A DNA stretch of 57,224 nt, filler included, from Sphacelaria rigidula (Eukaryota), in assembly GCA_964200075.2 (NCBI GenBank). It is 6 parts of 6 records of this genome, joined end to end, with 100 filler letters (N's around TTAATTAATTAA, not from the genome) between each part and the next. Parts side by side here need not be neighbours in the genome. Positions count along the whole stretch, not along the records: positions 1 to 9,455 come from CAXNAA020008459.1; 5 more parts are not named here. One strand, written 5' to 3'. Positions within the stretch are counted from its first letter, which is position 1; every line of letters starts with the position of its first letter. Shown in pieces: positions 1 through 57,224 of this stretch. A program made the translations under genes and the position numbers. The notes below the pieces were generated by a model that ran no database searches, had not been told where the DNA came from, and was given only the letters and a program-made list of their open reading frames with translations.

Positions 1-376
1 AGGAAAAGACAGGTGACACAAGGAGAGTAGTATGGCCACCATGTTAGAGGTTCGGCTCAGAAACGCATATATGTATATATTGCTTTTGAAAACCCCGTGG
101 TGCGCAGTCTACCAAAATAACTCAACCGAATATGCTTTTGTTTAGAGAGGTTTTTGCTTGATAGTTAATAGAAGCACAGAATATTTTACATGTTACAACA
201 AGCCAGGTAGCTCGATGTACACACCGACGTACTACAGAGCACAAAATCGTGAGCTCGAGTCTACTGCTATAATTTCTTGACCATTTTTTTCTACCAGTGC
301 CATGCCTATGCTGTAGGGAGCATATTGTATGTGCGCTGCAAAGGCTGTACAGCATATTAATTCTACACGGAGTGAC

Positions 377-545
377 GAAACCCTGTGAAGCGCCCTGTGT
401 GGCACAAAATAATACCCTACAGTCAAATCCCCGCGAAAAGTCCTGCACAATTTCCCTGAAACTCTGTGAAGCGTCCTGTGGGGTGCAAAACAAAAAACTA
501 CCGCGAGATCCCCGCGAGAAACACTGCACAGTTTCCTTGAACCCC
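377..545 (+). repeat. Two diverged tandem copies of an 81-bp unit in probable LTR sequence
   Basis: Units begin GAAACCCTGTGAAGCG (377), GAAACTCTGTGAAGCG (458) and GAACCCCG (539). Confidence 0.7.
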
Positions 546-1073
546 GTAGACGTAACCCACAGGGTGCTATTTTTCCACGTGTGTATTGCTCGCCCAATAT
601 ACATTGACCTTCTCTCATGCCATCATATTGCTTGCCCAATATATATTGACCACCCGACGCGTCGATTTATTGAGCGGGCAATATATATTACATATTGTAT
701 TGTCCAGGGTGTCGTATTTTGTACAAATACATACCTGCACCTTGCACTGGTCGTGCGTGCTATTATACCTGCACAGAGTACCCATCCCTGGTCGTTCAGT
801 ATAGAACGGCCACATGGCCAGCCAGCACTGCCTTGCGAACTTGGCTTTGTTACCCCCTCCACACACCGCGTAACAGTTGTGTCACCCCGCGACTCAGACC
901 TTCACCCGGCCTTGAACTTGGTCCTTCAGTGCCGAGTATCAGTCTGAGGTATGGCAGGACCAACCGCCAGTCCCTGAGGCAAAAGCTTCCCTCAGCGACC
1001 GCATGCACAGGTAGTAGCAAGCCTTCTTCAGCCAACCCAAGTGTTGCTGATTTGAACTTGACCACATCGGATC

Positions 1074-1545
1074 TGCGACGATTTATAGGCAACCGATTAG
1101 ACTACCGTACAGTCAGCGCTGACTGTACGGTAGTCTAATCGTTTGCCTACAAATCGTCACAAAAGTTAGTCGCGCGGGTTCGATCCCCGTCACTTTCACT
1201 CCGAGGAGGGCGACTCCCCTTGCCAGCGCTGTTCAACTGCTCGCGCTCACGGTATCGGTCTAATGTTGCCACACGTATCCATTCGGAGTTACTTGTCTCC
1301 TCCACTTATTTCCAGAGTGTGTGCACTGGGGTCCGTAGCAGTCAGCTCGGGGATTGGACTTTCTCCCATCACCCTCATTTTTTCACCGGAGGTAGGGTTT
1401 CCCTCTTTTTTTTCAAAGAAAGTGCGTCCGATGGGAATCGAACCAACGACTAACTTTTGTGACGATCTATAGGCAACCGATTAGACTACCGTACAGTCAG
1501 CGCTGACTGTACGGTAGTCTAATCGGTTGCCTATAGATCGTCATA
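1074..1545. mobile_element. 472-bp non-coding insertion element with 88-bp palindromic ends and tRNA-like A/B boxes; GATC target-site duplication
   Basis: Palindromes at 1074-1161 (3 mismatched pairs) and 1458-1545 (1 mismatch), both centred on AGC|GCT. GATC at 1070-1073 and 1546-1549. The empty site ATCGGATCATGTAAT is present in the paralogous Gypsy copy near 48292-48306 (minus strand). Confidence 0.9.
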
Positions 1546-2418
1546 GATCATGTAATTCCCAATCAGTTGGATCGAGCTCCTTCCCCAAGATTTTCAACAC
1601 GCACGGACCTAACTTCGGCCGGTTCAAATAACAACCGCCCCAACATATCTTCGGCTATATGACCCACCAGTCAAGCTTGCCTACGGAAAGCAGCCCACAA
1701 TTTCGCTCCGTCATGCCCCGATGCTGACCCCATCCACGCAACTGGACGCAGTTGTGATTTCATCCAAAAATGTTTTGAAAGTTCCCCGACCTTTGTCACG
1801 GCGAAAAAGAAAGCCCCGTAGGCATGCCCCCAAGGACGCATGCGCATCATCACGTACACCTATTTTGAGCGGAAATTCTCGACCTCAATCTCTTCAAAAT
1901 GCGACGACTTTGAGTTCGACGGCTTCATCAAGTATCCCGGAAGAAACAAAATCAAGTAATTCTGACGGCACTACTTCTTCAATCGACGGCTCCAGCCCCG
2001 CACAATCTGAATTCCCCTTGGGCGGTGATCCCTGTTATTCGAAGACGATTATGTACGGAATCGCCAATGGCCACTCTGATCGTGCCACACCTTGACATAC
2101 TATACCGTCCACCCCCTTCTCTGGTGAGAGATCTGACCCACCTGCGGATCACCCGCCGTGCGTTTTTGCTGTCAGCCCCGCTGATCCTGACCAATTTACC
2201 TTGCCGGAATATGGTCCGGATCTCGTTGGCGGTAAAGTGTCTGTGGATCCGGCCGCTTTTACTACACGCGTTGCGATCCATTCTGGTCCAAACGCTACCA
2301 CGCCTACGAAATGTGTATCCTCGTTGGACAGCGGAAGCCCGCAAACATTTATTCGAGAATCAACATGGAAACACATGAAACAGACTGGCGCTGCTACTGT
2401 AGCTTGCGAAACCACCAC

Positions 2419-2676
2419 GAGTGATGCTACGGTAGGGTTGCACATTTTGAGCGAAAGTGTTTCTCGGGGTGTTGCACGGACAATTTTGAGGGTCGGCATC
2501 ATTTTCACTTGAAAAAGACTGAAAACGATGCCGATTCACGAAAAGGACCCTGTGTGCATCTCCATCTCCATGTCCTGTCCCCGGAGATTTGGGTTGCACA
2601 GTAAGCCCCATATATTTAGGCTCCTACAAAAGGAGACCCAGAAACAAAAAGTGCAACCCCTATCGTAGCATCACTC
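2419..2676. mobile_element. 258-bp MITE with GAG...CTC termini and 4-bp TSD (Sola-like), inserted in the Gypsy protease
   Basis: TIRs GAGTGATGCTACGGTAGGGTTGCAC and GTGCAACCCCTATCGTAGCATCACTC. CCAC duplicated at 2415-2418 and 2677-2680. Removing it rejoins the two protease halves. Confidence 0.88.
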
Positions 2677-3599
2677 CCACGCAACCTCGAGTATGGGGCG
2701 GTTTCGGTGATTCTGCCGCACCCCTGACGACACGAAAATCCCTATGTCTCAGTGTGCAATTCTTTCACAACACCACTCGCTGTGCCAGCCTGGTAGTCTG
2801 GGCATACATTGTCCCCGACAGCACAATGCACCACGCCATATTATTGGGCAGATATAGCTATATGCAGTTTCATAAACGCACCTACCGCACGCTTTCACCA
2901 TTATCGCCACATTCCACACCTCGTTGAGAATTCAACCTGGAGCACTTTGGTACTCTCCACGGCGCCCTGGCCTACCAGAAAAAAACTCAAGCAACCGGAG
3001 CTGCTTACCACCTACGATACAACAGTAGCGTTTGTATTGCACTCTCCGACGACCCCCAACTTCTAGAAGTTGCACTAGTTCGCCGAAATGGCATGCCAGC
3101 ACTTACGGGCCATTATCTTGCCGAAATGTTACCCTGTATTGGCGCACCAGCCGACACAGAACATTTTGTGTCGGCGGGACAACAGCTCCTCCCTCTTACG
3201 GGTCATGCTAACTTGGAACCCGGCGACGTTTTAGGAATCGCCGCTGCTCCCCTGATGCACATCCCCGAGACGTGCGTAACAGAACCTGCCGCGCCAAACG
3301 CCACATTTGCGGCGGAGTCAGTCCACTGTGTCGATGAACATCATTTCGATCTCGCCTCTGCGACTTCACCCCAGGTCCACACCGTGGATCCTGCTCAGTG
3401 AAATTCCGATCCTCCTGCTGAAGTGCTTCAACGCTCATCACAAAATTATCGGAATAGTTTCTTGCACATGTGGAACCAACTGCCGCCACAAATGCGCGAC
3501 ATCAATTTTGACCTTCATGAGCCCGGCTGGGAACCGGTAGTCATCCGAGAACTCAGTGATGTCCTGCTACAGTACCAAGACCGATTTTTCCGATCCAAG

Positions 3600-4930
3600 A
3601 CGGATCTTGGGCATTGAAAAACGCTACCCTTTGAGGTTACCCTCTAACCCGGCGTCTCGCCGATTTCTTCTCGGCCATACCGAACAAACCCAATCCTTTT
3701 ACCAAGAAAGTAACGCCATCTTGGATGCGTATTTGGGAGCGGGATTAATACAACTTCCTCCTCTCCTTCGGCCTCGCCACTCGTGGTCGTCCCCAAAAAG
3801 GATGGAAACATAGACATAACCATGAATTACCAATGGTTGAACCGTGTCACTGTAGTCGGTAAGCTTCCAATTCCCCGCATTGACCAAGTCTTCGACTCCT
3901 TGAGCGAAGGAAAAATATTCAGCACCTTCGACCTCGCTTCTGGAATTTTTCAGAATGCTATACGCCCTGACACAGTCCCATTGACGCCCTTTTGTACCTC
4001 GTCCGGACTCCATGAGTGGCTTCGAATGCCACAAGGCGCCGCCACTGCCCCGGGATGCTTTCAACGCTTAATGCAATGCGTCACCGAGGGCCTCGAGCAC
4101 ATCATCATGTACCTGGATGACGCTATCGCTTTCGATGCCTCACCTATTGCATATATCCGCATTCAACGATAATTTCTCTCTCGCCTACGCACGAACGATT
4201 TGAAATTGTCTCCATCCAAAGCTCGCCTTGGTGCGACTGACTTGGATTTCTTGGGGCATTCCATTTCGCCAGCAGGCCTGCATCCGGATACAAACAAAGT
4301 CAAGGTGATGACTGATTTGCCGATGCCAACTCACATTTCTCAATTTCGCTCATTGATGGACAGGCTATCCTGCTACCGCAATTTTTTGCCGAATTCATCT
4401 AAACTGATTCGTCCCCATACTGAGTTCCTCAAGAAAGGAGCCGTGTTTTCCTTCACAACCGAAATGGAGAATATCACCCGCGAATCACTCAAGACGATTA
4501 CCGAAAAGCCGGTACTCTATTTTCCTGATTGGGAGGCAGTACAAGATGGCTCCCGCCTTTTCCAACTCCGCACTGACGCGAGCACAAAAGGCTTTGGAGG
4601 AGTTGTGAATCAACCTCAGGTTGATGGCTCCGTCCGACCCATCCTCTATATCAGCCGCGCTACCCTGCCCAACGAGGCCAGTTGGAGCTTGCTGGACCTG
4701 GATTGCGGAGTGATCACTTGGGCCATGAGGCGCCCTCGACAACATCTGTTTCACGTGCCCTTTGAGATCTATGCAGATCACGGAGCACTCGAACAACTCG
4801 CCAAGTTTGGCGAACACAACCCGCGTGTACAACGATGGTTGGAGTTTCTAACAGCATACCAGTATACCACTTAACACCGTCCCGGCAAAACCGACGGGAA
4901 TGCCGATCTTCTTTCTCGCTTACCCCTGCC
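3600..4930 (+). pseudogene. Reverse transcriptase / RNase H pseudogene of the Gypsy element
   Basis: ORF pieces 3783-4172 (YLDD) and 4200-4874 (LDFLGH, TDAS) lie in the same frame, separated by an in-frame TAA. Further frameshifts occur upstream. Confidence 0.9.
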
Positions 4931-5430
4931 ACCTACGGCCGCAGACTCCGGCCCGGCTTGCCGTGTAACGGAACCCGATGAACCTGGAATTCACGCGATT
5001 AGACGTTTTCGACGCCCATTTACGCCCTCGACCTCCAGTGCCCGGAAATCGGTATGCATATGGGAGGACCTCGGCCTCCACCATATAACGGGAGATTCTA
5101 TCAAGTGAGGTTCATCGATGAAATGAGGTTTGAAGACCCTAGCCGTTGAACGACAAAAAGCCCTCAAGAGTACCGCACGACAGCACTGATGTGCAATTTT
5201 GGGAAGGAGTAGGCAGTGCGTCCGTGGTTGCACATGCCGCCCATCCCTGGTTAGCTGCGGGCGACGGCGTCAAACTTCACCATGGTCTGAAGAAAAAGCG
5301 GGAACCATGTCGAAAATTTGTCCATGGGAACGCGATTGGTTGTCCATGATATTATAGCTGTGGTGCCTCGAGCCCGTGTCCAGCAGAAAATCTTCGGCGT
5401 CAAGCTGCTCGTCAGTGACGTGCTGAGGAG

Positions 5431-5682
5431 GACACTTTCTACGATAGCCCCCCCCCCAAAAACCAGCCCAAGAGTGTCACGAAAAAAATGGCCATACAGC
5501 GCCTAATGTTTGGGTTCAGGCTGCATTAAGCGCCTCATATTGGCAACATTGGCGAGGATGAGCCCAAGCGTGTGAGAATTCCCAGCTGCTCGTTGTTCGC
5601 GGTTTTTCCCATTTCGATTTACGTGAAGATTTCGCCTCCCAAAATCATTCACTTTTTGGGGGGGGCTATCGTAGAAAGTGTC
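5431..5682. mobile_element. 252-bp MITE with GACAC...GTGTC termini and 4-bp TSD
   Basis: TIR GACACTTTCTACGATAGCCCCCCC at both ends. GGAG at 5427-5430 and 5683-5686. A second copy of one end lies at 47772-47831. Confidence 0.88.
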
Positions 5683-6079
5683 GGAGAGAAGTAACTTTTC
5701 ACTATCCCGGAGACGAGCACATACAAAATCAGGATATAAAAATGGGATATCATGGAATATTATGACAACACGTTCTAGAGAAGGCAATGATATCTAATAT
5801 CCGCGCGGATTCTACCAGGTTCGAGCAAACATGCCGCTGCGATGGTGAACACTCGACACAACAACAGCCCTACGGCGGGCGGTAGTGTGGGGGAGAAACT
5901 CTTGGCAGGAAATAGATCAACCTAGTCACGATATTTCTGGTCACACTCCAAGAAATCACCCAGGGATCCACCCGAGCAACCCCGAGGCCTCATGTGCTGA
6001 ATCACGACATCATAACGATAGTCGAAGCCCCCGATCTTCCGCGACTGCTGCGATAAGGAAAAGACAGGAACGCTACACA

Positions 6080-7800
6080 TCAACCCCTGGCGCTCTTCTC
6101 CATTGTATCCAATACTGGCTTGGGAATCCTGTCACCAACGTTTAGCTTCTCGCACGAAGCGACAACCAGCTCTGCTTGCGTCCACTCTACGTCCGGCACT
6201 AACTTTCGCCTCTTGCTCTTACTGCCCATTGTACACCCTTCACTGCTTCCCACTGTCTCGTGATCTGCTGTTATTTTGTTTTTGCCATATTCGTCGATGT
6301 TGTAGCCAAAAGCATTGTTTCGAATCGCGGAGGTAGCCGGCGACCACCAGCGCACCTGAACTTCTGCTTCGCCATCGGCCCCCTCGCGCTTGTCCGTGAC
6401 CCTACCCACCAAAAACGGAGCTTTGTCACCGAGGAAGAAAACAAAACGAGGGAACATACCCTGCTGGATGGCCATCTCCGTCGCCCCCGCTACCTAGCAC
6501 TAAGTTATCGACAGCAACTTTGCCCGGATCATCACCGACAGGCTGCTTCCGCCCCCCCACAGCCCCCTCGACTACACCAACATCCCCATCTGCCCCCGCC
6601 CTCTCTTCCCGGGACCCTCCAGATGACTCCACGCCATTACGCTTGAACCAATGACACGGAAGGTTCCACGGTACTGAGCCTTTCGCGGTCAGAAGTCGGT
6701 GGGACGTCGCCATGATGTCGTCCTTGATGGCCTGCTGTTTGTCGAAATCTGCGTGACATGCGTCGCACGGGAGGGTGGAGGCAGTGCATCAGGGGTATTC
6801 AGGGCTCGGGTGCGCTCCTGCGGTGGGGAAAAATATATGAGAAATAAGGGTGAAACCTGCGACACTTGGGGTGCTTGGGGGTGCAACGCACCGAGGGGGG
6901 TAGAGGGCAGCTAGTCGACTGTGGACGGCGTTTTAGTGAGCCAGTATGTTATCTCGCTGTGCGGCATCCACCTCCTTCAGCTCGAATGGAGGTGTACACT
7001 CCAGATCTGGAACACCCATGCGGAAGAGCAGGTGAGGGGTTCATCAATCAGCGGGGGGGGGGGGGGGGGGGTAAGGGGAATTTTGGGCCTTTCCCGTTTT
7101 TTGTATGATATTGTACTTGAAATTGCCGTCCATAGCAGCAGCGGTTGTTCCAACGCACCTGTCCTAGATAAATTACACTCGCTCATACTGCTTTGCTCAG
7201 CTTTTACCCCAGAACTAGTGCACCGCTAGCGTCTTGGGTCGTCTGAAGTACTCATGGGCCAATGTTTTCGTGGGTTCAAACGCTTCCCTGCCTTTCGCAG
7301 CGTGACTCGACGAAGGATGCTCGACGGAAAACGTTTGAAAGGCGCGCCTGTTGCTGGAAAAGAAGTATCGAATACGGGTGGCAAGTCTCGGTGAGGGTGC
7401 TCACAACGCCGCGCGGTTGCGCCACTGCGTGGTGGGAGCGGCTTTCCTCACGGCACAAATAATATTTGCAAGTGCAGCTGCTGAGCGCGCACGCGAGACT
7501 ACGAATGAATGAGTCAGAGACTCGCCAACCGCCGTTTGTACGTACCTTCTTGTTGAGCATGTAGAAATATGTCGCATCCTCGTGGGGCATGTGTTCACCG
7601 TACACGTCGGCATACCAATCCAGGTAAGCAATGAGAGTTCGCTCGCGGTCGGAATCTCTCCTCGCCTGACAGCCGCCGCGATTCCCGAGATGTGCAGTGT
7701 CGAAATAGGCGCATCGACACGCATTCCGGGCGGTGGTTATTGTGTGCCATGCATTGTGGTTTGGCGTGTATGTCTGACATGCTCGAACCGCGATACGGGG
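6080..7800 (-). pseudogene. Possible decayed transposase-like coding remnant
   Basis: Protein-like ORF fragments 6080-6475 (PFLVGRV..VQVRWW) and 7276-7605 (YGEHMPHED...). Family assignment is by impression only. Confidence 0.25.
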
Positions 7801-7887
7801 GAATTCATGGTGAACCAGGGATCAGAATGCCCTTGGACGTGGAGTACTTATGTGGTGGTGCTTCACGGTTACTGTTGGGGTGAGATA

Positions 7888-9010
7888 CAGGCTGGGCCAG
7901 GCTACAAGCGGATTTGTACTTTGCGGGCGAATTCGCATTCTTTTTCTTGGAGTTGGCCAGTGAAATTTTGTACAGGCAATGAACACGGCGTGAAGTACAA
8001 CTGTCTGTGAGGTCCCGAAGGTTTTTTTCTCTTCTTCATGTGTTAAGGGCATTTAACTGAAACCTCAAAACTGATTATTGCCCTCGACTCGTGAAAAAAA
8101 CAGTTCGAGACCTCACAGACAGCTGTACTTCATGCCCTGTTGATTGTCCATACCAAATTTCACCGCCCAACCCCAAGAAACAAATTGGGAATAATTTATC
8201 TTCGGGAAACCGGGCCGGCGGGGATTTGGAACAGCATTTTGCAGGCCGTTTATCGGCCCACGTTTGGTGTTTGTGGGTTGAGACTTTGTGCGGGACCCCG
8301 CTAGGTCACGATGAATCGAAGAAATTTGTGAGATTAGGTTTGATTTTATTCCTTCATTGATCGAGGGCGTTTGAGTATGGTAACGGCCATTTTTTTACGA
8401 GAAAGCCCGAAACTCTCATGAAAACAAAATGAAGGCTTATTTTTTCAATCTGCATCTCTGTCGTTTTGCATACCAAGTTTCAATTCACAATTCCAAAATT
8501 GAGCTGAAGAATTAAGATAAAGCCTAAGACTAGTAATATTTTCTCCTCGAATCTCCCCTAAAAAAACGAAAAAAATGAAAAGAAACGAAAAAAATCGACA
8601 AAGTCGTGGTTTTAATTTCATCATGCACTAGCGGTTCTCCGTACTAAATGTCGTAGCACAACTCCTAAAAACTGAGACGCGATATCCAGGTGTATGTAAT
8701 CTAGTGCCTTTGCTCGTAATATGCTGGTTTTAGTATGAAAACGTATGTGCGCCGTATTCCGACTCCGATAGCGAATTAGGTGAAGGTGAGGGGATCTATC
8801 GTCTTCGCGTGCTCCCGGGACGGTCCACAACAAAAATCGTCATCATCCGCTTGAAAGGTTTTGGTGTGGACGCTATTTTTGCCACGTATAGAAATTAATC
8901 GACATGGAGTTCAGTCAACGATAAGAGATTGGCCCAAATTTTTGAGCAGATGGGCGCCTTCCCCTTGATCAGACGATCAATACGATGTGCGGATCACGGC
9001 CCAACTCATC
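7888..9010 (+). mobile_element. Diverged, 3'-truncated copy of the Tc1/mariner-like non-autonomous element at 38590-39869
   Basis: Starts TA|CAGGCTGGGCCAGG..GCGGATTT. Collinear similarity blocks, e.g. 8215-8320 vs 38915-39025, 8623-8690 vs 39368-39434, and 8920-9008 vs 39715-39810. Confidence 0.75.
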
Positions 9011-9455
9011 GACATGGTTGAAATGACCCTCCCCTCCGCCCCCCCTCCGGCGGTCGCCGGAATGTTTTATTCCACAATGAGAAACACTCAATAAATCACC
9101 ATTTTTGGGCGACTTGGATGAGTTAGCGCCCATGACTGCTGCCCCCGTCTACCACCCCAACATATAGATGCGTTTAGTTTGATCGAGCAAGCATCGCAGA
9201 GCCTTGCGGTATTTGTTTGGTCTTGTTCTTGTTGTGGAATTGTGATGTGCAATGTATTGCCCGAGCTCATGAAAATATAACTTGGCCTTGGCTCCAAAGG
9301 TATGCAAGAAATCAAACCTGAGTTGAGACGAATTTTTATCTTCTATTTTTTATTTTTTACTTTAAAAATTATATATTTTATTGATGTATGGGGTTTAGTA
9401 ACCCCCCCCCCCCCCCCCCAACACAGATCGTGTGGGGAAATACGTTAGAGCCCCC

Positions 9456-9555
9456 NNNNNNNNNNNNNNNNNNNNNNNNNNNNNNNNNNNNNNNNNNNNT
9501 TAATTAATTAANNNNNNNNNNNNNNNNNNNNNNNNNNNNNNNNNNNNNNNNNNNN
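9456..9555. other. Artificial contig spacer (N44-TTAATTAATTAA-N44)
   Basis: Exactly 100 bp, with a palindromic six-frame stop linker in the centre. Confidence 0.98.
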
Positions 9556-10121
9556 CGGCGCGAAGGGCGGAGCGGGGCCCGGAGGGGGGGTTTCCCTCCC
9601 CCCCGCGCGGGGGGGGGGGGGGGGGGGCAGGCGGGAAGCGGGAAGCGGTAAGCTGGTTATTAAGTTTTTGCAGCAAGTGGCGTGTTTCACAGTGTCGTTG
9701 CCAACCAACGCCAACCCTTGGACGGAGCGTAGGCCAAGAGGCGGTGTATCCTCGCGATCTCGGCAGTTGACCTCGCATCCCAACACAGGCGGGACGGCGC
9801 ACGCCGGAGTTTCGCTGGACAGGGCTCCCGAAATATCAGGAAGCGCATCATCGCCGTGATGTGTTCAGCAAGACGCATGGAGACTGAGGCGCATCCTGGG
9901 ATTGTTCGGCCCCGAGCATACTGAGCATCCTGCACACGCCTCGAAGGGGGACTACGGTGCCGGACTGTCGAGATAAGACCTTGCTCAGACAGAGAATCTC
10001 ACATGAATTGTGTGCAGTTGTTTTCTCAAGCCTTTGAACACAAAGCGGCCCTCTGGAACAACACATCCGATAGTCCTCCAACGGTGGTAACACAAGCACG
10101 GTACGAGCTGGACCGCCTCTA

Positions 10122-10222
10122 GTGTGGGCCATGATCCGCACATCGTATCAAGCGTCTGATAGAAGGGGAAGTTGCCCATCTTCTCAAATATCTGGGCCGA
10201 TTTTGTCTCGTTGATGAATCCT
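10122..10222 (-). repeat. Fragment of the same mariner-like repeat family
   Basis: Reverse complement matches 8915-9005 (GGCCCA.AT.TTTGAG.AGATGGGC..CTTCCCC...TACGATGTGCGGATCA.GGCCCA). Confidence 0.65.
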
Positions 10223-11829
10223 TACCACGACCGCCCCTCAGGTGGATTGAGTTGAAATATACCACAATTGGGGCTCAAATCGTTTTTTTTTCTCCTCGCT
10301 ACACAAAGCGCCGTTTTTATCATCATGTGGATGCTGGGCATCAAAATAGAAACGGGATCCTGATAACCCCCGACCAGTTTTCACCGTGCAGTTTACAGCG
10401 TACAGAGTCATTACGTGTGCGCTGTCTCGTGCAATCAAGTACCCCTCCCTCCCCTATCGTAGGATGGCACTTCCGTGGAAAAAATACCCATGACGAGCTC
10501 TCTACTTTTTTTTGTCCACAACCCCTTGCTCGTGACGTTTAGCAAGGTGATTCATGCTGAAACCGTTCATCGTCACATAATTCGCTGGGGGCAAATCTAA
10601 GGTCGTTTCGCGGCATCTCGTGCCCAATAGTTGAAGGTGGCGGAGGTGTCCATCGATCGTCTGCCTGTTGCAGGAATCGCAATTGTGATGGGAACAACGC
10701 AGAATATCCGACTGAATTTGCCACGATTGGACACAACACACGACTTGGTATCAGTCACTGGAGCTGTTCTGTGTGGCAAACGCTCTCTGCTTCGGTTTGT
10801 ACCAAAACTGCTCAACCTATTGATCTCGGTTTCGGCTGCCATAACCTCGGTGTTTACGTATTGGGATCAACGTGAGCTGTCCTGCTCCAGCACTCACATT
10901 ACAAACTTGAAGTCAGTTCTAGTGTGGGTGATCCTCAACTTCACGGCACCCACAAATTTGATATTCCCACAGGCGCGAGGTGTACGGGCGGGCACGGATG
11001 TCGCACTTCCTCGATCGTAGATACGTTGCGCGAAACCGTATAACATCGTGCACGTGCGTCGTACTAATACGCTGTACGTAGCCACCTCATGTCCGTATTA
11101 TCAAGCAATTTGAAGCCTCGTGCTGCCTGCTGGGGGTGTACCTCCTAGCTCCGCACTCATGCCACTAGGTGTGCAAGTACCCCATCCTATATATCAGGAG
11201 GAAAACAAAGGCGGGACGAGCAGCGCATTGGCTGTTCTTTTCATCCCACTCTTCACCTATCCCGTTTCTCGGGACGAGTTCGCCGTCTCGAGGAATCAAT
11301 CCATCTCTCCCCTGGTGCATGCCCAACATTTTGATACCGCCGATGAGATCAGTACCTCCGCATCCTGTCGGCTGCTGTCAGATATTCCCAGATATCCATG
11401 CCCTCACGCGTTCAAAGAGAGAATTCAGATACATGTAAGGAAGAGAATCCACTGGGATTTCAAGCCGAGACCTCTCGCCGTAATCAATTCTGCATGAACC
11501 AGTTGCATCACTAGGACGCATTTGTATGACACATGGCTAGCAATGCACTTTTCTGCACGGTGACCTGCCAAAAGCAAATTTACCATGCTCCGCAAACCAT
11601 TGCTGAAGACGATCCGCCACCACAAATACATCCGAAAGCGTGGCTCAGCGGCCTCCGCGTCCCCACCTACCGATCGAACACAGCTGACCTCTTCGACCTT
11701 GTAACGAAAAACCACATAAACATTGCGGAGATTCGAACAAAAACATGACCTACGCACCACAGATACGGTGAAACAACGCTTTGCCGAACATCAGCGGGAG
11801 AAAAGGCGTGCACGGGTCCGCCATCCGAT

Positions 11830-13458
11830 CTATCTCTTTCGCAGGCGGGATGAGGCCGCGGACACGTGACCAGGCGAGGAGGACACGTTCAGTTCTAACT
11901 TGACGTCGGTTCCGTCGTCTGAAGACATAACATCATCCCCAACTGCGACGTGAAGTACCGGCTGCACTTGTGCCGTCTGCCGAAGCCGCTTCGTGTTCCT
12001 TCCATTGGTGATGCTGTTAGCACAACTTCTGCTTCTGATAGTCCTGCTGGAGCCGCCAAGGCCCATGCTGTCGCAACAACTGGATCCCGCACTAACTCGT
12101 TTGTTAGTTCGTATCCCCTCGAAACCTCGCGCAGATGCAACTGTCTCCTCCATTTTGATTTCCATGCGCATCTCTGCCCCACCTATTGCAACCGTATCTG
12201 CGACCCCCGAGCCGGAGGACTGTCTCGAGGAGGCAGGCGACGTGGTTGTGGAACCTGCAACCCTTTGCCTACGGCGCATCGTACGCGGGTCGCAGCGAGG
12301 ATCAGCGTTACGACCATCATCGTTCGTGTTGGGACCGGCATTCGGTGGGTGACCGGATGTTTCACCATCATCATTCATACCGACGCCCATTTCTCCCGTG
12401 ACGAAATCATCACTCGCTGGGATGTTTTCTTGGATACCTCCTGTGGGATCAGACCGTATGACCAAGTCATGTGCAGCGCCACGGTAGGTGTACCCGTGCT
12501 CCCGAACCAGGTTAGAACGATGCTGCGAGGCGCATTCATCGCCGTCCACAAGTAGCATGCCTGCGCGGGCGTGTGCGGCGCCGAACTCCGCTATCCTACC
12601 CCCAATTGCATCGGATGATGGTCGTGAGGAGCGGACTTCCCTGCCGCGCCGCCCTCGTACCACATCGACCATGCCTGCACCGGAGTGTATGGCGCAGAAC
12701 TCCGGCTTCCTGCTACCGGCTGCACCGAACGATGGGTATTTGGAGCAGCCCTTTTTGCCGCACCGCTTGTTCCTCAAATGGACCATGCCCGCTCGGGCGT
12801 GTGTGGCGCAGAACTCCGCTTGCCTGCTGCCGGGTGCGCCGAAGAACGGTTGAGTGGAGCAGCCCTCCTCGCCGCATCGCTTGTTCCTGACATCGACCAT
12901 GCCCGCTCGGGCGTGTGCGGCGCAGAACTCCGCTGTTCTGCTACCGGCTGCACCGAACGACGGTTGAGTAGAGCAGCCCTCCTCGCCGCATCGCTTGCTC
13001 CTGACATTGACCATGCCCGCTCGGGCGTGTGCGGCGCAGAGCTCCGGCTTCCTGCTACCGGCTGCGCCGAACGATGGGTATTTGGAGCAGCCCTCCTTGC
13101 CGCACCGCTTACTCCTGACATCAACCATGCCCACTCGGGCGTGTGTGGGGCAGAACTCTGCTTTCCTGCTGCCGGGTGTGCCGAAGGACGGATAAGTGGA
13201 GCAGCCCTCCTCGCCGCATCGCTTGCTCTTCACATCGACCATGCCCGCTCGGGCGTGTGCGGCGCAGAACTCCGCTGTTCTGCTACCGGCTGCACCGAAC
13301 GACGGTTGAGTGGAGCAGCCCTCCTTGCCGCACCGCCTGCTTATCACATCGACCATGCCCGCCCGCGCATGTTTGGTGCAGACTTCTGCCTTCCTGCTAC
13401 CCGCTATGCCCAATGATGCTCTCGTGGTGCAACTCGTGTGGGTGCAAATTCCAGGCAT
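11830..13458 (-). CDS. EsV-1-7 cysteine-rich repeat protein (about 542 aa, apparently single exon)
   Basis: Intact ORF with first ATG at 13458 (MPGIC...). Seven 38-aa repeats of the form CxxxGC..PSFG..GSR.AEFC..HARAGMVDV plus one degenerate repeat, matching the EsV-1-7 motif. Low-complexity C-terminus. Confidence 0.88.
   Translation of the reverse strand: MPGICTHTSCTTRASLGIAGSRKAEVCTKHARAGMVDVISRRCGKEGCSTQPSFGAAGSRTAEFCAAHARAGMVDVKSKRCGEEGCSTYPSFGTPGSRKAEFCPTHARVGMVDVRSKRCGKEGCSKYPSFGAAGSRKPELCAAHARAGMVNVRSKRCGEEGCSTQPSFGAAGSRTAEFCAAHARAGMVDVRNKRCGEEGCSTQPFFGAPGSRQAEFCATHARAGMVHLRNKRCGKKGCSKYPSFGAAGSRKPEFCAIHSGAGMVDVVRGRRGREVRSSRPSSDAIGGRIAEFGAAHARAGMLLVDGDECASQHRSNLVREHGYTYRGAAHDLVIRSDPTGGIQENIPASDDFVTGEMGVGMNDDGETSGHPPNAGPNTNDDGRNADPRCDPRTMRRRQRVAGSTTTSPASSRQSSGSGVADTVAIGGAEMRMEIKMEETVASARGFEGIRTNKRVSAGSSCCDSMGLGGSSRTIRSRSCANSITNGRNTKRLRQTAQVQPVLHVAVGDDVMSSDDGTDVKLELNVSSSPGHVSAASSRLRKR
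12555..13450 (-). repeat. 114-bp tandem coding repeat (EsV-1-7 units)
   Basis: Recurring GACCATGCCCGCTCGGGCGTGTG at 114-bp spacing. Confidence 0.9.
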
Positions 13459-13506
13459 CCCGTTCACAACCGCACCAGAGAAGGGACAAGGCCGCCGTAG
13501 TCCCCA

Positions 13507-13532
13507 CTGCTGCTGCTGCTGCTGCTGCTGCT
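13507..13532. repeat. (CTG/CAG)n microsatellite just upstream of the EsV-1-7 ATG
   Basis: About eight CTG units. Confidence 0.85.
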
Positions 13533-16500
13533 ACGATCCGCACTGTCACAGACTCGTTCACGAGTCCCGCTGACCGGTTCAGGAGCACCCTGCACCAATC
13601 AACCAGCAAAGATAATCATAGGCCGTGCTCATGTGAAAGATAGGTGACCTGTCATCATAGTCTCTCGGTCGCACATGGGCACGTGGGCTAGAGTGATTTG
13701 ACACATGAATCGTGGAGATAGCAGGTGACAGAGGAAACTATTGCAGCATGGTCGTTACAGGGGAGGGAGGGGGGGGGGGCGTTTCAATGAGGGGCGTTGT
13801 CTCGATACGTGTTTTTGCAGCACGGGGGGAACTGCTGAAGCAAAGGAAAGGGCGTCGAAGTCTGAAGATGCACAGACGTCTACAGTATCGAGGACGCTGC
13901 ATTATTTTATCGAGGACGCTTGTATGGTTTCTCCACCCACCTGGTTTACGTGACACACGACGCGCATGCCATTATGATGTTTTGTGCACCTGGCAGCGGG
14001 GTCACAGGCTGGATGAATCATTAGTTCATGCGAATGATACTCTTCAGCATTTAGACGATTGATGGCGACAGCCCACACCAGACAGATGGTGATGTGAAGG
14101 TGGGCAGGCCACGCCAATCTCTGACGTTTTCAGCGTAGTGCCATGCGCTATTGGGAGAGACCACCTTATCCTGTGTCGGTGCCGCAAAGGGTGCTCTACG
14201 CTAGGTATGGTGGCGGCGGGCACTGGCAGGATGGTTGTGCATACTACTGCACCCACAGATGGCACTAGCCAGGCGGCATGATGATGGCCAGCTGTGCCTA
14301 CATCATTCGCCCTTGTCACCACCTGCTGAAACAAGACAGACCTTCGAACTAGGGAGGGTTTTGGAAATGCACCCCCCTCGAAAAATGATACTACTGCGTT
14401 GATTTACCCCTCGCCTGAAGAGAGCAAGCACTGATACCTGAAACGCATTCACTGGACAGGATGAACTCAAAGGAGTTTGCTGAGTGTTGGGCTCGGAAAT
14501 ACCCATACTTCGCCTCGATATAGCATCAAGGACTCTTACACATACTCTCACCAACCAGCACCCTGCGGCACAAGCCATTGGCGTGACACGAGACAGGCGT
14601 TATCGACGGGTCATGCGGTGAACGTGCGCAGGTCTTGATCTCCAGGGACTCGAAGAACTGTGGCCCGTGAGATCATTTTGGACGTGATGTAGTTTAGAAG
14701 CACAGGGCTTGGTGTAATTGTCACTACAGTTATGGGCGCGCCTGACCCCCAAAAATGAGCCAAAAAAGTGTCACCGACCAAAAGCACGAACATACCGCAG
14801 ATCTTGTTCATCCCCTGAATATGCACGCCGTAAAATCACCCAAAGCACTTCCGATTTGAGTAGGGTTTCCATTTCACGATTTCAAAGTTTTCTCGTCCCG
14901 GAGTACGAACCACGGCGTGGCTCGGCTACTCATCGGCGTGTATTTGTGTAAGCTACGATGTTGGTGCTCAGTTTGGCGAAGTAAGTTGTGGTGGTCGAGA
15001 AAATCGCAAAAAAACTATACTTTTCCCACTTAATTCGTCATAAAACTCGGATGCTGGTGAATTAAAAAATTCCAAGCTCCAAAGTTGTAGCCGTGGTTTT
15101 GGCGCAGGTGATGCAATTATTCGTTTCCCAATCGATGACCTTGGTCAGGAGTATTTTCTAAAACAGATTGGGCTATCGGCCCAAACAAGCGCCTCCAACA
15201 CTCGCCTATTTCCACGACATGCGAAAATCTCACCCCTGTCCAAGGGCCTCAGAATAGATACACCCATGAATGACTCTTGATACGCAGATGGTTGATACAT
15301 CGCATGTGTAGAATGTTCGGCAGGTGTAGAATTCGAACGTTCGACCCAACCCCTAGAGGCTTCCGTTTCTACGGATATTTACCCCCATCTTTGCATCGCT
15401 TGTGATAGTGCCAACAGTCGCGCTCGTTCTCCTGCACGCGGTGCCATCACCACGCCACCGTCGATAGCGTAGATTAGATGGCAGCAAGTATGGACAAACT
15501 CTGAACTGAAGAAAAGAAAGCCACAAAGCAAGCTGGCGTTCAACAAGAGAGAGCAGTATCCGCAATGGCAACACACTCCAACAGCCGATATAGACATGAT
15601 CATGAGTCGCACGAACGAAAGCAAAAATCATCTTTGCGATCTTGCAGCAGCGAAGCGAACAAATTATAAAACCAAACCTAATCCTAACCACAACAAGGGC
15701 ATACCGAGAATCCTCGGGCAAGGCGGATGCAACGTGTTCCTTGAGCGAAATGCGCGTTGGCAGACCTCAAATCGGTGCCCCAGGCCCCGCTGCAGATAAA
15801 AACGCGTTGTGGGCTTGCTAGGAGCATGCTAAGAGCACAGCTCCCATGAAAAGATCCGGATTTCCGTGCTCACACTCAAATCAAGATGGACCAACTTACC
15901 CTCCCGAATGGTCAACTAGATACGGCGTCAAGAAGACACAAAAGACAGCATGAAGTCGTCGGCCCACTTTTGCTGAAGTCACATGGCACCGAAGCCTCAT
16001 TCATGCCTTTCAGTGCACCAACCCGTCTTGAGACACGCGTCCGTTGTATCGGCAGTGGTGGCTGACGGCCGACGGTTTTTCACATTCCCTCTTGGAACAC
16101 CATATCTTGGGAGTCCGATGAAAATCGTGCACATTCATGAAATGAAAAGGCATACCCACGGAACAACAAATACACTTGCACAGGGCGAGTCATTCATCCG
16201 CTAAAGATGTAAAACGATGGGGTCCGATAAATCAACCTTCTCAAAACATGAGGAAGTCGACCAACATCCGCCCAGCCTACACGACACCCCCCATGTAAGG
16301 GCCGTCCTCATTGAAGTTCATCAGTACACATGATTCTGTCGCATATTGAGCATATGAGTTTGCCCCAATTTTCAATCCGCGTTCCATAAAATAAATGGTC
16401 CTGTGTTTCGGTTTCAGTTACTGTATCAGCGTTGGGCTACAAATGTTCATGGTTGATGTTACTTGGTTTGAGTGTATACGAGGAGAATCGGAATTCAGTT

Positions 16501-19010
16501 TGGACTGACAGTCCCGTCGGTTCCTCGTGTGAGCAGAACGTGTTTTCGTTGAAATCGGCGCCACAGGCGTAGATTTAGGCTCTACCAAGGCCTTACTTTG
16601 CTTAGAGGATGTATGTACCGCCCTTGCCCGAGGGTTCTTGGTGTGCGTTGGGTTGGGTCAACCCAACTAGCCTCCTAGTATTCCAGCGTATCACAAGCGC
16701 GACGAAAAGCGACGCAGTGGCATGCAATATATGAGGAACATGAAGGGAAGTAGCGGGGATGCCCCAAAAAACACACGCACGACGGGGGTAAGGGTTAGTC
16801 CCACGCTTGAGATTGTTTCGCCAGTAGTGGCCATGCGAGGCGCTTCACCCAGTCTGAACCAGCTACTATGCCTTGTATGACCACCTCCGCCGTGGCTGTA
16901 TTGAGAACGGGTTTCGCGGTGAGGCTGCCGAACACTACTACTGTAGTGCAACGCGCTTGCGACATCCGAGCCGTTTCATTTCATATCGAACCCGCATCAG
17001 CTGTGGTTTAAACATATCTTCTGACGGTCCCAACCGGAGTCTGATCCAGGGGCGGAAAGCGATGGCTCCCTACCCCTCAGATAGGATTTGTGACCACCTC
17101 AGCGTTAGAATTAGACCCCAGGGGAAGTCCTGAAATTACGGATGGTTTTCTTGGAAAGTAGTCGTTCATTGTAACGAGTATAAAGTGTTCAAGGAAGGAA
17201 ATTTCGATTTTGAACAGGAAAACATGTACCACAGTACCCCTATATACCATCCTACATGTTTCATTCCGAACGATGTTTCCTATATGAATTTTTTATCCAT
17301 GTCGTTCTCTTCCGATGACGTAAGGCATATTTTACCCGACGGGCCTAGATAAGCTCCAAAAGTCGATATGTTCGTGTCTTTTCGTGGTTTTGGTCGGTGA
17401 CACTTTTTTGGCCCATAACAGTAACTCTACTCTGGGGGAATGGTTTCATTGTGTGGATACGCAAGGCATGAACGACCACCTCGTGTCTTCGCCGCTTCGG
17501 ATGACAACATCGTAGCGTGCAATTATTTTCTAGAGGCGGAGTTTCGCATGTAACACACATGCTGGAAATGCGAGCAATCGGCGCGTCCCATATTTGGGGT
17601 ACAGCAGGAATGACGCTCAGGGCAATGAAACGTGTCTCGAAGATGAGTACACGGAGTTGTAAGGGCAGCAACCCGACGTGGTAGATGGTATCTGGTACAA
17701 AAAATGACTTCAGCAGTATTTCTCTTTGAGACTCTTGTAGATGGAAACGGAATGGCGCGCTGGAGGAGAAGGCGTGTTGGCGAACATCGAGAACGAAGCG
17801 AGCATCGAGTTTATTCACGAGCAGGAAATCACATCACATCAAATTGACTTGAGTTGTTTTGAAGGACACACACGCGGAAGCTGCCACCTTGAGAGAGGAG
17901 GGACAGACGTCAATAGCAACAGATGGGGAACAAGCTCACGCGTGAAGACGGACCTTCAGAGACAGCTGTAGAAACACGCGAAGACCAACGTAAAGACACA
18001 AACAGCACCAAACGGCATAACAAATTCCACGACACATGAATAGATGTGCTACAAGTATTTGGCCGACGGCTGAAGTGAGCCTTGGAGTGGAAGTTTCCAC
18101 GAACCAAGCGGGGTTTTCTTCGCCAGGAATGTGTTCCGCAGTATAACGAAGGATGACAAATATGTGAATATACAATACCACGGAGACGAAATTTCGCTCG
18201 CCCCGTTCACGATGAAACCGGGTCGCGCATCTCTGTTACCGTGTCATGCCGTACCGTAAAACAGATTGTGCGTACCACGTGATACCGGGTCGTGGACAAC
18301 GCATACCATACAGTGGAGATACCCTAAAAAGAAACGTGCCTCGCAATAAGCTCGCCATAGGAAATCCGCGACAATTTGTACAACTGTATGTCTGGCCGAA
18401 GGTGAAAATGGCACGTCAAACTGTGGTTCGATTCGTCGGAACAATCATACATGTATTCTCCAATGTCCTTGTTGTTGAGGCCACTTCCTATGATCCGACG
18501 ATTAAGCAAAAGATCGACCAGGGACGGTCTTCCAGGAACAGCAGTTTTTTAAACCGTTTCGTACACCTCCGGAAACTAACTGCCGCGTGCGCCCGCCCAC
18601 CGTGATACTTGAAGGGGTTTACTCGGTGTGTGAAACACCGGCCACCGTACTGTCCGTTGTCCGTACTTCTGTTCTATACTGTCCCATCTGCGCGGCTGCA
18701 TTGCACGTCCCCTGCAGTATGCTGATGCCCTCGTGCTGCATGCATGTACTGAACAGCTATATGCTACACCTGTGGGTACTGGATGTACAGTTACACAGCG
18801 GCACTGGCTTCAATGTAACGTTGCTGCATCGTACACTGCGTGCTGTCTGTACTCGACGTTTGCAGCTGTACCCTCATGTTTGTTTTCTGTCTGCACAGCT
18901 GGCCGCACCATGCGTGATGGAGGTGTTTGTGTAATCCCCCGGGTCGACAAACTTCGATTTCTTCCATAACAGGTCGCTTTTCTCACAACATGGGGGCGAA
19001 ATGCATCCAT

Positions 19011-19110
19011 NNNNNNNNNNNNNNNNNNNNNNNNNNNNNNNNNNNNNNNNNNNNTTAATTAATTAANNNNNNNNNNNNNNNNNNNNNNNNNNNNNNNNNN
19101 NNNNNNNNNN
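19011..19110. other. Artificial contig spacer
   Basis: N44-TTAATTAATTAA-N44. Confidence 0.98.
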
Positions 19111-20286
19111 GTTTATTTCGTGTTTTTACCCAGCTACCGAAAGCAACAGCAGTAAACGATACCCGAGCTATGCTGAGAGAGGGGGAGGGGGGGATCTATT
19201 CCACGAAAAAGTATGCTCGTAGATACGTCAAACAACCTAAAACACCCGAGGTGCGCTTGTCTTTGGGTGAAAGCGGTGTAAAGCAGCATGAATGAGCGTT
19301 ATCTGTCGGGAACAAGCGCGTTCGAACAACTGTTGTCTGCTTTCAATGGCGATTGAAGTGGAATTTTGTGGAAGAAAACGGCCCAATATTCCCGCCCCCT
19401 TCCCCCTGTCGAGATCAATGGTCTAATGACTATCGCATGCATCATCATGAGTACACCCCCCTATCGTACCAGGACGCCGGGGTGAATGATTCCTGGCTAT
19501 GCCCGTTCGCAACAGAGGTGAGACTTGTTTTCGCTGTCGGTATGAGCACACCAGTCTCGCTGCCGCAGTTGTACCATTAGCCATATACGCACGTGCGCTG
19601 CCCTCTCGCTGTTCGTCTGCTCTCTGACCATCAAACAGAGCTGGACCACAGGTTGCGGGAACAGCCCAGGGATACAGTTGCCCATGTGTGGGCTCAAGCT
19701 CGACTCCGCGTGCCTGGACTTGTTGAGGAGACTGAGGACCCGGCCTTGCAAATTACGGGTGAGCGCTAGCGGGCTGTTGTATCTTGGCTTTAATTGCCTG
19801 CTGGTGGTCAACGGTGGCTTGCGGCAATCCCGCCCTGGTATTTTTGTCCTCGACAATTTGTGGCTGAATCGCGGCATCGCTTTGATTGTATGGTGTTGGA
19901 TTTGTTGGTGTTGGTTGGTTGTCGTCGAATTTAGTGTGTATTTGGTTGTAGCTTCAAACCCACCGTGGTATTGCTTCCGGTTCCTTGGTAGAGAGAAGTA
20001 CATATGTGGTTCGCAGCGGATGGGGAGGCAAGGTATGAGTGTGCGGCTATGGGACAGAGGTACAAAGCAGTTGGTGCTAGTCGTGCGAAGTTGGAATGCT
20101 CTAAGGCCTTTTTGTGTGGTTTTACAGGCTGCATGAGCCCATCGGCAGGATTATCAATATTCATGAGCGGGCGGCGGGGTCTGTTGTGAATTCTACGAGG
20201 CACCTACAGTATCGGCTCTAGCAGCACGAAGCAAACCTACGTGACCACCAATCACCGCCCCCGTTGGCTAACGCTCCGCTGCTGTT

Positions 20287-21786
20287 TTGTGCTATTCAGG
20301 CGTTGTCGACATATGCGAGAAGCTAATAGAAGAAATGAGATTTGGGGCTTTCGCCGAGTGGTGCTTCGCGTATATCGAGAATGAAGACGGTGCGGGTCGG
20401 AGCACGTTGGGAAATGCCGGGTCACCGCCCCAAAACACTGCTGGCAGCGTATCCTCATGGAGGCCTGGGACCGATGCCGCGGCCGGGACGGAGACTGTTG
20501 CCGGCGTCAAACAAGTTTTTACGGAGGAAAGCGGCCAAGGCGTGGTGGATCGTCAGTCGTCGGAGGCTGCTGACTATCCTTCTCAGCAGGGTGTTGCGGG
20601 TGATCCATCCGGCGACGCAACCGGTTGGGTGGGTCGTAAGGAGAGTACCTGTGGTGCGGCAAGTGGATGTGAGGGAGGAAACGGGCTAGCCCACGTAGAT
20701 GGTGTTTCATCGGGAGATATCGCCCCCCCCTTACAGAAAGGTGTTGGACGTTATGCATCAGAGATTGAGGTGATAAATACGCAGAGTGGGGTGGAGGTAG
20801 TTGCGAGTGGGGCAACCGTTCCTTCCAGAGTCGGTGGTTGTGTATCTGAGGAGGGTGTCGCCAGCATCGATGCGGTGGGAAATGTCGATGCCAATACGGC
20901 GGACGCGACGGCATTTACTGTCCGCGGAGCATCCCCGGTCACTCGACAGGGACCTGCTGCTAGTGATTCATTGGGGGATGGGACCGGTGTAGCGGGCAGG
21001 GTGAACTCGTCTTCTGTCGGAGTATCACCCGCGGAAACAGGCGGGGTGAAGTTATTTGCTGTCGGAGTGTCACCCGCGTCCGCTAGATCGTTGCCTACTG
21101 GAATCTACAGTGGTGGACGCTGCCCCCGCCGCCGAAGCCAGAAGGCCTTTCAAGACGAAATTGGTATTGCCGGCGCCGATCCTTGTGGTGGGGGCGCCTG
21201 CCTCCCGACCACCGACAGCGTGGCCGAGGGAGTAGATTTTTCTCGACGAGGGGCAAGCGTCACGGGCGGTGAAGGCAGCTTGGCAGTAGAGGAAAAGTCC
21301 CGCGGGGCGCGATTCTCATCGATACTTCAGTTTACTGCTGGCACTAGGGATACAACCTTCGTTTTCGGCGGTTTGAATACGAGGGAAGCCACCGGCTCAG
21401 CTGTACCAGCGGAGGTGGCATCAACAACACGATGCGAAGGCAACTCCAGCTGTTCATCGGCCGATGACGCCAGCGGCACGCCCACAGCAAGGGCCTTGAT
21501 TGCGACCTCTGCAGGGACTTCGAACGGACTTCCACCGGAATCCCCCTTGAGCTCAGTTAGTGTCGCCAATGCGTTGCTCCCGGAGGTGGTTTCGAGCACG
21601 GCCTTCGAGGTAATGAGCAACGGCAGTGGGCCGTCCGGTTTGTCATTGCAGTCTCCGGATCCCGGAGTCAAGATGTTTGCGACGGGGAGCCGAGCGCGGG
21701 AGTCTGGTCATCCGGCAGGACAGCGGCAACGGAAAGGAGTTCCGCGTCGGGTAGCCAGGTGCGTGAGGACACCGGTGAACGTGTGA
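20287..21786 (+). CDS. 1.5-kb open frame encoding a G/S/A/V-rich low-complexity sequence; unknown gene exon or TE accessory ORF
   Basis: 499 codons without a stop. Possible acceptor TTCAG at about 20299. No recognisable domain. Confidence 0.35.
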   Translation: MCYSGVVDICEKLIEEMRFGAFAEWCFAYIENEDGAGRSTLGNAGSPPQNTAGSVSSWRPGTDAAAGTETVAGVKQVFTEESGQGVVDRQSSEAADYPSQQGVAGDPSGDATGWVGRKESTCGAASGCEGGNGLAHVDGVSSGDIAPPLQKGVGRYASEIEVINTQSGVEVVASGATVPSRVGGCVSEEGVASIDAVGNVDANTADATAFTVRGASPVTRQGPAASDSLGDGTGVAGRVNSSSVGVSPAETGGVKLFAVGVSPASARSLPTGIYSGGRCPRRRSQKAFQDEIGIAGADPCGGGACLPTTDSVAEGVDFSRRGASVTGGEGSLAVEEKSRGARFSSILQFTAGTRDTTFVFGGLNTREATGSAVPAEVASTTRCEGNSSCSSADDASGTPTARALIATSAGTSNGLPPESPLSSVSVANALLPEVVSSTAFEVMSNGSGPSGLSLQSPDPGVKMFATGSRARESGHPAGQRQRKGVPRRVARCVRTPVNV

Positions 21787-24700
21787 AGTCGTGCAATGGT
21801 GCTATTTTGACGTGTGTCTACAGTAGGCATCTATGTCGGCGCATGTTGTGGTGTCGAGAAAGACTTGTCTCTAACTGGCAAAGTGGGGCACTGCATATAA
21901 CAGAGGTATTCCTCGTAGGGTTTCGAGCATGTGCGTGGGCATCAGGACATTCTCCATGTACTGTACGTTGAAAGCTGGCGTTTGCTTCGAACGTTCTGGT
22001 TTGTGATGATATCATGGAGCTACACCTTGTCCCCGCCGTTCCTCTGTCCCCTCCGCAACATCGCAAATGATTCTTCACATTAGGCGGCAAGAGCTGTCCT
22101 CCAAGGGTGTTGGACGAGACCAGCGTCACGGCACAGTTGGAGCCTTCGCATGCGGTTCTCCATCTCTTGTTTCCCCATCCAGCTTTGGAGCATCCCCGGC
22201 GCTAAAGGGGGAGGTAATGGGACCGATGGCTGCAGAATCGCGTCCGGTGGTATCCCACGTCTCGGCGACTACAAGGGTGAAGCATTCTGGCGGGAGCGAG
22301 GCGGGGTGCCACCATTATGTAAGCGAGACCCCGCGGGAGGCAGAGCAGTGACGCCAGCCCCCACAAGCGGTGGAGACAACGACGACCGACCGGGACGACG
22401 GCACCGCGTACACTGACGGTTAGAGGACGGAGCACAGCATACAATGTTGCTAGGTTTTAGGGAGCTATGGTGCGTGCAGTACGAGGGGCATCTGAATCTG
22501 GACGTCATTTTTGAGAACGTGAAAACCGGTGGTTGCGATCCGCTGGAGCTCGGCGGGGTTGTGCGTGTGGGGGTGTCGCTCTCAAATGACTAGTATCGAA
22601 CTAAGGCCACACAACTAGATGGGTGTGGTCGGTGGTGTCAAGATTTGTCTTGTCCTATAAAAGTATGGATGATTGCTGCGTACAATACTTTGGTTTTTTA
22701 TGAGGTGTCGCTCAATCGTGTGGCGCGTGTTTTGCACTAGATGGCGTAATGAAACACGAATACGCCATGGGAGTTGGTATCGAGTAAGTCAACGCCAGAG
22801 CGGATTTCGTACAAGAACAAATCTGGAAACTTGTCCTATTTGTGGAGGTGATGGATGTTACCAATCGGGTGGGGGCACAAAGTACGAGGTTGTTTCCGAC
22901 CATGACGGTCCGTGACGACTTCGTTGTTGGTTGAGGAGTGGCAACCCGATTGCATTCGCAGGATCCGCAGAGGGGGCTGGAGCGAGTTGGACTTCTACGG
23001 AGAGTGTAAACCGGTTGCGTGGTTGGGGACACGGGTGGGTGGGGTGGGTGGCCGACGGTGGTTGCGTTCAGACAGAATAATCAACGAGACTGTAAGTACA
23101 CTGCATTCTATTGTTGTGTCGTTATTAGGGGTACAGTGAGTCCTGTCGATGGTGCATCTTGACACACGATAGTTGGGAACTGTGCTACGAGATGCAACTT
23201 TTCCGTTCATCAATGGACACACATGGGTTTACAGCAGATGTTTCAGTCGCGGTGTGGTTGTCGATTTGAGTCAATATCGACGATGTCGAAGCCTTTTGCG
23301 GTGTGCATCAGCTTTACAACACGAAAGAGATCATAGGGGTGACATATGCAAAAATGGCCACCGCAATGTTTTTATCTTGCTGATCGATGAAATAGCAGTA
23401 GTGACAAGTTTTGAAAGGACGATTTTTGATGTACTCTTAATCGTACCTGACGGCGACGGACCTAGCTCAACATTATCCAAAGAGTGTGATGGGGACGCTG
23501 ATTTCTAGTAGTGCAGTCGGGGTCACATACTCTGGTGAATATATGGCATTATTCGCTTTCGAGATGATGTACAAGTGCGCACGGTGATATGCCTTCATCT
23601 GGCGTTATGGACATGCGTCACGGTAGAGCTCAGCTTCTATGTTCCAAACCTAGTTTTGTCTCTTCCTCCTTGGGTGGCAGACCCCAAGACTCGAATCTGC
23701 GTTGACGACTGTTTTGCTTGTGATTAAAGTAACATGTGCCGTTGGGAAAATAGATCACAGACGAAAAATTGCTAATGGTTGTAGTAGCAGTGAATAGAGC
23801 GATGCCGGGTTTTCCCAATGTGCAGAAGTGGTGGACAAAGCACGCGGCGAAGGATTGCGTCTTCGTTTATGCGTGGGGAGGAAACAGGCGGGAGTGCCAA
23901 GAGATTGGCGACATGGACCGGGCAGAGACAGGAACAAAAGTCAGAGGCTGTTATGGGTCGCAGCAGGCTACTAGTTGGGATGGTGCTCCGCTGTGCACTC
24001 TCAAAATAGGGACAGACGACCATAAGTTGATAACCACAGTGTTGGAGGGTCCAAGGAGGATGTTTCCTTCTTGCCGTTGTTTTGAAAAGGTGATACGCGC
24101 TGGCTGTTGCTGTGATGTGTGCATACAGGCGGGAGATACGTAGCGGTGGGTATAGCTGCATGGAATCGATATTTTTTATGCGGGCAATGCTTCACTATGA
24201 CACTGTATCATGGGGCATTCATGCTGTAGCATCATGATTGCTTCGGCGGCGGTGTTGGCTGACTTGCGCTGTCTGCGTTTGTCGCGTCCGAAGTACTGCT
24301 AGAGTGTAGAGCCGTACATGGATATTTCTGGTAGGGTGTGCTATTACGGTGCCAGTACGGGTGGGTCTCTTCAGGCGATATACGTGCCGATCGATTTCCT
24401 TGTTCATCTTCCTTGTTTTGCCGACTTTTTTTTCTCCTCCGATGAACCGCCAATCTCCTCTTTACGTCGCATACTGGTCCCTCCTGCTTGCTGGTGTCGT
24501 GGTATGGTGCACCTCTAGTACTGGATGATAGTTGGTAAAAATAAGTCTTGCGCGTGCTGGCCATCCAGCAGTAGAGATTTGCAATCATGGGGTCATTGGG
24601 GGGAGTTTTGTCCCCGACAATAGGCATACTTAGCTTCATATACAAGGCCGGATTAGGGGAGAGAGAGGTGGGGAGTAGAGATGGCGTACATTATCAGGGT

Positions 24701-25236
24701 ATCCGGCTGCAAGTGAGGGGACACTCATCTTTTTGCCATAAGAACGCATTACTTTGAAGGTGTCATGAGACAACCAATGAACACAAGTTTCTGCACAGCT
24801 TTTATGTTTGCCGGCCATCACCGTTGGATGAAACATATCATGAGAGGAAAGGGATGCGTCAGCTGAGGATGAAATATTGTCAGTGTGGAAGGGATTGCGT
24901 TGAACGTATGATGATCGCGGAATTATTCGGAGCGCTCTTGCAACTGATGTTTTGGGGAGCATTCCGAAGGAGTCGCGAAGTATTTTCCGTGTATATCACA
25001 AAGAGAAGGCAGTAATGAATGGGTATGGATGTGTAGGAGAGCACATCCATGCTCTTCTGTGTCGCCGTTGATTGTGTACAAGGACCGACAGGACTTACTT
25101 GAAGCTCTTTCGTATCGCGCTCGAAGGCAGCATTCGAGTGCGTCGAGCGTGGTTTTGTCTCCCTCGTGGGCTATTGTTTTTGTAAAAACACACCGGTCGC
25201 CCCGGTGGCTCAGATGGTAACTTCGAAACCTCCCAC

Positions 25237-25488
25237 GGTTCGGACGAATCATCGCCGGTTCGCATCACAAAATCCACAATGTCTTAGGCCTGATCGATCT
25301 AAAACGAGAAAAAAGTCGACTGCTTGTCAAACAGGTCTCAACGCAACGTTTGCGCCATTCCACGTGCCTGGGCTTCGCGTACCTGGGTTGCAACTCTGAA
25401 AAAAAAGCGTAAGGATTAATTCGTCCCGTACGAATCAATTACACTAAAATCAAGTAATGTTCGGACGAATTATTGATTCGTCCGACCC
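25237..25488. mobile_element. About 250-bp MITE-like element
   Basis: TIR GG(T/G)TCGGACGAATCA ... TGATTCGTCCGACCC. A diverged second copy lies at about 46984-47239. No clear TSD. Confidence 0.65.
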
Positions 25489-25692
25489 TTAAAACCTTCT
25501 CACGGTTAGGACGTGAATTCGAATCTCGGTGAACTCACACAATTCGAGGGGGGTTTTATTACAACATGCCCAACAGCGGAGAGCGATTTTGTTGTGACTA
25601 CACAAAATTTCAACTTCGACGAGGAAGATATACCGCTGAACCCTCTCCGGAAAAAAAGCAACGTAAGCACAGCAGAAGGGAGGTAGGGTTTT

Positions 25693-26840
25693 TGATCGAT
25701 CGATTCATCGATTGTCGCGCTTTAACTGACCTCCCAGGGGTCCAGCCGTGGTCTCATGAAAGACGTACCCAAGAAAAACAAAACTGAAACACTCGCTGAA
25801 GAAAAATAGGAGCAGAAAAAATCGAACAGAACGACATAGTACATTACGACGTAACAAAAAAGAATAATAATAAAAAGTCAACAAGAGCAAAGCACAGAAA
25901 GAAATGGGCGACCTATAACAAAAAAAAAAGAAGAGGAAAGTAAAGAGCGAATAAAATAGAATGAAACTATACGATAAAAAAAAGGAAAATGCCCAAGGGA
26001 TTCAGGGCAACAGAGTAGATATAGATACACACTAGTGGCCACCGTAGAGCCACCGACTAAGGACGTGATCAACAACCAATATGAGCAGACAGGATTCTTC
26101 GATGGGCAGCCCTCGAAGCAGCAGCCTCTCGCTTGTGACGGCCGTCTGATTCTGCTTGTCCGCGCGTCGCCACGTGCCCTCAAATTCTTCCGCTCTCTTT
26201 TCGACTCCAATATGCCATTTGCCCATGTTCTTCGCCGCAGTGACCCCATAGTATGCATCTTTAACCTCTACCCCGTAGACGAACCACTTTCGTCGGATTC
26301 CTTCGTGCAGGGCAGCCCCTAGCATACGTATGTTCTCCTTTAGGGTATCCTCCCATTCATTGCTTGGGGGGGCGGTCGACCTCCTTGGGTCCTTCTGTGG
26401 CAAGCCGACCGTTCATGACACGCTTGGGAAGGTGCGTGTCCTTATGCCGGACAAGGAAGGGCTCCCGCGAACCAGAGTTGACGTTTGCGGAGGATCGTCT
26501 CGATACGTTCGCGGTTGGTCATCTCGAGCACCGCTCTGTACGAAAGAATATTGTAGCCATTTCGATCGTTCCTACGGAATCCAACCACTCGCAGCGAGAG
26601 CTTGTGATGGGCAGTGCGCAGACTGTCGAAGTCCTCAGAACGTAGCGTCCATGTGGCACACCCATACAACAGAGCTTCTGCCACCTCCGCTTCAAGCAGT
26701 CGCACTTTCAAGGATAGCTCGGCGTTGGATCGGTCGTAGAGTTGGGGGTTATATTTTCGGATACGCACCCACGCCGCGCTGATACGGCGGTTGATTCCGA
26801 TGGACATTTTCGCATCCGCGCTGATAGCTCCACCAAGGTG
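25693..26840 (-). mobile_element. 5'-truncated non-LTR retrotransposon (RTE-like LINE): RT C-terminal region, 3' UTR and simple-repeat tail
   Basis: HLGGAIS..INRRISAAW..LKVRLLEAEVAEALLYGCATW..LRKRQLWFAG, continuing after a frameshift in 26032-26403. ATCG-type tail near 25693-25712. The same 3' end recurs at 40665-40780. Confidence 0.85.
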
Positions 26841-28564
26841 GATGGATTTCCCCGTCTGCTTAGGGTGCAAAAACAAAACACAAAAAGTATAACTGCTGCG
26901 TTGACCTTCCTCCTGTGTGTTCCTCGCTGATGCGCCCACATATACCGAAACGTGTGTAGATTGGCGTGCGCCCGGAATAGATGGGATAACACACACATAC
27001 TAGAAAAGGCGCACAAAAAAATCCAGCCAAGGTGCATACGCTCGGGGCTCCTGATAAGAAAGGTTACATTTCGTGAGGATTGTGCCACGCAGAATAATGC
27101 CGAGGGTATTTAGTTCAGGTATTGATGGTTTGATACAATTGCACGCAAGCTCTAAAAAACGGAACGCAAGTCATCACTTTTCGTACGAGCGTTACTGGGG
27201 AATGACTCACCTGACAGGTAGAGCTAGCCTCTGCTGTTCGAAAAAAATCCTGATTCTAAATTATTGAATCAGGCAAAAAGAATTTATTTCGAACAGCAGA
27301 GGCTGTGCAAATCCCATATACTCTCGCAAATGGAAATCGTACACCAGAAACTGTTCGAAATAAATCCTCATTTTGCCCGCCAATACCTGAAATTGGGAAA
27401 CCGAAGGACTCACTTGCGAGCAGCTTCTGCTGTTCAAGTCCCACATATTGCACCGTATCAATCGATGAGAATCAAGCAACAGCAGAAGTCGTTGAAAACT
27501 CATCCTCTTGCCCCCCATTTCATATATAAATTAGGCAAGCGGATCGAAGTCTTCAACAGCCTTGGCTGGTTTCAAATCCCATACACTGATTGTGAGTGTA
27601 TATGTACACACAGCCATGCTATATATACACACAGCCATGTATATGGTGTTGGTGTTGTATGAACCTCACATATTTGAACAAACAGGTTTTCAAAACCCCA
27701 TTGTCCTGTGTTCACCATTCCAACACCAAAGTGAAGGATATTTTCACACGCCAAAAACTATGATCGCCGTTTTTTCTGTGCATTGATGACGATATGACCA
27801 TCACAACAATAAGCATGGTTTGATGCTGTAGTGAACTGTACAATACCGTACAAGATAGTACCATATCGTGCTTATATACGTGCGGTGCAATATACTGCAG
27901 AGTTAGCGCGGAATATGCGCCACGCATGGCTAAACAAAGTGGATGCCTGTAACTTTGGGTACATGGGGGTGTTATATACCGTCAGCTACGGAGTATACAT
28001 CACGATGCCCGTACTTTCAGCATGCTCACCGCTGCGGCGTGAATGTATGTATGTTTTCCGCTTACAGTGCGACGTGAATAGGACTTGAACAGTGTTGGAA
28101 CAACAGATTTGTTAATGTTCTCTTATTTCGATAGTCGCTCATATCGGGTAAATAGCAGTACAACTTCCGCATCCTCAGAGGATTGCAACTGTTCTAAGAT
28201 TGTTAGCGGAGCTTCCGTCTCTGTCGGGTTAATGTAAAGTTCTAGGATTCTCATTACTTTGTTCCAGAGTTCTGTCGGGTTAATGTAAAGTCGTAGGATT
28301 CTCATAAGTAAGAATATTCTCAGAAGTAAGAACTTAGGCGTAGCGCATTGATCCGAGGGTACTTGTGGGTTGCCCCCACACCCTCTCACTCTCTTTTTCT
28401 TCTTCACTCTCTTCACTGAGATTCTCGGCCACATGAGCGCCAATTTCCAACATCAGTCTTTTCGACAAGCAAGTGTGCTTTACCGCCACTTCGTGCTGGC
28501 TCTGTGCATCTCCTTGAGATATCACGCCACATCAAGAACTACCTCGTTCTTTCAGGTTATGAGC

Positions 28565-28664
28565 NNNNNNNNNNNNNNNNNNNNNNNNNNNNNNNNNNNN
28601 NNNNNNNNTTAATTAATTAANNNNNNNNNNNNNNNNNNNNNNNNNNNNNNNNNNNNNNNNNNNN
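28565..28664. other. Artificial contig spacer
   Basis: N44-TTAATTAATTAA-N44. Confidence 0.98.
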
Positions 28665-28974
28665 CCCATAATTGTTGCACCTGCGTCCAGAGACGCGGAA
28701 TGCGGACAAACATAATGAATAAGAATAGTATATATATTTCTTCGCCAAATATATTCAAATCCCCAGGCGTTCTAATCGTTGCCCAATATTTGGCAACGGC
28801 CGGCCAAAACTGAGGTCATATTTGTGCGCGGGAGGGGGGGCATCACTTTCGTGTTGCGGAGAGCTCCTCGGGGCTGTCGGTAGCGGTGGGCATTGCTGTG
28901 TGGGTGTCAATTTTTGGGGGCTGAGTATTGCAAGGGTAGGTCGAATAGAGTATGTACTCTTGAGTACTCGAGTA

Positions 28975-29435
28975 AAATACTCAAGTATTTACTCTACTCG
29001 ACGTTTGAGTAGGTCGAGTACAGTCTCAAATACTCTACTCAATTTTCGAGTAAGCACTCTCAGTGATACTCGAGTACAGAGTACCACTTGAGTATCACCT
29101 CAATACTCTACTCAAATTTTGAGTAGGTCGAGTACGGCCTCGAATACTCTACTCGAAATTTGAGTAGGTTGAGTATGGTCTTAAATACTCTACTCAAAAT
29201 ATGCATAAGTACTCCCAGGAATACTCGAGTATAGAGTATCACTTGAGTATCACCTCAATACTTTACTCAAAATTTGATTAGGTCGAGTATGGTCTCAAAT
29301 ACGCTGCTCAAATTTCGAGTACGTTGAGTATGGTCTCAAATACTCTATTCAATTCTTGAGTAGGTTGAGTACGACCTCAAATAATCTACCCAAATTTTGA
29401 GTAAGCACTCTCAGTAATGCTTGAGTATAGAGTAC
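28975..29435. repeat. Tandem array of about 41-bp units with interspersed longer units
   Basis: Consensus GAGTAGGTCGAGTACGGCCTCAAATACTCTACTCAAATTTT. Confidence 0.85.
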
Positions 29436-29924
29436 CCCTGACAGTTGGCGACTTCGTGAGGTCAGTTCATAGGCTATGTTGAATGCATGGGCGAACGATG
29501 TCCATCAACTAGATGGACGGCATGACATCACAGCCAACAAGGAGTAGAAGCGAATGATGGCCATGAAAAAATCAAGAAGCGTGCAGGTGAACGAACCCAC
29601 TTGCCCCGGCGCCCCATCTCATCAGCCCCCAACCACAGCAGTTCGTACTCGATACCTCTTAGCGCCTTCGATATCACTTTCAGTACAGAGCGCTACTCAT
29701 CATCATCGAGTAATCGAGTAATCGAGTAGTCGAGTAGTCGAGTAGTTATTATCAAAATGAGCGACTCTACTGGCCACGGTTAGACGAGGCAGTTTGATCT
29801 TGAATCAACACTCATCATCGGTGGGCAATTCTAGGAATACTTCGGTATTTCCTCTAGCCGAGTTTGAGTATCTTGCGTACGAACTTGAATATTGAAGTTG
29901 AGGTTATAGGTTTTTGGTACCTCG

Positions 29925-30435
29925 GATGCGGCCTCAGATACTCCACTCAAATTTTGAGTAGGTCGAGTACGGCCTCCGATACTCTACTCAACGTTCGAGT
30001 AGGCCGAGCACGGCCTCCGATACTCTACTCGAAGTTTGAGTACGTTGAGTACGGCCTCGAATACTCTACTCAAATATTGAGTCAGCACTCTCAGTGATAC
30101 TTGAGTATAGAGTATAACTCGAGTATCACCTCAATACTCTACTCAAAGTTTGAGCATGTCGAGTACGGCCTCAAATACTCTACTCAAATTTTGAGTAGGC
30201 TGAGTATGATTTCAATTACTCTACTCAAATTTTGATTAGGTCGAGTACGACCTCAAATACGCTACTCAAATAATGAGTAAGCACTCTCAGTGATACTCGA
30301 GTACAGAGGATCACTTGGGTATCACCTCAATACTCTACTCAAATTTTGAGTAGGTCGAGTATGGTCTCAAATACTCTACTCAAATTTCGAGTACGTTGAG
30401 TACGGCTCCCAATACTCGACTCGAATTTTGAGTAC
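29925..30435. repeat. Second tandem array of the same 41-bp unit, same orientation
   Basis: Same consensus as 28975-29435. Confidence 0.85.
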
Positions 30436-32753
30436 TAAAAGTATGACTCTTCAAAAATACTGAGTATTGAGTATACTCTACTCGACCTAACCTTGGAGTA
30501 GTGTGTGCAATGTCAATTGTTGGACAGCAGGTGCTTCCTACCGATCTTTCTGAATTCCAGGCTTGCACCCATCTTTGGAGCGATCAACTTGCGACCCGAC
30601 GTGGATACAACGGGTTTATAAGCTCAACTGAGTCAACTACTCATGTAAATGGTTCTGTGGAATTGGGGCAACGTGCTATCGATGGGGTGTACTTCTACTC
30701 CGTGTCTACAGGCGTGCTGCGTTGGTACTTCAACCCTCACCAAGTAGTGTACTCGTAGGACCCGCGAGCCAAGTCGAGTTGATCCAGTGATGCCCATCGA
30801 CCTGTTGCGCCGGTCAGTTAACGAAGATGCGACACCACGAGCTCTTCTTCGGCTGTGCTTAATATAAAAAGCTTTTCGATCGGTCCCTTCGCTGAGCAGC
30901 AGGGCCCGCGCCTACAGCCAAGCCTCGGCGCTGGTACCGCATGTTCCTCCCTGCACCCCCCGCCGTCAGTGTTCCTTGACTGTTCCTCATCAAGGCACCG
31001 AGTTCATAGGTACGGGTCGCTATGAAATAATTAAAGTGAAATCATCGATTTTTTCGTTGTTTTCCATGATTCTTGTCGGGATTATAGCTGTACCAAGGCT
31101 GTACACGTGCGTTACTCAAACCCTAATCGCCACAGAGAGGTCAACAATATTGCACTGTTTGGTTATTTGTTGTCCGGGCTTGTTGTGGACTTCAATTCCC
31201 TCCGTTGGCTTGCTCTAGCCCAGGACAGCACAAGGAGGAGAGGTGGGGAAAAAAAAAGTGCAGTCAGCATCGATAATATTTTGATACGCACCAAGATGGC
31301 ACCAAGTCAAAGCAAGGGAAGCGTACACCTTCGAAAGGAAGCGGCATTCTAGCACACGGAATCGTATACACAAGAGAGATACATCATTGCGTTGGCTGTC
31401 TGATGCCCTGTGAGTAGAGTGCTTGGTTGTCTCCAGCGTTGTACCGCAACAACTTTATGTCGCGATACCGACTGTATCTGTATCGCAAGAAGATCCGCCA
31501 GCGCTGGCCAGCCAGTTGGCACCGTGCTTGATTGTCATGCATGTCTGTACGGCATCGATCAACGCGAGTCATCCAAAACAACAGCACGACAGCCTACAAA
31601 AGGGGGCCAGCCGTATTGATGCGCGTGGAGTATTTTTCTCGGTTCCTGTTCCATCCGAGCAACATGAAACATCACACAACGACGATGATGGAGCCATCTT
31701 GAATCGTGCGCCGTATCCAAGGCCGTGCAGAGATGCAGCAGCAACCTAAGCGCAAATGGAGACTGCAACACCAATCCAGGCTACCGCAACCATACCGCGG
31801 GCATGGCGACACTCATAGCGAATGTTGGGTACACCACCCAGTAAACCAATAGACAGAGCGCCACTTGTGAGACTGCCTTCGTCTTGGATATCATCCTGCC
31901 TCCGCACGGTGCTGCACCGCGGCTGCGGGCACCAGAAGACCGGCAAAACCATGTGTGACGGAACCTACACTAAAATCAAGTTTGCACTATGAAATGTACA
32001 ATTGAACGTAGAGGGACAGGAAAAATATTAAAATAAAATCACTTGAAATCAGTCTTTGTACTATGAAAATAAACCCGTACCTATGGTATGGACCCGCCGC
32101 CCTCATCAACCCCCATTTGCTGAATCTTTCATTTTTCAAAAATAATTTTCAAGATTGGTTTTGTTGGGTCGTTGGTGTAGTCGGCGGGTTCAATTGCCGT
32201 TACCATTGCACCTCCCGCGGTGGTTGTGGCTACCCCTGCTGTACCGGGGTGAGTGATATCGTGTCATGGAAACCTACATCTCGTGTCCCGCGGGCAGCGC
32301 AGCTCAGCCTGTTGAGGAAAGTGGCTGTTGAGGCGCCGATCCCGACTCTCCATTGTCATGTGCTGTTGCTTGTCTGGGAGTTCGCGCAGCTTCTGTCATG
32401 TTGTCTTGTACCCAAATCGATTCTGACATGTTCGAGAACCACCACTTGTACTGTACTTGACTGTCTTGCATCTGTGACTGTTCATTGCCTTGCTCAATAT
32501 TGGTGAGCGCCGAGTGCTCTTTGGCGTTGGGAACTGAACATAACTGACCGAGGGCGGGCGGATATGCATTTTGTTCTCTCGCAGTGATCCGTACCATCCT
32601 GCTGTGTCGTCATCCGCCACTCCGTGACCTGATCCTATAATTCGTCGTCCGCCGTCCGCCAACACAAACCTCAGATTTCTGAAATCCTACCAAACCCACG
32701 ATCAAACCGTCAGAAGGTTTCGAGGTTACCAACAAAAAGCATAACATACAGAC

Positions 32754-32984
32754 TGTTAAGATACCGTCAGCGCTGGCTGTTTAGCTCAGCAGTCAATCGG
32801 TAACTTAATAAAAGCTAGATACTTGGGTTCGAATCCCTGTGCGAGCATAAGTATTCTTCGATGTCGCGAGGATGCGGTCGAACGAAACGGAAAACACTGA
32901 GAATTTGACTTCGATACCGATTGACTGCTGAGCTAAAAAGCCAGCGCTGACTGTTCAGCTCAGCAGTCAATCGGTAACTTAACA
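32754..32984. mobile_element. 231-bp element with TGT...ACA termini, AGCGCT-centred palindromes and tRNA-like A/B boxes
   Basis: Ends TGTTAAGATACCG and CGGTAACTTAACA. Flanks CAGAC / CGGAC. Palindrome 32913-32978. TAGCTCAG at 32782 and GGTTCGAATCC at 32826-32836. Confidence 0.75.
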
Positions 32985-33676
32985 CGGACAGTCTGTATGT
33001 CACATGCCACACAGACCAGTCTTTATGTCATACCTGGTTACCAGCTGAGCCACAATGGCGCCTCGAGCTGTGGCTCAAGGCAGTGTGGGGGATGCTCCCA
33101 CTCAAACCCCCTATCAACTTGGCGCACAGTATACGCGCCGCCCTGCTCTCGAGAGCTTCGGCCCTAGGAGGGCCTCTCTTGACAATGGGTGTATCTATGG
33201 AAACTCTTCATAAACTTTCCCACTTTCCTCCCGTGAAGAGGGGAGAGGGATGGTTGTATGTGGAACAGTTTTGGACCCACGTCCACGTACAGTTCACACT
33301 GATCCTATCATGCCATATCGCCCCCAACAACCCAGCATACTCGTACACATACACCACAGTACACCTAAAGAATTGGTCGTATACCGATGATTTGAGAGTC
33401 AACATAGTTATGAGAAAACTCATGGTTTGGGGGAGGTGAGCAGTGGACCCAGCTCATCCGGAACGTCTTCATATCGAAATCGGTGCCTACGGCGTCGATT
33501 TCAGGTCTGAAAACGCATACTTCGCCCAGGCGAATCTATGCACCTCTCTTGCTCGGGGGTCTCGTACGCCTTGGGTCGGGGTTCGGGTTAGTGTTACAGT
33601 TATTGTAAGTTTGTTCGTGAGAATCAACCATATATACACGACCAAAACTATAGGTAGTAAGGCCGTAAGGTCGGTT

Positions 33677-33778
33677 CCCAGCAAAGAGATCGCCAACCGT
33701 TCGCCTGAACAGATGCAATCTACTACTCCCAGCAAAGAGATCGCCAACCGTTCACCTGTACAGATGCAATCTACTACG
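33677..33778. repeat. 51-bp tandem duplication
   Basis: CCCAGCAAAGAGATCGCCAACCGTTC...TCTACTAC starts at 33677 and at 33728. Confidence 0.85.
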
Positions 33779-34129
33779 TCACGAGTATACAATACAAATA
33801 CAAACGGCAATTTACTACGTCATGCATTATTTGCGCCGAATTCGGATGGGGCCAATCAGAACGCGGGAAATGATGATTCACGCCGCTTTTCCGTAGATCA
33901 GCTGCTGGCGTCAGCAACAGCGTCGGCAGACGGACCATGTCCGAGTTACCAGCGGGCCACGTCCACGTCGGTTCCAATCTACAAACATCGTATCCGAGGA
34001 CAGACCCTAGGTAGATCGACGTTCCGTTATTTCAGCGCTGATCCAGTCCATCCTCAAGTTTCTCTGGTCGTTGTGTTTTCCTAGCGCGATCATCACATCA
34101 CCCCCAGAATAAATATTTCGCCAAGTGTA

Positions 34130-35840
34130 ATGGGGCCTTGCGGTAAAGGGTGGGCAGATTCTGGAGCGGCAGATTCGGGTGCAGCATCAGCCGGGCAAGT
34201 GACGCGCGCTCCTTCGGCGGCTGCGACTGTGTCTGTACCTGTAAGTGTTGCGAGAGATAACCCGTGGTAAGCTAGAGACGAGTGCGTGGCGGCGTACTGA
34301 ACAACTTCAAGATTGGTCTTGGGCTGTAGTATGTTGATGGATTGCGGCTTTCGTGATCAACTCAGCTGGATATTCCGCCGAGTCGTGCTTCCTGTCCCAC
34401 CAGTATCCTGGTGGATGGTGTTTTCTGTTGCGCAGGCTCTTGGGGGCTACGAAAGCTAGATAAATACAAACCGTATCGAGCACATATGAACCTACCACAC
34501 GTTGTTCGCCTGGCTCAGACCGTTTTTTCGGTTCACGTACGCATGTCACTTTATTCCGGCGGTCCCACTACTTTCCACCTCTCTCGATGTTCTGTCGACT
34601 GCGCCCCACGGCGGTCGATGGCAGGTGCCCAGCCGCAGCGCGTGCGTCTACACGTCGCACTACTGCGAAGAGAATGTGCTCTGTCTGTATCGAGATATTG
34701 CAAACGCTGCAGAGGCAGCGGGGGCAACGCTATACGTCGTCTTCGTCTCCAATCAAGCTCGTCAAGTGCCCGTTTGGTGCCAGGTGTTGGCCGAAAGCTA
34801 CAACAAGCCTGTACTGTGGGACTACCACGGTGAGAGCTACAGAAGCCGCGCGTCGGTACTGCTGCTTCGGCCGCTGCTGCTCATGTCGACAAAAGTATGC
34901 GTGTATGACACAACTCAGCGGGATATTATTTCAAATAGATCGCGTGTCTGGTGTCAAATCTGTCATGTCAAGGATCGGATAGCATGCCAAGTACGTATGT
35001 TTTTTGTAGAGGTCGCCGTACAACTGTAGGCGACATGTACGTGCATTGATGGTCGCGCTTCCCTACCTAACCACAGCTCGGGGTTTGCGCTAGAGTCCAT
35101 AGCTGAGCTGCCTGTAGTGACGCCGCGAATTCGACGTTTGGATTCGCGCCCCAGAGACAACGTCATCGGTCTGTGTACGTGAAATGGAGGATTCAAAGCA
35201 AGAGATGCGTATTTGGTTTGAGCGTGCTGCTGGAGCGCGCCAACTTGACACTGACGTCCACAGCAGCGTCGCCACAGCGTTGAGGGGTCGTTTCAATTTG
35301 TCAGGAGGCACGGTGTCGGCGTTTTGTGCACAGCGATTCAGAGCGTAAGTCAGTTTCATGTTGGATGAATTCGAATCTTGTCTTTTACAGAGTACAGTAC
35401 AGTACAACCGTTGTTTCGTTCGCAGTCAGTTGTAGACGAAGAAGGAAATTTGACATATACTTTCGAAAAGAGTCGCTGACTGTACAAGTCACTGGTCACC
35501 GTCGGTACAGTCGATTGGAAATACAGGGAACATGACATTTTTTTTAAAGATTCTGCTGACTGTATACAACATGACAGTTGTAACAATACACGGGCTATAC
35601 AGTTAACACATATTCATATTTTCGAAAAAAAACATGCTGACTGTACTGAATCATTTTGGTGCGCCACGTGTTGCCCGATGATGCCGTTTGCCGTCCCTCT
35701 CCAGTCATGTTGCTGGCCCATCACCCCCATGGCAACTGGATCTACGACCTAGACTCTACCCTGCAGTTTCCCACTCCGGCAAGCCACTACGTGACTCACG
35801 CGTTTCACGGTACCACCTCCATGGACGACAAGTACAGGCA
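34130..35840 (+). CDS. NTAQ1: Protein N-terminal glutamine amidohydrolase (3'-incomplete; three exons seen)
   Basis: Phase-compatible GT-AG exons 34130-34240, 34625-34829 and 35705-35840. They give YTSHYCEENV, YVVFVSN..VPVW.Q, WDYHV and IYDLDSTLQFP, containing the Cys-His-Asp triad motifs. I did not find the last exon (expected FASDRSHM-type motif) before the contig end. Confidence 0.92.
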
Positions 35841-36930
35841 GTGAGTTGCATTTTTCATATATGGGCCTGTGGATTCACGTACAAAGCGAACCATGATTTT
35901 TTCTCGCGTATTAGGACATTGTAGTGGTGGAGCATCGTGCGTAAGTGTGTCAGGTGTGTGCTTGCGACCAAGCCCCTTCCCGCGGTGAAAGAGAAGAATT
36001 ACAACAACAACAACAACAACAGTGCAAGTTCAGTTCCCCTCCGCCATCTTCCCCAATAAACACACGAGCCGTAAAAAGTATTGGCATGTAAGCATATCTG
36101 TCGGCTCGTCGAATGTCGCTGATGGTTTGGAAGTTTCACCCTTCTTCATTTGTGTCGTGTTTTGAACGAGGAGCTCGTGCATGTTGTGGAAGACAGCACC
36201 CACAAACCAGGCGTCTCGGTATAGGGGCGAGGATCACGCACCAAGATAGGGCAGACTCGTGAGTCTAAAACTGCGGCCTCTCGCGTGCGGAGTATCTCGG
36301 AGTCAACCCAACCAAGTCTCCACGCTTATGGATTCGTTTTGGATCAAGAATTGAGAATTTGGTAACAACAAACGATTTTCCGGTGCTGTTCTGAACGGCC
36401 GGATCCACCGACCAGGGCGGTGGGAATTTTACACCGCCATCACCAGTACCGGAAATATCACCTCCCCTCCACTTCACGGTCCTGGTAAGGATCACACTTG
36501 CTCGAAATTTCTAATGACTTGTCTTCTGTACTTGCCCTTGAATCGGTTGGCCGCACCCGCGCTCTTGTGACGTCCCGTGCTCTGGAGGGTGTTTCGAGTT
36601 GTACCAGCGCTGGAGTGCCTGCAGCATTTCGCCTCCAACCGATCTCACATGCGTTCACCGAACGGGCAATACAGTGCTCAACCACCAAATCACCCTCCTC
36701 TAAGGTGATGATCTTGTCGTGAGGAACGACCACTGACTATTCGTGTCGTTGCAATTTGAAGTGGTCGGTGCAGGGCGCACGCTCGTGTTTTGTGCAATTC
36801 TTGCGGTGCGTTTTGTTATCAATGACTCCATCTTGAAAGTACGAATTTTCGCCCGGAAGGTTTTGTATAATGAATGATACTGTACTGTTGCGTACTTCGT
36901 GTACGTGAACCCTTGGACCGGGATCCCGCT

Positions 36931-37126
36931 AGTCCATCTACATCACGCATACTTTCTTTCAAGTGAAGCTGATGCCGATTCAGCAGGTGATATACCCTCA
37001 CGGTCAAAGTGTTGGATCAAGGGGTTACTCTTTGACAAGGGGTCATCCTTCGAGCGCGAGGGTAGATCACCTGCTGAATCGGCATCGATGTTCACTTGGA
37101 GGAAGTATCCGTGATCCAGACGGACT
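36931..37126. repeat. Inverted repeat / long hairpin with arms of about 75 bp
   Basis: Core GATGCCGATTCAGCAGGTGAT pairs perfectly with ATCACCTGCTGAATCGGCATC. Imperfect pairing extends to AGTCC...GGACT. Confidence 0.85.
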
Positions 37127-38118
37127 GCAGTCTGGAGATTGAAAACACAGAATCCACTGAAATCTACTTCACACAACACACAGTACAGTAGGCAATAATG
37201 GCGAACATCCTACATCTTGATGTACCAAAAGCGGGTAATCGGCATGTGTTAATGTGCCGCCTTTCACCGCCAGGGCGGGCTATTTCCTGCAATGGCATCA
37301 CTTTAGCTGAACAACACCCCGATAACTCACCACGGCCTGGACCGCGAGCCCACACCATCTGTTGAGTCAGCATTGATTTTACTTGAAAAATGAGTACATG
37401 GCCAAATAACGCAGTCTCGCGATCGAAAAGTTGAGGGGCTTACACACGGTCAAGAGGAGCGGGTTGTAAAAGAGACGATTAGTACTCGTCCTTATTAGCA
37501 CAATCGAAATATATATCCTAGTGATGATTTGAGTGAATGAAAACGGCGCTGCACTCCCATGGCATTCTTCGTCACCTACAAATACATGCATGCATTCCAT
37601 GAGATGAGTGTCGCCGTTTCGAAACGCCTTGTACTTCGAGACTAAAGACGCTCAACAAAAGTAACACAAAAGTCGAGCATCCTTTGCAGGGCCCGCATGT
37701 TTGAGCGGAAACGACCCGCCTCTCTGCTATGGAAAGGTGGGCCTGTTGCATTTTTGGAACCGATGATAAAGCCGCCTCGGCTTCAACGTCCTCGTGGAAA
37801 AGACTGAGTCGAATATATCGAATATATTTTGGGCCGGGGTTGTACACGATATGGTTAGGCTACTACTTTTTATCGAAAAATAAAAGTTATTGGAAGGTGC
37901 ATTTTCGGCCCTTCCCCGTCGTTTTTCTCCCGAAAAGAGGGCTAGGGCCTGTCTTAACGAAGGGGATCATTCCCTGGTTGAAAAACGACCGCTGATTGGT
38001 CGCTGCGATACCACCTCCCAAAGAAAATCCCCTCAATGTGCACGGAAATCCCCTTTTCAAAAGGGGATTTTTGGGCACCTCGAACGGGAACATACATGTC
38101 CGGTTGACAGGGGCACAT

Positions 38119-38218
38119 NNNNNNNNNNNNNNNNNNNNNNNNNNNNNNNNNNNNNNNNNNNNTTAATTAATTAANNNNNNNNNNNNNNNNNNNNNNNNNN
38201 NNNNNNNNNNNNNNNNNN
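38119..38218. other. Artificial contig spacer
   Basis: N44-TTAATTAATTAA-N44. Confidence 0.98.
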
Positions 38219-38589
38219 CGAAGATTTTAATCCTCCGGGTTCTCATCCTCAATGAAAAGCACCATCCTCAACATAGATGATCGGCTGTTATATCTCCATG
38301 ATCAGGGCCTGGTGGTGCAAAGCTCGGCACACTCAGAAAAAGCGAGCGGAAAAACAAGCGATGCATCAGAAAGCCACGTGTAAGCGATATTTTATCACCG
38401 CCTTGGCGGCCTTGCGATGAGTGTAAGGATAGAAAAACGAATTGCCCAACGGCCAAATCGAAAACAGCAACGATTTGCCTTTTCCTGGGGATGCTTAGAG
38501 TCCACAAGTATATCCCCACAACCCATATTTTTAGATACCTCGTCAGATCGAGTGAGCACCATGAGCGCGAAGAGCACATGAGAGCGCTA

Positions 38590-39460
38590 CGAGCTGGGCC
38601 AGCCGAGAAGCGGATTTGTAGTTTGGAGGCGAATTCGAATTTTTTTACTCAGAGTTGGACACTGAAAATTGGTGTGGATAATCAACAGGGCATAAAAAAC
38701 ATAGATATATGCCGGGTTTCAGATTTTTTTTTCTGGCGATTTAGCAGCATTTTACTAAAACCTGAAAACTGCTTATTGCCCTTGACTCATGGAAAAAAAC
38801 TTTTCGGGACCCGGTATATATATGTATATATATTATGCCCTGCTGATTGTCCATGCCAAATTTCGGGGTCGGACTCCAAGTAAGGAATAAAATTTGCGAT
38901 TTCGCCTGTTGAAGCCCGGGCCGGTGGAATTTCGGAACAATATTTTTCAGGCCGTTTACCGGTCCACGTTTGGTGTTTGTGTGTTGAAACTTTGTGCGAG
39001 GCCTCGCTAGGTCCTGACGAACCACGAAAAAGGGATCAGGTTGGTTTTGATTTATTTTGTTCTGCTGGTTTAGGGCGTTTTAGTATGGTAAGAGCCACTT
39101 TTTTACGAGAACGTCCGAACCTCTCCCCCCCCCCCCAAATGAAGACACATTTTTTCCCTTTAGCATACCTCGTTGGTTGTCCATGCTAAGTTTCAAATCA
39201 CAATTCTAAAAATTGAGGGAAATAATGAGATATGGCCAAAGAGCAATGTCCATTTCTCCTCAAAACTCCCCTTAAAGCACGAAAAAAAATGAAAAAAAAT
39301 CGTAAAACAGGTAAAAAGCTGTTTTTTAGACTTTATTATGACTAATGTGCGGAAATAATAGTAATAAATGCAGTAGCGGTCCTCCGTACGAAATTTCATA
39401 GCACAACTCTGAAAAACTGAGACGCGATATCCAGATTTAGGGCATCTAATGCCTCTGCTC

Positions 39461-39509
<49 letters not shown>

Positions 39510-39869
39510 TTCAGTATGGAGCATTATGTGCGTCATATCTCGAGGTAGATTACGAATCAGATAAAGGTGAGGGTATCTATCGTCTCCCCGTGCTCCGGGG
39601 AAGATCCACATAAAAAATCGTCATCATCCGCTGAATGTATCGTGCGGTGTTTAATATAGATTCTAGTGTTGACACCATCTCCTTACGGTATAGGAATGAC
39701 TAGACATGGGATTTAACCGACGAGAAAATATTGACCCAGATATTTGAGCATATGGGCACCTCCCTCTTGAGTAGACGATGAATACGATATGCGGATCACG
39801 GCCAACTCGTCTGTGTCGATGAGATATTGCTTTGAGAGCTTAAATCCGTTTTTAGGCTGGCCCAGCTCG
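38590..39869. mobile_element. Non-autonomous Tc1/mariner-like DNA transposon (1.28 kb)
   Basis: 28-bp TIR CGAGCTGGGCCAGCC..A.CGGATTT (3 mismatches) flanked by TA on both sides. No ORF. Internal (TA)n near 39464-39504. Paralogue at 7888-9010. Confidence 0.8.
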
Positions 39870-40519
39870 TAGTTGGATGCATCATCCAATGCCAGCGGCT
39901 TGACCGCGTTGCGGTCGGTGTAGCGCTTGATATATTGTCAACAGCGGGTTGTTAACCGGGCATACAGGTAATATTTTGCTCCAAGCCCCCAGTGTCATTT
40001 ATGTACACTCTTTAGATTTATCATGATCTGGTCGGGAAGATGAAACGCTCGCTTGGTTCAGCCCTACTGATATAAATGTAAGACACTGCTTTACTGCCAA
40101 CCTATCGCATTTGGCCAAAAAATTGCTTCAAGGCAACGAGACCGCGAAGCACGGTCGCGATGGTCATGCTGAAACTAGTTAAGCGTCACGGGTGGCACAG
40201 CACGTGACGTAAGTCCTGGAAGAATAACCTATTCAAAACCCAAACCGTTGTCAACAACCCATTTCCACCACGCACACCATCTACCGGGGCTTCGCCACAT
40301 ATATTTATGAGGATACCCGCAGGTCAGATGACATTGATGGTGCTACCAGGCGCCAACCGCGGGGTGCAATCATTCATTTACGCCAACCCACTATGCTCGC
40401 TGCGTTTCAATACGTATATACATATACTCCAGCAAATCCCGTTCGCTGAAAGTATCGTAGTTGTTTTGGGCGTACAACTCAACTCCGAGTGCTTGTGTTG
40501 CTCGATTTGTTTTTTTCAG

Positions 40520-43500
40520 GAAGCTTATCTCGTCTTATCAGGATGGTGTGGCTCGACACTCATGGAATGCGGAAGACGGCGACCTCGCGGCGAAGCTGGG
40601 TCACTTCAGTCTCATGAAAGATTCCAAAGCCGTAAGACGATGATTTGAACGAGTTCCCGGTACTATTGATTCGATTGATTGTCGCACTTTAACTGACCAC
40701 CCGTGGGTCCAGCCGTGGTCGCATGATAGACGTACGTACCCAAAAAAACCAAAACTGAAACACTCGCTCAAGAAAACGAAGGAGGAGACTACGCATGCAG
40801 GAAATAGCATGTGACGCGTCATCTTCGAGGTTTGGTATTATGGTCTATTTCTGCCGGGGAGACGCTGATTGATCGCGATGCGCCCACTGTTTGTTCTCTT
40901 GGCGGGAACGGCCCCGTAATTTACATTCGGAGAAGTGGATGGATGGTCAAATCTTTGGCATTTTGTGCACGAGCACATCATAACTCCGAGTCGTGCAGCA
41001 CTCCGTTCCCGGTTGCACTAAGCTCTGTTGTGTTGGACCGCGTACGCTGAAAGATGGAGATATGGGTCGCAGCAGTGTGTCACGTTGTCAATTCCCACCT
41101 CGCGTTCGCCTTCACCAAACTCCACCAACAACCCAAGCAAAATACTGTTATCTTGTGCTTATTAGTATTTATATTTCTGCTGCATGTCCATTTTACATAG
41201 AGTCAAGGCTTCTGCACACAACTGACCTCGTAGGGCATTTACCGCAGCAAAAGGTTTCGAATATTGTCCTATCACGCATGCAGCGTGTTGAGCTAGGTAA
41301 GCTGGCAGCGCTAGCGGTTCGGTTCATTCCTCGCTAGTTATGACAAAGAACGCCACAAACTTGCTGTGTATCCTCACGTTTCCCCTGTCATTATGACATC
41401 AAGTTTTGAGTGTACAGCTGCGGGCGTGATTCACTGTACGATTCAGCCACACCGCTGACAACTCGACAATTATCAATGCTGCTAAGATTTGTACGCAGTA
41501 GTCTGTTTTGCCTGCGTTGTATGCCGTTCACGGCGATAATTTCGGGTGAGTACAATAGCATTTTACTAAAAATATGTGTCACATTACTCCTTCCCCTGCT
41601 TCGGTCGTTCGAGGCACCTGCTGCGCCAACTTGGTGATGATAGGACGTCAACTGCCGCAGGACTTGATAAGATGCCCCTTGCATCCACGACTAACACCCT
41701 AGACGGAAAGACGTCGACTGTATTTCGTCGCAGAGTAGCTACATTCGGGTGATTTGTCATGTGTGTTAAAAACCTCGGGTGCTGGTTGGCAAGAGGAGTA
41801 CACGGCAGCAAACATGGTCGATTGTCGATGTCCCGACACGCCATGCAAGAAGTGCACGACAACAGCAATGAGGTAATATCTTGTAGAATCACAGTTGTCT
41901 CATCTGCTGCAATAGCGTGAATACTGTGTCCCTGACGCACACCTGTGGCGTCACTGATGAAATGATCGCGTTCACTCGACAGACTCTGCGATATTCCCAT
42001 GAAGCAATGGACGGCGCCGCCAAGAGAGGGTTGATCAACGTTCTTCAGTTTCTGTGGCGTCAAGGCCAGATATGCACCACGGTATGTACGTGACCTAGTG
42101 TTTAGCGCATTATTCATGGAGTCTTGTACAAAAGCATGCCGCAAGAAGATAGTGTCTGTGTCGTGCCGCATTGCAAATAGAATCACCCACAGCTGCAGAT
42201 CATACAGATATGCCTCAGCTGAGGTAGATTGAATGTTTTGCTGCAGCTTGATGATTATTGCTGGCACTTAGAGTGCAATTAACGTGCCGATATGTGACCA
42301 CCACGGTAGGATAGGATTGGCGGGACTTGATTTCCTAGCGGTTGAGCTGTTCATGCGTTCGGGTTGTGAAAAAAAGATAAAATTTGGGCTTTACTGTAGG
42401 GATCACCACGGCATGAGCCTATTACTCGTGTCCTGAAGGGAACATCAAGTTGTGATATCACGGTCAACCCTGATCAGATCGCGGACATCCGGTGTGTACT
42501 TTGACAGGAGGCCGTGGATAGTGCGGCGAAGGCGGGCCACATCAACGTGTTGATCTGGTTACATCAACACACCTCTGTCGTGGGCACGAAGGTCGCAATG
42601 GTGAGCTCTCGGTAATGCATGACGCTGTCCGTACTCTTCAGTAAAGAGCATGCACTACGCACTTTCTGCCGTCCAGTTGCAGGAAGATTGAGACAACGCG
42701 AGACGCGTATCACACTGCGTTATACAAAGAAGCGTCGCTCAAGTGGGCCGGATCTCCTACAAAGTAGCTTGGGTTTTCGCTCGCCGTTGAATTAATTTCG
42801 TCGTCAACGCATGGTACAGAATATATTCCCTCATCGTTATCTCCGCCGGCCACCGCCCACAGTACCTCATCTCAGCAGTTCATCTCATGGCAAGCGATTT
42901 CCGGTTTGCATTTAAATCTAATTGTGCAGCTGTCCTTCCCCATTTGATAGTGTGTCGTTTTCGCCAGTGATTTAGCATCTGTGTATCGGTTCCTCTCTGG
43001 TCTTTACGGTAGGATTGGGCAGCACGCAACGGCCACCTATCCGTGGTTAAGTGGATGCACATCAACCGCGACGAAGGGTGTACCGTTTGTGCAATGAACT
43101 GGGCCGCAGAAGAAGGCCACTTGCACGTTGTGAAGTGGCTGCACTACAACAGGTGATGACCGTTCGCCTCCTCTGTATGCTCAACTGGAAAACTGCTCAG
43201 GACCCGCTCAATGCAAGGGCTCGCTCGCGTCAGATGCTTGAAAGACAAGTGACCAGGCAAACATACCGATGCACGATAATTCACTTTAACCGCACGCAGA
43301 CAAGAGGGTTGCACCACCGCAGCCTTCGATAGAGCATCCATGAACAACCACGTGCATGTCGTGAGTTGGCTCATGACTCATCGCACGGAAGGAGGAACGA
43401 GCAGGGCGTTGCGCTGGGCCATCGCCAACGGTCATACTCAGGTCTGCCTCGATGCTGTCAAACAATCATACGTTGTGGGTTTCAGCTCACTCAGTGGAAG

Positions 43501-46500
43501 CCGCTAATCCCTCAACCTCATGTCTGCCGCCTAAGCGTGTGGTTGCTGTTTTACAAGTAAGGTTGAACGATGTCAACAAGTTGGTGCACAGCGACTCAAG
43601 TCTAAACATCATTTGACTCGTGCAAGACCTCTTTGACGTCCTTGAAAAAATGCTCATTCCGCGTGGGAACCGAATGTTTGGGTATACTGCGATGCTCATC
43701 AACTCGCACCAGAAACCTGTATATACCACCACGAGTGCGGCACACCACCACCTCATACTCGCAACACAATACAAGAGCGTCGACGATATCGACCTTATTC
43801 TTGTGACGTGACAGATGGTGAGGATGCTCTCCGCATCCAGGCTCGCGGAAAACTCGGCAATACCCCCATGCATGGCGAACTCACTGGCATTAAAGCTCGG
43901 AGAGAAAGCAGCTTTTTCCAGGGGAGGAGAGACACCGTCGTCGAACACCTCAAGTTTCTCCTCCGTAGAGGTGGAGAGCACCAACAGTACTTCCTTCTCA
44001 AGTAGCTACAACAGCTCTGCATCGAGAGGCTCTCTGCTCCACGCCGAAATCGAGCACAGCGAGCTTAATCCCCAGAGTCTGACGGGTCGATGTTCCAAGT
44101 TCTCCATGAACAAAGCTGCGCAAGGTGGTCACCTTTCTACCCTTGTGCTGCTGCACCGCCAGGTGCGGCGCGTGGTGCAGCTTTAATCAAACGCAGGCAA
44201 TGAAGGAACATGTGTGATCCGACAACGACTTTACTTGGTTCACGGTGCCTTGCCGAGAGATGGATATCGCTGTGTGCTAGCAGCCAGCATCATGCATCGT
44301 GACCGCGTTGCGACACTATTTTCTGGACCGCGTTGCCACACTATTTTCTGGACCTTCTTATCAAGGTGTCGTTGAGCCCGACTTTTGTTGAGTTGAGAAT
44401 CCGGCATGGTAGCACATTTCGATCTATCAATGTTCAGATGGCATGCTGACGCCCCCTTTGTTCCTCACTCTCAGCACAGACTGAACGCTTCGTGAGGTCT
44501 ACGGCGTGTTACCCTATTCCGCATGAGTAACCAAATGCATCATTGCGTTCCATCGCTTGCTGTTTCACCACGTGGTCATTGCAGGGCTACAGCTGCACGG
44601 TCAAGGCGATGGACTGGGCGGCAGCGTTTGGACAGCTTGACGTGGTGGAATGGCTATCCGAACACCGGCAAGAGGGGTGCACTACGGACGCCATGGGTGA
44701 GGCTCAACCTCAGTGGGAAAGGCAGTATGAACCAAGATCGTAGACCAAACCTCGGCTGGCTATTGAGTGTTTCGTGGTTCATTGGTTGTCCCCCGCTCTC
44801 TGTGCGCCTCCCGAACGTAGTTTCTGAGAGTGATACCGTAGGACTTCATCTGCTGTGGTGTACCATGAACCGTTACACTGTAAACATATTCCAGAACCAG
44901 CGAAAAAGCCACTTACGAACGTGTTGCCTTCCGCGCAGTGCTGTGCACACTGGAAGTCGAGGCTCAGGAAAGTCACGAGATGGGCTGCAACGTTCGACGT
45001 GTTGTTCTCCAGCTGTGCAGATGTTAGTCTCCGGTATGCGTGACGCGTTTTCTCAAAGAAATGCTCAAATGTTTGCTCCCAAGTTGAAATCCCACGGATA
45101 CACTGCTTATCGTCAAAGCAGGAGGAGTACTGTCACAAGCTGAACCACAAGCTCATTGTTGGAGGAAAGTTGGTTGTTCGAGAAGATCTTGCCCGAGAAA
45201 TCCGACGTAGTTTGGGTCTTAGTCTAGCCTTATTGGATGGGTAAAAAGTCGCCAGTGCTCTGAACGCACAACTGTTTGTGTTGCGACTTAGCCCTCCGAT
45301 GGTATTCTCACCAAACGCAAGGCTTTCTAGTCTTCCAATGAAACAGCGAAAAGCTGTCATGATCACCCAACTTTGGCTTTGCTGGGAATTTCACGACGTG
45401 TATCGTGTATACGTGCAAATACGTTGCATGAATACAGGACCACACCAACCACCGGCATAGTTGGCAAGCTTAATGCGTTTTTTCTTTTTCTTTCCAAGGG
45501 TCCGCAGATATCTCAGCCTTGCTGCAACTCGGGGACAACGACTGGCCGAAGAAGGACCCCCGTTCTTTTTATTTTGTTCGTCGTACTATTACTATTGGCT
45601 TCAACTCCCCCCCTTTCTCAGGGCGGTTGCTGAGTCTCAAAGGATTATGCCATTCTCCCTCGTACATGCCTTGCAATCTGGTATAGCGGATCGGACCGAT
45701 GTTCTTGCACTGCGTCGAGATTCATGGAACCGTCTCACCTCCTTGTATACATACATATTGTGTACATATCGGGTCTCGCGTAGATCACGCTGCTGCCAAC
45801 GGTCACCTGTCGGTGGTAATTTGGCTGCACGAGAACAGGACGGAAGGGTGCACAAGATACGCGCTAGCAGAGGCCGCTGCAAACGGACATTTAAAGATGG
45901 TGATTTGGCTACACCGACACAGAGACGAAGGCGGGGGTCGCAGAGCCATGGTATGATGAGGGCATTCTGAGCGTCTAAGATCGGTGTTTTTGGGAACAAC
46001 AGAACTAGACAAGGTTTGATTAAAAGAGCACGCGATACGTATGTGCTGCTTGGAAATATAAACCACGTTGGTGTCCTTTGGAGAGGCCAAATAATCAAGT
46101 GGGGTTGCTGAACGCGAATCGTCTGTGTGTGAAGCGAAGCCAATACTCCGTTGTGCTATAGTCCAGATCTAAACGTCTGCAATGTAGTTCGATAAATACG
46201 CGCGTGTCATGCTCACTATCCGGCGAGTCAGAACCGAATATTATCGACCGACAGCCCTGGGCAGGAGCCAGCTCCAGACTAGTACCACGTGTGCATATCA
46301 GGCGTATCCACTACGGTAGATACAGCGGGTGCTTCTCCCGCGACATGAGTTTTTGTTATACGCGCTTTTGCCGGTTTACAAACCGTGTGTTTAAGCGCAG
46401 TTGCTGACCGCCTTGAGATGTTCGCCTCGTTCTGTTTTTCCATTTCACTCGCGCTTCTCTGAGCTGTTACCATTGCCCAGAATGACCCCATCGATGCAGT

Positions 46501-46678
46501 TTCTAATCGCACGAGCGATGCTCAGGTAAGTTGCGCTATTTCTCGCTGTTGTATATGACCTTTCGCGACCTTCTGTTCCACAAATTGCGCATCTTGCATA
46601 TTTTTCCCGTGGGGGCCTCAAGGATGGTGCAGCGGACAACGGGCATTTGGCAGTGGTGCACTGGCTCCATGTTAACAG
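40520..46678 (+). CDS. Ankyrin-repeat protein of the stramenopile 'AMDWAA.NGHL.VV.WLH.NR.EGCT' type; multi-exon, ends uncertain
   Basis: Phase-compatible exons 40520-40631, 41983-42081, 42508-42600, 43013-43152, 43300-43441, 43815-44162, 44585-44696, 45784-45950 and 46623-46678 splice into one open frame of tandem ankyrin repeats. A possible upstream exon ends at 40413. Confidence 0.9.
40665..40780 (-). mobile_element. Short 3'-end fragment of the RTE-like LINE, intronic
   Basis: Closely matches 25695-25805 (GATTGTCGC.CTTTAACTGACC..GGGTCCAGCCGTGGTC..CAAAACTGAAACACTCGCT). Confidence 0.8.
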
Positions 46679-46983
46679 GCAAGTCAATCTTAAGGGCATG
46701 TCGCACGCCCCACGGTCTATGAGACAGATGGCGAAGTGGTCAGTCAGTACGTCATGAGGTGCAAGTCCAGGGTTCCATCCCTAGACTCGTAACGTTTGTC
46801 CTCCGAATTTGGAGGAAAGATAGCGCGCGGCAGAATGCACTGCGTGCCGGAGGAAATTTGTGGTCGAAAGAATCTGATGTGCCGCCGTCGAGTCTGAACG
46901 TTGACGAAGGTGGCGGAAGTGATGAACCAATCCACCACGCGATTGTACCACACGGATACAAAGGAATGTTTGCTGCATTTCAA

Positions 46984-47239
46984 GGCCGGGCGAATCATCG
47001 CTGGTTAAACTCACCAAATGTACAATTCCTGATGCCTGAGTATTCGAGCAAGAGGAACATGTTGATCGCGGGTGACGCATATCTCTACGCTATATTTTTG
47101 CTCTTCCACGTGCCTGGGGTGCGCGTACCTTAACCTGGGATGCAAGGCTGAAAGCAATGCCCAATGATTGATTTGTACGGTATCAATCGATTACCCTAAA
47201 ATCAAGTAATTACCCAGACGCATTTTTATTCGTCCGACC
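46984..47239. mobile_element. Diverged copy of the 25237-25488 MITE-like element
   Basis: Shared blocks CGAATCATCGC.GGTT, TTCCACGTGCCTGGG..CGCGTACCT, CTAAAATCAAGTAAT and ATTCGTCCGACCC. Confidence 0.6.
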
Positions 47240-47671
47240 CCCGGTACAGTTAGCAGCTAGGTGTTCGGAAGTCACTTCGTCATCAGTTGTCAGAGAACGA
47301 GATGGGAGAAATGACGACGAAAACAACACAATGGGTGATACAGAGTCTCGAGCATATCTCACGTAGCCCGTATACCTCCCAGCATTCCTTATTCTATACA
47401 TCTATACATGAACCAGTGTCTGAAGAGCAGGCCGGGTGTGCAACATGTCGCGCAAGTTTTACGTAACGGAACGTTGCGTTTCAGGGTGGTCCGATTTCGT
47501 TTTTACAGCGGTTTTTGCGGAAAGCAAGATATGGTACACATCAAGATATACCACGTGTAGGCTTCTCTTTTCGATTTATGTTCTAGTTCGCCCCCCTCCC
47601 CCCCTCCTCTTAGCCCTCTCACCTCTAGACTCTTGGGTTGGCGTCGAGTGGCAACGGCGCTGTAAAACAAG

Positions 47672-47771
47672 NNNNNNNNNNNNNNNNNNNNNNNNNNNNN
47701 NNNNNNNNNNNNNNNTTAATTAATTAANNNNNNNNNNNNNNNNNNNNNNNNNNNNNNNNNNNNNNNNNNNN
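47672..47771. other. Artificial contig spacer
   Basis: N44-TTAATTAATTAA-N44. Confidence 0.98.
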
Positions 47772-47831
47772 TGAAGATTTTGCCTCCCAAAACCATGCAC
47801 TTTTGGGGGGGGGGCTATCGTAGAAAGTGTC
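47772..47831. mobile_element. One end of the GACAC-TIR MITE, cut by the contig edge and inserted in the Gypsy copy
   Basis: Matches about 5623-5682 including GGGGGGCTATCGTAGAAAGTGTC. The adjacent sequence is homologous to Gypsy 1990-2020. Confidence 0.8.
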
Positions 47832-49321
47832 CAAGGGGGATCCAGATTGTGCGGGGCTGAAGTCGTCGATTGAAGAAGCAGTGACGTCAGAAACATTTGA
47901 TTTTTCTTCTTCCATGATACTTGATAGGGCCGTCGTGCTCAAAGTCGTCGCATTTTGGAGAGATTGAGATCGAGGTTTTCCGCTCGAAGGAGGTGTACGT
48001 GATGATGCGCGCGCGTCCTTGGGGGCATGCTTACGGAGCTTCTTCTTTCGCCTTGATAATGGTCGGGCAACTTCCAAAACATTTTGGGATGATACTACAA
48101 CTGCGTCCAGTCGGGTAGATGGGGTCAGCATCGGGGCATGATCGAGCGATACTTCTGGGCTTTCCGTAGGCAAGCTTGGCTGGGGAATCATAGCCGAAGG
48201 TGATTTGGGGTGGGTGTTATTAGAGTAGGCCAAGGGTAGTTCCACGCGTGTTCAAAATCGCGGGGAAGGAGCTCGGTCAAACTGATTGGGGATTACATGA
48301 TCCGATATGGTCAAATCAGCAACACTTGGGTCAGCTGAAAAAGGCATGATACTACCTGTGCGTGCGGTCGCTGAGGAAATCCTTTGCCTCAGGGACTGGC
48401 AGTCGGTGCTTCCACATCTGACTTATACTCGGTACTGAAGGACCAAGTCCAGGGCCGAGTGTGGTTTGAGTCGCGGGGTAACACAACTGTTACGCGGTGT
48501 GTGGAGGGATGGAGACGGGGGTCGATATGAACGGCCGTAAGTTGCACTCCTGCATAGTGCCGGGGGAGCTGGGCGAGAAATCTTTGTCGCAGGCTCTGCG
48601 GGCTGTGTTGAAAGGTGTGTGGAGGGTGGAGATGGGGGTCGATTTGAACGGCCGTCTGTTGCGCTTCTGGATAATGCCGGAGGAATCGGGTGAGCAATCT
48701 TAGTCACGGGCTCCGCGGGCTATGCTGAAACAATCTTCGCAAGTGCTGTCGGCGGCCCGGAAGACTTCAGAACGCCGACGTCGGCACGTCATGGGCCTAT
48801 GCGATCCGTAGTGAAGGTACCAGGGTTTCTGGTGTTGGGACTCGAGCTTTGTGTCGGTGCCGTCCGCTGGTGTCTATCAGCGGGTTGTTCATTGTCGCGA
48901 AAAGAATCATCTCTTGCGAGCTTGCATTATTGTTGTTTTGTCGGCGATCGCGATTAAAGCGATTGTTGCCTCGTTGGTTCGAATGATTGCGATAATTTCG
49001 ATTCGGTTGGCGATAGTCGCGCATTCGTTTTTTCTATCGGCGCCACGCGGTTTCATTGTCCTGCAGTACAGGGTTCATGAGATCAAAGGCATTGATACAT
49101 GCGCTGTCGCAGTCCCACATACTGTGGCCTTGAACACTACAGTTGATGCAACCGTTGGCATGACCGTTGAAGGCGTTACGTCTAGCAGGAGACGTAAGAA
49201 GTGGGTTCCACAAATGGGGATCGTCCTCAATAAATGCCGCCATTGAAGTCAAATAAACACCATCTCAAGTTTTTTCGGAGAACGGCCAACCATCGAAACT
49301 CGCACTAGATGCACCTCTGTC

Positions 49322-50196
49322 AGACCCACTTTTATAGCAAGCACAAATCTCGATTTTTTCAACATCGGGGGGACAAAAAAACGGGGAACGCATTGTATGG
49401 ACACGGGTTTGGATCAAATCGGGGGCGAAACAGTCGGGGGGTCACGATCCCGGAACGGTTCCCCCCGATTTTTCGAAAAAATCGGGGCAAATTGTTCCGA
49501 GATCGTGACTCTCCCCCATATTTTTGAGGTGACGTGCGCGCATTGACGTACACTGCCAGAGTACGAGGCGTTAGCTATTTTTGCAATGGCAGCAGAAGAC
49601 AGTCTCGTGACAGCACAGGGCATGTCTACTGCCCACCGCAGCTGCTGAAGCAACTTCGCACGGGGTTTGACAAGCGGATGATAAGTAGTGCGTGCCCTGC
49701 GGCGATGGCAATATTTTATGCTGCGCTGCGCTGCTATATGTATCACTATAACGAACGCTACTGTACTCTCCTAGCTGTTGTCGCTGTACTTGAGGGGTGA
49801 TGTACGGCACTGCACTACTGAACTCTGCTCGCGCACCGTTTGTTCTCTGTTCTCGCAATACCGAGTGTGCCATCATGTACTACTACACGACATTATCATG
49901 TACTGTACTGATGAAGTGTCCTGCACTGTAGTACCCTAGGGTATCAAGGTACGACACTGGACTCGAAGGATTGTTTACCGCCTGCCTGCTTTCGGCTTCA
50001 TGCACGAGTACACAGTACCACACTCATGCAGGAAATGACCATCTGTGTACAGAACCGTTTCACAAATCTGCGATACTGTACTGTCTGTGCCATATAACGA
50101 TCCCCCCGGTTTTGAGTTCACGAATTTGAGTCCCCCCAATTTTTTCAAAATCGTGGTCCCAAAAAATCGAGATTCGTTTGCAATAAAAGTGGGTCT
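49322..50196. mobile_element. TIR-bounded non-coding insertion within the gag-like region
   Basis: AGACCCACTTTTATAGCAA..AATCTCGATTTTTT at the left end and its inverted copy ending AAAAGTGGGTCT at 50196. No clear TSD. Confidence 0.6.
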
Positions 50197-53130
50197 TACT
50201 CTAAACATGTATAACTGAACCGGCGACCGAGTCGGGGGTCCATGAAGTGCGAGATGAACTCAAATTTCCTGCCACGAGACCCGTGGGCGTTCGCGGAGGA
50301 CACAACCGTGGGTTGTGAACGCAGAGGCGTCGAAGGTTTGCCACGTATGGGGGGCGTTAGATTATCCTCTTGGTGTACAAAAGCAGACCGCATTGCATCT
50401 ACGGAGGCGTAAGGCACCTCGCGATGCGCCAAGACGCCCGGAAACAACGACGGCATCAGAGCCGGATACTGCTGAGCAATGCTACTGCGAACATATGTCT
50501 GGCATATTGCGTCGCTCGATCCGTTTTGCGTCCGACACCCGTAGTACCGGAGCCTAAAAGCTTAAAGTCACGAAGATAATCCGCGAAGGGGAAATCCGAT
50601 GCGACAGAAATAGAACTCAGCTCGCTTGGTCTATCCGGTCGAATTAACCTACGATACGCCTTTTCAAATCAGCGAGTAATGTTGGGTCATTCTTACCCTT
50701 GGCACGATTCGGATCCATCTCGGTGAGGATTCCGTCAATGATCTGTGTGAGAAAAGCAGCAGTGTCGGGAGAGCGGCGGCTGATGGATTAATGCAACGGT
50801 TTATGCAATGGGGTCTGCCAGCCCTCTACCCAAATGGGATCTTCAAAACGTTGGGCGCCGGTTACGTCCGTCAACTGAAGGATATTGCGAACGGTACGGC
50901 GAATAGATGTGATGAGAGCACAAGTAAACTGTCACGAGTCTTCGTTATCTGCAGCAACAGGTATGGTTTTAATATGCCAAAGCTTTTTCACATCCATCTT
51001 TATGTTTTGTCTCTGTATTGCAGTTACTCGAGTAGACTCGGCTTGAGCGGAAGCTGCTCTTTTACAAACTTCGGAACGTTCGTTGTCAGCCGCGGCGGTT
51101 GCTAAGGCCCGGGTTGCAGTGGAAGACAATGGGCGGTATGGTGTGTCCGTATCAGATAAACCCAAAATGCGACCCGAAATACTGGCCAACTTAGGTATCA
51201 CTTGCCTAGTTGTTGCCGAAGCCGAAGGGGGCAGGTCTATGCCAGACCGGTTTCAAGATTTCCCTGAAGATCCGGGAGAACTATCTCCGGTTTTCTTTTG
51301 GTTCGGACCGCGGCTACTGCGGCCCGAGCGGTCCGGTTCGGATCCGCCCGAGGGCGATCGTCCACCACCATGGCGGCGGCGTGAGCCTCCTCCATCGTTG
51401 TCGTCGCCGCCCCTCCTGTTACTTTTCGTGCCGCGGCAGTCGGCAGCCGTCGGAGTCTAATCTTCGTTATCAATATCTTCTTCGGCCATGTCGGCGTCCG
51501 GATCAGAGTGGTGGGCGTTGCGTAGTGCCGCAAAGAGGTCATGTACCGCCGCGACATACCGAGGTTGGTGGTCCGGCGCTGATGGTCATGTGTAGGACCA
51601 GTTGGCCCAAGGTGAGAGACGTCATGCCATCGTCGGAGAAGAGACCGTCCTGGTCCAAAAATAGACCGATAACCCGATGTACTAGGCTGGACAGCGATTT
51701 CTGGGCATCCTTGGAACCGCGCATGTGATTGGGGCTGTGGTATGGGCTGATGTACTCGGCAGCGGTACGGCTGAGCCACAAGAGTTCCCTGTGTGTGAGG
51801 GAAAGGGCTGTTTTGGGAGGTCCGGCGTCGGCGGCGGAGGTGGTAGTTGGGGGCGGGGGTGTTGGTTTCGCCTTGGTGGTGGCTGCGACCGCAGCGTAAG
51901 AGGATCGATCGGTCTTCCCTGGAATGTGGTATGAGATAAGAGCGGTTCTGGGCTGCGCCGTGATGTGGCTTGAAGGCGGGTAAGAAGAGCGACCACTTAA
52001 TAAGTTGACGGCGGACGGAGGGGAAGCCTGGGGGTTGGTGAGGCGGGCCACAGACGTGGCGGCGTCGTGGGCGGTCCATCGGACATGGTCTTCCCAGTCC
52101 TGGACTAGTTTCTGGGCTACCTTGGCGGCAACGCGCGCAAGACTTCGGTGAGAAGTGGAGGAGGGGCTGGACTCGTGTTCGTTGAAGCTCTCATGATAGA
52201 CGAACGGAGAATGCGGCGTTGCCGATCGGGGCGCCAAGCGTACAGGTGCGGGCTCATTTTGCACGTGAGCGGAGACTGATTGATTGTTGTTGCAACGCGG
52301 CGTGGCAGAAAGCCGGAAATGCCTCGATTAGAGCTGGGACTGGCGTGTCCGCTGGCGCCGAAGAAGGGCGAGGTAGATTCTGCAGGGCAGAATGCATGGC
52401 CGCGACCGCTGGTTCGAGGATGGACTGCGAAGTAGGGCGCATTGGACGGCTGGGAGTGGTACGATTGGGGTCCGTAGTGGAAGCAACCCGCGTGGCAGTA
52501 TCTCTTGCTCCGGAAGTGGTACGCTTCGTCAGGACTGAGTCGTCTCGAGATTTGTCAACTGTCGTTCGACGGGGTGCCATGGTTGAAGCAACCGCTACAG
52601 GACCATGCTGGACACGTGTGTCCAGGGGCAACGACTCAGCTGGGGGCACATTCCTCTCTCCGGATCCCGTGTCGGGATCCGAAAGAACAGGCAGCAGCGA
52701 TGAGGGTGCTACGGAATCTACTGTTATGGGTTCATTGACATGTCTGTCAGGAGACAATGACTCAGCCGATGACACAATCCTGTTCTTTGAGTCCGAATCG
52801 GTAGTGGAGAGAACAGGTCACGGCGTCAAATTTGTTACTTCAAGCCCCGAAAGACGAGCAGCGCTCGGAAGTTGGTCTTCAAATCTCGAAGATCGAGCAG
52901 CGCTCGTGTATGACCGCCGAGTAGTCGAACTTGAAGTGCTGCTTATATCAGGAAATTTCGTACGGCCAGTAGTTTGTCTCCGTGTCCGGCGAAGCGGTCG
53001 GTTTCCCAATTGAGGGAAAGTGTCGGTGCTGTTTCTGTACGACATGAAGGTAGTCGTACGCAACTGCTGGAAGATGTGTGCTTAGAAAAATAGGAGCAGT
53101 GCGTGTGTGGTCGTCGGTCTCGAATCAAGG

Positions 53131-53143
53131 GAGCGAAACACCA
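53131..53143 (-). promoter_or_regulatory. Candidate primer-binding site (possibly tRNA-Val)
   Basis: Minus strand reads ...CA TTTCT TGGTGTTTCGCTC, complementary to a tRNA 3' end ..GCGAAAC-A-CCA, upstream of the gag-like region. Confidence 0.4.
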
Positions 53144-53148
53144 AGAAA

Positions 53149-54500
53149 TGCTAGGTGCGACTGCCGAATCGCGTATCCAGGATTACGGGATAATGAAGCC
53201 TAATAGCGCCTGGAAGAACCTGCGAGAGTGGAAACTGATGAACTCGAGTATTACTGTTCAAGCTAGTTGCTGTGTGTGACAACAATGTCGGAGGTCTGTT
53301 TTCAACACAACTATCCTAGTTGTGGCGGTAATAGCTAGTAACGAGAGTGCGGGAACCGCGCCCGGAACAGACGCACGACGTCAAAAAATGCACAAATTCA
53401 ATCGATTCGTAAGGTGGCGTTGGTAACGGAAAAGTAGTACAAACTACACGTTTTTACGGAGGTGTCGGCGCCAGGTGTAGACCACGGCTGTATTGTCCCG
53501 GCTTAAGCTGAGAAAACTACTGACTGTACTCAGTATTTGTTTTTTCATGGGTGCCGTAGGATCGTGCGGCATAGGGCAGGACAAGAGTTTTCTGTTACGC
53601 ACCGCCGTGGCGACAATGTAGTTATATGAAAAAACGTTGAAGTTGTCGCAACAAGGGCAACGCGGAGGGCGTGTGCCGAGAAGAGTTACACACCAGAGGG
53701 CACTGGTTTCGAGTGCCGTGTGCTACAAGTGAGCAGGCAGCGTAGGTCTGGAAATTATCGATGCGGCGTGCCAAGTAAAGCGCAGTGATAAGAAATCACC
53801 ACAACTATCTGAAGTGTGAGACAGACAACCAGCAACTGAAAGGCCGAAATGTCAGAGGCGCGCACTGTCGCGAATGGAAAGTGTCTCGGAAGTTTTCAGC
53901 CGAGAGGGGTTCAGTGTAGAAAATCGTGTTTCGGCGTGTACGGCGCCACTCCAACAGATGTGCGAAGCACACTGGAAAGAAAAACTAGCTAGGAATTGAC
54001 ATCTATCGCGACGCAGCAAAGATGCCATGTTTGCGGTCACCTGATGGGGAGAAAGGGTTGTGTTACGAAGGAGCTCGTGAAAAATTGCAAGATACCGTGA
54101 ACAGTCAGTACCCAAGTGCGAAAACGGCAGGGGTGCTCGGCTGGCCAAAGGGCTACAGAGCAGAAACAGCAGCAGAGGGTGTAACAACGATGCACCCTGT
54201 GCGGTGTTTCCTGTAGCAATTTTGTAGGGGAAAGCTTCTCCCGTCAGAAAAGAACGAGCAACGAAGAAAGGTACTCGAGCCAGCGACGGCTGAGTGTGCG
54301 GCCGTGTCTGTACTGAGCGCCCAGGTATGAGTACTTTGGTGTACGTGCGGAAAAAGAAGCGCATACGTTTGGTGCAGGTACCAGTTCGCAAAAAAAGCAG
54401 CAGCAAAGTGGGGTGGACGCGTCTGGCGTCGGTTGACACAGCGTGGCGCAAGGCGTACAGTCAAACGCTGCAGCAGGTGTCGCAAGTCGTAAGCGAAAAT
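53149..54500 (-). repeat. Probable LTR sequence of the Gypsy element (outer boundary uncertain)
   Basis: Lies 5' of the candidate PBS and is non-coding. The reverse complement of 54290-54385 resembles 730-820, which precedes the other Gypsy copy. Confidence 0.4.
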
Positions 54501-57224
54501 TCACAGCGTAATACAGGGGAGGTTGCTTTACAGTAGAAAACCAACTGACTACTCTCTCAAGCGGTGAAAAAACTATACTATAAAAGAGTAGATTTGGCTA
54601 CTCAACAAGCGCAGGCTGGTAAGTAAAAAGCGTCGAGTGCAGACCGCGCGCACTTGATTCCACAGAGGGACAACCTGTTGTACGAGGGGAAACACAATCT
54701 CAAAAGAAGAGATTCCTTAGTCGAACGCCAATGTAATGGTGTTGTGTCTGGTGTACGGTAAGCACGCCTCACTAAGCAAGGTCTAGGGGGGCAGACAATA
54801 GGCTGGATAACCAAGCCGTAGGCAAACGCACCTAGCAGCGTACTCAACGCTGGGCACCACCTTTGTACTAATGTGTCCAAGGTGTCAGAATGTCGCGCGT
54901 AGGCAGATAATATCTCTTCTTGGTTACTTGATCCCAACCTACTCAGTATCCAACCTCTCGCGCTCAATCAGTCAGTCTCACCGTGATGTTAGACTTCCTT
55001 GCTTCGGATGGGGTGTAGTGCCAGAGTAGGGGCTACCGTTCACCTTACTCTCCCTGCTATGTACAAGTTCACACTCGTATCTGACCAACTTCAAACAGGT
55101 CTGCAGCCTTAAAAGAGTCTGCGATGAGATATACAGCCAGACTCATCGAGGGGTCTGAGGCGGCATAACAACAGGCTGTTATGCTCCTCATGACACTCCC
55201 GCGCTTGTGATCGTTTTCGCTAATTACAGTATGTTCGTGAGATCAGGAACGGGTCATAAGATAGGGAATGGACGTTTCACTCGAAACTTGGCATATGGCC
55301 GCCCATCCCTTGTAGTCAGGTAGGGGTGGGTCGACCACAACTTTCGTTCAAGACGTCGCCTTTTGTTATTGAAAGCTTGAGAACAGAAGGGGAGGGAGAT
55401 ATGATTTTGTTCCAATGGCAATTGGGATTAGCGGCGGTGCGAAACCAGGAGAGGAAGACGATGGCTTTTACTCTAGTGTTATCCTACACTAGAGGCCTCT
55501 GTGTGCTGCCACCATTCAGCATTGTGGCGTGGGGCACAAGGGCCAGGCTAGCAGAACATCTGTACAACCAGAAGAGCCCTAGACACGGGATCATTCCTAC
55601 TCCCTCCAACATGCTCAATGATCTGTAGAGGTCGGGATCTTCATATATAATTGTGTTATGCACAAACACTGCTGTACTGTACCGATGTATAGTGAGCGAA
55701 TATGCCAGGAGCTGTCCTGTGGTCCTTCACAGGGACAATCCAGGGCAGAAGGCATGGCGTGCGGTGGTCCAGATTGAAGTCATGCCTAGGCGACGGCTGA
55801 ATTCGCGAGTAGAAGGTCAGAGCATACTGGTCTCCAGTTGTTACCATAGGGTGCGCCTACATCCTAAACATTTTCTATATTCGAAAAGGGCTTCGATGTC
55901 TCGATCCGATTGTTCGGTGCAGAGCTTTCACAATAAGGCATTTGAATCTTCACTGTTCCGACGATTTCAATTATAAACGCATACAGCTTATCGATGTAGA
56001 ACGGACAAGACGTCGAACCTTTCCGATTTATTTGACGAACAGTCTACTCTGAAAGAACACGTTTCTCCTTGTGTTATTTCGGTCACCGGCGAACACAGCT
56101 GGTTCGGTTCCTACATCGACCGCCTAGACTAAAAAGTTCAACGATCTTTCTTTTTTAAACGACGACATTCATTGACCTGATTTCTCTGATGATAGCTATC
56201 ACTTCGGAAACCGAAAAACAGACCTGAAGAAAGGTGTTTATCATGGATTGAATGGAAATCACTACTTCCCGAGGTCAGTACGGCACAGCACTGCACAACA
56301 CGGGACAAGACAGCACAGCACAGTACAACGAAAGTGCAGAACACAGGACACTCCAAGTGCACATAACAGTCGATCCTAATTTTTGGGGTTGAACTATAAA
56401 ATGATGTTCAACCCGCAAATCGCTTCCGCTGGGAAAATACCAAACAGTAGCACAAAAGGAAGGTATTTTCCCCCAAAATTCCGCAGGAGGAGTTGGGCAG
56501 TTCGGGCTAGGTGCACCCAACGAAATGCGGTGTACACGCGTGTCGATGGCGATATCATCAGAGAGAGAAGCAACGACAGAGAGGAAGCTCCTCGCCCGTA
56601 TCCTTTGTGTGTCCTCGCTCGGCGATTACCAAACGCTCGAGAGACTGGCATCATGCATGTTACCAGCATGTACCCAATTTTCCATGTTGTGCCTGAAGAC
56701 CGACCTGCGGAGAGATCTCGTCTCTTCGTCTTGCCTGAGCACCTCATCATCGATGCGAAGATCAATTTCTCTCTGGCTCTCTTTTTGGACAGCACGCGCC
56801 TCTGTGCGCTGAGGAACATGTCCTTGAAAATAGGACAATATAGCCGTCACCGCTACTACTGTTCTCTGTCACACACATGCCCGCAAGGACGATGCTGCGG
56901 CAAAACCAGATAGATCCAATATGAACTTAGGGAGTGTTATTCATCGTTGATTGTCCACCACCCCCAACCGGGCGCTTGACCACACGTGAGTTGGGTGGAG
57001 TGCACGAGAGATCAAACACTTGTGAAGACCTCCTTGACATCCAGAGTGAAAAACGATACCTATGGTGGTGACCTAACTGTTGCTAGCATCGTGCAGAGGG
57101 GTGCGTCAGCTGCGATCTGGAGCTTCCGTTGATGTACTCTACTGACTGCCTCCCGTCTACAGACGTCTGCCTATAGAGGTCACACTCGGTAATAATATCA
57201 CATGTTATTATGAACCCAAATTCG

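What the first reader, a model, noticed from the sequence alone, without database searches (positions are those of the whole stretch)
1074..1545. Small mobile element whose two ends are each an 88-bp palindrome overlapping convergent tRNA-like Pol III promoters
Seen: a clean 472-bp insertion with a GATC TSD, whose empty site is visible in the paralogous Gypsy copy near 48300. Both ends are near-identical 88-bp self-complementary sequences (consensus TGTGACGA...AGC|GCT...TCGTCACA), so they are direct and inverted repeats at once. The inner arm of each carries an A-box-like TAGTCTAATCG, followed by a B box at tRNA-like spacing: GGTTCGATCCC at 1177-1187 on plus (46 nt after the A box) and GGTTCGATTCC at 1434-1444 on minus. 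T-runs occur in the interior. Known: TGT..ACA ends with 4-5-bp TSDs are produced by retroviral-type DDE integrases (LTR elements, Ginger/TDD transposons), while A/B boxes typify tRNA-derived SINEs. Inference: this is a hybrid non-autonomous element. It could be a micro-LTR/TRIM with hairpin LTRs or a Ginger-like MITE, and it could be transcribed convergently into dsRNA. I do not recognise it as a described class.
Basis: partly seen in the sequence, partly recalled or inferred. Interest (0 to 1): 0.78.

Follow-up and report, generated by a model that had tools for sequence, protein, structure and literature searches.

The report
Palindrome-ended small transposon, tRNA-like boxes
A 472-base mobile DNA element has landed in an old retrotransposon copy in what looks like a brown-alga genome; it belongs to a high-copy family, each of its ends is an 88-base palindrome carrying tRNA-promoter-like motifs, and this layout fits no described transposon class exactly.

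Summary
Bases 1074-1545 are a clean 472-bp insertion flanked by GATC. A paralogous copy at 48299-48302 and 12 and 13 contigs of two public runs show the empty site. Each end is an 88-bp palindrome (41/44 and 43/44 pairs). It therefore covers both B boxes.

The family is real and dispersed. About 2000-2600 contigs per run were laid in three runs. One of these runs lacks the host retrotransposon yet shows about 100 different flanks on each side. This rules out an assembly artefact.

The tRNA likeness is limited to A/B-box motifs at tRNA spacing. ARAGORN, the Rfam tRNA model and folding find no tRNA.

My best reading (about 0.5) is a non-autonomous cut-and-paste element. It would be moved by a retroviral-integrase-like DDE enzyme, given the TGTGA...TCACA ends, long inverted repeats and 4-bp duplication.

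A described hybrid of integrase-type ends with a tRNA-like Pol III promoter already exists (Helenus/TRIMp3, 2024). This element fails its PBS and PPT tests.

Pol III transcription and double-stranded RNA remain untested. I could fetch no further copies, so duplication length, target preference and the autonomous partner stay open.

The parts
1070..1073 (.). Left copy of the GATC target-site duplication
   Evidence: Flank/paralog alignment shows a single GATC at the empty site. Empty-site joints are seen in 12 and 13 contigs of X1 and X4.
1074..1191 (+). Left terminal inverted repeat, about 118 bp (palindrome plus 30 nt with the B box)
   Evidence: blastn: 1077-1191 against 1430-1542, 115 nt, 91.3%. 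Gapped alignment.
1074..1161 (.). Left 88-bp palindrome, centre at 1117|1118, 41/44 pairs
1131..1142 (+). Inward-facing A-box-like motif (TRGYNNANNNG-type) in the inner arm
   Evidence: Regex scan. In the runs most contigs read G at 1142, which makes the motif end in GG.
1177..1187 (+). B-box motif GGTTCGATCCC, 46 nt after the A-box start
   Evidence: No variant is listed inside it for X1/X4. A 1-nt deletion at 1181 is seen in 58 X6 contigs.
1192..1429 (+). Unique, non-coding, asymmetric interior
   Evidence: No self-complementarity: local score 10, shuffles 12.4 +/- 2.8. In X4 and X6, contigs leave the sequence at 1230-1233 (35, 55 and 36 contigs), so other family members have other interiors.
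1378..1383 (+). T6 run, the first possible Pol III terminator for a plus-strand transcript
   Evidence: Function is inferred, not tested.
1406..1413 (+). T8 run
1430..1545 (-). Right terminal inverted repeat
1434..1444 (-). B-box motif GGTTCGATTCC, 44 nt after the A-box start at 1488
1477..1488 (-). Inward-facing A-box-like motif of the right end
1458..1545 (.). Right 88-bp palindrome: 1460-1543 perfect, 43/44 pairs overall
1546..1549 (.). Right copy of the GATC duplication
48299..48302 (-). Empty target site (single GATC) in the paralogous repeat copy

Best explanation
This is one copy of a high-copy family of non-autonomous cut-and-paste (class II, MITE-like) elements. It encodes nothing.

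Each end is a terminal inverted repeat of about 118 bp. The outer 88 bp of each repeat are a palindrome, that is, two inverted copies of the 44-bp terminal sequence.

A DDE enzyme supplied in trans is inferred to bind the TGTGA...TCACA termini. That enzyme would belong to the retroviral-integrase-like group: a Ginger-type transposase or an LTR-retrotransposon integrase. It would cut the target with a 4-base stagger, which gave the GATC duplication.

The inner arm plus the next 30 nt carry A- and B-box motifs at tRNA spacing. These were probably inherited from a tRNA-derived sequence that became part of the repeat. They may let RNA polymerase III start near each palindrome centre, but transposition would not need this.

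Shown: the insertion, the duplication, the repeats, the multi-copy dispersed family and the motif positions. Inferred: the enzyme class, a DNA intermediate, and any promoter activity.
For: - Clean insertion with an empty paralogous site and a 4-bp repeat, plus 12 and 13 empty-site contigs in X1 and X4.
- Symmetry is inverted over about 118 bp, beyond the 88 bp that are also direct.
- No ORF with a family match: the flanking and overlapping frames gave 0 Pfam families. The interior is only 238 bp.
- Family size and spread: 1966, 2104 and 2615 contigs were laid in X1, X4 and X6. X6 has essentially no cover of the host flanks. It has 101 contigs running into unlike sequence before 1087 and 110 behind 1532. 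Their printed consensus keeps the 14 terminal bases and then loses agreement (0.58 and 0.56 over 30 letters).
- Termini are shared while interiors differ: loose ends at 1230-1233 in 35, 55 and 36 contigs. This is the usual pattern for deletion derivatives of DNA transposons.
- Ginger elements have TIRs of 40-270 bp, 4-bp TSDs and TGTNR ends (PMC2836005 passages). TSD lengths of the integrase-like group are summarised in PMC10045372.
Against: - Only one filled/empty pair was available, and GATC is a palindrome, so a 2-bp or 0-bp duplication is not excluded.
- The window copy's own ends are TGCGA and, on the reverse strand, TATGA.
- No autonomous partner was seen. No further copy or terminal motif occurs in the 57-kb window.
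- The main text of the curated Ectocarpus TE survey lists no Ginger superfamily (0 occurrences of the word; Table 1).
- GATC is neither of the Ginger target preferences reported (CCGG/CCGT, RTATAY).
- Other superfamilies also make 4-bp duplications: PiggyBac (passage of PMC10045372) and Sola (recalled, not seen in a call); both are listed for Ectocarpus.
- A plain cut-and-paste model does not by itself explain why all arms carry the same variant at arm position 8 within each data set.
Confidence: 0.5

Rival explanations
1. TRIMp3/Helenus-like miniature LTR retroelement. The two 88-bp palindromes act as LTRs, a tRNA-like internal promoter gives a Pol III transcript, and a Gypsy or Copia integrase inserts the cDNA with a 4-bp duplication.
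For: - Direct 88-bp repeats with TG...CA-type ends and a 4-bp duplication.
- The host genome carries Ty3/Gypsy-type RT and RNase H nearby.
- Helenus elements are 311-1263 bp, have a tRNA-like sequence in the LTR and make 4- or 5-bp TSDs (PMC10886601: abstract and sections 3 and 4).
- The A-box position puts a Pol III start near the palindrome centre, which would split it like U3 and R-U5 (inference).
Against: - No polypurine tract abuts either repeat (0.40 purines).
- The 18 nt after each repeat are tRNA-sense, so they are not complementary to a tRNA primer.
- The sequences inside the two repeats are inverted copies of each other, which an LTR element does not need.
- The B box lies outside the direct repeat.
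- T6 and T8 runs would stop Pol III before the 3' repeat.
- The two 'LTRs' differ at 6 of 88 positions.
Confidence: 0.17
2. The ends are rebuilt from one arm at each round of copying by fold-back synthesis. This could work by hairpin priming and off-centre resolution, as in parvovirus inverted terminal repeats, or by a self-primed Pol III transcript. The palindromes would then be a product of the mechanism rather than a binding-site layout.
For: - The architecture (palindrome plus a further inverted 30 nt at both ends) resembles hairpin-ended replicons; this comparison is recalled, not tested.
- Arm position 8 is A in 4 of 4 arms of the window copy. It is T in the 3 arms visible for X6 and G in the 2 arms visible for X1/X4.
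- Of 6 differences between the two palindromes, 2 sit at mirror positions (offsets 10 and 79) and are complementary. This keeps the right palindrome perfect while the majority of contigs read T at 1467.
Against: - The duplication and defined ends point to an ordinary DDE integration.
- Arm-to-arm gene conversion in cruciforms or hairpins would give the same co-variation with no new mechanism.
- The mirror pair has roughly a 5-10% chance under independent mutation (my estimate).
- The left palindrome has 3 unpaired positions.
- No replication or nicking protein is linked to the family.
Confidence: 0.1
3. The 88-bp palindrome is itself a minimal TIR-TIR element, and the 472-bp unit is a composite of two such elements moved by their outer ends.
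For: Each palindrome has complete TGTGA...TCACA-type ends. In X6 the palindrome bins have far more contig depth than the interior, although the tool warns that depth cannot rank parts.
Against: - Inverted homology continues 30 nt or more inward from both palindromes.
- Neither palindrome has its own duplication: GATC lies outside and AAAG/CTTT inside.
- Contigs in X1, X4 and X6 run from the palindrome into the B-box region (table 8).
Confidence: 0.08
4. tRNA-derived SINE, or a dimer of SINEs, moved by a LINE.
For: A/B-box motifs at tRNA spacing. An A8 run on the minus strand lies 9 nt after the right tRNA-like unit.
Against: - Long terminal inverted repeats with precise ends, and a short fixed duplication at a clean empty site.
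- No 3' tail at the element border.
- No tRNA detected by ARAGORN or Rfam.
Confidence: 0.04

Closest known systems
Ginger1 / Ginger2(TDD) DNA transposons and their MITEs (PMC2836005; passages seen; MITE category in PMC5199201)
   Same: TIRs within 40-270 bp, a 4-bp target duplication, TGTNR-type termini (family consensus TGTGA), and a palindromic 4-bp target like CCGG.
   Different: The target here is GATC, not CCGG/CCGT or RTATAY. Each TIR is internally a perfect-type 88-bp palindrome and carries tRNA-promoter-like boxes. No transposase was found. No Ginger is listed in the Ectocarpus TE survey main text.
Helenus / TRIMp3, and Cassandra (PMC10886601; abstract and sections 3 and 4 read)
   Same: A small non-autonomous element with integrase-type ends, a 4-5-bp duplication and a tRNA-like A/B-box sequence associated with its terminal repeats. 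Its size (472 bp) lies within the 311-1263 bp range.
   Different: No PBS and no PPT. The B box lies outside the direct repeat. The overall symmetry is inverted and the repeats are palindromes. Helenus was reported from fungi, animals and one plant, not from stramenopiles.
Hairpin-ended replicons such as parvovirus inverted terminal repeats (recalled, not taken from a call)
   Same: Each end is a long palindrome followed by a short extra stretch that is also inverted between the two ends.
   Different: This is a 472-bp non-coding chromosomal insertion with a target duplication. It has no Rep-like gene and no evidence of single-stranded replication.
tRNA-derived SINEs (SINE2)
   Same: Internal A- and B-box motifs at tRNA spacing, followed by T runs.
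   Different: Terminal inverted repeats, a fixed short duplication, no tail, and no detectable tRNA fold.

Membership tests
MITE / non-autonomous class II TIR element | Terminal inverted repeats at the exact borders of the insertion | tested here: met
   115-nt inverted HSP at 91.3%, reaching the borders defined by the empty site.
MITE / non-autonomous class II TIR element | Fixed short target-site duplication | tested here: inconclusive
   GATC on both sides of this one copy, single in the paralog. Because GATC is palindromic, 4, 2 or 0 bp all fit, and no other copy with both flanks could be read.
MITE / non-autonomous class II TIR element | Small, non-coding, many dispersed copies | tested here: met
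   472 bp with no Pfam match in overlapping frames. 1966-2615 contigs were laid per run, and about 100 different flanks were seen on each side in X6.
MITE / non-autonomous class II TIR element | Autonomous partner sharing the termini | not testable with these tools
   No genome is held. There is no other copy in the window. 0 true hits in 3 viral and 2 metagenome scans.
Ginger superfamily | TGTNR...YNACA termini | tested here: met
   The inner arms and the X6 terminal consensus read TGTGA. The window's outer ends are degenerate (TGCGA; TATGA on the reverse strand).
Ginger superfamily | Target preference CCGG/CCGT (Ginger1) or RTATAY (Ginger2) | tested here: not met
   The target is GATC in the single site available. 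Preferences are as reported.
Ginger superfamily | Gypsy-integrase-like transposase in full-length copies | not testable with these tools
   No full-length copy is accessible.
TRIM / Helenus (TRIMp3) | Two direct LTRs with TG...CA ends | tested here: met
   88-bp direct repeats, 82/88 identical: TG..CA on the left and TG..TA on the right.
TRIM / Helenus (TRIMp3) | Primer-binding site complementary to a tRNA just inside the 5' LTR | tested here: not met
   On both orientations the 18 nt after the repeat lead into a sense-orientation B box. The host's tRNA set was not available for a full test.
TRIM / Helenus (TRIMp3) | Polypurine tract just inside the 3' LTR | tested here: not met
   The adjacent 15 nt are 40% purine on both orientations.
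TRIM / Helenus (TRIMp3) | tRNA-like sequence with boxes A and B inside the LTR | tested here: not met
   The A box is inside the 88-bp repeat, but the B box lies 16 nt beyond it.
tRNA gene / tRNA-derived SINE head | Recognisable tRNA sequence and structure | tested here: not met
   ARAGORN finds 0 genes at default and at 90% threshold; only intron-containing calls appear at 80% or below. The Rfam tRNA model does not appear among matches at E<=10. No cloverleaf: z -1.8 and +0.2.
tRNA gene / tRNA-derived SINE head | A and B boxes at 30-60-nt spacing | tested here: met
   46 and 44 nt start to start.

The most novel reading that the evidence does not exclude
The family may represent a so far undescribed kind of small eukaryotic mobile element. 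Its terminal palindromes would be regenerated from a single arm at every round, by fold-back copying or hairpin resolution. Its inward-facing tRNA-type promoters would start Pol III transcripts at the palindrome centres, giving convergent RNAs that feed either its own copying or small-RNA silencing. It would then be a 'Pol III-promoter DNA transposon' counterpart of TRIMp3, and the first Pol III-driven repeat known in brown algae.
Probability: 0.1. Interest if true: 0.85.

Novelty: new variant of a known kind. Interest (0 to 1): 0.5.

Why it matters
Brown-algal transposons are still poorly classified. The curated Ectocarpus survey leaves 51 'DNA/Unknown' and 94 'Unknown' families and reports no repeat with a proven Pol III promoter (main text; supplements not seen).

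A high-copy family with integrase-type ends, 88-bp palindromic termini and tRNA-promoter-like boxes could help here in three ways:
- It would give a name and a testable mobilisation route to part of that unknown fraction.
- It would extend the recently proposed idea of Pol III-promoter-bearing terminal-repeat elements (TRIMp3) to an inverted-repeat element and to stramenopiles.
- It would provide thousands of near-perfect 88-bp hairpins as potential sources of small RNAs, cruciforms and assembly breaks.

If the arms prove to be homogenised at each round, the family would be a handle on a new copying mechanism.

Tried and rejected
**Copies elsewhere: none fetched.**
- No whole genome is held for this window.
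- Three exact-pattern scans of viral contigs gave 0 hits.
- Metagenome scan 1 gave 0 hits.
- Metagenome scan 2 gave 4 loci, L001-L004. They share only the 21-mer itself and look like unrelated GC-rich sequence, so I rejected them as chance matches.

**Within the window.**
- No other copy, even with word size 7 and E<=1.
- Of 8 matches to the terminal motif at up to 3 mismatches, 4 are the element's own arms and 4 are 3-mismatch noise (3.7 expected).
- No significant self-complementarity in the interior, so the element is not one large fold-back.

**tRNA tests.**
- Searches were negative.
- The ARAGORN calls at 80% and 70% thresholds need 14-208-nt 'introns', so I disregard them.
- The Rfam hits to microRNA precursor families (best 36.8 bits against a gathering score of 142) reflect only the hairpin shape.

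**Read depth.** Depth peaks at 1174-1241, 1310-1343 and 1412-1445 in X1/X4. I considered a more abundant relative that shares these parts, or expression, but the tool states that summed contig depth cannot rank parts, so I draw no conclusion. The letters just outside the X6 terminal consensus agree at roughly chance level, so I read no target preference from them.

**Earlier notes of this scan.** Nothing was found by sequence, by place or by a first word search. A second word search returned only bacterial tRNA-end palindrome items that do not bear on this element.

**Literature.**
- Searches gave nothing relevant.
- I found no paper describing a palindrome-ended, tRNA-box-bearing inverted-repeat element. 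This rests on searches only.
- Repbase, Dfam and the supplements of PMC12477816 and PMC10886601 could not be seen and may already hold the family.
- The 4-bp duplication of Sola is recalled from memory; I did not find it in a call.

Full report
**What is in the sequence**

Bases 1074-1545 carry two 88-bp palindromes, at 1074-1161 and 1458-1545. Their arms pair at 41/44 and 43/44 positions. As single strands they fold at -61.9 and -77.6 kcal/mol. None of 200 shuffles folds as well (z about -16 and -17).

The two palindromes are 82/88 identical to each other.

blastn pairs 1077-1191 with 1430-1542 (115 nt, 91.3%). A gapped alignment finds weak similarity to about 1200/1414. The element is therefore a 118-bp terminal inverted repeat, a 238-bp interior and a second 118-bp repeat. 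The interior has no self-complementarity (local score 10, against 12.4 +/- 2.8 for shuffles).

**It is an insertion**

The left flank up to 1073 and the right flank from 1546 continue without a break in a paralogous copy on the minus strand. There they meet at 48299-48302 with a single GATC (83-85% identity).

Public runs show the same empty site. 12 contigs of X1 and 13 of X4 join 1069 to 1546, skipping 476 bases with 4 shared letters.

One caveat applies. GATC is itself a palindrome, so this single filled/empty pair fits a 4-bp duplication, a 2-bp one or none at all, depending on how many bases belong to the ends.

The host sequence lies 2.6 kb upstream of RVT_1 (3714-4172) and RT_RNaseH (4173-4874) frames. 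An EsV-1-7 cysteine-rich repeat protein frame at 11830-13530 (E 2e-112) fits a brown-alga-like genome.

**It is a dispersed, high-copy family and not an artefact**

I laid four coded runs at 80% likeness or more.
- X1, X4 and X6 placed 1966, 2104 and 2615 contigs on the 1001-bp stretch. X8 placed 12.
- X6 has almost no cover of the host flanks but covers 1072-1547. Contigs of 2281, 2070 and 664 bases run through the left palindrome into the interior (table 8).
- In X6, 101 contigs continue into unlike sequence before 1087 and 110 behind 1532. Their printed consensus keeps a 14-base terminus and then loses agreement (0.58 and 0.56 over 30 letters). That terminus is the same on both sides as a reverse complement.

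The element therefore sits in roughly a hundred or more different contexts, in an organism that lacks this host retrotransposon. The palindromes are also reproduced in independent assemblies.

Other members leave the window sequence at 1230-1233 (35 contigs in X4; 55 and 36 in X6). Termini are thus shared while interiors vary.

I could not fetch any copy for alignment:
- No genome is held.
- Three viral-contig scans gave nothing.
- The two metagenome scans gave nothing or chance bacterial matches.
- The window holds no second copy.

**The tRNA likeness**

The B-box motif occurs at 1177-1187 (+) and 1434-1444 (-). There are 3 matches in the window against 0.62 expected. Because both lie in the inverted repeat, they count as one ancestral event.

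An A-box-like string occurs once in each of the four arms. The two inner ones face inward, 46 and 44 nt upstream of the B boxes. If the right-hand unit is counted back from the B box, the A-box letters fall on the canonical tRNA positions (my count from the sequence).

Beyond the boxes there is no tRNA:
- ARAGORN finds none at default or 90% stringency.
- The Rfam tRNA model is absent even at E<=10.
- The units do not fold as cloverleaves (z -1.8 and +0.2).

Conservation of the boxes is mixed. Most contigs read G at 1142, which improves the A box. No variant inside the B boxes is listed for X1/X4, although 96 substitution rows and 20 indel rows were not shown. In X6, 58 contigs (depth 1937 of 3418) lack one base inside the left B box.

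T runs that could stop Pol III lie at 1378-1383 and 1406-1413 on the plus strand. On the minus strand the only one is at 1164-1161. Promoter activity and convergent transcription are therefore possible but untested.

**What it most likely is**

Three features are the signature reported for Ginger DNA transposons and shared with Gypsy integrases:
- ends of the TGTNR type (family consensus TGTGA);
- long inverted repeats;
- a 4-bp duplication at a palindromic target.

Ginger elements have TIRs of 40-270 bp, 4-bp TSDs and TGTNR ends (PMC2836005 passages). TSD lengths for the whole integrase-like group are given in PMC10045372.

Add the inverted symmetry, the conserved ends with variable interiors and the lack of coding capacity. 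The best reading is then a MITE-like, non-autonomous cut-and-paste element moved in trans by an integrase-like DDE enzyme. My confidence is about 0.5.

Several points weigh against this reading:
- The GATC target matches neither reported Ginger preference.
- No partner element was seen.
- No Ginger is listed in the curated Ectocarpus TE survey (main text only). That survey lists Sola and PiggyBac, and it leaves 51 DNA/Unknown and 94 Unknown families.

**The LTR-type rival**

A described class already combines integrase-type ends with a tRNA-like Pol III promoter. This is Helenus, grouped with Cassandra and Ajax as TRIMp3 (PMC10886601). The present element meets the repeat, end and duplication criteria but fails three others:
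- No polypurine tract lies next to either repeat (40% purines).
- The sequence inside each repeat is tRNA-sense rather than complementary to a primer.
- The B box lies outside the direct repeat.

The two internal borders are also inverted copies of each other, which reverse transcription from an LTR does not produce. I therefore do not file the element as Helenus, though it may work partly like one. I give this rival 0.17.

**An unexplained pattern**

Arm position 8 is A in all four arms of the window copy. It is T in the three arms visible for X6 and G in the two arms visible for X1/X4.

Inside the window copy, two of the six differences between the palindromes are a complementary mirror pair (offsets 10 and 79). 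This pair keeps the right palindrome perfect although most contigs read T at 1467.

The arms thus seem to change together. Arm-to-arm gene conversion in hairpins or cruciforms would explain this. A bolder possibility is that each palindrome is rebuilt from one arm at every round of copying. I give that about 0.1. It can be tested only with an alignment of many copies.

**Verdict**

This is a real, abundant, non-autonomous element with integrase-type ends and tRNA-promoter-like boxes, and its palindromic-end architecture matches no described family that I could test. I rate it a new variant of known kinds (Ginger-type MITE or TRIMp3) rather than a new class.

The enzyme, the intermediate and the promoter function all remain inferences. 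Repbase, Dfam and the supplementary TE libraries, which I could not see, may already list the family.

Noticed in passing
window 11830-13530 (-), overlapping tandem repeats 12556-13418: A 566-aa open frame made of EsV-1-7 cysteine-rich motifs (PF19114, 7 stretches, E 2e-112), encoded by units of about 114 bp repeated in tandem. This is a family typical of brown algae and their viruses.
   Followed up: partly
window 3714-4874 (+): RVT_1 and RT_RNaseH frames of a degenerate Ty3/Gypsy-type retrotransposon downstream of the insertion. No intact LTR pair was seen in the window self-comparison.
   Followed up: partly
window 28989-30434: A block of tandem or interleaved direct repeats at 76-86% identity. 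Its nature was not examined.
   Followed up: no
window 7891-9010 and 38593-39811: A 1.2-kb direct repeat pair at 68% identity, probably two old copies of another repeat family.
   Followed up: no
window 32826-32836 (+): A third B-box-type match (GGTTCGAATCC) outside the element. ARAGORN finds no tRNA in the window.
   Followed up: no
window 9456-9555, 19011-19110, 28565-28664, 38119-38218, 47672-47771: Ten 44-base runs of N in five regularly spaced pairs. One pair lies just beyond the end of the paralogous empty-site copy and may hide where that homology really ends.
   Followed up: no
window 1174-1241, 1310-1343, 1412-1445 (runs X1, X4): Summed contig depth is 10-100 times that of the palindromes and of the host repeat. 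This could reflect a much more abundant relative sharing these parts, diverged palindromes in the main subfamily, or RNA in runs of unknown kind. The tool warns against ranking by depth.
   Followed up: partly
window 1464 onward (run X4): 19 contigs share the first 7 terminal bases of the right repeat and then continue with a diverged arm. Its printed consensus, read on the other strand, again holds an A-box-like string. This suggests subfamilies with different arms but the same layout.
   Followed up: no
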